Source of the DNA: Cyanophora paradoxa CCMP329
Lineage: Eukaryota; Plantae; Glaucophyta
Reading direction: 5' to 3'
DNA: 64,000 nucleotides
NCBI GenBank assembly: GCA_004431415.1
Contig: QPMI01000434.1
Coordinates: forward strand, 310,001 to 374,000
In this document: piece by piece, positions 1-64,000 of the stretch
Layout: each line of letters begins with the position of its first letter
Numbering within the stretch: the stretch's first letter is position 1
Notes under the pieces: model-generated
What the model was told of the DNA's origin: nothing
The model's input: only the letters and a program-made list of their open reading frames with translations
Databases searched by the model: none
Made by a program: the position numbers and the translations under genes

Positions 1-48
1 AAAGCGCTGTAGGTAGGAGGTCCGGCGCGCCCGTAGCGTAGAAAGAGC
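1..48 (+). repeat. Family-A dispersed element (Fanzor-associated right end / omegaRNA-like), copy 1, cut by the window start
   Basis: AAAGCGCTGTAGGTAGGAGGTCCGGCGCGCCCGTAGCGTAGAAAGAGC is identical to 61237-61284. Confidence 0.9.
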
Positions 49-240
49 ACGAACTTTGGAACTTTGGATGCTGTGGCCCTGTTTCCATGGGCCCATGCCA
101 GCCCACTGAGTACTAATGGCCATGGCCCAGTGGCACAGGTGCGCGCGCCCAGGCCTGTGGTACACGGACGTGTCTTCTGCCAGCCCGGTACCAGTCCCCC
201 TGACGACCACACCGGTACAACCCAGCCGAGTACCCGCCAC

Positions 241-360
241 CAGGAGGCAAAGCCGCTGATCATGAGCAAAGGCAGGCGGCAGCGGAGGGCCGCCGGGCAT
301 CCTGAAGGAGCAGCTGGCGCTGCAGATGAGCGCAGCCGAGTCGCTTAAGCACTAGCTGGA
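241..360 (+). pseudogene. Degraded duplicate of one SAS-6 exon
   Basis: Aligns by eye to 3654-3769 (CAGGAGGCAAAGC...CTGAAGGAGCAGCTGGCG...GCCGAGTCGCT..GCAC.AGCTGGA) with indels and a CAG>TAG change. Confidence 0.75.
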
Positions 361-444
361 TTGCACGATGTAGAAGGAAAGGACACCAAAAAAAGGGTCG
401 CGATCGTGATTGGCATGTGAGACAACGAGAGCATTTATCACTTC

Positions 445-1872
445 TTAGCTTTCGTTTTCCCCTTTCGTTTTTCGCTTTCGGGCATGTCTTCTGACAGTTT
501 TGCCATCTGCTCCTCCGCCCTTTCCTTCTCTCTTTCGGCCTGCATACATTCTCATGACGAGGCAGAAGCTCGAGAACGAAATGAAGCACCATCTTCCGTT
601 CCAAGTGGGGCCTGTAGACCTCCCAGTACTCTTTCCTTGCATCATCAACTGCAGCAAGGAAATCTGAAATGCCCTCTCCAGACACTGCAGACACGCCCAC
701 AGTCTGTGTGCACGCTCATCAGTGAATGCACGAACTACATACAAGGAAAGAAAGCTTTACCCTGATGTTCTTGTAAAACTAGAAGAGATGACAGAGTGAG
801 ATGACAGAGTGACAAATCGACCACATGGCACACCTCATCGAGAACCAGCGACATCGAGCGGGTCAGACAGGCTGAGTATGACTTCTCATTGTCCAGCGCT
901 GCACAGAATGCATCGTAGTCTTGCATCCACTCCGTTGCAAACTTGTGGGACACCACGTCGATTTTGTTGAACACGCAAATAAAAGGAAGCTGGGTTTTGT
1001 ACATGACACTGCAGTAAGCATTAGCTGTGAAGTCGGATAGAGGAAAAGTGTGGGCCTGCACCTGCATGCATACATCATGTTCGACATGAAGGTCGTTGGG
1101 TTTGCTGAGCGAACAGTGTCGACCACGTACACGATCGCCACAGGCAAGGTGGATGCCAGCGACTCCGTGATAATCGCTCCTGACGCAGACCAAGTGAAAA
1201 TCTCGATCTGCCCTGGAGTGTCCATTAAGATGTATCTGCAGTTTTGTCAGTCTCACAGGACCGCATCCAATTTCAACCGCTAGCACTTACTTGATGCCTT
1301 CGCTCGCTCGCTTCTCGACGAATCCGAGTACTTGATCGAAACTAGACGTGCAGCATCAGCGCAGTCGTTCGTATGCTAGCTTGTAGAACATAGCACCGCG
1401 TTGCGAAAAGGTTTAGCGACGTCAGAATGCCGCCGTTTGGGCCTAGATTATACCTGGCAGAGCGTCAGCCATAAGCGCGTCACATCTCCGGCGTATGCGC
1501 ACTGCTTCATGACTGCCTTGTAGTCGACGGTGTCGCGGATGTCGATGTTGGCCGTCGCCGGCGCATGAACCGCTGCAGGGTCAAGGTTGATCACGTATGA
1601 AGGCGTCTTCGTCAGGTGGAAGTGCGCGTTCAGCCTCTGCGCGTTGCGTGCGAGCTTCAGCGCTCGCGCAGCGGAACGTACGCGCGGCAGCGAACCTGCA
1701 TGAGAGTCGTCTTCCCACTACCGGCCATTCCGATCATGATGAGGACGATTGGCTTCTCCGGCGCGGACGACGGACCGGCTTCGGGCGCGCTGGTTGCGTC
1801 TGCGCCGTCGCGCGGCGCCGGCTGCGGCGGGTCTCCGCTAGCCCCGGCTGACGAGCTTGCCGCATCGCTCAT
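445..1872 (-). CDS. GPN1: GPN-loop GTPase 1 (multi-exon)
   Basis: [11 protein letters not shown]-loop, [37 protein letters not shown] motifs. Confidence 0.93.
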
Positions 1873-2031
1873 CGCGCAGGCTGCGAGGATTCCAGGCTAC
1901 TCGGATGAGCGCCGTTTAGCTCGTACCCGTCTAGCGAGCATTTCCCGCGAGTTGGTTCCTCCTGGAACTGCCTTCTAGCGCATTCTCAAAGCGGTTGGAG
2001 CGTGCGGACGCATCACTGCGAGCAGTGTGCG

Positions 2032-4251
2032 ATGGCGGAGGATAGCGAGCAGACCGTCCTGTACGACGGCGAGGTCCCGGTGACGCTGCGGCTAAGCGAG
2101 CGCGAGTCCCGTCGCGAGAACCTCTCTATCAAGCTCAGCAGCGGCACGAACAAGTCGCAGCACAACCAGCGCTTTCTCACCGTGCAAGTCACATCCGAGG
2201 CGGACCCTTTCCTCCTGTACCTCTTCGACGTGACCGAGGAGGACTTCCAGGCGCTCAAAGCTGATCAGTCTTTGCTTGTAGACTTCTCAAAGTTCCCGGA
2301 CTTCTTCATCGAGCTCCTAGAGCACTGCATCCGAACGGGGCGGGAAGGCACCCCGCAGTGCGCGCCCTGTGGGATCGTTGCCGTGCCTGTAGCTAATTGA
2401 AGTCATGGACGTGTCGCGCAGATTTGCGGCGCAGCTCTCTTCTCGCGGGGGCTCATCCCAACTATCGATCGTGGAGACGACTCAGTTCAAGCAGATTTCC
2501 CACCTCGCCCTGACCGTCCGTGCCGGCAATGATGCGGCCGTCAAAAAGTACCTCGCGCAGCGCGTTCACACTTTCAAGGTTCGTGAGGACCCGAAGCTCG
2601 CGCCCGTCGAGCGGTTGCGGGCGTGAACGCCGCTGCGCCGCAGACGAAGCTGGAGAGCGTACAGAGGAGCTATTTGGATTGCCAAAGAGCGTTATCGGAC
2701 AAATCATCGGCGTTGGACGGATCGAGCAGGGAAGTGAGGGAGCTTCAGGAGCTGCAGCAGAGGCAGGCGGCGGACTTGAGGGCGCAGCACGCCCAGGCGA
2801 TGGCGGCTCTGAAGGAGAAGATGCTGGAGAGCCAGCAGGAAGCCGTCGCCGCCCTCCAGCTGGAGCACAGGGACGCCCTGGCCGTAGCCACCGAGAAGGC
2901 GCGCCACCCCTCGCCGCGAGCCTTGTCCGGGTCGCGTTCGACGGTGCGGGGCGCAGATCCAGAGGCTGGAGTCGCGCGTGGAGGAGCTCTCGAAGCGGCA
3001 GCAGGCTTCGGAGCAGGAGCGGGCGCGGCTCGAGTCGGAGGGGCGCGAGCTCGCGACGAACCTTCGGACGAAGGAGAACGAGCTCGAGGCGAGCCGCGCG
3101 GACCAGGCGAGGCTGCTTTCGGAGTGGCGGGAGGCGAACCAGTCGAAGTTCGAGCTGGAGAAGCGCCTCGGGGAGTCCGGGATGCGGATATCGGCGCTGG
3201 AGCAGCAGGTAAAGGGCAAGGACGAGATGCTGGCCAAGGAGCGCGAGCTCTACGAGCGCATCTGCGGCGAGAAGGCCCGCCCCAGCGCCCGCCCCCCCGC
3301 CCGAGCGCCGAGGCCTCCCCGTTCGCTGAGGCGGGCACCGCGCGCAGGGGACACTGGAGAAGTCGCTCGCGGCTGTCGAGGCGTCGTACCAGAAGGCGCA
3401 GGAGCAGCTGGAGGGCAGCTGCTCCGAGATTGTGAAGGCGCGGCCCAACTCGCTCGCCCGCCACATGGGCGCGGAGGCACTAACCTAGGGGGCGCGGCAG
3501 GGTAACGAGATCATCGAGCGGCTGCAGTCGGAGCTGCGGGGCACCAAGTCGAAGCTCAAGCTCCGCAACGCGCTCTTCACGCAGCTCGAGCAGGCGCGCC
3601 CGCCCGTGGGACTCGGATGTGTCCTCTTCCCGTCGGCCCCGCTGACGGCTCCGCAGGAGGCAAAGCAGAGGCAGGCAGCGACGGAGGGAAACCTGAAGGA
3701 GATCGCGGCGCTGAAGGAGCAGCTGGCGATGCAGACGAGCGCGGCCGAGTCGCTCAGGCACCAGCTGGAGCAGGCCCACGCCAAGCAGGCCGAGAGCGAG
3801 AAGCTCCTGCAGTCCAACCAGCAGGGTCCGCGTTGGGCGCAGCGCGCGCGCCTCCCTCTGCCACCGGCGCCCTGACGCTCGGCTCGCTCGCGCGCGCGCA
3901 GTGATCCAGTGGCTCAACAACCAGATCAACGAGTCGCAGCTGACGAGGAGCCCCGGCATTGCCGCCGGCCACTCGAGCTTCAGCTTCCGGCCCTCGGTGG
4001 GCCTCCCCCAGGCGCCCCCGCTCACGGCCGGCTACGCGCGGGAGCCGCCGGCGACGGCCCCGTCGGTGACGCCGCTGTACAAGTCGGCAGCGCTGAGCAC
4101 GCCAGCGACGGTCGCGTACAGGGGCCCGGGCGCGCTGGCCGGCACTGCCGCCGCCGCGCTGGGCCCCAAGGAGGCACCGGGAAAGGACACGAATTTCCTG
4201 AAGTACCTCACCGCGACGCCCCCGCCCACCTCCCTCTCCGCCGTCCACTAG
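2032..4251 (+). CDS. SAS6: Centriolar cartwheel protein SAS-6 (7 introns, 4 with GC donors)
   Basis: N-terminal head DPFLLYLFDVTEEDFQALKADQSLLVDFSKFP, ETTQFKQISHLAL, long coiled coil, LQSNQQVIQWLNNQINE. Confidence 0.93.
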
Positions 4252-4427
4252 CCCACTTGCTGTAAATGCCGTCTCTTTAGCTAGATCTGCTCACGCGCGT
4301 ACTTAGCTTATTCACTGAGCGCGGGGTTCCGCCCCGTGCATGTCCACCCGCTGTCTACGCCATCCGTGGGCCGTGTCGCGGGCACTGTTTGGACTCTGTG
4401 TGGCACGGAAGTCCGCCTAGGGGGAAG

Positions 4428-5630
4428 CTAGATCTTGCTCTGGAGCTCGTGGGCGAGGCGGTAGTTCTGGGCCTTGCTCCAGTCGAAGCTGGCGCCGGTG
4501 ATGGGGAGCTTGCGGCGGAACTCCTTCCAGGTCGAGCGGGAGAGGCCCTCCAGGCTCTCCAGCACGCCCCGGTGCACGCCCGCCTCCGCCTCCTCCACCC
4601 GCCCCGCCACCGCCCCCGCGAACGCCTCCGCGTCGCCCCGCTGCGCCCCCTTCGTCGTCTCTCCGAGTCGAGGGAGGGACCGGAGGGAGGACGCACGGGG
4701 AAGGCGACGTCGGCGGGGCCGCAGGGCTCGGAGACGCGGAGCTGCACGTTGCCGTCCTCGAAGGAGTGGACGAGTGCATCCACCTGCCCTGCCACGCTTG
4801 CCCCCTCGCCCCCCGCCGTGACGCGCACCGTCCACCGCGAGATCCACTCGCCGCCCCTGCCGCAGCGCCGCGTCGCGTCGCGCGGGGCCCGGGCGGGTGG
4901 GGCGCGCTCCGCCGTGGCCGCGCACCAGAAACTCGTCTGCTTCGACTTCGTAGAAGAGATGCGGACAGCGAGGGCGTCCGGCGCCGTGGCGTACACTCCG
5001 CTGTGCGCGTCCGGCGCGATCCGCAGCAGGTACTTCCGTATCGCCGCGTCCAGCGCCCGCCTGTGCGCCTCCAGCTCGGGGAAGGACGGGTCCCGCGGCT
5101 CCCGCGCCGTGCACGTCTACCGCCCGCAGCGTCGGTTGGAGGCTGTGGAGGCGCGCGAGCGCCGTGCACCCGTGTCGCATGGTCGACCGTCACTGCCTCG
5201 GAGCTGCGCGGGTTGTAGAAGCGCCCTTCCTCGAGTTCCGCAACGTCGCACACCAGCAGCTGCGGCGAGGACCTCAGAGGGGATGCTGCAACGTCGACGG
5301 CGAGCTGTAAATGCAGTAAAGGCCTTGGCACGGCGCGAGGAGCGCCCGGCGGCGCTCGCGGAAACGCAGCGGCTAGCTAGGGTGCAACGGCTAACACTTG
5401 CGGGCAGGCCAGGCGCACCGGCTGTTCCTCTGCCATTGGAATGCTAATGCAATGCGCAACGTCCCAATGCCTGGCGAAGCCATCCAGCCCCTCGGCGCCC
5501 GCGAGGACGGAGACATCTGAACGGCGGCCTCGGTCACTCCAGGGGCGGGATAGGGGCGAGAATCAGCACCTCGGAAGACAGCGTCCAGGCTCCCAGGGGG
5601 AGCCTGCAGCACGAGGTCCGCCGCAGCCAT
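4428..5630 (-). CDS. CAPZA: F-actin capping protein alpha subunit
   Basis: LQAPPG near the N-terminus, VHSFEDGNVQL, WKEFRRKLPITGASFDWSK at the C-terminus. Confidence 0.9.
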
Positions 5631-5665
5631 GGGTACGAGTGCAAAGTTTTGGCGCGCTTAGTCAA

Positions 5666-7626
5666 ATGGCGACGCCGGTGTCGCCGGGCGCCGGCTTCGT
5701 GATAAGACCGGAGGACGGCATCGAATGGGTGCGAGCGACGCGAGCGCGTGCGCCGCGTCCGAAGTAACCGCCGCCCTTCAGTTCCTCCTCACCTACTCGG
5801 AGTCCGACGCGGCGCTCAAGCTGATGCGGGTCATCGCGCGGGAGCGGCTGATCATCTCCCTTGAGAAGTGCGGCGCCCAGCCGGCTCAGTCTCCGCGTCG
5901 TCTCACGCTCGGCCGCAGCTTGAAAGACAATGTTCACGCCAGGCAGCTCCTCTCGAAGCGACGACGCCGGGCGGCAATGACACAGTCGCTGGAGTTGGAG
6001 GGCACGCCCCGCGCTGTCAAAAGAGAGCGCGTCTTTCAAGAGAAGGAGGCGCGCCGCCCGCCACCGCCCGCCCCCGCCCCCGCCCCTTCCAGGCGCCGAG
6101 CGGGCGGCCCTGTCGCAGCTCGGAGACGAGATTCCGAAGCTGCGCGCGATTCAAAAGCAGGAGCTGGAGGAGCTCGTGTCTGAGTGGGAGGACCGCGGCA
6201 CGCCCCTCTCCTCGCGCCTCAGCCCCATCCTCCTCAAGACTTCCCTCCTCGTCAACCAGGCCGCCCTCCCATCCCTCTCCCGCTTCTCCTCTTCTTCCTC
6301 CGCATCCACCACCCGCCGCCCGCTCCCGGCGCCGGCGCCGCCGCCGGGCGGCCCGGGCGCAGCGCCGCCCCGCCCGCGCTCGAGCGGGGACTCGCAGCGC
6401 GGGGAGGGCTCGGAGAGCGCGCGGCGGGGGCGGGAGGGCGAGCAGTACGGGGCGGCGTACGACGGGGAGCTGAGGCGGCTGCTGGACGCGCTGCTGGCGG
6501 CGATCGCGGGCGAGGGCGGCCGCTGGCGCGCGGCGCGCGACGTCGACGTGCGCGCCCTCGCCGCGGCCGCCGCGGCGCTCGCGAGGGTCCAGGCCGCCTT
6601 CGCGGAGCGCGCGGAGCGCACGCTCGGGGCCGCCGGCGAGCGCCTCGCCCGCCTCGAGGCCCGCCTCGAGGCCGCCGGCCCCGCCGCCCTCGCCTCCTCC
6701 CCCTCGCGCTCCCCGCGGGAGCTGGGGCGGGCGGGGCGGGGTCCTCGCGGTCCCCCCGTCGGGGGCGGCGGGGCGGGAGGAGGCGGCCCGGCTCCGGGCG
6801 CGCGTCGCCGAGCTCGAGGCCGTCAACCTGAACCTCGCCGGTCCGCCCGCCCCGCCCCGCCCCGCCCCGCCCCCTCCCAGCTCCACCGCACCCTCCGCCA
6901 GCTCCAGCACCCGAGAGCTCAAATCTCAGAGTCGTCGTTAGCTTTCAGAGCCTTCAGTGCAAATCACAGTCCGACGGCGACGCCGGCGCGCGAGGGCACA
7001 GAGTTTCAGGATTTCTAGAGGGCCCTCTCTGGCGCTGGCGCCCCGGCGAGCTCGCGCGCGCAGGGGGCATCGCGGCGATCTCGCGGGAGAAGGAGGCGCT
7101 GGCCTCGCGGGCGGCGGCCGCCGCCGCCGAGGCCGCCGCCCGCCGCGCCGAGCTCGAGGAGGCCCGCCGCGACGCCGCCGCCGCCCGCGCCCGGTCCGCT
7201 TTGCTTTGCTTTGCCCCGCCCCGCCCCGCCCCTCCGCGCGCCGTGCTGATGCGGGGCAGGCACGAGCGGGAGGCGGCGGCGGCGGCGCGGCGCATCCGGG
7301 AGCTCGAGGCGTCCCTCGCCCTCGCCGCCGCCGCCGCCGCGGGGCCCCGCTCGCCCTCCCCGGAGGCCCCGCACTCCGAGGCCCCCGCCGCCCCCGCGCC
7401 CTTCCCCTCCCCCGCCCCCTCCCTCGGCGCCTCACCCGCCGTCTCCCTCTCCTTCGCCGCCGCCGCCTCTGCCGGCGCCGCCTCCGGCCCCGCAGGGCCC
7501 GGCCCCTCTGCGGGGCCCTACCCCTCCCCGCCCCGCACGGGGCCGACCGGGCGAGCACGCCCCTCCTCGCGTGCGCCTCCCCCGCCAACGCCCCCCCCCC
7601 CCCCCCCCCCCCCCCCTCCCTCGTGA
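5666..7626 (+). CDS. Hypothetical coiled-coil protein (multi-exon)
   Basis: ATG 5666, GT/GC-AG introns join E/R/A/L-rich helical exons; no recognisable family. Confidence 0.5.
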
Positions 7627-7710
7627 GCGAGCGGGCGGCGCAGGGCGAGCACGCCGCGGGAGGCGATGCCCTCGCGCTTCGTCTCGGCGGGGCCGGGGAG
7701 CCCGCTCTCC

Positions 7711-10700
7711 ATGCCCCCCACCCCGGACCTCGCCAACGCCTCGTCCGCCCACTTCCCATTCTGAATCCGATTTCGAGTCCGACGGTGGGGCGCGCAGGTT
7801 CATATCGGAGGCGTTCGCCGGCTTCTCCTCCGCGGGGGCCTCCCTTCGCCACTCGGGCGAGGCGGGGCCCCGCCGCCCCTCCGCCCCACTCCCCCCGCCC
7901 GCTCCTCCGCAGCCGCCGCCCCGGAGGCGCCGGCGGCGGCGCGGTGCCCGCGGGTCGTGGCGAGCCCGCCGCCGCGCTCGGCGTCGCCCCCGGCGCGCCG
8001 CGGGGCGAGGGGCGAGGACGAGGAGCAAGCGAGCCCCGCGCCGGCGGTGCGGCCCCTCTGCGAGCTCCCCTCGTCCCCCACGCCGCCCCGGGACAACTCC
8101 TCCGGCCCCTCCTCCCCTTCGGCGGCCCCCGGCCCCTCTGACCCCTCCGGCACGCCGCCGCGTACCCCCGCCGAACCGCTCTCCGAGGCCCCTACCCCTG
8201 CGCGGCCCCTCGCCTGCTACCCTCCTCCCACGCCGCCCCCGGCCGCTGGGCCGGAGCAGCCCCCGGCGCCCACGCCTGCCCGCGCCGGTCCCGAGTCGCC
8301 GGAGAACGGGTGCGGGCGGGGCGAGGGGGCCGGCGGGGCCGCGCACCCGCCCACCACCACATCGTCGCCCCCAAAGGCCGGCGAGGAGGTGGATGCAGGG
8401 GGCGGCGGCGGGGCCGGCCTCGCGCCGCCCTCGCCGGCGCCGCCCACCGCCGCGCCAGAGCCGGCCCTCGGCCTCGCCGCGCCGCCCTCGCCGCCCCGCG
8501 AGGACTCTGGGCCAGCGGCGCGCACCGCGTCCGCGCCGCGGGGCGTGCCCCGCAGCTCCACCCTTTCCCGCCGCAAGGCCGCCCCGGCCCTCGACACGGT
8601 CCGCTTTCGTTTCCCTCGTTCCCCGCCGCGAGCGGCTGCCCACGACCCGCGCGCAGCAATCGCTCGCCCGCTCGATGCCAGCCGGCGCGCTCGGGCAGTT
8701 GGCCCCTCCCGAGGGGTCCGCCGGCCCCGCGCCGCAGCCGGAGCCGCTACCGGCGGCTGCGCGGGCGGCGCGGGGCGAGGCGGTAGTGCTTGACGACGGG
8801 GCGGCGGCCGGCGCCGCCGCCGGCGCGCCGGCGCGCAAGCGCCCGGTCCTCTCGAGCCAGCGCGCCGCCGCCGCCGCCGCGAAGGCAGCCGCCGCCTCGC
8901 CGCCGCCGCCGGCCCCCGCCCAGTCGTCGGGCCCGCGGTTCGTGGGGAGGGCGCGTGGAGCACGCTGGCGGGGCGCGGGGCGGCCTCGGGCCCGTGGCCG
9001 GCGCCGGGCCCCGCGGAGGCGGCCGAGGAGGCGGCCTGCGACGCCCTCCTCGACGCCCGCGTGCGCGACGCTTTTCCGACTCTAGGCGTATCCCCCTCAG
9101 AGTCACAAGCGAGTCGCGTGTGCGGCGCCGCGCGCGCCGCCGGCCGACGCCGCCGCCGCAGGTGGTGCTGCTGAGCGGGGCCGGGGCGCCCTCCGTCCCC
9201 TGCGCGAGCCTCGCCGAGGCCCTCCGCCGCGCCGCCGACGGTCCGCCCCGCCCCGCCTGCGCCCCTGCATCGCCCCGCCCCGCCCTCCTCGGCCCCACTC
9301 CCCAGCCCAACTTGGGCCGCATCCTATCCAGCTCAGACTCCTCGCCCCCGCCCCGACCCGACCCTCGGCCCCTTTTTCTAGCGTGGGATAGGGGGTGCGC
9401 GGCTCCCTCTCTGCCGGGCCGTCCGACGGTCGTTCAGAGCTTGCACCCAGCCCCGCCCCGCCCGCCCCGCGCCCTCGGCGACCCGACTCCATCCCCCCGC
9501 GGGCTCCCGCTTCCGCCGGAGACGCTCCCCCCCCTCCCCCCCCCCCCTCTCTCCCCCCCCCCCTCCCCCTTCCCTCGCCTCATGCTGCGGGGGTAGGGGA
9601 CGGGGTGCTGCTGCGGGCGGGGACGCACTACGTCGAGCCCGGCGCCGACCTCGCCCTTTTCCGGTGCCCCCGCGCCCGACTTCCCGCCCCGCGCCGCGGG
9701 GAGCGAGAGCGAGCGCGAGCGCCAGAGACCTCTAAGGATAGAGAGGGGGCGGATGCCGCAGTCGATCTTCTCTGCCAGGCTGTTCTGCGCGGGAGGGGCG
9801 GGGCGTTCTGACGCTGCCCGCGGGGGGCGCGCGCAGGTCGGTGGAGATCGTGGGGGAGGCGCTGCCGCCGGCCCCGGACCGCGAGCACCGCGCCTGCCTC
9901 GCCTCGCCCCTCACCAAGACCGTGCGCCCGCCCGCCCGCCCGCCCGCCCCCGAGGGCCGCCCTGGAGGCGGGCCCCCTCACCTCGCCCGCCCGGCCCCGG
10001 CGCGCGGCAGTACGGGCGCCCGAAGCCGCTGCTGGCGGTGGGCGAGGCCGCGGCCGTGCGCCTCGTCAACGTCGACTTCAACGAGGAGGCGCGCCCCCCC
10101 GCCTTCCCCTGCGGCGCCCGCGCCCCGGGCACTCCGCTCACCCCCGCCCCAGCGCAAGGCGACGGGCGAGGGCGGCGTCATCGATGTGGCAGCCACCGCC
10201 CAGGCGCGGCCCCGCCCCGCCCTCTAGAGCATGTGGCCGGCCCCCCGGCCTTGGCTGACGCGGTGCCCGGAGCTGACGCGGGGAGCAGCTGGCGATGGAG
10301 TCGTGCACCGTCCGCTGCGCCGCCCCGCGGCCCTGCCTCGCCGTCCGCTACGAGGCCCGGGTCCGCCCGCGCCCGTCCCCGCGCCACGCCATGCGTCATC
10401 TTGGGCTCTGACGCCTGTGCGCGCGGGCCAGGCGCGGGCGGCGCGCTGCGTCTTCGAGCACCCCGAGGGCGGCCCCTACGGCGCCGCCGGCGTCCGCGTC
10501 TCCGAGCTCGCCCAGGCGCCTCCCGCGGCTCGGGTCCGGGTCGGACGGGGTCAGGTCTGATGCGGTGCGGTGCGGGCAGGTGGCGCTGGAGGGGTGCGAG
10601 GCGGCGGGGGGCCACACGGGCTTCGCCCTCGCCGTCTTCGGGGAGGAGAATCTCGTCGCCCCGCCCTCGACCCTCGCCGACTGCACCGCCCGCTCCGCCC

Positions 10701-11456
10701 AGGTCAGGGAGGCCCCAGGGCACAGGCGCCCTACTTGGCACACGCCCTGTACCTCGCCAACGCCTCGCTCCCGCCCTCCCCGCAGGTCGGGTTCGCGCTG
10801 GCGGGCGCCGCGAGGGCCTCGCGCTGCGCGGCGGCGGAGTGCGCGGCCTTCGGGTTCCGCGTGAAGGCGCCGGCGCCCGAGCCCGGCGCCCCGGGCCGCT
10901 GGCGGGGCGAGGAGGCGGCGCTGGAGGCCTGCGAGGCCGCCGCCTGCGGCACCGGCTTCCTCCTCCTCCCCGGCGGCCCCACGCGCCTCACGCGCTGCAC
11001 AGCCCGCGCCTCCCGCGCCGCCGGCTTCAGCGTCGTCGCCTCCAAGGAGTCCCTCCAGGAGGTCCGCGAAGCAAAGCAAGCCTCGCAGAGCCCCGCCTTC
11101 TTCCCTTCCTTGACGCGGCGCAGCTGGTCTCGTGCGCGGCGTCCGGAAGCGGCGTGGCCGGCCTCGTCGTCCGCTCGGGCGGCCCTGGCGTGCTCGTGCG
11201 GGGCGCCACGTTCGAGGGGCACGACGGGAGCGTCTCGGGCCCCAAGGGCGACCCCAACCTCGCGCCCTTCCGCTCGGCGGGCCTCAAGAAGAGGGTGGAC
11301 GTCGTGATCTCCCCCGAGGGGGCCCACGGCGAGGTCCGCATGGAGGGGTGCCGCCGGGCGGAGGCGGGCGGCGCGGCGGGGGACCTGGGGGCGGGCGAGG
11401 GGGCGCCCCCTACGGTCGCCGAGGTCGCCCTGCCGCCGGCGGAGCCCGGCCTCTGA
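7711..11456 (+). CDS. Hypothetical protein with a low-complexity N-terminus and a probable right-handed parallel beta-helix (pectin-lyase-like) region
   Basis: SLAEALRRAADG..GVLLRAGTHY..VEIVGE pattern followed by repeated LEGC/LTRC/..GF.V units; start uncertain. Confidence 0.5.
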
Positions 11457-11559
11457 GCGCTCGGCCGTCCCGTGCCGCAGTGCCAGGGTGTAGCTTTGAG
11501 TTAGGTATAATTCAAATGATTCTGGCAGCCTGGCAGTGAGCCCCACGACGGGCTTCTGT

Positions 11560-12520
11560 GTGTGGGTTCGAGCCCCAGAGGATGACTCATGATCAGTGAC
11601 TGCACATCGATATCGGGAATCTGATGAAACGACTCTGCTGAAATTTCAAACTGTAAAACCCACTGGGGGGGCAACTTGCAAGTTGCTGCCAGGCTGGCGC
11701 CGGCAAGAGTGAGCTTGCCAAGTTGTGAACTTCCGAAGTTCTTGACTCGTGAACTTCGGAACTGAAACTTGAGAATCACTGAGAGTCATGAGTAAACTTT
11801 GAAACTCCGGGGGATCCGGATCGGAAGCCACGACACGTGATCATGACACTCAGTGACTGTGACATTCAATGATTGAACTACCTTGAAAAACATCATGGCA
11901 CTGCGGCATCCGATGATCATGGCATCCGATACGCGATGTTCAACGGTTCATGACATTTGGCCCAGTGGAGCCTCGGAGCCCGGCCTCGGAGCCTCGAGCT
12001 CACTGTGGCATGGCATCGGATCATGATCATCGGATCATCCGATGACTCAGTGATCGGATCATCTGACTCTCAGAGTCTCACTGAGTCAGAGCCTCCGAGG
12101 CTCCAACTTGCGGGCAACCTGGCAAGCTTAGGCCCTGAGGCCCTGGCCCAGTGGGCCGGGCGCTGGGCGCCGCGGCCCACACTGTCATGATCAATATTAA
12201 TGTTTAACTTGCGGCGCTGCCGCAGTCTAGCAGTGCGCCCAACTTAGTACGGGCCTCTAGATTTATAGCTAGCTATAGTTTTCCACGCACAACACGTTCA
12301 AAGAGCCGGCCGCCGGGCCGGGGCCCCGCGCGCAGCTTGCGAATCGGCAGGACGGCAGAATGTGAGGAACAGACCGATCACCGGAATCAAAGACTAGCCT
12401 AGTAGTAGGCGAATTAACATCCGAAACACTAACTTCATGGATGCGGTTCCCGCGCGGCGCCGGGCCCCGCATCTCTATTCTACATCTCACTGAATCACTG
12501 AATCATGATCACAGGCGGCG
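11560..12520. other. Lower-GC intergenic mosaic of short palindromic words (TCATGA, ATCGGAT/ATCCGAT, GACTCA/TGAGTC, AACTT)
   Basis: The words recur many times with no credible ORF; similar patches at 52020-52115 and 42320-42340. Confidence 0.55.
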
Positions 12521-12522
12521 CA

Positions 12523-14563
12523 TCACTTGATGGTGAGCTTGCGATCACCGAACCCGAGCCTTGCCTGCGGGGCGCGTCGTGATCAGATCCACTGCAAATT
12601 AAATCCTACATACTACGAAAACGCAGGGAAAGAAAGGGCGCCGAGGTACCTTGTTCTCGTCGAAGAGCTTCGTGAGCGCCGCGACGTACTTCGCGTGCAG
12701 CTCGTTCACCTTCGCGCGATCCCGAACGTTCCTCGTCAGAAAAAAAAGAGGAGGGGGCGGGGGGGGGGGGGGGGGGCAGGGCGGCGAGAGAGGGGGAGGG
12801 AGGCGCGCCTGCGCATCGGTCGGGTGCTCGATTTTCTCCACGTGAAGCGGGGCCCCTGCGGAATGTCAGCGTGTGGAAGGGGGTGTGGTGTGTGTGTGTG
12901 TTGGGGGGGGGGGGGGGGGGGGGGGAAGAGGGAGGGGGCGCGGGGGGGCGGACCGATGACGAATGTGATTGGGCGGCTGTACGCAAGGAACGGCGCCCGC
13001 CCGTAGTACAGCGAGAGGAACGTCCTCCACCGCTTCACGAACCACACCTGTACCCCCGCTCGCTTCTCTCTCACCCCGCTTTCCCGGATCGGGATCCGGA
13101 GCTCACCTGAGCGCGGTAGACGGCCTTGTGCATGAAGCGGGGCCCGCGGTACTGGTGGAAGACGTCGACGAGGCCGAAGGAGTAGGCGGGTACGAGGTCG
13201 GCGCCCGTCTGGAGCGCCAGCCTCACGAACCCCTTCCGCGAGTGCAGCTCCAGGATCTCCTTCCCTGTACCCCACCCAACACATGGATGAACACTGTACC
13301 CAGCAGGGCGGGGCCGCGCGGAGTCGAACCGGGCTCGGCGTAGACGCCCTCGATCTCGCCCCCGGGGCTCAGGGCGATGCTCTTCCCTGAGTCGAGGGCC
13401 GCCTTGACCTGGTACCCCCGCCGCGCTCAGCCCCGCAGGGCGAGTGCCCGCGCCGAGCCCGCGACCCTGAGCGCACCGTCGAGCGGCCGGCGTCGATGTA
13501 CCCGTTCCAGAGGTGGACCTGCAAGCGAGAAGAAGGCTTAGGGGGGGTTGCAGATCGGGACGCGGGACGCAGGGCGGGCGGGCGGGCGGGGCGCGCCTCG
13601 CGGACGATCGGGATGCGGAAGAGAATGGAGGCGGCGAGACCGCGGAAGTCCACGCCTGCGCGGGCCGCCCGCCCGCTCGGACCGCGCGGACCCTAAGCTC
13701 GAGGGCGGCCACTTCGTGCGCACCTGGGAAGATGTCCTCCACATCCCACAGGAAGTAGCCTGCGGACAGCGCGCGGCACGGCGCAGCGTGGGCGGCGATC
13801 CGGCCCTGCTCTGCCCGCGCGCTGCGCACCGCCTGTTATCCAAATGACGCTGCGTGCGGGGAGGCTGTGCGGTCAGAAGGCGGGGCGAGCAGGCGGGGCG
13901 AGACGGCGGGCGGGCGGGGCGCGGACCCGTGCGGGTGGGCGGCCAGAATGTATTTGCGGTCGGGGCTCAGCTCGCTAAGCTTCTCCACCTTCATGGGATA
14001 GTAGTTCTTCGCCCACTTCCTGCGGACCGCGCTCGGCTCGGGGACGCACGCGCAGACAAACGAGCGCGTGGACCAGAACCGCCCGCCGTCGTAGTGCGAA
14101 AGCCGCGGCTGCCTTCCGTTGCGGTGATGCTTGGAGGTGAAGATGTAACCCAGGTAGGTCGCCAGCTGCGGGGCGCGCCGCGGCGCGGAGTGTGACTGCG
14201 GCGTCATCTGGTCTCGAGCAGGTACGCACCAGGGCGACGTAAATCGGCAGCGGAATTACAAAAAAGAGAGCTCCCGCAATAATTACGTTAGCGAGGGTGA
14301 CCCAGACCCCGCAGATGCTGCGAGCGGCGGATCAGCAAATCAGATCTGGATGTCGGCGCGGCGGGCGCACATGAAGATGCTGCACAGGGGAGGGTTCTGC
14401 GACCGCACGCAAATGTCGTTCGACGGCGGCGCATCGCGCTGGGGATATGGAGGAGGCGCACCAACAGCCTTCGCCACAACGGGTTGCGAGGCACAGCGGG
14501 AACCTTCGATACGCCCTTCGCCGCTTTTGCAGCGCCCGTGGCGGCGGGCGTCGAGCTCGCCAT
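12523..14563 (-). CDS. Diacylglycerol acyltransferase type 2 (DGAT2/MGAT family)
   Basis: YYP, HPHG, FRIPIVRE, PGG..E, RKGFVRLALQTGADLVPAYSFG, RPITFVIG motifs. Confidence 0.92.
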
Positions 14564-14811
14564 CGCGCGCCGCTGCAGCTGGGGGGAAGATTAAGTGGGG
14601 GGTACCGGTAGGGGAGTCCGCCGCGGCCGGCTGCGCTGCTGCTCCTAGATCTAGATCTGGCTTTCGAGCCTCGAAACTGCGCGCGCAAACACGCGCATGC
14701 ATATGCATCCGCGCGCATGCGCCTGCTCAAGCAAGCATAATTTAAGTGAGCACATTAGGTCAAGTTGATGCAGTTATGTACAAGATTCAAGACGGATGCA
14801 TCTCGAGAGGA

Positions 14812-16095
14812 TTAGCCCTCGAGAAGGTCGAACTCGATTGTTGGCACAATACATGCGATGAACTTGAGGAAAGTGAACCTGGGGAGGCACGGGAGATCGA
14901 TCAAGAGCGAATTCGAGGGAGAGAGGATAAAAGATGCCCAACGCACATGTACATATCCACGCGTATCTCTTTGCCCGATGCAGCGGCAATGTCTGCAAGA
15001 CGCTTCATGGCGGATGCATGCCTGCAGGGGTGGATGGAGGCGTGTGCGATGTCTGGAGCGAGCAACTGTAAGCAGAAATGCCCTTAGAAGCCAACGATCG
15101 CGCACTGGACATGTGAGGGTGGTTCTCGATGGTGACTGTCTTCTCGGCATGGTCCTGGCTCACGTCCTCGAAAAGCTGGCTCGGCTGCAGCGGCCGCCGT
15201 GCCTCATCGTAGCCTGATGCAGCGTCGCTCTTGATAAACAGCCGGGAGAATGAGCAAGAGTGCTCGGCGCACCGAACAAGTAGACGTGCGGGACCTGGTA
15301 GTACTTGTCATCTGACCGAGCTCGTCGCGATCGTCAGCAGTGGCTCGCGCAGGGCCTCCGCAGGCAGCGCGTACATGTAATCGAAACATCGTACGAGCGC
15401 GTCTTCAGAATGTTGTCGTCAACAGGCTCCGTCGCCGTGAGGACGGGACCCGAGGTCGTTGCGAGGTTCTGCCCGTCGAATTCCTGGGGCGCAAACCAGT
15501 CAGAAGCTGAGAGGGACGAGCTGACGTCTGCACCTCGATATCTGGCACATCCTCGTCGTCCTCTGCTGGCTCCCGAATGTGGGAAGTGAGGTCAATGACT
15601 GGGGCGGCTTCCGCGGGTGCGGCGGCGGCCGGCTCGGAGGGCGGAATGTCGGCTGCAGCTGCGCGGCGCAAATGCGCTCAGTGCTATCAATGTGCAAGAC
15701 CGCTGTCTGAACTTGCTTTGACTGGCTTCGCCCGCGTTGGTGTCGAGCCAAGCGTCTCCTTCGTCTCCAGCGGCAGCAAGTGCCTCGCCGACGACGTCCG
15801 CCAACGCGAGTGCCTCCTTCCGCCGCACTGACGGCGCTCCTTTGAGCAGCAGGAACTGCTTGTCCGGCGGAAGGTACGCCTTCGCATGCTCCTTCGATCC
15901 CCGACTCCACTGCCACTGCGGGCACTTCGCGCACAGGTTGTCGCACGCGAGCACGAATTCTTCCGCGGTCAACGTGCCTGTGGGGCGCAGGTCAACCGCT
16001 CATCTTAGAGCGTCCGCGGTCAACGTGCCTTTCTGTGCGTATTGGGACGTCGTGCTTGCCGGAAGGTACTCCGCGAGCTTCTTGAGCGCGTTCAT
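14812..16095 (-). CDS. ATG3: Autophagy E2-like enzyme ATG3
   Basis: [44 protein letters not shown], catalytic [24 protein letters not shown]. Confidence 0.95.
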
Positions 16096-16241
16096 TCCGC
16101 CGGGGCCGAACAGGCTCGCCTGAATGTGTTTTTTACCCTAGTTGCCTGTACCCCAAAAGACGAGCGCCGAAGCGCCGAAAGAAAGGGCGACAGCGATCTC
16201 TTTACCGAGCGCGGCCTTCAGGAGCGCCCGGTCAGCCTTCT

Positions 16242-16263
16242 TCACAGGCCGAGTTTGTTCAAT
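16242..16263 (+). promoter_or_regulatory. 22-nt motif TCACAGGCCGAGTTTGTTCAAT upstream of the prenyl-PP synthase ATG
   Basis: Exact reverse-complement copy at 41234-41255, upstream of the NPL4 ATG; function unknown. Confidence 0.5.
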
Positions 16264-16311
16264 CGCAGGAGCGCTCCCCCAGGCCCCCGAGCTCGAGGTA
16301 GCTGAGCAGCG

Positions 16312-17955
16312 ATGTTCAGCGTTCCGAGGATACGGCCTAGCAGCCGCACGTTCCTGCGCAAGGTGCTGCGAGGCCAGCTCGAGAATCGGACGGCCTCGAT
16401 TTTGCTGCCGGCCGCCGCTTCCGCGTTGGATGCCGGCAGCAGCGCTGGGCATCGCGAGAGGAGTGTGGTGCGCACCGTTGCGCGCCGGCGACCCGGGCGA
16501 GCGGCACGCGCTCAATCGCACGCAGTCGTCCGTGGCGGCCGCTGCAAAAGAAATCTTCGACGACCTGCGCCGCTCGGGTGCGAGAGGCTTCTGTCACGCT
16601 CATTGAGGTCTAGATTCGAAGACGCGCAGCTCCGCTTAAGCGCGTCGTGGAGGACGGGCAATCTCAAGCGACGCTGGTTGGCGGGCGGGACGATCCCTTC
16701 TCGCTCGTGCGGCGGGAGCTCGACAACTTAACGGAGCAGATTAAGCAGATTGTCGCATCTGATCACCCAGTGCTGTCTACAGTAGCTAGCTATTTCGTCA
16801 AGTTCTCTGGCAAGCGGATGCGGCCAGCCATCGTGCTCCTCCTCGCGAGAGCCACAAGCGCGGACGAGAAAATCACGGCCAGCCAGATGCAACTTGCTGG
16901 CATCTGCGAGACGATTCACATAGCGAGGTGAGCGTCGCTGTGCGCGTCCCTGAGTACCTTCGCGATCAAATTGATGGGCTTTCGTTCCAGCATCGTTCAC
17001 GATGATGTTCTTGACGAGGCTGAGGTAAAGCCTTGTTGCTCTGCACGATGTGTTCTGATTTGAATATGCGATGTGGCGGTTGCGCAGACAAGGCGTGGGT
17101 CTCCGTCTGCTAACAGGCATTTCGGCAACAAAACTGCTGTCTTGGCAGGGGACTTCCTGCTTGCACGTGCTAGTATCGCGTTGTCACGACTTCATAGCTT
17201 TGAAGTTATCGAGCTGCTGTCCACTGTTATCGAGCACTTGGTACAGGGCGAGATCATGCAGGTATGCCTTGCCTGCCCGGTGCAGCACAATTCTCTTGAA
17301 CTGAACTTTCGACTAGATGAAGGCACCCATGTCCAGCTCTTCACATACGTTCGACTACTATGTCGACAAAACCTACTACAAGACGGCATCTCTCATTGCC
17401 AGGAGTTGCCAAGCAGCAGCAATCCTCGGTGGTCACCCTGTCCATGTGCAGGAACTCTCGTACGATTTTGGAAAGCACTTGGGGCTTGCATATCAGGTCC
17501 ATCTACATGCTCATCTCTTGGCTTTCGCTGTGCTCCCGTCGAACGCTTTGCAGTTTATCGACGATCTATTGGACTTCACTGGGACGTCCAAGACGCTGGG
17601 CAAGCCAGCTCTCTCGGATCTGCGACAGGGCCTGGCGACAGCGCCAGTTCTCTATGCGCAAGAGGAATTTCCCGAGCTCACCCCCTTAATCCAGCGTCAA
17701 TTCAGGGAGCCAGGCGACGTCGAGCGGGTCAGTGCTGTTTTAATTTCATAGCCACTTTGTCATGTACTGAGCCATCTTTTGTGCATCAATCAGGCGACAG
17801 AGTTGGTTTACAAGTCGAAGGGCCTCGAGAGGACGAGGCAGCTGGCTGCTTTGCATTCCAGCCTCGCTTCCCAGGCCCTGGACTCCCTCCCGCCAACAGA
17901 ATCCCGCCTTGCCCTCCAAGCGTTGCTCGAGCGCATCCTTGTCCGAGACCGATAG
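16312..17955 (+). CDS. Trans-long-chain (solanesyl/decaprenyl) diphosphate synthase, COQ1/PDSS1-like
   Basis: GKRMRP, HDDVLD, RRG, GDFLLA, KTYYKTASL, QFIDDLLD, GKPALSDL; N-terminal presequence-like stretch. Confidence 0.93.
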
Positions 17956-17978
17956 TTATTCGCCATGCAGAATTGCAC

Positions 17979-18236
17979 TTTACGATCAGAATCAGATCTA
18001 GAGTTGCGATTACGATCAGAATCAGAGTTGCGATTACGATCAGAATCAGAGTTGCGCTCTCACCCTGGAGTCACCCAAACAGCGCGGGTACAGTTAAAGC
18101 GCTGTGGTAGGAGGTCCGGCGCGCCCGTAGCGTAAAAAGAGCATTGAGTCTGTAATGGAGTTCGCAACCCTCTCCAGAGTTGCGATTACGATCGGAATCA
18201 GAGTTGCGATTACGATCGGAATCAGAGTTGCGATTA
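17979..18236 (+). repeat. 24-bp tandem repeat GAGTTGCGATTACGATC(A/G)GAATCA on both sides of a family-A element
   Basis: About 3 units at 17979-18056 (A variant) and about 2.5 units at 18177-18236 (G variant). Confidence 0.9.
18056..18142 (+). repeat. Family-A element, copy 2 (near full length, small internal duplication)
   Basis: GCTCTCACCC..TCACCCAAACAGCGCGGGTACAGTTAAAGCGCTGTGGTAGGAGGTCCGGCGCGCCCGTAGCGTAAAAAGAGC compared with 61208-61284. Confidence 0.9.
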
Positions 18237-18732
18237 CAGGGGTTGCCTGCCGCCACGACGCCAGAAGGAATCGAGCGAGTGACCACACTTCCGGCTTCAA
18301 TCACTGTCCCATCGCCTATGGTAACGCCAGGACACACGATGGCGCCGCCTCCGATCCAGCAATCCGCTCCGATTGTGACGGGCCGGGCGAACTCGCGCCC
18401 GGTTCGTCGTTCGGCCGCACTTAGTGGGTGCGACGCCGTGTAGATCTGCACAGCGGGGCCGAGGAGGGCGTTGTCGCCGATCGATATCGTTACCGGCATC
18501 ACGTCAAGCACGACGCAGTTGAAGTGGAAGAAAACCCGACTGCCGAGGCGCACGTTTCTCCCGTAATCACAAAAGAAAGGCGGCTGAATCCAGACATCGC
18601 TAGGGGCGCCTAGCAGCTAGCGCTCGCCGAGAATACGACGGCGTTCCTCCTGCTCGCAATCGTCTTCGCCCGTAGCGTTGAGCCGTTTGAGCATCGCTCG
18701 CCCGCAAGCATCTTCTCCTTCTCGGTCTTCAT
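18237..18732 (-). pseudogene. Intronless bacterial-type maltose/galactoside O-acetyltransferase pseudogene
   Basis: MKTEKEKMLAGE, WIQPPFFCDYG, FNCVVLD, QIYTASHP, PVTIG..WIGGGAIVCPGVTIG, GNPC; frameshift, in-frame TAG, C-terminus replaced by tandem repeat. Confidence 0.85.
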
Positions 18733-19420
18733 ACGCGCGGGCGATCCAAGTGCGGGGTAAGAATCCGGCCGAAGACACGGGGCCTCGTTCGCCCTCGGTA
18801 TGTGTACCCCCGCAAAAGGTGGCTCTGTCGCACCGTCGCAGCGAGCCGCAGCGCCATGGGTTCGTCCCACCAGCTCGTATTGCTCGCTCTTCTTAGCTGA
18901 CAGTGACCGCCCGCAGGGTTCGAGGGCATGGCCATTGGTTCGCGTGCCGCGCGCTCCTTCAGGCTCGACTCGCAGCCTAACGCGTTTCACGGTCCAGGCA
19001 CTGCCATCTTCGTCATTCTCGGGTTCCTCGGCATCGCCAGTGCGTCTCGTTTCGCCCCCGGCGCACTCGTTCTTTCCCGACTCGCCGTCAGGCACGACAC
19101 TCGTCGAGAAGGAGCTGCGTGCGCTCGCGAAGACACTGGTCCTCACAGCGGCGATATGTATGTGGCTAATGTGAGTTGCAGCTAGCGCGCTCGCGCTGTC
19201 GCCCCCTAATGCAGCTGGCAGGTGGATCTGCACCTACATGGCCCAGATGAACCCCCTGGTTTGCCATCAGGCCAATCTACGCGTGCGCTCTGATGCAGCT
19301 CGCAGATGCTCCCGACGCGCCTCGCCGAGCATTCTTGATTTACAGTGGAGGAGTCCCGCACCCACTAGGAGTCCCGCACACACTAGCACCCACCCAATTA
19401 CATGCTAGATGTTAGTTCAA

Positions 19421-20510
19421 TTACAGAGACAGATTAGCGCTGCCTTGCCCTGGGTGCTTTCCGTAACTGATGACAAGGGGCCTCTCATGGAGCAGATACC
19501 CATGTGTGTCCTCCAAAGCCTGTGTTGCAATCTCTGTGCTCTTGAACGAGACGAAAGCCTGGCCTTTCATGCGGCCTTCTTTCATGAGCCGGATGTTAAA
19601 AGATCTGTGAGCACATGTGAGCACATCCGCTCAGTTTGTGAGGCCAGGCCAATCCAGTTGACGGATCTTACCCGTCACGATTATCGAAACGGGAAAATAA
19701 CGATTGCAACTCTTCTTCACTTGTGCGAGGGCTGAACGCAAGGGTGCTTGTGAGAAGCTTGGGGCGCGAAGGCAGCACAACATGCGCACGCAAGGTTCTT
19801 GATGTACAGGACCTTGCTGGGGGCACCAGCTGTGTATGACGAGAACTTGGGCATAGCCAGGATCGCTGTGCAGGAGCTCATTCAGCAGAATTTTACGATT
19901 TGAGAGGGAGGAACGAGGGGGCACCTCCCGCTGGCATCCTGTTCTTGATGACATCCTCTTTTGAAATTGACTGAACCCGTGCCTGAATTGCTGCACCTGC
20001 GGCAGCTGCGCCTGCACTCATCTCCGATATGCCTTGCTGTACTGCAGCTGCAGCTGCCTCGGCGCTGGTTCTCTGACGTTTGCTGGCCGGGAGTGGTATA
20101 ACTGGCCTTGCCCTTGCGATTGGTTGAGTGCCTGCCTCAAACTCCGACTCTGCCTCCGAGCCACTGTCCGTCGGAGTCTCCGTCTGCACACCAACTGAGG
20201 TGGACGCCGAGACCGCTGGCGCGGAAGCCGCGTCCCGCGGCGCCACCGGAGCTGCAGTCCCCTGCAGCCCGGACGGAAAGCCCGGCGGCATCGGTATTGG
20301 AGGCCCGAAGGGCGGCGGCAGGTTCATCCTGTTCATGAGATGCAAAACCTGCGTGTACCTGCGCGCCGACGCCTCGCTCAGCTAGCTGGAGCACTTCTGA
20401 GCGCGGGCCCGGCACACAGCTTCGGCACGCCGATGAGCGCCGCCATGATGTTATGCAGCGTCGACGGCGTCGGTTCAGGATACTTGTATACGAGGTTCGG
20501 GTTGCTAGCG
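19421..20510 (-). CDS. RNPC3: U11/U12 snRNP 65K protein (RNPC3/RBM40-like); 5' end unresolved
   Basis: YKYPEP..LHNIMAAL..VPK, YTQVLHLMNRMNLPPPFG, VLYIKNL, IRLMKEGRMKGQAFV..GYLL..RPLVISYGK. Confidence 0.85.
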
Positions 20511-20798
20511 CTGAGTGAGCACACACGCAGCGCCCGAAGCGGCGGCGCGCGCGAACCGGTCCATGCGGTTAACGTAGTTGCTCACAGCACGGTGGAGGCG
20601 CCGCGCCGCGGCTCCTTTGGAGCTCGGCGAGCTGTGCCCAATTCGCTCGGACGGCGAGCTGCGCCCAATTCGCTCGTCGTGAGCTATCTAGCTACGCGTC
20701 TTTCATGAACCGAACTACGTTCTGGAGCCGACGAGTCAAGCACAGAGGAGGAGGCGCAAAACGTGCCGCGTACCCCTGTTCGCCTACTCCCCCCTACG

Positions 20799-21379
20799 AT
20801 GGGTGCGTCCTCGCCCTCGCGTGTCTCGCTGGCCGGCCGTGCCGCGCTTCTAGACTCTGTTACCGTCGCTAGATGCCGCCGTTGGCGCGGGCCACCCTGC
20901 TTGCACTTCGACGACCTAACCCGCTGGCTGCGCCCGCCGCGCATGCACTGCCGAAGCTGACCGCGTGATCTCAGCAAGCGGACTCGGCGTCTGGGGCTTG
21001 GAAGGTGCGGCCCGTGCCGATCCACACTCGCTTCTTGGGTGGTCACCGGCTCGCGCAGGGCGCTGTTTCAAGGCGTGGAACGCTTTTGTCACATGTGTGG
21101 CTGATGCGGAGGACAAAGGGGAGTGCAGGAAGACGCTCGCTGACTACATGGAGTGCTTGCATCAGAAGAAGCTGGTACGTAATGCGACCGACCAGCTCGC
21201 TAATGCATATCTCCTAGCGTCGCGCTTCTGCAGCGGCCTTGATGCCAGGTTGCTCCGTGCTGACGTGCCATTCTTTCGATGCACAGAAGCAGGAGTTCCG
21301 GGAGAACTTTGAGAAGGCTTGGGAAGAGCACCAGGCCGCTAAGGGGGGCGCTTCCCACGGACACAAGGCGCACCATTAG
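20799..21379 (+). CDS. NDUFS5: Complex I 15-kDa subunit (NDUFS5-like), first coding exon of 4 nt
   Basis: Spliced product MASGLGVWGLEGRCFKAWNAFVTC...ECRKTLADYMECLH (twin CX9C). Confidence 0.85.
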
Positions 21380-21841
21380 TTACAGTTATCATTTCATAGA
21401 TAGGCTGCAGACCCTGCATAATTTGATTTCTCGTCTCGAGTTCTGCTGGATGCGTATGGTCGTAGGGAGACAGGCTGCACATGTCATGTCACGGACTCGT
21501 AGCTATAGGGCCCCGTCTGCTCAGCTCGAACGGCTAGACCTCCTCCCTCTCCTCCCTCGGAGCGCTAGCTCGAGGGCGGAGCTCGAATAGATGCCCATAT
21601 GCATGCTGTTGCCGCTGTTGGAACCAGGGGGCGAACAGGGAGTTGGACTGATCATGAAGACCTCCCCTCTAGTAGACAGGTTCACGGGAGATCTGAACGA
21701 TGGGCTGCCCGTTATATATAATTATCTGGGTGATACGAGCCAATGTCTAGATCTGCTGGTACATTGAAGGCTTTCTTTGATTGCGATTACAATTACAGAT
21801 GGTTGGGCAAAGCTAGGCCGGACGTCTTTGATTGCTAGGAG

Positions 21842-21963
21842 GCAGGGCCCGGCCGGCCAGCTCGCTGGTGGGCTGGGCCCGCGGCTGCGGCCCGGCGGCT
21901 GCCGCAGTGTACATTCCCACACTTGTAGCCCGGACTTGCGTTTTCAGTACGTGTCCAAATGCA
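21842..21963 (-). repeat. Family-B dispersed repeat, copy 1
   Basis: Reverse complement TGCATTTGGACACGTAC..CAAGTCCGGGCTACAAGTGTGGGAATGTACACTGCGGC..GCAGCCGCGGGCCCAGCCCACCAGC matches 27143-27276 and 42664-42745. Confidence 0.8.
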
Positions 21964-21992
21964 AGTAAGAGCAAGTCACGGAGTGCTGATTA

Positions 21993-22569
21993 CTACAGAG
22001 TTCTGTAGTAATCAGATATCTTCTCCAAGTTCACGAGGGCTCGTTCAATCGCGTTGTTGTACTCCTTCACCTTCTCCTTCAGCTGGTCCGCGGATAAGCC
22101 GCTTTCGCTTGTCAGGTCGCACGATGCCTGCTCCTGCTCGAGCTCGGGGATCTGTTTAGTGCGGAGGGCGTCGGGAATGGAGGTCAGGGTCTGTGGCGAC
22201 GCCGCCTTGGGGAAGACCTGCCGGGCGCAGGGTTCGGCGAAACGTTAACAGGGAGACTGGAAGGAGACATACAAGATAGTGCTGGAAAATCGAGTTGATG
22301 TCATCGGAGAGTTTGTTGCCTGCGGCGTGCGTCAACGAGCCGCAGAGAGCCGCAGCGCCGAACGCGTACACTGTGTAGCGAGCGTGGCAAATCGCCCAAG
22401 GTACGCCTCGGGGGGCTCGCCGCGCCCGAAGTCGAACTTGCAGATCGCAGAGTGCAGGCTCGCCGCTTCCGAGTGCAGGCGCTGCAGCCCCTGCTGGAAC
22501 TAAAGAGTACGTAAGCGACATGCGCATGAACGCCCGGCGAGCGGTATGCGCAGGGCGACAGACCTGCAT
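21993..22569 (-). CDS. MED8: Mediator subunit MED8-like
   Basis: Spliced product MQFQQGLQRLHSEAASLHSAI...YLGRFATLATQCNKLSDDINSIFQHYLVFP...IPDALRTKQIPELE. Confidence 0.7.
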
Positions 22570-22795
22570 AAGGCGCTAGCCCCCGGCGAGGGGAAGGCCA
22601 GGAGATCGAGAGCGCGCGGCGAAGCGTAGGTGCTTCTAGAGCGCTCGTCACGCCAGGCAGCAGGGGCTTTTGGAATGTTGCAGTCGTGCAGCCGTACCCG
22701 GGACAGCGACTTGCGTAGGGCTATGCCTTGCAAGGGTAGCCCTTGCGGTCAAGGCCACTTTTTGGGCGGTCAAGGGTGCCTTGAGGGCCCCTTAA

Positions 22796-23023
22796 GGGTT
22801 CGCCATACAAAAAATTTGTATGGGAGAGCATGTGCACCGGTACTCCATGACCCCCCTACGCAGACCAGATTGGTGGAAAACAGCTTAGTTTTGACCAATA
22901 AACGTTGTCTAGATTGAGTGCAAGGTAGTAGATCATGTATCTGATCGAGTTTATAGCTCTGAGTTGAGTTGCTCTCGAGCTCGCTTCACGTTTTGTATGG
23001 CGCATTTTTTGTATGGGGAACCC
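22796..23023. mobile_element. 228-bp MITE with 20-bp TIRs and TTAA flanks
   Basis: TTAA|GGGTTCGCCATACAAAAAAT ... ATTTTTTGTATGGGGAACCC|TTAA; subterminal TTTGTATGG repeats. Confidence 0.8.
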
Positions 23024-23221
23024 TTAAGGGCCCTTATTCAAGGGCGACCTCCGGTCAAGGGTACCTTGTCAAGGACGACCAAACCCTCAAGGCGTACCCC
23101 TAGACTTGCGGCCACTTGCCACACAGACGCCGCCAGCTGCAGCGGGCAGTGCACGCGCGCAGAGTGATGAGAATAGACTGAGCCGCATGCAGCGCGCCTC
23201 CCAGCTTCGGATCGAAAGTGC

Positions 23222-26200
23222 ATGAGTGCCCGGCTCTCGTACGTTCACTGACGCGCGGCAGTGCACGCTGGCGCGGCTGGGGAGGCGCCGGCGGAAGCGC
23301 CTTCGGCCGAGGAGAGCGTAGATTCGCCACCTGCTCGCGTCGCACTGGACAAAGTGAGTGAGGGAAGGCGCTCACTCGCGTGTGTGCGTTCTCATGCTGC
23401 TTGGATGCAGATCGACGGCGAAATTTTGTCAAGGAGCCCGGACCACGGCTCTCTGCTGATGTCGCCGCCCCGTTCGTTGTGAGCGGCCACCGGCCCCGAG
23501 TGCCCGCCAGCGGTGTACATGGCGCTGACGGACCCGCAGGGGGAGCCCGCTGAGATCGATGTCGCCTTCCAAGCTCTCGCCATCGAATAAGCTCCAGCCG
23601 CGCCCCCCGGAGGTCCGCTCGAGGACGCGCGGGGGCGCTCGATGCTGTGCCGACGGCGTCTGCAGGAGCGCGAAGCGGCTCCGGAAGAGGTTCAGGAAGA
23701 AGAAGAGGAGGAGGAGGAAGAAGAAGAAGTGCCGGACCTGGATGACGGCCGGGTCGAGGTCCTCGTCGGCGTCGGCGGCGATGAGCCGCAGCCGCTCGGC
23801 GCCGCGGAGCCCCGCGCCCCCGACGCGGGGCACGCCCCGGGAACCGAGAGCGGCTGCCGTGCGGACAGGGTCGAGGGGGACGCCGCGGCGCAGGCGCAGG
23901 AGGGGGCAGAGGATGTTCGGACGGCGTCGGAGGCGGCGGGGGCCGAGGCGTGGGGCGCGGCGCAGGCGGAGCCGTGCTATTGGGAGTACAGAGATTGGGG
24001 TGCGTGTGAGCCGTCTTCTGCACCCTTAGCGTCTTCTCGCGCGCTCACGGGACGGGCCGGCAGAGGCGAGCGGGGCGGCGGAGGTCTCTGAGTTCTTCCT
24101 GGGCGGGGAAAGCGGGCCGGTCTTCGCCGGTGGGGAGGCGGCGGCGGAGCGGCTGCGGCGCCGCGGCCCGCACGGCGAGTCGGAGGAGGGCTGGGCCGAG
24201 CTTCTCGAGAGCGCCGATCCCGCACTCCGCCGCGACGCCGCCGCCGCCATCCTCCAGTCCTGCCTGCGCCCTGCGTGCGGCGATGGCCCCTGGCTGGCGG
24301 CGGCACGTGTGGCGGCGCGGCGTTCGGTGCGGGCGGGGGCGGTGCCGGCGCTGGCGCGGTGCGTGGCGGGGACGCTGGAATCTGCGGTGCTCCGGGGCGG
24401 GCCGGCCTCCAGCGGCGGCTGCGAGGCCGCGTTTGGTGCCGTCTGCGCCTTTACAAATGCCCTGTACGCCCTCCTTGTCCTCGCGCCGGGGCCCCCGCCC
24501 GCCCCGCCGCCCTCCCCCGGCCCGGCCCCGCCGCCGCCGCCGGCGGCCGTCCCGCCCCCTGAGCCGACTGCGGATGACGAGGCGGCGCGGGAGATGGTGG
24601 GCGCCCAGCTGCGGGAGCCCCTCTGGCCGGGCGACGGCGCGCCCGTGCTGGCGACCGTCCTCATGTCGGCTCTGGAGGGCCTGGACCGGCCCTCGCCGCC
24701 GCCCATCCCCGCCCGCAAGCTCCTCCTCCTCCTCCACCGGGCCGTCCTCCTCTCCCTCGGCTCCACCGCCGCCCTCCGCGCCGCCAAGCTCGCCGCCCTC
24801 GCCGCCCTCCGCGGGCCCGGCGGCCCTCCCGCCCTTGCGCCCCTCAAGAGCCGCCCCGGGGACGCCGAGCGGCTGGAGGCCGGCTCCCTGTGGGCGGCGG
24901 CCCTCCCCGCGCCCTCCGCGCCCCTCGCCGCCGCCACCGCCCTCCTCCGCAGCTCCCTCCACCTCCCCTTCGCCGCGATCCGCCGCGCCCTGCCCGACTC
25001 CGCCCCCGACACCGACGCCCCGCGCCGCGCCGCCACCGAGGTCCGCCCCGCCCCGCCCTCCCCTTCCCGCCCGCTCTGCAGCGCTCCGGGCGACCCGCGA
25101 GCGACCGAGCAGGTCGTTTACGCGTCCGCGATGGGCGGGGGCGGCCGCCACGTGCTCCTACTCCTCAAGCTCCTCCTCGCCGCCTCCTCCGCCGTCCGGC
25201 GCGCCCTTGACCCTCCCTCCCTTCCTTCCGTCCCATTCTTTCGGCTTAAACCAGGATTTGCAGGAACTACAGCGGCAGCATAGACCTGCAGGCCGAGCTC
25301 TCCCTCGCCCGCCGCCTTGCCCCCTCGTGCGTTGTTATCTCTGTCGCGCGTGATCCGCTCTCTTCCTTTCAAATAGCGCGCAACGCAGGGAGCCTCCTCC
25401 GCGCCCACAAGAAGGTGCCTTGCGTGCGTCTCGCTTCCGCCGCGCGGAGTCGTTGAGGCGCGGGTTGCAGGGGCGCCCGGCGAGCCTACAGCCGCCCCGG
25501 AAGCGCCCCGAAGCTCCAGCTCCGGTGGGGCGCCCTCCGGGACGTGCGACGCTCCCCCGGAGGAACTGGGCGCACACAAGGCGCGTCCGCTGCCCTCCAC
25601 TGCCCCCCGCTGCTCCTTTGCCGCCTCCGACGCCTCTTTGCCTCCTAGGAGCTCGTCGTCAAATCCGTCTCCGCCCTCCTCCTCCTCTATCTCAAGCACT
25701 TTCGCGCCACGGGTGCGCCCCGCCACACCGATAAAGAGATCGGTGTGTACCCACACCTACCCCCCGCTGCAGACGAGGCGATGGGCGAGCGGATGCGGGA
25801 GCTCCTCTTGCAGGCGAGTGCTCGCGTGGCGCACGGTCCTACTCCCATTCCACCTCACGCCGGACGCTCGCGCAGGCCAACGCAGTGATCCTGTTGCTGA
25901 AGGCGCGCCGCGCGGTAGTCCCCCGCCGGGGACGGCGCCCTGACCATGCCGCCGCAGGTTGCGCACCTAGACGTCCTGCAGCGGACCAAGCGGCCCGCTC
26001 CGCCGCCCGCCCTCGAGTGTGTCCCCTACCCCGTGCCTCTTTCATCTTTCAACCTCTTACGCCCCGTTCCTGCAGCTGCTGCTTCGTGGATGAGGAAGGC
26101 CACGTACCCGCCGAGCGCCATGTCGCCCACGGCTCGCCCATCTCTCCCCTCTCTGCGCTTCTCCGCCCCTCTTACTCTTCTTTCCCGCAGCGGCGACCCC

Positions 26201-27040
26201 CGGCGGCTCGTGGCGGGCGCACTTTGCCACCGGCAAGCCGCAACCCGCGGCTGGCCCGCGGCGATTTTGCGGCTGACGCCTCCACAGCAAACGTGCTGCG
26301 GGTGTTGCAGCGCGTGACGAAGCGCAGCGAAGATGGCACACGTGCACTCGCCCAGTGCAAAGCTGCAGTGCGTGCAAATACCTGAACACCCCGTGCCGCC
26401 CTTCATTTGAGCGCCCCGCAGGGCGTGTTGAAGCGAGCAGCGGAATGGGGCGAGGGGGACGTGCAACTCTACGCCCTCAAGCTGGTATCCCTGCCGCTCC
26501 CGCATCCGTACCCTCCACTGAGACGGCGCGCTGCAGTTGAAGGGACAAATCAGAGAGCAGGGCCGCAAGTGGCGCATTGTGCGTGCTCTGAACCGCCCCC
26601 TTTTCAGATCTTTTCTTCGTTCAGTAATACTGGCCGCAGACGAACATGCACCTCATCACGGCCATCTACGAGCGGGTCCGGCTGGATCTAGCCGATCCCT
26701 GGCTATCTTATCCCCCGGCCTCGCCGGTGCCTGCGCCCCAAGGCCAGGTGCGCGTTATGATCAGGAAAGGGCTTCTGTCTCTTACTCCCGCGATGCCCAG
26801 GCACCGCCGCAGCTTGCGGCCACGCAACCGCCGCCCCCACCGGAAGCGCCGTCCCTGCAACAGCCGCCAGTGCGGGTGTGGTGCTCAGAGTGCGCGGTGG
26901 AGCTGCGGGCTACGCTGGTGCAGGTGGGCCAGGCTGGGCTGGGGCCGCATGGCCCCACGCTGACGTGCCTGCGGTGCATGGCGCGGCTCCTGGAGCTCGA
27001 AGCCCGCGGCATCGTGCAGCTCCCGCAGATACAGAGCTAG
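23222..27040 (+). CDS. Striatin-interacting protein STRIP/FAM40/Far11-like (multi-exon; start uncertain)
   Basis: VLLLLKLLL; C-terminal VQLYALKLLKGQIREQGRKWR..NMHLITAIYERVRLDLADPW matches the remembered FAM40 C-terminal motif. Confidence 0.7.
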
Positions 27041-27142
27041 CTCTGTGCCGTCCGACGGCATCAAAAATTGACTCCAACCAAACCGTTGAACTGCGCGCAA
27101 AAAGAAAAAATGCAGCTCGAGCCTTAGCACTCACTGCGGCAG

Positions 27143-27276
27143 GTCCGGGCTATATAGCTACTAGGCTACACTGTGACAAGTGTGGGAACGTACACTGCGG
27201 CCGCTGCAGCCGCGGGCCCACTGGGCCAGCCCACCAGCTACTAGGCTAGCTGGCCAGCCGGCCCGGCGGGCCCTGC
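27143..27276 (+). repeat. Family-B dispersed repeat, copy 2 (with GCTA-rich insertions)
   Basis: GTCCGGGCTA[insert]CAAGTGTGGGAACGTACACTGCGGCCGCTGCAGCCGCGGGCCCA..CAGCCCACCAGC. Confidence 0.8.
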
Positions 27277-27759
27277 GTCACACGGCGTACGCGAGGCTCC
27301 TACGGACACTCTGTCAGCCTGGCAGGCTGGCTGGCTATAGCTATATATAGCTATAATTATAATAGCTACCGTACAGGCTGCGATACATATATATATATAT
27401 ACAGGTGCCCGCACGGCGTGGTGCTGCATTGCGTCTTGTGCACGTGGCGGCGGGGGTCGTCTTGGGGCAGCCGCCGGGCGCCGCGGCGCCGCGCGGCGGG
27501 AGCCCCTAGGCCTACGGGCCCTGCCAGGCTGGGGGGCCAAGTCAACCTTCGATTTAATTTTCAAAAAAGTTTCGCGGTTAATTTCGCGAAGGTGGGGTAC
27601 AGGTTTCTGACATCAAAGACAGGCCGCACTAAGTGAACGCTTGCCGCTCCTTACGGCTGTGCGTGTGCATTCGAGTCCGCATTCGTCCAGTGCACCGCAA
27701 ATCCCCCGCGGCGTGGACAGGGCAGCGCTAGCGGCGTACGTGGCAGCAGCGGACCGGAG

Positions 27760-29597
27760 ATGTCGTCTGCAGGCGCCAGAACGTCGTTTCCACGTGCCGG
27801 TTTCGCGGCGGCCGCTCCGCCTGCACCGGCCGCTCCTTGTGACGTCCTGCAGCCACGCCGCCTCAAAAACGCCGCCTGCGGCCCGCCGGGGGGCGTCGCC
27901 CGGCCCGAGGCCGCCTCCGAGAGGCCTCCCGACGCCGGCGCCTCCTGCCGGCGCGAGCACGGCGGCCGTCAGCGGGCGCCGGCAGCAAACCGAAGCAGCA
28001 GCCGTGCAGCCGGCTTTAACTCCGCGTTTTGTGAACGTCGGCCAGCGCCGCCGCTGGCTGCGCGCTGGCGATCCCCCGTGACGTTCAGCAGCCCTTGTTT
28101 CGAAACGGTTGCCTCGCTCGGCTCGATACGGTGCGTCAATCCGTCGAAGCCCGAGCTCTGTGAGCTAAAACAATTCTCTATGATTCGATTGTGTGCTTGC
28201 GCCAGGTCTCGCATTGCATCACTTCATTCCACGCGAAAATTAACAGAGGCCGTCCGCGTCGTCGCTCTGGTGACGCTGTTTGGCACTGTTCTGGTAATTG
28301 CATCTCAGAAATTTACCGCGCGTTTCTGCGCGAACAGGCGAAGGTGCATCGAGCGCAACAGACAGTGCAATTAAGGTTCAGTCTGCTTTCATTTGTCGTG
28401 TTCCAGATACACCCAGACAATCGACGCAGGCGGCCCTTCGCGAGAGAGATTCTACGGCTGCTTTTTCGACTTACACGCAGGCTAGAGTTTGAAGGTGCCT
28501 TCACCAGCTATGCTCTCTCCGGATCCCGTGCAACTGACACAGTCCCACAGGACTCGACTCACCGTTGTTATGTGAGAATCCAGCAATACAGCGAGTGCTC
28601 TTGGTGGTTATCGGCGCGGATCGCGGTCTTTGTGGGAACTACAATTCCCTGCTGGTCAAGCAATTTGTGCAACGTGCAAGTGCTCTCGATGAGAACGAGG
28701 TGGAGTACGATGTGATTGTCATTGGCTCAAAGGTCAGTTTGTGCCTGTTGACGCTTGCAGCGACTCATTTCAAATATATCGTGATTGCAGGCCGAATCTT
28801 TCGTCATGAGACGGGACTATCATGTCGTCACATCTTACTCTCAGCATGTGAGTGACCTCCAAAGTCAAAATGATGAGGATTAATTCCTTGCACTGCGCAT
28901 GCGGCAGGAATTCGCACACCCTTCCATGCAAGTGTTGAATGAGCTATCGCTCCTTGTATTGGAGGCGTATGCAAATGGTTTCAATCGTGTAGAGGTGTGC
29001 TACAGTCGCTTCATCAATGCTGTTGCGTGCAAGCCTGTGATTCAGACGTGCGGGATACTGCACTTCATGATGTGTCAAGTAGTTGTGCTTATGCCATCCA
29101 CCATCTACAGGCTCCTTCCCCTTCGCCTGGAAGATCTGCAGACACTGGCTGATCAGGAGATGCTTCAAGATGTTGGCCAGGTCTGCGAGGCGCGCGGCTG
29201 GCCTAGTGACATGGCCTTGGGATCCTCCGTGATCTGCATGCGCAGACGGCCAATGATGTGATCACTCATGGCCGTGGCATGTTTGATAAAGACCTGCAGG
29301 AAGAAGATCTACTGGAATATCTGGACTCTCTGGTGGCTTTGTACGTGCGTGCACAGGTACATGCAGCTTGCATTTTTGCTTCCCTTGCATTCTCTAATCT
29401 TCCCTCAGCTGCTCCGGATGATTTGCGAATCTTCTGCCAGTGAGCTGTCATCAAGGATCACAGCTATGACGTTCGCCTGCGAGAATGCGACACGAGCCAT
29501 CAATCAAGCGCAAATTGCTCTAAACAGGCAACGACAGGAGGCGATCACGATGGAGATTGCAATGTTGTCCGCAAACTTCGGTCTGCATGAACAATGA
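27760..29597 (+). CDS. atpC: Divergent plastid/cyanobacterial-type ATP synthase gamma subunit with a transit-peptide-like N-terminus
   Basis: RKLTEAVRVVA, AKVHRAQ, RPFA, VLLVVIGADRGLCGNYN, PVIQTLLPL, SELSSRITAM..A..NA, NRQRQEAITMEI. Confidence 0.85.
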
Positions 29598-29606
29598 TGC
29601 CATGTG

Positions 29607-29744
29607 GTGCGCATGCCGCGCGCCCGCGCCTCGCCCCAGCAGCCCTCTGATCGCAGCGCTGCTGCTCCTGCCACCTGCAGCAATTTCGAGATGGTACGCA
29701 ACACATCTCGCAGGCTTTTATTCCACCCTGACGCGCGCGGGCAG
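29607..29744 (+). repeat. 138-bp copy of the intron-microexon-intron block at 32175-32312
   Basis: Five mismatches counted over 138 nt; begins at GTGCGC and ends at AG. Confidence 0.92.
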
Positions 29745-29903
29745 AGCACGAACACTGATGATGAACATGAACAGCTTCGTTTTAATAGTTACAGTTGCAG
29801 TAGTTTCCTTCCTCCTCGAATTTGACACTCACAGATACATGGTAACAATAGCTTTACTTTAATAGCCACAGTAGTAAAAAAAGGTAGGACAGGGAAACTA
29901 CTT

Positions 29904-29942
29904 TAGGTAGGAGGTCCGGCGCGCCCGTAGCGTAAAAAGAGC
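29904..29942 (+). repeat. Family-A element, copy 3 (5'-truncated)
   Basis: TAGGTAGGAGGTCCGGCGCGCCCGTAGCGTAAAAAGAGC. Confidence 0.9.
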
Positions 29943-30199
29943 ACACCGTGCCCTGCGATATAATTGCGAATCGCCAGGACTCTCCAAGTTTCCCGCGGAT
30001 GCCGGGAATCGAGTGTTCAGAGACCTCACTTCTTCCGGAGCCCGGTCGGCAGAAGCGAAGGAGTCAGGAACAGGTAGCCAGTTAAAAAGCAGGTCGTGCT
30101 GAACGCTCTCCTGGCCGAATGGGGCCGTCCAGAAGGCAGAGACTCTGAGACTCGAATCGGGTTGCCAAGTTGAATTTCGGTCTGCCAGGGCTGAGTATG

Positions 30200-30356
30200 G
30201 TACTTGCAATTTCAGACACGACCAACGACATCTGGACTAGCCCTAGTAGCTGTTTGGCTAGCAGTGGGCCGCCGGTCGAATCTATGCATATGGGCTCGAA
30301 TCTATGCATATGGGCATTAGGTAGGAGGTCCGGCGCGCCCGTAGCGTAGAAAGAGC
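30200..30356 (+). mobile_element. Putative mini non-autonomous element: 21-nt candidate left end (30200-30220) plus family-A copy 4 (30318-30356)
   Basis: GTACTTGCAATTTCAGACACG is identical to 60820-60840, and the 39-nt right part is identical to 61246-61284. Confidence 0.6.
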
Positions 30357-31582
30357 ATATGGGCTCAGTCAGACACTACGAGATCGAAACCTAGGTCTAC
30401 TTACCCTACGGGCTTAAGATCATAGGATCAAAGGTGCGGGCCGTGCCCGGAGGCTCGCCCGTTCCCGCCATGGACTGGCCGCTAAGGGAGAGGAATGCTG
30501 CCCGAGGGGGCCGAAACCCCCACGAGCCCCGGACCGGGAGACCGGTACCGGGGGGCCTCCCCCGCTCCCGAAGGTGCGTAAGGTGGAGCCGCATCGCGCC
30601 GCGTCGGATCGAAGCTGGGGTGCTGGCGCCATCGCAATCCGTGCGGATCGCCTGCGCGACGCCGCGCGCGCGAAATTAAATCAAAATTTTAAACGAAATC
30701 GAAATCGAAGGGATCCGGAGCGCACTGGTGCCCAATGTGAGTGCTGCTCGCCGAAGAGCGCACAGAGGGATTGGGTGGCCTGCCAGAGCGGGGCGCGTGT
30801 AGACCCATACGAAACCCCGGCAAAGGGGCGCGCAGGACCCTGCGCGCGCGACGTCGGCGCTCGACCGCGATCGCGAGCGCCAGAAGCTTAAAAAAGAGGC
30901 AAGCTTGAATTTAAACAAGCTCGATCGCGCGCGCGCGCGCTGCGCATGCATATGCGCGTACCTGAGCGCGTACCTTGCAGGACGTTCTCGTTCGCCTCTT
31001 CGACGACCCCGCACCAACGGCGGCTCACCAAGCGCAGCGATGCCTGGGCACCAGAAGATGAGCCCAAGAACATCGTCCGGCAAGTCTTAAGCTTGCGCAT
31101 TAAAATATTACGGCAGGCGCTCTCGGCGCGCGCTCAACCACGAGCGCGCTCTCGATCACCTCACAAGGGTGCGCTTCTCCGCGTGGCCGCTGGAGCTCGC
31201 GATTGTACTTCTCGAAAAATTCAACAATCCGCGTTCCGGGGCTGTCCCGGATCACGATCCAGCGCTAGTTGCGATCGCAGCGGGCTCCCGCGGTCCACGA
31301 AAGATTGATCGCTAGCCGCAGATCGAGCGTTGGCGTCGGGGCCGTGCGCGCCCGGCGTGCTCTGCTGGGGTGCACTCGAGCTGCGGCGCTTCGCCCCATG
31401 GCCACCTAATCCGAGAAGCTGCCAGGCCAGCCGCATGCACAAAGCACTCGAAACAAGCTCGTTCGCGGTAGAGCGAGAGCGAGCGGTGAGCTGCGAGGCA
31501 GTGCGAGGCTGCGAGCTGCGAGCTGGGGTACAGCGGACAGAGTCTAAGCTCCGTGCAGCACCGCCGCCAGCCCTCCGCTGGG

Positions 31583-34500
31583 ATGCTCGCGCCTCAGGAG
31601 GAGGTCCTCCTGCGAGCCGTAGGATACGAGGGCAACACGTTCGCGCGCCTCGCCAACAAATTCAACTCGCTCTGCAAGAATGGCGGGCAGCCGGGGGTCA
31701 ACCTGCCTTGCTTCACAGCATTCGTGATTCGTCGCGGCGCACACGGTATGCTCTGCGACCCAGCGCCTCCAGATCCCATTCGACGCCGCGGCCGCAGAGA
31801 GCAAGGCTGCGCGGTACTTCCGCGCGGGGCACCGCAACGGAGGTCCGCCCGACTCGCCGCTGGCTGCGAATGAGTTTTGTTTTGTCGTCGCGGCGCTCTG
31901 GCCCCTCAAAAACGCCGGTTCGTCTTGTTCAATTTTCCTTGATGGCCGACTTAGCTTCCCGCCTCCCGCTCGCAGAATACTCGCCGTACAGGGGTGCGCC
32001 GTGCCGCTTTGTCATGTGGCGTCGAGTGCTGATCGACGACTTCGCCGCAGACGAGTGGCGGAGGCTGCGTGCCTGCTACGTGTTCGACTGCTACGATGTG
32101 CACTTCCGCGGGCAGCTCGGCCCCCCCGAGCTCCAGGAGATGTGCCACGACCTTCTCCAGAAGCGCGGCGAGAAGTGCGCATGCCGCGCGCCCGCGCCTC
32201 GCCCCAGCAGCCCTCTGATAGCAGCGCTGCTGCTCCTGCCACCTGTAGCAATTTCGAGATGGTACGCAACACATCTCGTAGGCTTTCATTCCACCCTGAC
32301 GCGCGCGGGAAGATCCCGAGCTTCGTGAAGGAGCTTCTAACGAACGTGTTCAAGAAGCCCAGCGACGGTGCGATCTCGCGGGACGAGTTCGTTCGCGCTG
32401 TCGTCTCGAACGAGCTGCCCGTGCGCCCCCCTCGGAACCTCCCTTAGCTAGCCTCGGCGTGCGACGCCCGGCTCCCAGGGCGTCTCGTTCCTCTTCCGCC
32501 TTTCCAAATCGCCGTTCTGCCCCCGGACGCGCTTCCGCTGGCTCCGCGACGCCACAAAGGTCCGCCTGGAGCGCTTCGACCCTGCCACCGTCGGCCTCAA
32601 CATCGGTGCCCTCCCCTGCCTTCCGCCACGCCCTGGCTTGCGCGCCTCGCCCCTCCCCGCCTGCGGCTTAGCATGCTGCAGGCTACGAGACGCGGTCGGG
32701 CCCGGCCCGGCTCATGCCTTCGAACGCGGCCATTGCCGACATTCTCGTGAAGACTCTTTCTGCCGAAGCTGTGCGCTCGCTGCCTTGCACCCCGCCTACT
32801 CCTCCTGCCCCCACTCGACGACTCGAGGGCTGTTGACGCGAACGCCCGGCAGTCCGCGCAAGCGCTGCGCGAGCGCATCCTCGAGACGGCTCCCTCCGGT
32901 GCGCCGCGCGGCCGGCCCCGCCGCCCCGCCCGCCCCTCCCTGACCGCCGCGCCGCAGTGCACGATCAGCCGGGCAAGCGCTTCGACGACGCGCACCAGAC
33001 GATCCTGCACCTGCTCCAGCCGCGCCCTTCCCACCCCGACTGGGGCTTCCAGCCTTTCACCCTCTCTACTGTGCTCAGCCGCGCTGCGAAGTTGCCCCCC
33101 GCGCCCCGCTCATGGCCGCGCAGGCCACTCTTGAGAACCTCTGCTTGCAAGCCCGCAAGATTTTCGAAGCCGAGGCGCGTGATGTCGTGCCCACGGGAAG
33201 CTCGGTTCCGCCTAACGCTGTACGCCACGCAGGCGAACATTCTGTACCTCGACTCGGCTCCCATCCGCATCTACGGCGACATTCACGGCCAGTGCGCCGA
33301 CTCTCCGCCGCCGACGTCGCCGCCCGGTCGCGCCTCACGCGCGCGGGGCAGGTACGAGGACCTGCTGCAGTTCTTCCACGCGACCGGGTACCCCGTCGAC
33401 TTCTGCCCCAACGGCGGTCCGGCCGGCCGCGCCCTCCCTCGAGCGTCCGCCCCGCCTAATGGCCCCGCCAGACATCATGTACATGCAGTACCTCTTCATG
33501 GGAGACTACGTTGACCGTGGCTGCTACTCCCTCGAGGCGCGCCGCCTCCGCGCCGTGCTCGCCGCCGCCGCGCCTGACCCCGCTCGACCCCGCGCCCGCC
33601 CCGGCAGGTCGTTGCTCTCCTCTTCGCGCTCAAGATCCGCTGTGCGCTTGCCGTGCGCTGCCCGCACCCGTGGCGTGGCTTACGGAGCGCCAGATCCGCG
33701 CCGGATATTCTTGCTGCGGGGCAACCACGAGGACCGTGACGTCAACACGATCTACGGGTTCCGGCAGGAGTGCGAGGCGCGTCCGTCCTCCCGGGTCTCC
33801 CGGCGCCGTTTTTTGGCGGCCTGCGGCTTACGTGCGCTCCGGAGAACAGGAGCGGCTGGGCAAGTCGGACGGGGCGCGGATCTGGGAGCTCGTGAACCAG
33901 GTCTTCGACCAGCTGCCCATCGCCTGCATCATCGCCGGCGCCATGTTCTGTGTGCACGGCGGCATCGGCCGCGTCAAGAACCTCCTGCAGGCCCGCCAGC
34001 CCCCGTCCTCGCCCCGCCTCGCCTCGCTCGCCGCCGAGCCGGAGGCCCGCAGGTCTTCTCCATCCCCAAGGGCAAGTCGGTGATGCAGCTGCTGCGGGAG
34101 AACATGCGCGCGGAGGCCGAGCTGCTGCAGGCGCGGCCGCCCCGCCCCGTCCCTGCCGCACCCTGCCTGCTGGCCCCTTCCTGACCGCCCCGCAGGACCT
34201 GCTGTGGAGCGACCCGACGCCGGGCGACAGGGACGCCGGAATCCAGGTGCGCTGTACCCCCTTTCAATCGCCTTCCCGCCCCCGCGCGCTCCGCGCCGAA
34301 GCGGGGAGCAGCAAAGCCAGCGGGGGCCCAACACGTGCTACTTCGGGCCGGACATCGCCCGCGCCTTCCTCACGGAGAACAACCTCCAGGCGCGCCCAGC
34401 TTTCCGTTCACCGCCCGGGTTTCTGTCGTCTTACTTTCGCCTTGCATCGTTCCAGTTTATCGTCCGTGCGCACGAAGTGGTCCCAGACGGCGTCGACTGG

Positions 34501-34849
34501 CACACAGGCGCGCCCCGCTCCTGGGGCGCCTCACCCGCCTCTCTCTTCCTGACGCCACCCACAGGCGGCCGAGTCATTACTGTCTTCTCGGCGACGAATT
34601 ACTGCGGCCGGGACAACAACAACGGCGCTGTTCTCGAGGTCTGCAGGCGGCGCCGCGGTGCTCGATCGCGCCTCTTAGGCCCCGTCCCTCCGCAGGTCAG
34701 TCTGGCCGACGAGTACGATGCCGACGGGCGGAAGCAGGTCCGCAGATCTTCGGGAGGCGCCCCCGTACCGTCGTCCGCGTCTCACCCTCGCCGCAGGGGT
34801 TCCTGCAGGCGAAGGTCCTCTCTGCTCCCGCTGGCGCAGGAGACGACGG

Positions 34850-34881
<32 letters not shown>

Positions 34882-35253
34882 GCCCCCCCCCCCCCCCCCT
34901 CCCTCCCCCCTCCCTCCCCCTCCCCCCCCCCTCTCTTAACGAACGCGAACACGGCGCGCAGGGAGCCAATGTCGCCTCGGACGCCCGGCTCCTCCGTATC
35001 CGTCTCCACCTCCGGCCCTACGCGCTCCGCCAGCCCCGGACCCCTCCCCTCCGCCCAGCGCCCGGCGTCCCCGTCCGGCTCGAACCAGCAGATCACGAAG
35101 GCGAAGGGCCTCTGGATGGTTCGCCCCTTCGGCCCGCCCAGCCCGAGCCGCCGCGTGTTTGAATCCCTTGCGCAGGACATTCCGAACCGGAGCCCGACGC
35201 CCCCGCGTCAGCGTTCGACCGAGAAGGACCTTGACGCTGACGCCCTCGCATAG
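31583..35253 (+). CDS. PPP-family Ser/Thr phosphatase with N-terminal EF-hand-like motifs
   Basis: GDIHG, GDYVDRG, LRGNHE, VHGG, DLLWSDP, RG, RAHE, FSATNY; EF-hand-like FDCYDVHFRGQLGPPEL and DGAISRDEF. Confidence 0.9.
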
Positions 35254-35520
35254 CCCCGCAGCCCTGGGCTTGCCTTCCCCCACGTACTTCACATTCTTCA
35301 TTAGCACCTAACCCTCAGCCCCGCCCCCTCGCGCTCTTCTTCATAATGCAATTAAGCGTAGAGCACCTGCTGCCGCTGTATTGCTCGGGCCATGGAGACT
35401 GCCACAGGAGCACTTCGTACACAAGGGCTAGACGAGAGGACGAAGGGGACTAGGGGTCACAGGATCTGTCGCACAATTGTGCGCCGTGGGGGCTGGGAGG
35501 GGATACTGCGTTTAAACCGC

Positions 35521-37355
35521 CTAGAAGGGGCGCGGCCGCTGCTCCCTCCGATCTTGGTGGGGTCGCATGGGGCCGGGGGCCCCACTGGGGGCGCCAGAGG
35601 GAGGAGGGGGTCCGTTGGAAGGGTGTCCGCTGGGCGGGGGTCCGTTGGGAGGGGCGGAGGCGGAGAAGACGAACGGGGGCTGTGAAGGTTGGGAGGCGGC
35701 GTCGCCAGACGGAGGGTTGGGAGGCGTGGGCGAAGGGCCGGTACGCGGGGCTGGGGCTTGGACGGGTCTGGAGGGGGAGCTGGAGGGATGGGGCTGGGGG
35801 GCGGCAAGGGACTGGGCGGCGGCCTGTGGAGGGTGCGACGAGCGCCCACCGCCACTCGAGCCCGCCTGAGATCCATCGGACGGAGGGGGCGCCTGTCCCG
35901 GAGCTCCGCCGCCAGGCTGCTTCGCGGCGCGAAGCGGGCCCGGTTCAGGCAACACGAATGTGGAGAGCACGAAAAGGGCCCGGTATTATCACCCACTCTA
36001 GAAAGGACCCGGGAGTCGGAACTCATCGAAAAACAGCAAACAAGAATGCCGCGATTAAGGCGGCGAATTCAGGAGGGGCGCGTCTGCTGGCGTCCTTGGA
36101 TGCGGATCGCAGCAGCGTGACGGGATCGGGTTCAACCCAACCCGTCCCAAGAAAGGGTCTCTGGGAAGAGAACCCACCGTTTGCCCGTGACCCGGCCCCC
36201 CCTGTCCGCTCTCGTACAGATCAAGGATCTGATTGCTAATGTCTGCAGGCGCCAGTCAGCACCAGCGTGGGCGGGCGCAGCACGACGGGGAGAGGACAAG
36301 CGCACTTTTCATTTCGTCCATCTTCGCGTCAAACATTTGCCACCATGGCGGCCCTTGGCTGTTTTGGCCGTTCTGCAGGTTGATCCGCAGGAACTTGGCC
36401 GCCAGGTAGATAGCCGCCGCCGCGATGATCCGAGGTGCAAACTGCAGGCACAAAGATGTCCGGAAACTGCGCGATGTTGAAGGTCAGATGTGAAACTTGA
36501 CCAAGCTTCGCGAGTGACTGTGCTCTACCTGTCGTTCACGAAGTTCCAAGCAACCTGTGCCAGCTCCTTCGTGCCTGAGGCGTTCAAATAAGTCGAAGAA
36601 ACAGAGCGCGTCATACATGGCACGCGTGGCGCACCGTCTATCTTCTTTACGTACGCCAGAAGGTGTTTGTACGGATGTTCTACGGTCAAATCGAACGCGA
36701 TCGTCTGCAGGAGCACGCGCTCCGTGATGAGGACCTTTTCCTTGAGCTCCCAGAACTCCTGCAATGACGTTAAGCCCAAAGCGCACAGCGAAGTGCCCCG
36801 CGATGGCGCGGACCTGACTTTCCGGCTTCAACTCCTGATGACTCTTGGGGAGCGTCTTGTTCCGCACTTGATAGGTAATGGATATCACATCCTTAAGCTT
36901 CTTGGGCGTTTCTTCCACTTTGCCAGCCAAAAAAAGGCAAGTGGTGCCCACAATCTTCATGGGGCTCACGTGAGACCACCGTATGCCGCGAGCGGCATGG
37001 CAGACTCACAAAGCGATCATGCGCCTTGAAAGACTGCCTAATGAAGAACCGGTGGAAGAAGACTATCGCTGTTGCTATGGTGATCTGAGGCCTGCGCAAC
37101 GTGGTCAGCAACTCCTCAAGGCGAGCTATTTGCGCTCCGATGCAAGGGTGAAAACACTCACAACCGCAGTTTCTGTCCCGAATCGGACATAAACGCGCAG
37201 GTCGTCCGACGATACTGGATCTCGATCGTCTCACTGATGCCATCCCGCCGCGAGGGCGACTGTTGAAGCTCCTCCTTAGAAAAATACCATCGAGCGGACC
37301 GTGCATCGGCTGGCCCGGGAACAGGCGAAGCCGATGCCGCCGATTGCGTGGCCAT
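35521..37355 (-). CDS. Transcriptional cyclin (cyclin K/T family) with a Pro-rich tail
   Basis: WYFSKEEL..SPSRRDGI, IATAIVFFHRFF, CLFLAGKVEETPKKLKDV, ERVLLQTIAFDLTVEHPY, AWNFVND. Confidence 0.93.
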
Positions 37356-37640
37356 TCGCCTGACTCACGCGAACCTCCCGCCACTCGCGAGCCTTTCGCG
37401 CACACCCGACCTCCGAACTCTGTCGGTGCCGAGTCCAGCCTCTCTGAAGAGAGCGGACGGGCGGCGCAAGGCCAAGGCCACACCTTTGCGAGTGTGCCCG
37501 CCGGGCCGCCGAATCCTAACACTCCATGCGAAGAGTGCTGTCCGGAAAGGTAGATTATGGCGCCGGCTGGTCGCCGGAGACGGAGCAGGCTGCAGCTGAA
37601 CTAGACAATGTGTACCCCCCCCTCGACACACACGTGCAAA

Positions 37641-37781
37641 GAATTACGATAGCAAATGTTCTATATATAAGCTTAAGAAGTACCGTAGTACGACCAGATC
37701 AATCAATTACGATTCGATGACCATCAAGAATTACGACCAGCGCTGGCCGCAGAGCTAGCCAGCGAGACAAGAATTACGACC
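37641..37781 (+). repeat. Cluster of four AATTACGA words with unique spacers
   Basis: AATTACGA at about 37642, 37705, 37729 and 37772. Confidence 0.7.
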
Positions 37782-38591
37782 ACCATCAGGATCTCTTGCG
37801 GTAGAGCCAAGCCAAGCTCTAAGATCTAAGCTCCAAGATCCACATGTACAAGACACCGCCCAAGGTCTACCGAGCACTGCGGCAGCGACCCGAGACCTCC
37901 ACATGCAGTTTAAGAATTGCGCGGCAGAAGCCGGTAGTCTGACACAAAACCCGAAGTCTGATAAGAACTATACGAATACGATCAGAATCGAACTATAAGA
38001 ACTCCTCCGTCGTCGCCTGTGGGCCCCGACGCGGCAGGCCCCTCTAGCCCCTCGTCGGCCCCATCGTAGTTTGTAGGAACCCCAGGGGGAAGTTGCGCGC
38101 CCCCCTTCAGAGGGCCCTGCCTGCGTCGTCCGCGGCTTCTCGCCCCCGTAGTTAGCACCGCCGCTTCTAGCCTGCGTTGTCCGCGGCTGGTATGCCAGTG
38201 CTATCAATGTGCAGATGTGTGACATTAATATTCATATGCAATGTGCATCTGCGCTATGCATATGACCAAGATCCAGAGGCCAACGCGAGTCTACTCCAGA
38301 GCTCGAGGTCATGATCAACGCGGATAATGCATGCATATGCCGCATGCGCAGTGCATGCCAAAGAAGGCTAGCGCTGAACCACGTGCAAGTGTGCACGTGC
38401 ACGTCACGGCAAGCATCGACTTCAGATCTAGCTAGATAGAGTTTACTTTACTAGTAGCCGTGTCTCGATCGACGCTTGGCCATGGCCATGGGACGCACTC
38501 ACGTGATTATTTACAATCTTACAATGACTTACATGTCTTACATGTCTTGGAATACACAGATTCTTGAACGTGAACACAGGTGGCCGGGAAA

Positions 38592-41222
38592 TCAACTGGC
38601 GATCCCAGCAAGGTGGTCGATGATGAGCTGGAAGCCCTCGAGGTTGGCCATGTTCCTCGAGCACACGGCTTTGCAGAGGGCCGGCATGTCCGTCTGGAGG
38701 TCCGGCGACAAGTGAGTGTGTGGACGAAAGGACTCACAGCACCATGGGACATCACCTCAAGCGAGAGGTGACGGGAGAGGAACAGGAGAAGATGGAAGTC
38801 AGAAATCCTCTCAACATACGGTCTGCAGTTTGGAGTTACAGACAGGGGAAAGGCACGAAAAAGAGTGATACTCTCAGCACACTTCCGTGAGTTATTAATG
38901 AGGTGGATCTGGGGAAAAGAACATGAGAGGTTTGAAAACTGAAAAAAAGTGGAGACAGCACCTTGAGATCAGACTTGGCAAGTGGATGGCGCCTGTTTTC
39001 AATCGGAAATTCGGTTGAAAGATGGCTTCGGTGGTCTCGAATCGGCAGCTACCGGATAAATTGTGAGTGATTATCTACGAGCTCAAAACTCATAGACTTG
39101 CAAGGCGCTCACCGTCACAAGGAAGAAGGAAGTGTCAACCTGCATGGCATCCGCGCGTTCAACAATCACCGGCTCTCGTGTGAGGACCACTTTGGGGTCA
39201 TCATGTGAAGCAACGAGGTAATTGTGCTTGTATAAGTCAATACACTGGTCTGACAGCTGGAAGGCCTCGAAAGAGTAAGCCTTCTCCTTCGTTTCTACGG
39301 GAAACGGTAAGGAGCACCAAACAATAAAAAGGTTCCAAAACTGGGCACCGAAGCACACGAGGGTGACAAAGTGCTTGCCGAATTTAGCCGACAGTTCTGC
39401 TCCCTTGATGACCTCATCTGATGCCATTGAATAGTTGCGGTGGGGATGGGTAAAAATCCACCCGACCTTCGCAAGAATAAGCTCAGATGAAGATGCAAAA
39501 CAGCTATGACTGCAGAGAGTAGCAAATAAATGCCGTACCGGCCGCATCCCCAGGAGAGCCGCAAGCGCTTCCACCTTGGAGAATTCGGGGTCGTCCTTGA
39601 AATGAATCTTGTCTTTCGTGCCAGCCTGGCATGTGCTGTCAGCAGATGGCGACGTTGATCAAGACGACAAATGTTTAAGAAAACATACTTGTGGTGGCTC
39701 GTAGATTGCATCCACCTTGACAGTTGAGTCCGCCTCGGAATAACTGCCGAAGCAGATGCCCACACGCCTCTCTGCAAAACGGATCTCCTGCAGGTACGCC
39801 TACGAGAGAATGTCAGATCGACTGAACAGAAGATCGTAGTCCATGCCAACCTGGAAGTGGTTTGCTGCACTGTAATCAATGGAGACACCAGCTACGTTAG
39901 CATAGTCCTGAGGGAGGAGTGAAAACGGAAGTATTCTGCAAGATGATGCGGTATCTACGAACCTGCGACTTGATCCGTGGCTTCCGTGCTTCTTCAACAG
40001 TCATACACTCAATGCAGGAACCATGGGGCCCTGAGGAATATCAGCAGAACACAGCAAAAAACACAAGCATAGACGACGAATGAACAGACCATGATTACGA
40101 CATCTACGCAAAACGGGCTTCCCCTCTTCTTGCTCCTTTGGCAGGCAGTTCTCGCACATTCCCTTTGGACCGTGGGTGCACGCTCGCTTCGGCACTTTAT
40201 CGGCGGGAGCACCCTGCGGAGTGGAACCTCGAATCAGCATTCGGTGCTTTGTTTCGAAGACGAGCAACGCACAATAGGCTTGTCACCGGCCTTCGGTTCG
40301 TCCTTCTCGTCGTCGACACAGTTGGGGCAGACCATATTTGCAGGGTGGGTGCACGGAGGCTTCTTGGCGGCCCACTTCTTTGTGATCTTGATACAATTCG
40401 GGCACTTTGCGCCTGGCCCGTGCTTGCAGAGCCACTCGATCTTTTTACCTGCATAATCTCGGTCATGAACTTCAGACCTCTAGCCAGAGCTCGCATACCT
40501 GTGGCAGTGGAGTTCATGCAGTTCGGGCATATTGCGCCCGCCCCATGCAGGCATTTCTTCTTCCCCTCCGCAGCATCCGGCCCCGTTGCCGGAAGGCAGT
40601 GAACGCACTTCGCCCCAGGACCATGGATGCACCTAAGAAAGCGCTTGAGACTCGCCCACAGCACGCGAAACTCGAATTCAACGCACCGTTTCACGGACCC
40701 GGGCGCTTCTGGAGCCGCCGCGACCGGCTGTGCGGCAGCGCTGGTTGAGCCTTGGCCCGCAGCTGGTGCGGCGGACGACGGCCCCGCGGCGCTGCCCGAC
40801 GCGGGGCGCTCGAGTCGCCCGCCGACGGTGGAAGTGACGTGGATCATATCTCCATGCCTGAGCGCACGCTTGAGCTGCCCTTCACGTGCGCGAATCGCAC
40901 ATCGTACTTCATCTTATAGTGGTCCACAGACTTCGTGTCATCCCGGAAGGTCTCCAGGCCCGCAGGGTCTCGCGCGAGCACGATGTCATTGGCCGACACG
41001 TTGATGAGAGCTGAGAGCTGCAGCGGCACACGATGCGTCAGAGCATCTGAACCACCATTCGAAGGAGAGTGCCAGCGACTCGCCTTCTTCTTGACGTTAT
41101 ACAGCGGCTCCGCAGGCTCCACCTCAATACGCTGGATGCCCTCGCGCGTCCTGATGCGCAGGAGCTGCTCGCAGGTCAGCCTTCGGCGCGCACCGCGCGG
41201 GCTCGCGCACTGCCGCCGGCAT
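38592..41222 (-). CDS. NPL4: NPL4 (Cdc48/p97 cofactor) with an expanded C-x-H-x5-C-x2-C zinc-finger region
   Basis: LLRIRTREG ubiquitin-like N-terminus, AIYEPPQ, VGWIFTH, FVT, FEAFQLSDQC, FFLV motifs. Confidence 0.88.
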
Positions 41223-41233
41223 TCTCGCTTGCA

Positions 41234-41255
41234 ATTGAACAAACTCGGCCTGTGA
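41234..41255 (-). promoter_or_regulatory. Second copy of the 22-nt motif TCACAGGCCGAGTTTGTTCAAT, 12 nt upstream of the NPL4 ATG
   Basis: Exact match to 16242-16263. Confidence 0.5.
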
Positions 41256-41351
41256 CACGCGTCTACGGGTACAGCACACACTACGTGCATACGGCACGAC
41301 TGTCGACGTCGACGCTGTGAACAAAGGGTCGGGAGAGTCCTGGGGAACGGA

Positions 41352-41444
41352 GCCCCTCTATCCGGTCCATGCGATAACCGGCGCCGCACAAGACTGTGGG
41401 CGGAAGAGGTTGGCCATTGGTGGCCAACCAACCGGAGGGAGAGC
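41352..41444 (-). ncRNA. Candidate omegaRNA scaffold of Fanzor A
   Basis: About 45 nt after the Fanzor stop; perfect 9-bp hairpin GGTTGGCCA-CCAA-TGGCCAACC plus CCGC..ACA/TGTGCGG and CCGGTT/GACCGG stems; starts GCTCTC like family A. Confidence 0.45.
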
Positions 41445-41489
41445 TAGCGCTAGCGCTATAGCTAGCGCTAGCTAGCTATCATAGTATAG

Positions 41490-41943
41490 CTAAAACTGCA
41501 GGCGCTGCCTCTTCGCTGGGGACGGGGCCGCCGACGAGGAGCCGGCCGCCTCCGGGTCCGGATCCGGTGCGGGGTCCGGGGCTCGAGCTGGCATGTCGAC
41601 GGACGGCACCGGGGCCTGCGCATGCACAAAAACGTTTATCCGGTCAAAGAAACGTTTATCCGGTCAAAGAAACGTGCAAAAACGTCTCTGACTGCGCACC
41701 GTCCGTGCACCGGCAGCCCCAACGACGTCCAGCGGAGGGGCACACCCGTCAGCGTCGTCCACACCCGAGGCCACCCGAAGCATGATGTTCCTGCGAGCGA
41801 TGTACACGCAGCGTGAGGGGCAGGAAAACTGGGGCCCCCGGCCGGCGCGTGCACACGCACCGAGCCCCGTTGAAGTCGCGGTCCATGATCGCCCGGCACG
41901 CCGGGCAGCGGAAGACCTTGTTGCCCCGAAGCTTGCTGTGGAT
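41490..41943 (-). pseudogene. Fanzor/TnpB-like nuclease C-terminal fragment A (2 introns, NLS-like C-terminus, 5'-truncated)
   Basis: Spliced IHSKLRGNKVFRCPACRAIMDRDFNGAR^NIMLRVASGVD...PSPAKRQRLQF*; GT-AG introns at 41791-41860 and 41616-41699. Confidence 0.85.
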
Positions 41944-42352
41944 GAATTACGACCAGCTAAGAATTACGACCAGCTAAGAATTACGACCAGCTGCAGGGAG
42001 CTAGCCGGCATTTATATATAATTACGATCAGAGCTAAGCAAAGAAGTTGAAGATTACGATGCTCGGAATCACATGAATTATAATTACGATGCTCGCAATT
42101 ACGATCCTTCTCTAGACCTGCCTTGAGCGCAGGGGCGCATGCGGGAGAGGAAAAGTAGGGGGAATTACGATGCTTGCAACTGGAATTACGACGCTCGCTT
42201 AAGCTTTGGGGGGAATTACGATTCACCTAGACCTGCATGCCGGCGCCGTGGATTTACGATCGTCTAGAGAAGACTGAGAAGACGACTGAGAAGAATTACG
42301 ATTTCGATCGCCTATCGCCCGCAATTACGATCATCGGATGCCCGGAATTACG
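41944..42352 (+). repeat. Array of about 14 (A)ATTACGA words with mostly unique spacers
   Basis: Three 17-nt tandem units GAATTACGACCAGCTAA, then about 11 further words, all on the same strand. Confidence 0.8.
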
Positions 42353-42663
42353 TTCTTTGCTTAAGCTTGATCTAAGCGCGCCGAAGCTCCCCTGGCGTTC
42401 TCCGGTTCCCCTGCAGAGGCCGCGGCCGCAAGTTTCGACGAACTTCGGAAACTGCGTACGCCCGCCCTGCTCAGGTGAGCCCGTTGCCACGATTCACACT
42501 AGCTAGCGACCTCATGATCAATTGCACTAGCTAGCGACCTCAATTGCAATTGCAAAGCAGCCGGTCCGCTAGACGGACCGGTCCGCCAGATCTAGACTCT
42601 CAGAGTCTGTTTGCCTTGCCAGCAGTTGCCAAGTTGCCAATTGCAAGTTGGTCTCCTGCTACC

Positions 42664-42745
42664 TGCATTTGGACATGTACACGAAATCAAGTCGTCAAGT
42701 CCGGGCTACAAGTGTGGGATGTACACTGCGGCCGCCGCAGCCGCC
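42664..42745 (+). repeat. Family-B dispersed repeat, copy 3
   Basis: TGCATTTGGACATGTAC..CAAGTCCGGGCTACAAGTGTGGGATGTACACTGCGGCCGCCGCAGCCGC. Confidence 0.8.
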
Positions 42746-42904
42746 GCAGTGTGTACGTATACGTAACTGCAGAAGGGAAGACGCCTGCGTACCCGTCCGA
42801 ACCCGGTACAGAACTCCTGGGGGGGGAGAAGGTGACACCCCGGTACAGCATAGTCTAAAAAACCTAATACAGGAGCAGCACCGCCGCGCCGTCGTCTCGA
42901 CAAG

Positions 42905-43963
42905 ATGGCGCTCGCCCAATCGCCTCAGCTTGCGCAACAACGACACCCAGAGCAGCATCAGCAGCACCTCATCGCCCAGCCGCAGCAGCTAAGGCCCCCC
43001 GCGGTTAGCACACCGCGCCGGCCCCGCTCCCTCTCAGCACTGTGCGTGCCGGCGAGTCCCATGCCGGTGCGAGCGCTCCCGATGCGCCGCAGCGCCTGCG
43101 GTTCTGGTTTGACCAGTCTTCAGATGAGTGATGTTGCACTCGATCCACCCCGGCGGCCAAGTGTGGCACGCAAACTGCTCTTGCCGCGAGAAAGAGTGGC
43201 ATCTAAGCGCAGCTACAGCAGCTCATGCATCGCTGTAAGCTCGCCGGACACTCCGAGCCAGTTGCTGTCTCGCCTGGGCAAGGTCGGCGCTCTTAGCTAA
43301 AGGGCAAGGTCGGCTCTCTGACCTGATCTGCAGCGCCTGTGCATCTCCGGACTGGAGGCCCTCCCCTCCCGCACTTGCAGAGAAGGATCGTGGGACGAGG
43401 AAGATATCCGCAGGTGCAGCCGCACAATGCTATGAGCTTTTGTGTGCTTCGATGCTGATCTACTCCGCGGCAGTGTTTTGAGCTCGCGGAGCTCCTGCCC
43501 GGATACCTCCCCAACGTCGTCCTCGCTGAACTCACTCGATGTCTCCCCGCTCGGTGGCCTACCGTCGATCTCCTCCAGCCTTTCAACGCTCTCCAGACTC
43601 GCTTCCACCGTTGCTTCCTGTCTTATCTCGTCCGAGAGCACCGGCGCAAGCATCGCCCTGCTCAACAGTGTGCTCCGCGTGCTCTTCCAGGCGGACGAGT
43701 TGATTGCGCACTCGTTTTCTGCAATCAGCACTTCTGTGGCAGAACTGCTTCCTCCCCTTCCGCAAGTCGAACTCGGCCCCGGCCAGCTCCACAACACCTT
43801 GAACAGCACCATCTCGTCCCTCGTCTTGCGTCTCCAGCTCTTCAACACCATGCCTTCCACTTCCCTCTCTGCATCAAACCCGTCAGCTCAGAAGGATTTG
43901 AACGAGGCTCACTCCTGCTTGTCTCATGCCCTCTTCCTGCTCAAGTCAAACCCCTTCTTGTGA
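42905..43963 (+). CDS. Hypothetical Ser/Leu-rich protein
   Basis: Open frames 42905-43300 and 43442-43963 with intron-like breaks; no recognisable domain. Confidence 0.45.
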
Positions 43964-44220
43964 GGCGCCTTCAGCCGCTTTTAGGGTGGTGCCTCTAGCA
44001 GGCAAAGCGCCCTCTTCTTTTTCTAGTTAGCTAGCAAATGGACACGAACTAACTCACAGTTAGCTGGGCAGCCTAGTTCCCAAGTAGCCAACGCGGGTAG
44101 GATAGTCCGACTGTCAGCAGGCAGATAGAATCCCCTTTCCGAGTCCCTTTTTCAGCCAGATGCAATTCCGTAATTTATCTGGATCCCGTCCCCAGTGGTC
44201 ATACTGCACAACCCCAATCG

Positions 44221-44653
44221 TCATGACAGAAAAGTGGTCAGACGGCCATCATGTACAATTACAGGAAGAATTACAGGACTGAGGAGTACAGCATCAGGGT
44301 GAAAAAGCCAAGGCCTTCTAAACTTGAAAACATAGCCGCTGTACAAAAGTTGAAGGCCCGGCCCCTGCTGTGCATCAAGACTTGACAGATCAGACACATA
44401 CGCATCGAAGGCCTGCTGTGCATCAAGACTGCTTGTGTCCGAGGAGGGCATCGAAGTGCGTGCACGAAGATCAGAAGTCACATCGTCCTCGCTCCGCCAC
44501 AGGCTCGTGATTGTCTTGGTCTTCGTGAAGAACATCATTCCTGGCGTTACGTGTGGGTGTGAGGCTTGGCCGGGACGGGGGGAGGGAGGGGGCGGAAGGG
44601 GGGAGAGGGGGGAGAGGGGGAAGGGAAAGGAGGGGAAGGGGGGGGGGGGGGGG

Positions 44654-44689
<36 letters not shown>

Positions 44690-46890
44690 GGAGAAAGAGA
44701 GAGGGGGGGGGGGGGGGGCGCACCCTGCTTTCCGTAGAAGTGCAGGTCGCCACGAATGGAGCCCCGGGAGCCCGTGAAAGAGAAGAAGGGGAGCGCCACG
44801 GGATGGGGACGTTCACGCCCACCTGCGACCGCGACTCGTCTTCGGACCAAAGCCGACTGCATGCCTGGCAAGGGGTAGAACCGGACCTGGCCCGCGTCCA
44901 CCTCGTGCTGGAACTTGCGGGCCGTGGCGCCGCTGCGGGTGAAGATCGCGGTGCCGTTGCCATACGGGTTTGCGTTGATGATCCCGATCGCCTCATCGAT
45001 CTGCAAGTACCTCAGCTCGGCAAAACTTCGAGAAAGGGAGCCCGCCGCACTGTATCGGCTCTCATAACGCAAAGAACAGGTCCGAAGATCTGGAGGAAAG
45101 TCAGCAGGGCAGAAACCGGGGGTGGCCAGGGCAGCGGGCGCCTCCTCCGTGTAACACTCCATCGAAGGCGTGACGTTCGCGAGGATTGTGGGGCCCACGA
45201 AGTTGCCCCGCTCGTAGCCCGGCACGACCACGCCGCGGCCGTCGAGGGCAAGCGTTGCGCCGGCCTTGACGCCCCCCTCAACAAGGTCGCTCACCCGCTT
45301 CTTCGCCTCGGGCGAGATGAGCGGGCCGACGTCTGCCTCGGGCTCGTGGCCGGCGTTGACGCGCAGGGCCTTAGCGCGCTGTGAAGTTTTGAAGGGTCAG
45401 TCAGGTCAGTTCCAGCATGAAAACAAGGGGCAGCATTCGAGCACCTGAACGAGCTCAGGAAGCCAGGATTGAGCCTCGCCAACTAGAATAAGCGTCGAGA
45501 GTGCCATGCAGCGCTGCCCGGCCGCCCCGAACGCCGCCCCCACGACCGCGTTCAGCGCCTGCTCCCGGTTCGCGTCCGGCATGATCACGCCGTGGTTCTT
45601 GGCTCCGAGGTTGGCCTGCACACGCTTGCCCGTGGCCGTCCCGCGCGCGAAGATATGTTCCCCGGCCTTGTTCCCGCCCACAAACGAGATCGCCTTGATG
45701 TCAGGCGCGTCGCAGATGAAGTTCACTGCGTCCTGCGCCCGAACTCTGTACAGGGCGTACGGAGGGCTACAGAGGGCCGCGTCTCGTACGTGGGTCCCGT
45801 GGATGATGTTGAGGACCCCCGGGGGCAGGCCCGCCTCCGCGGCCAGCCGCGCGAGCAGCATCGACGTGTTCGGCACCCGCTCCGAGGGTTTCAGCACGAA
45901 CGTGTTGCCCGTCGTGACCGCCATCGGGAACATCTGCATTCTCGACTCAAGAGCGACCGTGAGAGGAAGCCAAGAGCGACCGCACCCAGAGTGGAATCAT
46001 GGCGGGAAAGTTGAAAGGCGCTTGGGAGAGGGCGGCGTCAGCAGCGCCGCCCTACGCATTAAGAACGCAGCGCACCGATGCCAGCGCAGACCCCCAGCGG
46101 CTGGCGGTAGCTGTACGTGTCCATGTTCCGGCTCACGTTCTCGACCGTCTCGCCCATTGACATTGAAGACATGCCGCACGCCACCTCGACCACCTCTGCA
46201 CGAGCTCGGGCCGTGAGAAGGTGCATGCGCGAGCGAAACCGGTGCCCGAACGCGCACCGAGACCGCGGGTCACGTCTCCGCGAGCGTCCGCGAGGGTCTT
46301 CCCCTGTTCCTTAGTTACGCAGGCGGCCAGCTCGTCCTGCAACGGGCTGAGCGCGCGTACGCCAATACAGAGAGCATCCACACCAGCCTCAGCGGACCAT
46401 ATTTTGACGGATGAGTTGCTGCAAGTTGAACATGACGCGCGCGCGAGCCATTATGGGCACTTCATGCCATGTCTTGAACGCCTCCTTCGCCGCCGCTACC
46501 GCCGACTCCATCTCTGCCTTCGTGCTGATCGGAACGCGGGAAACGACTTCCTGCGTCGCCTGCGGGAAGAGAAACGGCGGGCGCATGCAAATCAAACCCT
46601 TCGTTGTGTGCGCAGGCGTGCAGGAACGGCGGGCGCAGGAGAGCGCAGAGCACACTGGGTTGTGTACGTCGATGTACTGCGTTGCCCTGGACTCGACGAA
46701 CTCATTGTTGATGAAGAGCTTCAGAGTAGGCTGCGCGGGCAAGCTGGTTCACTTGCACGCAGGCTCTTGTCAAGCAGAGGGGACGTACGGGGCTGGCCGG
46801 CGCCGCCTTTGCCACCGCAGCCGTCGCCATCCGCTTGGAGATGAGCACGGCGCAGGTCAAGCGGCTCTTCGCGCGGGCGCAGGTGTACAT
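44221..46890 (-). CDS. ALDH6A1: Methylmalonate-semialdehyde dehydrogenase (mitochondrial)
   Basis: [79 protein letters not shown]; both ends uncertain. Confidence 0.93.
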
Positions 46891-47037
46891 GTCAGGCTGC
46901 CGTTCGAATTGGGCGCCGAGCTCGCGGCTGCCCGGCCGCAGCTGGAGAGGTCCGGTCCTATAAAGGAGTGTACCCGTCGATCGAGCGCACCGCTGCGCAC
47001 GGCTGCGCACCGCTGCGCACTGTTGGACAGCTACGAG

Positions 47038-50000
47038 ATGCGGAGGAGGAGCGGCGCCGCGGAGGTCGCTGCCCTGTTGCTTGCCGTCCTGGCGGTCGCC
47101 GCCGCGCAAGCGCCGACAATGACGTCGGTTCGTCCGGGCCCCAACGCTTCTCCTATGCGCTCTATCCAGAACGAGCCGATTGCGGCCCTCTACGTCGCAC
47201 CCCGCCGCGATGTCGCCGGCAGCCCACTTGTCTCTCGACGCCCGCTCGGCGGGCGCCTACGTCGCATGCGTTGCAGTGTGATTGGCCTCCTCTAGGGCGC
47301 CGCTTGACGCTCATGCGGCGCTGTCGCCTCTAGTTCTTGGGGCGGGCTGCTGTCGTACGAACCGAGCGCGTGCTGACCGACCCACGCCAGAAACTCATTG
47401 ACTCGCCGCTGAAAACAATTCGCTTTCTGCCGTGCGTGTCGCGTTCTGCACGTGGGTCGGTCGATCTGGTTCTGACGGGTTCTCTTGCGCAGCTCGCCCG
47501 GCTTTGACGTGAGCTGCTTGCACCTCAACCTGCTCTGCGTGCCCGGCGGCTGATCGCTATGATACGCGCAGCTCACATTCGCGCGGAGTCAGCGGAATCA
47601 AGTCTATCGCAGTTTGGACGGGGGCATCACCTGGACCAACGAGATGGCACGCATCTTGGACGACGAAGGGCAGGAGGCCCAAGGAATCAGCGCCATTTGG
47701 ATCAACCCCATCGATTCGAAGCGGGCGCGCGGACTCCCGCCGGCTTCGCGCCCGGCGGCGCGCTCGGCCCCCTTGCCTTATCGTGCGCCTCACCGCCGCA
47801 GATGTTCCTCGTGGGCTACGGCACTACCCACTGGCTGACAATCGACGGTGGCGAGAAATATGTTCCGATCCGCACGTCCCTCCACATCCAGTCTCTGCGG
47901 TGGCACCCGCGGCAGGTGGACTGGGCGCTCGCCTCCGTCATCGCTTCGTCCTGCTACGGGGAGGCCGGCCCGATGCCCCCCTCGGGCGGCGAGGGCTGCA
48001 ACATCCAGCTGCACCTCACGCAGGTTCGCCGGGCCAGGCGAGCGCACGCGCCGGTGCCTCGCTGCCCGCCCGAACGCCTCGCAGGACGCGGGCCGGACCT
48101 GGCGGCAGGTCTCCTCCTACGTGATCGGCTTCTCGTGGGGCATGCCAGACGCCCCCAACTACTCCGATACGCTCGCCTTCGTCTGCGGGACGAAGGACGG
48201 CTTCCGCAAGGGCAACCAGGACTTCTCGCAGTGGGACATGAACGCCGAGGTCCGCCGCACGGACAACCTCTGGAAGTCCGAAGGCACCGCCGTGCCGCGT
48301 GCGCCTGCGCCCAAGCCCCGCACCGCTCCGATGCCCTTCCTGACCCCCGGACTGCCTGCAGACGGCACTGCCTTTCTGTGGGTCGAGAGATTCCTCTTCG
48401 TCGGCCTCGTGCGCTAGCCCTCCGGGCGGCACGCGCTCTGCCCGCCCTCGCCCGCCTCACGCGCGCCCTGCCCCTCCGTCGCGCCGCAGCTCAACCCGCT
48501 GGAGCCGCAGGAGATCAAGCTGAAGGTGCGGGGTGGTGGGATCGATGGCTGTTTCCGCGCCCCGCGGCCTCCTCAGCGCGGGGAGCAGGTCAGCCGAGAC
48601 AACGGGAAGACCTTCGACGATGCGCTCTTCCCCTTCAGGCTGAGCGAGGCGGGGTACACGGTCCTGGACACGAGCCAAGGAGCCGTCTTCGTCTCCGTAG
48701 CCCACTCGTGCGAGCGCGACAGCGGCAACGTCTACCTCAGCAACTCCGCCGGTGCAGCGGGTCCGCGCGGAGGCGCAACCCGGGGGCCTCACCTCCTTCG
48801 CAGGAAACCGCTACAGCCTGGCAATCCGCGGGGTGCCGAGGAACGCAGTCGGCAAGACCGACTTCGAGAAGGCGAGCGGCGCCGGTACTCCGCCCCTTCC
48901 CTCTGTGCTGACTTTGTGGTTCTCCGCGCCCAGATCAAGAGCCTCGAGGGCGTCTATGTGGCCAACACGTTCGGGAGCGGCCGCCTGGGCCCGTACTTCC
49001 CCCCGGAGGGCGGGCAGGAGCGGCGCCGCCCGCTCCGCACGCGCATCTCCTTCAACAAGGGGTCTTTTTGGATGAAGGTGCGGCCGCCCTTTGTCGACGC
49101 GAACGGCGCGCCGTATGTGGACAGCGACGGCACGCCCTGCGAGTCCGTCTGGAAGAACCCTGAGAACGTTCCCGAGGTGCCCGACGATCTCGAGCCCCCT
49201 GCCGCTCTAGATCTCCTTAGTTCCCTCGCGCAGGACTCGGAGTGCCAGCTGCAGCTCCACATGGCGGCGGAGGGTGCGCCGCTCTCACGGCGCTGACTGC
49301 GGGACCGCCGGCCGGCCGCGGCCTCTGAAGCCGGCTGCAGACAAGTATGCGCCGATCTACTCGCACCCGAACGCGACGGGCATCGTCATCGCGACGGGCA
49401 ACGTGGGCTCCTACCTCCAGGACCGCGACGAGCAGGCGCGCCTCGCCCTCGCCCCGAGCCGGCGTTGCAGCGCGCCGCGCGCGAGCCCCGGGCCCGCGCA
49501 GGTCAACACGTTCCTCTCCCGCGACGGCGGCCTCACATGGTGCGGAGCCTGCAGGGAGACCGCAAAGCGTTTTGAGCGCTGAGGCTTCTTTGGCAGGACG
49601 GAGATCGCGAAGGGGAGCCACGTGTACGAGTTTGGGGACCACGGCTCGCTTCTCGTCGCTGTGCCCAACCTCGTCGCCACCAAGACCCTCAAGCGCGCCC
49701 CGCCGGGCCCGCGCCCCGCGCTGCGGCCGGACTGGGCCCGTCTGACCGACTCAAACGGCCCGCTGCAGGTACTCGTGGGACGAGGGGAAGACGTGGCGCA
49801 ACTTCGACTTCAGCGACGTCGACGTCTCCGTCGACAACGTCGTCGCATGTGCGCGCTCCACCGCTTGCGCTTTCCTTCGTGCCCTGATCCCCTGCAGCGC
49901 CGCACGCGGTGGAGAGCGATTTCGTCCTGTACGGGTCCCGGGGCGCCCAGGCGAGCCGGCCCGCCCCTTTGCTGACGCCCGGGCGCCGTTGAGTGATCCC

Positions 50001-51882
50001 CGGCACCCCAGGGCGTCATCGTGCACGTCGACTTCTCCACTCTGCACATGCGCATGTGTACGCGGGATCGCCGCTGTTCCATTACAGCTTAGCGTGCCGC
50101 GCTTCTCGGCCGACCGCGCCGCGCAGGCAAGGGCGTGGACGCGCCGAACGCCCCGGACTCGGACTACGAGACCTGGACTCCGGGCGCGCACGACACCGAG
50201 GTGCGGGCGGGCCGCGCCCCTGCACCCGGCTGGCACTCACGCCCGGTTGCCGGCAGTGCGTGCTTGGCCACACGATCACGTACGTGCGGAGGAAGCGGGA
50301 CAGCGAGTGCGACAACCCGGAGACCCAGCAGCGCAAGGCGCGGCGCCGCCCCTCGCGCCCCTCGCCTCGCCCCGCTCAGCGCCCGCCCGCAGATCTCGCG
50401 GAAGACCTGCGCCTGCACCGAGGCGGACTTCGAGTGGTGCGCCGCGTCGTGGCCGGCGCTTCTTGAAGTCAGCGCTGACTGCCTTCCAGCGCGTACGGGT
50501 TCGAGCGGGACTACGACCAGGGCCCCTGCAAGGTTCCTTCTGGCTCTGCCCCCGCGCCCCCCGGACCGCGCGCCCACGCGGCATCCGTGCAGCCGCTGTG
50601 GCCGGTGCAGAACAACATCCCGATCGACTGCCCGGACGGCTCCACCTTCTTCGTCACCAACGGCTACCAGGTCCGCTCCGCGAGCCGAGCCAGCCCACAC
50701 GCGTCCAAGCCGACCGAAGCCAAGTCTTAGCCTAGTCGAGCTCTAATCGCCCCCTCTCACGTCGAGGGCGGTGGCAGCGGGTGGCGGGGGATACGTGCGA
50801 CATCAACGACCCGAGCGTCTCGAACGAGTTCCGCCGCATCCACGAGCCCTTCTCGACGCAGGTGCGCCCATGCAGAACAGAGCAAGGCCGCCGGGCTGCG
50901 CTGGGCTCTCCATTTGCCTCGATTGAAACGCCCGAACCCCTTATCTTTCGCCCCCGTCCTCACCGCACTTGCGGCGCAGTGCCCGACGCGCGGCGGCCAC
51001 GGCTGGCTCGTCTTCCTAGTCGTCTGCTGCGTCCTCGGCGCCGCCGCCGCCGCCGGCGCATTCCTCTACCGCTACCGCAACTCGGACAGGTCGGTCATTC
51101 TCACCCACAACCCTCCCCTCGTCCTCTGCCTCATCCCGCGCGGCAGTCTGGGCGCCGTGAAGGAGCTCTGGAGCCGCTGGGAGGCAAAGCTGGGGCAGGC
51201 ATCCGCCGGCCGCTTCTCCCGCGTCCGCTACTCGGGGTCCGCTTGTATTGACTTGAAGCAAACGCCGTATAACAAAGCTAACATTTAGCGTCGCCATCCC
51301 GGTGCAGGCTGAGCGGGGCGGAGGGGGCGGAGGGCCTGCTGGACGACGACATGGACGCGGAGGCGAGCGCGGAGCCGCTGCCAGAGCCCACCTCGAGCAA
51401 CGCCACGTGCGCCCCCGCGTTCATTCCCTGCTTCAATCCGCGCTGCGCTGCGCTGCGCTGTGCTACGCATGGTGGGCTGACGTGAAAGCAGGTACTCCTT
51501 TGCCGGCGGCGCGGGCCGCCGGCCGGGCCAGCAGGCCGCCCCGACGGTCGCGAGCCTGTCCGCGGCGGCAGCGGCCGGCGCCGGCTCAGGCCCCGCGACC
51601 GCAAGCCCCAAGGCCCAGCCGGCCGGAGCCGCAGCGGGGGCCTCTTCCCTCTTCGACATAGGCGACTTCGGGCAGCTGACAGCGGCGGCGGCCCCGGGGC
51701 CCGCGCCCCCCCTACCGCCCCCGCCCCGGACGAGGCCCGCCGTCGCGGGGATGTCGATGGCACCCGCGGCCGCGGCGGGGCCCTCGGGACCCCCGGCGCC
51801 GCCCTCGCCCCCAAGGACGGCCATGCCGCCCGCGGGGGCCAGCCTTCTCGACGACGACGTGCTCGGGAAGGGCTCGAGCTGA
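47038..51882 (+). CDS. VPS10/sortilin-family receptor (signal peptide, BNR repeats, 10CC region, TM helix, acidic tail)
   Basis: SLDGGITW, SRDNGKTF, SRDGGLTW, SWDEGKTW, DFEKIKSLEGVYVAN, CVLGHTITYVRRK, CACTEADFEC, TM LVFLVVCCVLGAAAAAGAFLY. Confidence 0.9.
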
Positions 51883-52154
51883 GGGCCGCACTGCGGCACA
51901 GCGCACGCTCCCGAGTCCTCCTCCTCCCCGCGCAGGCCTGAATTGCGCCTGCCCCTGTAATATCTCCTGCAGATTCTAGAACTTCGGAAATTCAGTTACT
52001 CTCAGAGGCCAGACATTACCTGCAAATCATCATGGCATCATCTCCATGTACACTTTAGAATGCAAAAATCCAAGTTCGGGACTGAATTCGAAGTTGAGTG
52101 ATCATCGGATGCAATTATACACGCTATTATAATTCGTAGCCGTAGCGGCCGAGG

Positions 52155-52835
52155 CTACGGCGCGGTCCATGGCCTGCTGCGCAGGAACGCGGCGGGCTCG
52201 TAGGCGGCGACCCCTGCGCACCCCGTGAGCGAGGGGTCCGCGCAGTTGAAACGAATGGTGCGGGTGGCGCACCCTTCAAAACGCGGATGGTCGCGCCTGG
52301 GCCGATGCCGAAATCTGATATGCACTTGATGCTGCCCAGCTCTATCCACAATCGACGGCCTTCGAACAGCATGATTTGCTGCGGCTGCTTGAGCTCGAAT
52401 TCGCCTGTCGGAGCGATAAGTGACAAGAACGGGCGAGGGGGGCAAAGATGTGCGTACGTTCTATCAATTGTATAAGATACATAATCGAGCAATGGCCTGT
52501 GATTTCGATCTTGATCTCCTTTGTGGGGGAAACTCTGCACGTGAAGCAGTGAGCTGCCGCACGCCGCAGCGCTAGCAGCCCCTCTGCGATGCGGCAGCTC
52601 ACTTCTTCACTTTGCCGCCCTTCCCCTTGCCTGCACGTGAAGCAGTGAGCTGCCGCACGCCGCAGCGCTAGCTAACCCCTCCTCGATGAATGCACTGACC
52701 TTTTCCCTTGCCGCCTTTTGCCTCCTTCGCTTTCTTCAAGGCGGCAAGGGGAAAGGTCAGCGCATTCATCGGAGAGGGGGTAGCTAGCGCTGCGGCGTGC
52801 CTTATCAGCCTCGGTTTCAAGCTCGGGGATGTCTG
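52155..52835 (-). CDS. Small protein with a GK-rich stretch and a ubiquitin-like C-terminal domain (5' end not located)
   Basis: Spliced ..KAKEAKGGKGKGKGKGGKVKKVSPTKEIKIEI..QQIMLFEGRRL..ISDFGIGPGATIRVL. Confidence 0.55.
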
Positions 52836-53308
52836 CCGTCCGACAGCGTCAGAGCGCCCAGCTCAGGCACAGAGTTCATATCTAAAGCGAACGAACCTGG
52901 TATAAATGACGGATTCGGCCCTATGACCGTGAGTGGTCCCTTCCAGACGCTGGTGCGCGGGCGGTCCATCTTCTAACGCGCCCCTCTGTAGCGACGCGCT
53001 GAGCGCTGACCGTCTCTCGCTTAGCTATGGATTCTGGCGGTTCGTCAGGCGAGCCTCCGCTGTCTGTTGCAGATCGCGAATCCTCGGCTTGCGAATCGTT
53101 CGTGCAGCGGTAGGACGTTCGTGGAGGCGTCTAGCAGCTGCTATGAATCTTTGTGCAGGGTGGCGCAGGAGCGGCCGAGGGAAAGCCTCTTTTGGATTGC
53201 GGTGCCTGGGTACGGCCGCTCTTCGTGCGCGACTCGGGAACGCGGCTGATTGAGTGCCGGACACACTCTAGCAGCGCAGAAAAAGAAGGACGCGCACCCC
53301 AGCGTTCG

Positions 53309-56287
53309 ATGGCGGCCGCGGCGGCTCCGCCGCCAGCCGGTCCGCCAGGCTCCGCTCCGTCCGCGCAGGCGCTTGTTTCGCGGGACGCGTTCCTGGACCC
53401 TGCCTTCGACCCCAGCACATTCGTCTCCGACCTGCGGAAGCATGTGCCCCTGGAGCAGCTCCGCAACGAGGTGCGTTCGCCGCCAACCCTCCAAGCGCGT
53501 CCGTGGCAGGGCTGACCGCGTGTTCCGCGCGCCGCAGCTCAACAAGCACTTCCAGTCCTTGCGGAATGAGGTGCGGTCGCTCTCGCTCATCGCTCCTCGC
53601 GGCCCGCTGACCCGCCCGCAGCTGCTCGAGCTCATCAACCGGGACTTCGACCAGTTCGTCTCGCTGTCGACCAACCTCGTCGGCGCGGACCGCATGATAG
53701 CGCAGCTAAAGCAGCCACTCAAGGTTCTGCGCGAGGACATTGCGGTGAGTGCCTCGGCGCGCATGGCCATCGCTGCCGCGGTCTGACTTGCCGGTTCGCG
53801 CGCAGGGCGTCCAGGATGCGGTGGTGGAGCAGATGCGAGCGCTGCAGGGCAAGCTGGACGAGCGCAAGGAGCTCGCCGAGCAGCGGTCGTACCTGCAGCT
53901 CTTCATCAACATCGCCACCGTCGTGCAGCACATCGAGGAGCGCCTGCGCTCCGACGAGTGGGAGGGCTCGGGCGGGGGGCGCCCCGCGGGCATCGACGAC
54001 GTGCGCCGCTCCGCCCGCGGCCGGCCGCCCCCGGCTCGCACCTCACGCCGTCGCGCAGACGGGCTTCGACGTGGACGGGCGGGAGCTGGACGAGACCGGC
54101 ATCATCGTGCCGGAGGGCTCAGCGAACAGGGAGCTGGCGGCAAGCCGTCTGATCGAGCGCGTGGCGAACGAGTACAACAGGCTCGACTTCTACCTGAAGC
54201 GGGCCAAAGACTTGCCCTTCGCGCGGTCCCTCGACACGGTCCGCTCGCCTGGCCCCCGCTCCCGATCGCCTCCGACGCCGAGGGGCCGGCGGGCGTGCAG
54301 AGGGTGCTGTTCATCGAGAAGACGATCCGGGACAGGCTGGAGGAGACGTTCGCGGCGGGCCTGGAGAGCGGGGACCAGCAGGTCCTCTCCCACTGCCTGC
54401 GGGCCTTCGCCGCCATCGACGCGACCTCCCACGCCGAGAACCTCGTCCGCAAGCTCTGGGTCCAGCCCGCCATGCAGAAGGTCCTACCTGCCACGGCCCT
54501 GCGCCCCCGGCGCCCGCTCAGCCGGGCGCCGCAGATCATCCGGAAGGAGCGCTTCGAGCGGGCGAACGAGGGGCTCGCCGCCATCTACGACGACATCATC
54601 CGCTACGTGCAGGACAAGTTCGAGTGCGCCGCCGCGCCCTTGCGCCTCTCCCCGCGCCCTCGCTGCACGCTCGGCTCACCGGCGCCGGCCCGGCAGCACG
54701 CTGATCGAGCTCACGGGAGGGGAGTCGGCGCAGTCGTCCTCGGGGGGCGTCCGCGGCTTCAACTTCCTGGCGAACAGCCTGTGGGCCGAGGTGGAGGAGG
54801 TGCTCTCCAACGCGACCCCCTTCGTCTTCGCGACGGGCATCCCGGACTCGTTCCACCAGAACTACCTCCTCTCCATGGCCTTCCTCGACCGCGTCGAGCG
54901 CTTCTGCAAGACGCGCGAGTCGGTGCAGGCGTTCCGCAACCACGCCGCCTACAGCCGCTTCCTCCGCCGCTGGGGCCTCCGCGTCTACTTCCAGCTCCGC
55001 TTCTACGAGGTCTCCTCCAAGCTCGACGCCGCCCTCTCCCGGGGCGTCGAGGTTCTCGCCTCGCCCTCCCCCGCCGGCTATCGCCTCGACGCCGGGGCCG
55101 CTGTGGAGGAGGCGACGGAGCGCTGCCTTGCCCCCGAGGTCTTCCTCCCCATGCTCGCCCACCAGTTCGCCAAGCTCGCCCTCCAGTGCATCGCCCGCTA
55201 CAAGAACTGGCTTACGGCCGGCCTCCAGCAGGCCTGTCCCCGGCCCCGGCCCGGCCGACCGTTACCGCGGCGGCGCTGAGCCCCGGCGCAGGTGCTGAGC
55301 GGCGCCCAGTCTGGCGCCGCGGCGCCGCAGGCGGGGTGGGCCGCCCTCGCCCCCGAGCAGTACATCCTGGCGTACCACGACACGGAGCTCCTCCTCACAC
55401 GCGTCCGCCCCCGCCCCGCGCGCCTTCGCCCCGCCAGGCCGGCCCGCGACGTCGGCTCACGGCGCGTCTCGCGCAGTTCCAGTCGCGGGTCCCGGCGGCG
55501 CTTCGGAAGCGGATGGAGGCGCTCTCGGGCAAGCTCCCCGAGGACTTCGGCGAGCGTGCGCCCCCGCCCTCTCCCCCTTTGCGTCGCATCTTCCTCGCGG
55601 TCGACCGCCGACCGCAGGGCTCTGCCGGGAGTCGGCGGAGAGCGTGCGGGCAGTGCTGCCCGAGCTCTCCAAGATCATCACGTCCCACGTGCTCTCCAAG
55701 TGCCTCGAGAACCTGCAGGCCGTGCGGGGCGTCACGGCCATGTACCGCATGACGAACAAGCCGCCGCCGACGAAGCCCTCGATGTACGTCGCGACGATTC
55801 TGCAGCCTCTGGGCCAGTTCGCGCAGGAAGTCGAGGCCTCCTCGCTCGTCTCGCGGGCCGTGCTGCAGTCCTGGACGCTCGCCGCCGTCACCTCCGTCGC
55901 GGACCGCTACAACGAGATGACCACGGAGCTCATCACGACCGTCCGCAAGACCGAGAGCTCCCTCAAGCGCCTTCAGGCCAAGAAGCCGGCCGCCGGCCCC
56001 GCCGCCCCCGCCTCCGCCCAGGCCATGGGCGACACCGACAAGGCCCGCCCCGCTTCCTTCCCCCTCTGGCCTTTCCCCACCCCTACCATTCCATCTCACG
56101 GCGCCTCGCCCCGCAGATCTGCCTGCAGCTGTACCTGGACGTGGAGGAGCTGGGGCGCCTGATGAAGAAGCTGGGCGTGGAGGCGGCGTCGCTGGCCTCG
56201 TTCGCCTCCCTCCACGATCTCGTCTACGCCGAGAGCGAGAAGTTCCTGCCGCTCCTCGCCCAGCAGGCTCCCCCAGCCGCCCCCTAG
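53309..56287 (+). CDS. COG2: Conserved oligomeric Golgi complex subunit 2
   Basis: FDPSTFVSDLRKHVPLEQLR, LLELINRDFDQFVSLSTNLVG, RWGLRVYFQLRF, YRMTNKPPPTKPSMYV, DTDKICLQLYLDV. Confidence 0.93.
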
Positions 56288-56391
56288 CCAGCCGCCGCCC
56301 CCCGCGCACCGCATCTCGTCTAAGTACAGCTCACGTGTCTACGCTGCACGCATATTCACATCTCGCCTCGCCGAGTACATTTAATCCGCGC

Positions 56392-58276
56392 CTACAAGCT
56401 CGGTGCGAGGGGCGCTGCCGCCGCCGCCGGAGGCAGGGCGGGGAACTTGTTCTCGACGAGGTAGCGGAAGCACTGCATGATGTAGTTCTTCTCCTGCCGG
56501 ATCTCTTTCGACAGGAGCTTCTGCAGCAGCGTCCGCGGGTGGGTCGGCGCCGGCGGCGGCCGCGGCGGCGCCGGCTTCGCCCCCGGCTGCGCAGCTGAGG
56601 TGTTAGGGCTGCGATGAGGAAATGATGTTACGCGAAAAGCACCTGGAGGTCGTGGGAGAAGCCGCAGCGGCCCCCGAGCTTGCAAAAGCCCCGCGCGAAG
56701 TACTTGCACGGCGGCCGCTGGTGCCTCCTCTCGCCGGCCTGCTCGGGGCGGCCCGGCGCCCGGCCCGCCGGCGCCGGCTGCTGCTTGCTGCTGTCGGTGC
56801 TGGTGCTTCCTGTTGGAGGGCGCAACGGCTCCGTGTGCGCTTCTCCGTGCCCGGCCGGGCCTGCCGGGGCGGGCGGGTGCACGGGACCGGCCTCCGGCCG
56901 GCCGCCCGCGTGCGGGACTTTCCGGGGAGACGCCTTGCAGCTCTCTGTTGATCCGTCGAGGTCCGTCAGGGAGCCCTCCACATGGGCGGGCGCATCCTTA
57001 AAGCTGTACTCCTCGGGCGCCCCGTCCGAGTCCCTCTCCTCGCCCTCCTCCCCGTCAAAAAAGTGCTCGTGGGACTGGCTGACTGCTGGCGAGTCCGGCG
57101 GCGGATGCGGGTGTGGGTGCTCGTGGGGGGGATGTTCCAGGGGCGGCGGCTGCTTGACGGACTCTGGGGGCGCCGGCTGGAGCTGCTGCGTCACAGGCGG
57201 GGTCGGCGCCCCGCCCTCCTCTCCTCGACCGCCGCCTAAAATCTGGGATCAGCGCAAGCTGAAATCATAAGAATGCATCAATGACACCTTCGTAATGGTC
57301 GGGATTCCCGTGGTAGCCGCTATGACTGTAGCCGCCCCGCCCGCCCCGCTGCTGGTAGCTGCCGCCGCGAAGCCCGCCGCGCCCGCGCCATCCCCCGCGC
57401 CCCTCTTGGAGGAGGATGTGTGTCTGGTCCGGCTCGCGCTCGTGCTGGTGATGCTGGAAGCCGCCGCGCCCGCCGCGCCCGCGCCCCCGGCCGCGCTGAT
57501 CGCGGTTGAAGAGTGGCCTGCGTGAGCGGTCGTCCACAATCTCTCCGCGAGCCCTCCTGTTCTCGTCTTCATGTTTCTGCGCCGCTCGCATCGTTAGCTG
57601 AAGCAACGCCTCGGCAAGCGATAGCGGCGTGCCTTGCGCTCCACGTTGGATTCGCTGGGCCAGTGCTTCCTGCGCTCTGCGCGCCATCGCTCGATTTCTT
57701 CCGGCGTGTCCAAGATGATCGGCTTGCGAGACGAGCTGCGTTGACGCTTTAGACGATCAAACGTGTCTAAATACGTGCCGCGCACCTCACGCCGTTGTGA
57801 GCGTCGTGGACGTGCTCGAAGACGACTTTCTTGGATGCGACGAAGCTACAGTCATCGCGAGGGCACTTCACATGCTTCGCTTTGTGCTCTTCAAGCTGCC
57901 GCTGCTGCTGGAAGCCGCGATCGCAGGCCTCGCAGAAGTAATTTTCCCTGCAAGCTCGCGTCAGAGCGAGCAGGCTCTCTCTGAAAAAACGCGCTCACGG
58001 CTCAGGTTCACGTGGCCGCTTCCGCTGCCCGTAATGCGGCGGAGGTGGGTACCCGCCGTACGTGTTGTGGTGCACTGGCGGATGCGGGGCGTATGGGGGC
58101 ATGTACGCGCCCGTCACAGGCGCGAGCGACGCTCCGTACAGCGGCGGGGGCTGCGTCCCTGTTAAGAGCGCCAGGCGCGATCCGATCGCACGGCGCACCG
58201 CGGGCGTCCCAAGCAGGCCGTGTCCGCCCAGGTACATCGTGGGGGGAAGCGGCGGAGCGAACGGAGACGGGAACAT
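56392..58276 (-). CDS. NUFIP1: NUFIP1/Rsa1-like box C/D snoRNP assembly factor with a CCCH zinc finger
   Basis: LDTPEEIERWRAERRKHWPS, CKYFARGFCKLGGRCGFSH, LLQKLLSKEIRQEKNYIMQCFRYLVENKF. Confidence 0.85.
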
Positions 58277-58372
58277 CGTAGCGGCTGGATGCAGCACCGC
58301 GTACCCCTCAAGGCTGCATCCGAGTGCATCGGCGGCATCGCTGCGGCATCAAAGCGCATCCCGGCGCGGGCG

Positions 58373-60534
58373 ATGTCGGCGAGTCGCGGAACGCCACAGT
58401 GGCCCTCATCTTTCGGGAGAGGCGCTTCTCTGCTAGGTCGCAGCGCGACCTCGAGGTCGCTGCTGCGCGACAGCGGTGTTCCTGCCGGGCACCGCTCGCA
58501 AGATGCGGTGGATAGGATAGAAGAAGGGCCCGTGCAGCCCTCGCGCACGTACGGCACCGCTGGCGACTTAGTGGGCAAGGTGTGTGCGGTGACCTTTGAC
58601 GCGCCCTTTCGATCTAGCTACCGGCACGGGCGCGCGCGCTGCTATCGGCTAAAGGAGCGCTTATGAACGCTTATTCATGCGTGCGCACTGCGCAGGTGCA
58701 CGTTATCGGCGATGACGAAAGTCGGCCGCTTCTTGACGGAACGCTGGGAGACTTTGAGGGACACTCCACTTTCCTGCAGAGCTTCTTCAACTCCGTCAAC
58801 ATTCTCTGCGGAGTTGGCATCTTGGCTTTTCCTTTCGCACTCATGAAGAGCGGCTGGGTGGGCTTGCTGTTTATGGCATTCCTAGCTATCGTCACAAACT
58901 ACACCGGCAAAGTGAGTGGCTTGAACAGTGAATGGAAGGCCCAGCTCACCCATACGCAGTGCATTGCATACTGCATGCAAGCGCAACCGGGGATCCAGAG
59001 CTACCCCGAAATAGGGCAGGCGGCTTACGGGGACAAGGGTCGGCCAGGACCCCCAACTTGACGGCTTGCTTTGCCGATTTCGTTCCGTGCACAGGCCGGC
59101 TTCTGATCTCGGCGATATTATACACCGAGCTTTTCTGCACGTTGTCTCTCTTTTTCATTCTGGAGGGAGACAACCTCACTCAGGTTTGCACATGCAGCAG
59201 TCTCCTAAACTGCCTACATGCCCTTTACGCCCTTTCGAACAGCTCATCTATCCTCGGATTGGTATCGAGCATCGAGCAGCGACAAGAAATATGTTCATGG
59301 CGTTGACCGCCATTGTCGTCCTGCCAACTTCCTGGTTAAGAGATCTGTCATACCTGTCATACGTTTCTGTTCTTGGCATGATCTCGGCTTTCTTCCTTCT
59401 GGGAGTTGTTGTGCGTCGCTTTGCTTCGGAGTTTCGGCGCTGAAGACGATGCATCCAATTAGCATTACAGGTCAACGATGGCATCACAGGAGGAATGCTC
59501 GAGGGGCTGGACCTGTCCGACACAAAGACGTTCCGGTATTTTGTATTTGTTGATTTCAGTAAACTGCACATGCCATGGGTGTGAACCTTGCCAGAATAAT
59601 TAATGTGGACAATCTTCCGCTGATGTTCGGATTGGTGTCGTTCGGCTTCGCGGGTCATGCAGTGGTTGGTAGTCACTCTTATGCTTCTTCTTGCTGCTTA
59701 CCATCAATTTGAGCAGTTTCCAAACATATACACGTCCATGAAGGACAAGCGCCAGTACAAACGGATGCTCGACTTTTCATATGTTGTTGTGATGATTGCA
59801 TACAGCGCAATGGCAGTTTTCGGATGGTTGCAGTATAGGGACGACACAGATCAACAAGTCACCTTGAATCTCCCAGAAGGGCTTGTTTCCCAGATTGCGA
59901 CAGCCCTCATCTGCGTAAATCGTGAGCATACGTTGAATTTCCCATGCTTGGTCACGTTGTTAATGGCATACTCCAGCTATAACCAAGTTCTCCCTCACGC
60001 TCAATCCCATCGGCCTTGGGGTGATTATGTGCAGCATGTGGGCTTGCCTTCTGCAGCTGACAGCCGATCAGATTGAAGAGCTGTTCACTTTCAAATCACC
60101 TTTCGGCAATCGGGCTTTCAGCATATGTATCCGGTCTCTCCTCGTATTTTCTTCCCTCATTGTAGCAATGGTTATTCCATTCTTCGCCTATGTTCTTTCT
60201 TTTATTGGAGCATTCATGACGGTGAGTTGACTCCACACAACCCTATCCTGTTCTATTTCCCTGCCTGCATCGACACCCCATATTTCAGATGGCAGTGTCT
60301 GCTGTCTTCCCCGCTCTCTGCTACATGAGGTTATACAAGGGGAAGCTAGGCTGGCACATCTTGCTGTGGAACTGGCTCGTTGTGATTATTGGTACGATTT
60401 GTGCCATTTCTGGGTCCTGGATCGCGGCCGTCCAGATGTGCGTACCTGCACCTTGCCTGAAATTCCAGCGCTTATTCTTTCGCAGCATGCACGAGTGGCA
60501 AAAGAAATCTTCGTGGCAGATTCGACCCTCCTAA
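58373..60534 (+). CDS. Vacuolar amino-acid transporter, AVT1-like (Aa_trans family)
   Basis: STFLQSFFNSVNILCGVGILAFPFA, TNYTGK, SYPEIGQAAYG, LEGDNL, LSYVS, FAGHA, FPNIYTSMK, VTLNLP. Confidence 0.92.
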
Positions 60535-60772
60535 AAATGGGCGCGAGGAGGGCCGCTGAGGCTTCGCCCGACCTTTGGGACCCGCAGGGGCCCAGGGCTT
60601 GACTTAGTAATTTCAATTTTGATTTCAATTTTGATTTCGGAGCTCGAGTTCACGCGTACTACGGTACGTTAAATCGTGATCGCAACTGCAACAGGGCCCG
60701 CCGGGCGCCGGGCCGCCAGCGCCGGATCCGATAGCGCTAGCGAGCTCTATGTGACGATATTGATGAGATGGG

Positions 60773-60823
60773 GTACATCGTATACAACCCGAATTCGTGC
60801 CCCCGGGCTTGTATACGATGTAC
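60773..60823. repeat. Inverted repeat (15-bp perfect arms plus a 4-bp inner stem) just upstream of Fanzor B
   Basis: GTACATCGTATACAA-CCCG ... CGGG-C-TTGTATACGATGTAC. Confidence 0.85.
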
Positions 60824-60840
60824 TTGCAATTTCAGACACG

Positions 60841-61146
60841 TGCGGCAAGATCAACTACGGGCTCGGCTCGAAGAGGGTCTTCGAGTGCCGCCCCGGGTGC
60901 GGCTTCCGGGCGGACCGCGACGGCGGCGCCGCGCGGTGCGTGTTGTGTCTATACACGCCTATACACAATCGCTGCTCCCCCCGCCTAGTCCCGACACGGC
61001 CTAGCCACGGCATAATTTTCCGTCTAGGCCTAGGGCCGGCTCGCCCTCCCAGCGCCGCCCGATCGCAATCGTAATCGTACTCTTGCAGGAGCATCTTCAT
61101 CCGCTACGGCACCGGCGTGGACGCGAAGCGCCTGCTCGGTTCGTAG
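60841..61146 (+). pseudogene. Fanzor/TnpB-like nuclease C-terminal fragment B (1 intron, 5'-truncated)
   Basis: Spliced CGKINYGLGSKRVFECRPGCGFRADRDGGAAR^SIFIRYGTGVDAKRLLGS*; GT-AG intron at 60936-61088. Confidence 0.85.
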
Positions 61147-61207
61147 CCAGCTAGCGCTAGGCTCCGATCCCCTTTTCTCCATCAGGGCACCAGTCCCTGC
61201 GGGTTAC

Positions 61208-61284
61208 GCTCTCACCCAAACAGCACGGGTACAGTTAAAGCGCTGTAGGTAGGAGGTCCGGCGCGCCCGTAGCGTAGAAAGAGC
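61208..61284 (+). ncRNA. Family-A element, full copy: candidate omegaRNA scaffold / right end of Fanzor B
   Basis: 77 nt starting 62 nt after the Fanzor stop; closed by GCTCT/AGAGC with ACCC/GGGT and ACAG/CTGT stems; four more copies in the window. Confidence 0.6.
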
Positions 61285-61621
61285 TCAAGAACTCAGCCCA
61301 CGGCAGCGCTAGCTATTGTTTCTCGTGCTGCTAATCGTATTTTTGTTGGTGGTTCTCCTATTAGTTATTTAGAACGTCCACAATCAGGAATTGACGCAAA
61401 AGCTAGCTAGATCGAGGTGCTCGATCGGTACCGCGTTCATCCAGTGCGCCCAGTTTCACGGATAAGCTGTTCAGCCCAGCGCAACCAGCGCCCCTGCCGG
61501 AGAGACCGCCGGCCTGTTGAACAACAGAATCATCGAGGCGCTCAGCTGCACTTCTGAGTGAACCGCGGTTGCGCTGTAGCAGCGGGCGGCCGCTGGGCGC
61601 TGCGGCAGCGAGCACGCGATC

Positions 61622-64000
61622 ATGGGCCCTGAGGACATGAGCGCGGATGATCTGGCAGCGCCGATCAAGGATACGGCAGTGCGCATTCGTCAGACCGCAT
61701 GAACTGCACGTACGGGCAAGAGCGCCGCTCACGCTTCGCGCAGGAGAAGTGGCGGCTGCTCCCTTCGTTCCTGCGCGTGCGAGGCCTCGTGAAGCAGCAC
61801 ATCGATTCTTTCAACTATTTCACGAGCGTCGAAATAAAGAAGATCGTGCAGGCGAACCAGCGCGTCACATCGGATGCGGACCCTACCTTTTTCCTCGAGT
61901 GCGCCCACCACAGTTGACGCGCTCAATGCACAAAGCCCTTTTGACGCTTGTTCAGGTACACAAATATCAGCATCGGCAAGCCTAGTGTCGAGGAGGACCT
62001 GATCGTCACAGCTATCGCGCCACACGAATGCAGACTGCGGGTGCGGGGATAATTGCGCGCCATCGCAATGCGTGCGCTGTTTTGACCGTTATTACCTCAG
62101 GATATGACGTATGCAGCACCCATAACAGTAGATGTCCGCTACACCCGCGGTAAGGAGATCGTCGTCAGGAAGGGTGTCGTTGTTGGACGCATGCCCATCA
62201 TGTTACGGTCCTGCAACTGCGTTCTTACAGGCAAGTCGGAGGCCGAGCTGGCAAAGCTCAAAGAATGCCCTCTCGACCCAGGTGTGCATTATAAGTGCCT
62301 CTAGCTCGTCACAGTTGAATGCTGATTTTTTTCGCCCCGTTGACAGGCGGTTACTTTATTGTCAAGGGGACTGAACGTGTGATTCTCACCCAGGAGCAAC
62401 TGTCGAAAAACAGAATCATCATAGAAGAGGACAGCAAAGGCAACATTCAGGCATCGGTGACAAGCTCGACCCATGAACGGAAGAGCAGGAGCCAAATTTA
62501 TTCAAAGCATGGAAGATGTACTTGAAGCACAACACGCTCACTGAAGACCTACCTGTAGTAATCGCAATGAAGGTATAGGACCTGTTTGTTGCTTGTCACA
62601 TTGTTGGTAGGAACAGGCACTGATAGAACGTGTGGTCTGTCAGGCAATGGGAGTCGAGAGTGATCAGGAGATTGTCCAACTCGTCGGAAGTGAACCATTG
62701 TATGCAGACGCAATGTCTGCTTCGTTGGAGGACTGTTCATCCTCACGCATCTACACGAGAAATCAGGCACTCGATTACATTGCATCCCGCATCAGAAGCT
62801 CTGGACCTCGGCGCTTCGGAGGACCTCGCCGCTCCAAAGTTGATGAAGCGCGCGAACTGCTTGCACAGGTCGTGCTAGCTCATGTCCCTGTCGAGAAGTT
62901 CAACTTCAGGCCGAAATGTATCTATGTCGCACTCATGCTCAGGCGTATCATCACCGCAATGAAGGACCCAACTGCCATTGATGACAAGGATTACTACGGC
63001 AACAAGCGGCTTGAACTGTGCATCCTTATTTCTCTCGCCTGAACTTCCAGTAAATCTCATCCTTCCTCAGGTCTGGGCAGCTTATCGCACTCCTTTTTGA
63101 GGACTTGTTCAAGCGCTTCAACAGCGATTTGAAGCGGAATGCAGATCAGGTTCTCACGAAACAGAATCGTGCCCAGCAGTTCGACGTGGTGAAATGCATT
63201 CGCCCTGACACAATCACACATGGCTTGGAGCACGCCCTTTCAACTGGGAACTGGTCTGTTAAACGTTTTAAAATGGAGCGTTCGGGCGTGACCCAGGTAA
63301 ATTCGTTTCTTGCTTGCTGTGGTGTGCCTCCAATTCATTGGACCTGTGCAGGTGTTGTCTCGGCTCTCCTACATTGCGTGCTTGGGCATGATGACGAGAA
63401 TTACCAGCCAGTTTGAGAAGACAAGGAAGGTTGCTGGACCTCGCTCCCTGCAGGTACTTTCGAAACAACTTGTTTCTTAATAGCTTTGACTGTGTTGAGC
63501 AGGGTTCACACTGGGCATGGTCTGCCCATCGGACACACCTGAAGGAGAAGCCTGTGGCCTGGTGAAGAATCTCGCCCTTACCACACATGTAACAACGGAT
63601 GATGAAGAAGGTCCAATCCTGCGCATGGCATTCAATCTTGGAACCGAGGGTGCTTTTCACCTGTGGGCTTTTCCTCGAGATTCGAGAGGCTCACCTGTTC
63701 TGGCAGATGTGAACACACTTTCTGGTGAGGAGCAGAACAGCCTATCATCCTACCTCGTCATTGTCAATGGTCTCGTGATTGGAGTGCATAGGCGCCCTGC
63801 AAACCTTGTCAAGTCTCTTCGTGCCATGAGAAGAAAGGGCTTACTTGGGGAGTTCGTTTCCATTTTCCAGCACGATCGGCATAGAACAGTGTACATAGCC
63901 TCAGATGGGGGACGAGTGTGCAGGCCACTCATCATCGTGCGAAATGGGAAGTCCAGTGTGCTCCCTCGGCATATACAGGCAAGAAGCAATTGTCCATCAG
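61622..64000 (+). CDS. POLR3B: RNA polymerase III second-largest subunit (runs off the window end)
   Basis: [87 protein letters not shown]. Confidence 0.96.

Follow-up and report, generated by a model that had tools for sequence, protein, structure and literature searches.

A probable Fanzor transposon remnant and dispersed copies of its right end in the nuclear genome of Cyanophora paradoxa

Near the end of a 64-kb window of nuclear DNA (64% G+C) from the glaucophyte Cyanophora paradoxa, positions 60841-61284 very probably represent the dead 3' tail of a Fanzor (TnpB-superfamily) transposon that belongs to a young, multicopy family of this alga. On the plus strand, 60841-61146 codes for the 51 C-terminal residues of a TnpB/Fanzor nuclease, comprising half of the zinc ribbon and RuvC-III, and is followed by trailing non-coding DNA (61147-61284, +). 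At 60840/60841 the tail is joined to a hairpin module of ~100-130 nt, and the other four pieces in the window are short copies (39-87 nt) of the transposon's right end. The remnant is located in a ~1.1-kb spacer between an Aa_trans amino-acid transporter gene upstream (E=2.6e-10) and an RNA polymerase Rpb2-family gene downstream, both on the plus strand. When the ten longest ORFs of the window were scanned against Pfam, no transposase, Rep/helicase or reverse-transcriptase domain was detected. By itself the locus is transposon debris of little importance; what it reveals is C. paradoxa as the probable host of a Fanzor family of the IS607/Fanzor2 lineage that is young and has many copies.

The coding fragment is divided by an intron. 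Its partial penultimate exon (60841-60935, +) was delimited by homology to the full-length protein, which starts at 60841, and contains the second half of the zinc ribbon (CGK...C RPG C) and the DRD of RuvC-III; the translation of 60838-60936 is TCGKINYGLGSKRVFECRPGCGFRADRDGGAAR. A GT-AG intron of 153 nt in phase 2 follows (60936-61088, +) and interrupts the RuvC-III motif (..GAAR^SI..), as read from the sequence and from spliced gene models. The last exon (61089-61146, +; identified by sequence, gene models and tblastn) encodes g + SIFIRYGTGVDAKRLLGS up to 61143 and closes with a TAG stop at 61144-61146. In a divergent second Fanzor remnant (41317-41946, minus strand), the intron lies at the identical codon and has the identical donor (cg/gtgcgtg).

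A preliminary description of this DNA had proposed that a zinc-ribbon/RuvC-III fragment becomes readable once the GT-AG intron is removed, and had asked for a profile search of the peptide. Exon 1 alone matched PF07282 (Cas12f1-like TNB, formerly OrfB_Zn_ribbon) with E=1.5e-4 and 22.3 bits, which is under the cut-off of 26.3 bits because the exon covers just half a domain. Its top match in the PDB was 9b0l, the mimivirus TnpB-like protein L79 (Fanzor2; E=0.013), and the alignment fell on the C-terminal zinc ribbon and RuvC-III. Exon 1 was searched singly, exon 2 (18 residues) is too short to search, and the joined reading was taken from database gene models only. The Cyanophora gene models P0001-P0004 and P0007-P0017 terminate in ...DRDGGAARSIFIRYGTGVDAKRLLGS, which equals the spliced reading of the window fragment. 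Both the fragment and its splicing were thus confirmed.

We then compared the remnant with the longest gene model of the family, P0014. In a tblastn search of P0014 against the window, residues 1038-1087 (of 1087) alone were recovered, and these in the remnant. RuvC-I (DPG), the RuvC-II glutamate and the first half of the zinc finger, including its first cysteine, are absent and, of the RuvC triad, the DRD of RuvC-III is the sole part present; therefore, no nuclease can be made from this locus. Judged by its sequence, the remnant is a pseudogene fragment.

The family to which it belongs was found in C. paradoxa. A search of 1.8 billion protein representatives with exon 1 returned four gene models with 94-100% identity, all from EukProt EP00741 (C. 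paradoxa), and the same spliced C-terminal peptide was present in at least 16 C. paradoxa gene models. Together with the start of homology at P0014 residue 1038, these identical C-termini support the earlier proposal that the remnant belongs to a multicopy Fanzor family of the alga and has suffered deletion or truncation. Most of the models are stubs of 75-156 aa whose N-termini differ, indicating many 5'-truncated copies. An odd N-terminus (MLIL[R/C]RFRQLL) is common to stubs from three contigs, which suggests that truncated forms were themselves multiplied. The Cyanophora hits were all protein models, and the link between the full-length ORF and the right end is drawn from the identical C-terminal peptides and from this one locus.

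The N-terminus of P0014 (1087 aa) is greatly extended, and the protein contains a low-complexity insert. Its DPG is at residue 613, and an E-x6-CxxC motif (EAWTSKTCGVC) at 1028 is followed by DRD. Fanzors and 'pro-Fanzors' are distinguished from ordinary TnpBs by DPG at RuvC-I and by an alternative glutamate that precedes the first CxxC by six residues (Yoon et al. 2023, PMC10711439), and P0014 possesses both features. The distance from DPG to the glutamate is 415 residues in P0014 versus 120-160 in that study, which is explained by the low-complexity insert or by a mis-modelled intron. PF07282 was the sole Pfam domain of P0014, and P0011, P0014 and P0016 scored 40-43 bits against it, over the cut-off. 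A protein homologue search with P0014 residues 560-1087 gave no matches. In one literature search, no paper was found that mentions Fanzor together with Cyanophora, and the supplement of one survey contained no Cyanophora entry.

The fragment had been called Fanzor1-like in the preliminary description, an assignment that our searches do not support. With P0014 as query against the PDB, mimivirus Fanzor2 (9b0l) ranked first (E=6e-6), followed by Cas12m, Cas12f and TnpB chains, and no Fanzor1 chain was among the matches even at E<=10. The nearest relatives outside Cyanophora were TnpBs of about 320-380 aa with 35-40% identity, one of which is encoded directly behind an IS607-type MerR-HTH/resolvase (TnpA) gene, the arrangement of IS607. 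Motifs common to P0014 and its relatives in the alignment were LLPTFET/APEFRT, EAYTSKT/EAWTSKT and DRD..GAR.IF. Placed by these search matches, the family is probably Fanzor2/IS607-like.

TnpBs of the Fanzor2/IS607 lineage (Acanthamoeba polyphaga mimivirus Fanzor2, PDB 9B0L; the cyanobacterial 'pro-Fanzor' TnpBs of Yoon et al. 2023) provide the best solved-structure match of the Cyanophora family, which shares with them the DPG of RuvC-I, the alternative glutamate located six residues ahead of the zinc finger, and the DRD of RuvC-III. Unlike these proteins, the Cyanophora family has CxxxC instead of CxxC as its second cysteine pair, and its genes are nuclear and intron-rich with a longest model of 1087 aa. 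No serine recombinase was found among the Cyanophora models. A further difference is the 5' truncation of the copies, a feature that is undescribed for IS607-type elements.

Downstream of the stop codon, the non-coding DNA runs to a boundary ..GTAGAAAGAGC at 61284 that is common to five copies in the window. All five are on the plus strand and stop at one and the same base (..GTAG/AAAAGAGC), with 95-100% identity and with A as the next base in four of them. Copy A (1-49) is cut by the window edge and is identical to 61237-61284 over positions 1-48 (100%). Copy B (18057-18143) is 5'-truncated, contains an 11-nt internal duplication and lies within a 24-nt tandem array; 18071-18142 matched 61212-61284 with 96% identity (blastn, E=3e-28). 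Beside the duplication, copy B shows 3 differences, and it departs from the main copy at four places. Copy C (29901-29943; ~42 nt) matched 61243-61284 over 29901-29942 with 95% identity, and a weaker match perhaps extends back to 29887. Copy D (30318-30357; 39-40 nt) is flanked on both sides by ATATGGGC, and 30318-30356 is 100% identical to 61246-61284. A profile search of the 64-kb window with filters off revealed no right-end copies beyond these five and none in the tail of the remnant at 41.3-41.9 kb. Exact-pattern scans for the right-end core in metagenome and viral contigs gave no match.

These data bear on a 77-mer (61208-61284) that had been described earlier as a structured element and as the right end of the transposon. 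As reported, the 77-mer begins 62 nt after the stop, and its recurrence at 1-48, 18056-18142, 29904-29942 and 30318-30356 was reproduced by blastn (95-100% identity, all on the plus strand, all with the same end base). Its identification with the right end is correct as regards the boundary, which five copies define. The 77 nt are not a unit, however; the length merely reflects the truncation point of copy B, the sole copy that reaches that far. We conclude that 61284 is the exact right-end boundary of the family. This boundary (usually with A next) marks where the guide of the family should start, which gives guide-RNA testing a defined position.

On its 5' side, the Fanzor tail is preceded by a module (60714-60840, +; identified by folding and by homology to P0007) whose 5' limit lies between 60714 and 60741. 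It contains a hairpin with 18-nt arms (60773-60790 and 60806-60823); for 60771-60825 the fold had z=-5.2, and none of 200 shuffles folded as well. The gene model P0007, located on another contig (tig00020614), is an AATF gene fused to a Fanzor tail. It runs across the module, reading ..RALCDDIDEMGYIVYNPEFVPPGLVYDVLAISD up to the junction and TCGK.. beyond it, and its homology to the module extends back to at least 60741 and perhaps to 60714. Since P0007 reads through the module into the tail, the combination of hairpin module and truncated tail occurs at one or more further loci. For the frame of the module to be kept, P0001 and P0007 need two bases that the window lacks. The copy in the window must therefore be an additional one or derive from another assembly.

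The module had been regarded as a candidate left end. Its hairpin is real and accompanies the tail at the P0007 locus. A 21-nt copy of the module end (60820-60840) was detected at 30200-30220 on the plus strand (blastn, 100%, E=6e-5), 97 nt upstream of copy D. There the module end abuts unrelated DNA at the exact base at which Fanzor homology starts at 60841, so that a separate module, and not the left end of the element, is possible. The module may thus be a left end that contains a hot spot for deletions, or a separate module that naturally ends in ..TTTCAGACAC(G).

Copies B, C and D are 5'-truncated with a common 3' end, and copy A, cut by the window edge, has the same end. The main copy has retained its intron, and copying must therefore have taken place at the level of DNA. 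We hypothesized that the family spreads or decays via a process anchored at the right end. Such a process would leave DNA copies that are intact at the 3' end, truncated at the 5' end and still in possession of the intron, as in the Fanzor1/Helitron2 elements of Chlamydomonas. The elements CRe-1/2/3 display intact 3' ends, 5' truncation, internal deletions, variable target duplications and, occasionally, additional DNA at the 5' junction, a pattern attributed to one-ended rolling-circle transposition of Helitron2 elements (Bao & Jurka 2013, PMC3627910). The Cyanophora copies resemble these non-autonomous Helitron2 elements of Chlamydomonas reinhardtii in being 3'-intact and 5'-truncated or internally deleted algal Fanzor copies, in having a hairpin on the 5' side and in carrying extra non-Fanzor DNA at the 5' junction. 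Unlike CRe-1/2/3, the Cyanophora protein is not Fanzor1-like, no T-rich target and no 3' hairpin were seen, the target duplications are weak, and no Rep/helicase partner is known. The pattern of a kept 3' end and a lost 5' end, which was first described for those unrelated Fanzor1 elements, is seen here in a second Fanzor lineage, a hint that it may belong to the nuclease/right-end module rather than to a carrier transposon.

The shared pattern raises the possibility that a carrier transposon (Helitron2-like, rolling-circle or one-ended) terminates in the 3' module and merely carries the Fanzor gene. The stumps would then stem from one-ended transposition that started at this terminus, the hairpin module would be the other end of the carrier, and nothing would require the right end to encode a guide RNA. 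We consider this tentatively, as a doubtful though not negligible alternative. The copy pattern is that of CRe-1/2/3 (PMC3627910), a strong hairpin is found near the 5' side, and an 8-bp duplication flanks copy D. In addition, 60719-60726 and 61257-61264 form a perfect 8-nt inverted match, the second of these segments lying 20 nt from the 3' end, where the 3'-ATIR site of a Helitron2 is expected. This match, though, is GC-rich, was found after the fact and has a chance expectation of ~0.02-0.1. The 5' hairpin and this one doubtful ATIR candidate are the Helitron2 hallmarks in the window; a 3' subterminal hairpin is absent, the right end is not unusually stable, and the insertions do not lie behind T-rich (TTTT-like) motifs. 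Also against a carrier, the ten longest ORFs of the window contain no Rep/helicase domain, and the protein lineage appears to be IS607/Fanzor2-like, which published work has placed in IS607-type elements and not in Helitrons.

The junctions of the copies gave a mixed picture. For copy D, the 8-bp sequence ATATGGGC is a candidate target duplication within a local 20-nt tandem repeat. No duplication was found for copy C, and for copy B the result was ambiguous because of the 24-nt array. At the 5' junction of copy B, the target sequence GTTGCG meets GTTACG of the element, and at that of copy C, GGTAGGA is located just upstream of the element's GGTAGGA. This microhomology at two 5' junctions and the lack of a clear target duplication at copies B and C are consistent with scars of abortive homing or repair, in which the full element was excised or cut next to its right end, recopied from a sister copy starting at the right flank and, after abortion of the copying, joined by microhomology. 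Bacterial TnpB is known to cleave the donor joint and to drive recopying, which we counted in favour of such scars. The 8-bp duplication at copy D speaks against them, and overall we judge this origin of the stumps to be unlikely.

Target-primed reverse transcription, too, characteristically yields copies with common 3' ends, 5' truncation of variable extent and microhomology at the junctions. The 3' module could accordingly be read as the tail of a retroelement or SINE and the copies as 5'-truncated retrocopies. The spliceosomal intron was kept in the main copy, however, the boundary has no A-rich or simple-repeat tail, similarity to tRNA or known RNAs is lacking, and no reverse-transcriptase domain is encoded in the ten longest ORFs of the window. 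Retroposition is thus extremely improbable. Among the mechanisms, right-end-anchored one-ended copying may come first, followed by abortive recopying after cleavage, with retroposition as the least likely.

Two further candidate traces at the insertion sites were rejected. The motif AGCGCTAGC at 60733 and 61305 would constitute a 9-bp target duplication of the main copy, but it occurs 16 times in the window versus ~0.5 expected, and P0007 homology probably runs through the 5' copy of the motif. The 32 nt after copy B were considered as flank that was carried along; they start with ATT like the interrupted 24-nt repeat and can be read as a diverged unit of it.

A more specific proposal is that the stumps record mobility or repair anchored at the omegaRNA-encoding end of a eukaryotic IS607/Fanzor2 element, by one-ended copying or by abortive homing. 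We regard it as unlikely. If a right-end-anchored process were true, Fanzor activity would be tied to the spread of the element in a nuclear genome, and orphan copies with a full scaffold, such as the main copy here, could still feed guides to a nuclease made elsewhere.

In characterised TnpB/Fanzor systems, the omegaRNA gene occupies the interval from the 3' end of the ORF to the right-end boundary, past which the flank varies. The position is alike here, where the stop ends at 61146 and the boundary is at 61284. Unlike known omegaRNA genes, the right end yielded neither a structural signal nor an Rfam match, and the 77-mer is much shorter than known scaffolds. The earlier description of the 77-mer as structured was not confirmed: its minimum free energy was no better than that of dinucleotide shuffles (z=-0.26), a test to which pseudoknots are invisible. 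Longer versions of the right end gave z=+0.41 (98 nt), z=+1.39 (159 nt) and z=-0.71 (196 nt). Rfam at both thresholds and ARAGORN detected no RNA family and no tRNA in the region. Positions 61094-61109 and 61267-61282 are complementary at 13 of 16 bases and would close a fold of ~200 nt, but are no better than chance pairs in the region.

The only solved Fanzor2 omegaRNA, that of ApmFz2, has a 205-nt scaffold with a pseudoknot that was missed by secondary-structure prediction (PMC11832414). The negative folding result therefore leaves an omegaRNA possible, and a scaffold of this length would need the last exon and all trailing DNA (~61080-61284), well beyond the 77-mer that had been proposed as the scaffold. 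From position and analogy, we suggest that in intact members the last ~200 nt before 61284 probably encode the omegaRNA scaffold and that the guide is derived from the flank. The main copy has retained this whole ~200-nt stretch, while the short stumps contain at most its last 40-90 nt.

The right-end copies might even constitute a working, dispersed guide-RNA library, each copy with enough scaffold being transcribed with its own flank as guide and being loaded in trans by the Fanzor of intact copies. The copies are 95-100% identical and hence young, each has a different 3' flank, an intact-looking member exists (P0014), and the main copy preserves all of the ~200 nt upstream of the boundary. 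Near-identity, though, is expected of young debris without selection, the right end has no excess structure, and three of the four other copies hold just 39-48 nt, whereas all known scaffolds are far longer (205 nt in ApmFz2). We regard such a library as very unlikely. The right-end copies are nearly identical and therefore too alike for a covariation test. Between the main copy and copy B, just one substitution falls on a base predicted to be paired; it changes A-U to G-U and so keeps the pair, which agrees with a functional library but is too little for covariation.

A second, divergent Fanzor tail lies on the minus strand of the window at 41317-41946 (peptide ..KVFRCPACRAIMDRDFNGAR^NIMLRVASGVDD..). 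Its intron interrupts the same codon as that of the main copy, the dead Fanzor 3' tail at 60841-61284 (+), and the donor is identical (cg|gtgcgtg). Nothing in the tail of this remnant matches the right end of the main family. Its truncated 5' side adjoins a field of AATTACGA motifs.

The window holds 21 plus-strand and two minus-strand occurrences of the motif (A/G)ATTACGA. They are grouped into three clusters (18009-18209, 37642-37773 and 41945-42324), two of which touch pieces of the Fanzor family. At the start of the Cyanophora gene model P0002, which represents a truncated copy located on a different contig, the same 24-nt repeat is translated as ITIRIRVAITIGIRV. (A/G)ATTACGA could serve as a favoured landing site or could simply be a common intergenic motif.

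Together with its reverse complement, AGCGCTAGC occurs 16 times in the 64-kb window, against approximately 0.5 occurrences expected by chance. The sites, exemplified by those at 41443-41471, 52568-52783, 60733, 61150 and 61305, often lie a short way past stop codons or stand beside Fanzor tails.

In the Augustus gene model P0007 (EukProt tig00020614_g12213), an AATF/TRAUB gene is fused to a Fanzor tail through a translated GC-rich spacer. This fusion is almost certainly a mis-prediction; the model nevertheless shows that the composite, in which the hairpin module is joined to a truncated Fanzor tail, has a second copy.

The closest relatives outside Cyanophora are proteins P0018-P0022 from two loci on ENA metagenome contigs (L001 and L002). 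They retain DPG, the alternative glutamate and DRD and have lost the four zinc-finger cysteines (..TSKTRSWDG..RD.SGFGMDRD..). A MerR-resolvase gene is paired with P0019, which is the IS607 arrangement.

The G+C-rich, low-complexity region at 2400-11500 contains numerous long ORFs (up to 567 aa) that overlap on both strands and gave no Pfam match. A 59-nt direct repeat (302-360 and 3711-3769; 90% identity) is unrelated to the Fanzor family. A 139-nt direct duplication (29607-29745 and 32175-32313; 96% identity, 2.6 kb spacing) flanks the region that contains right-end copies C and D.
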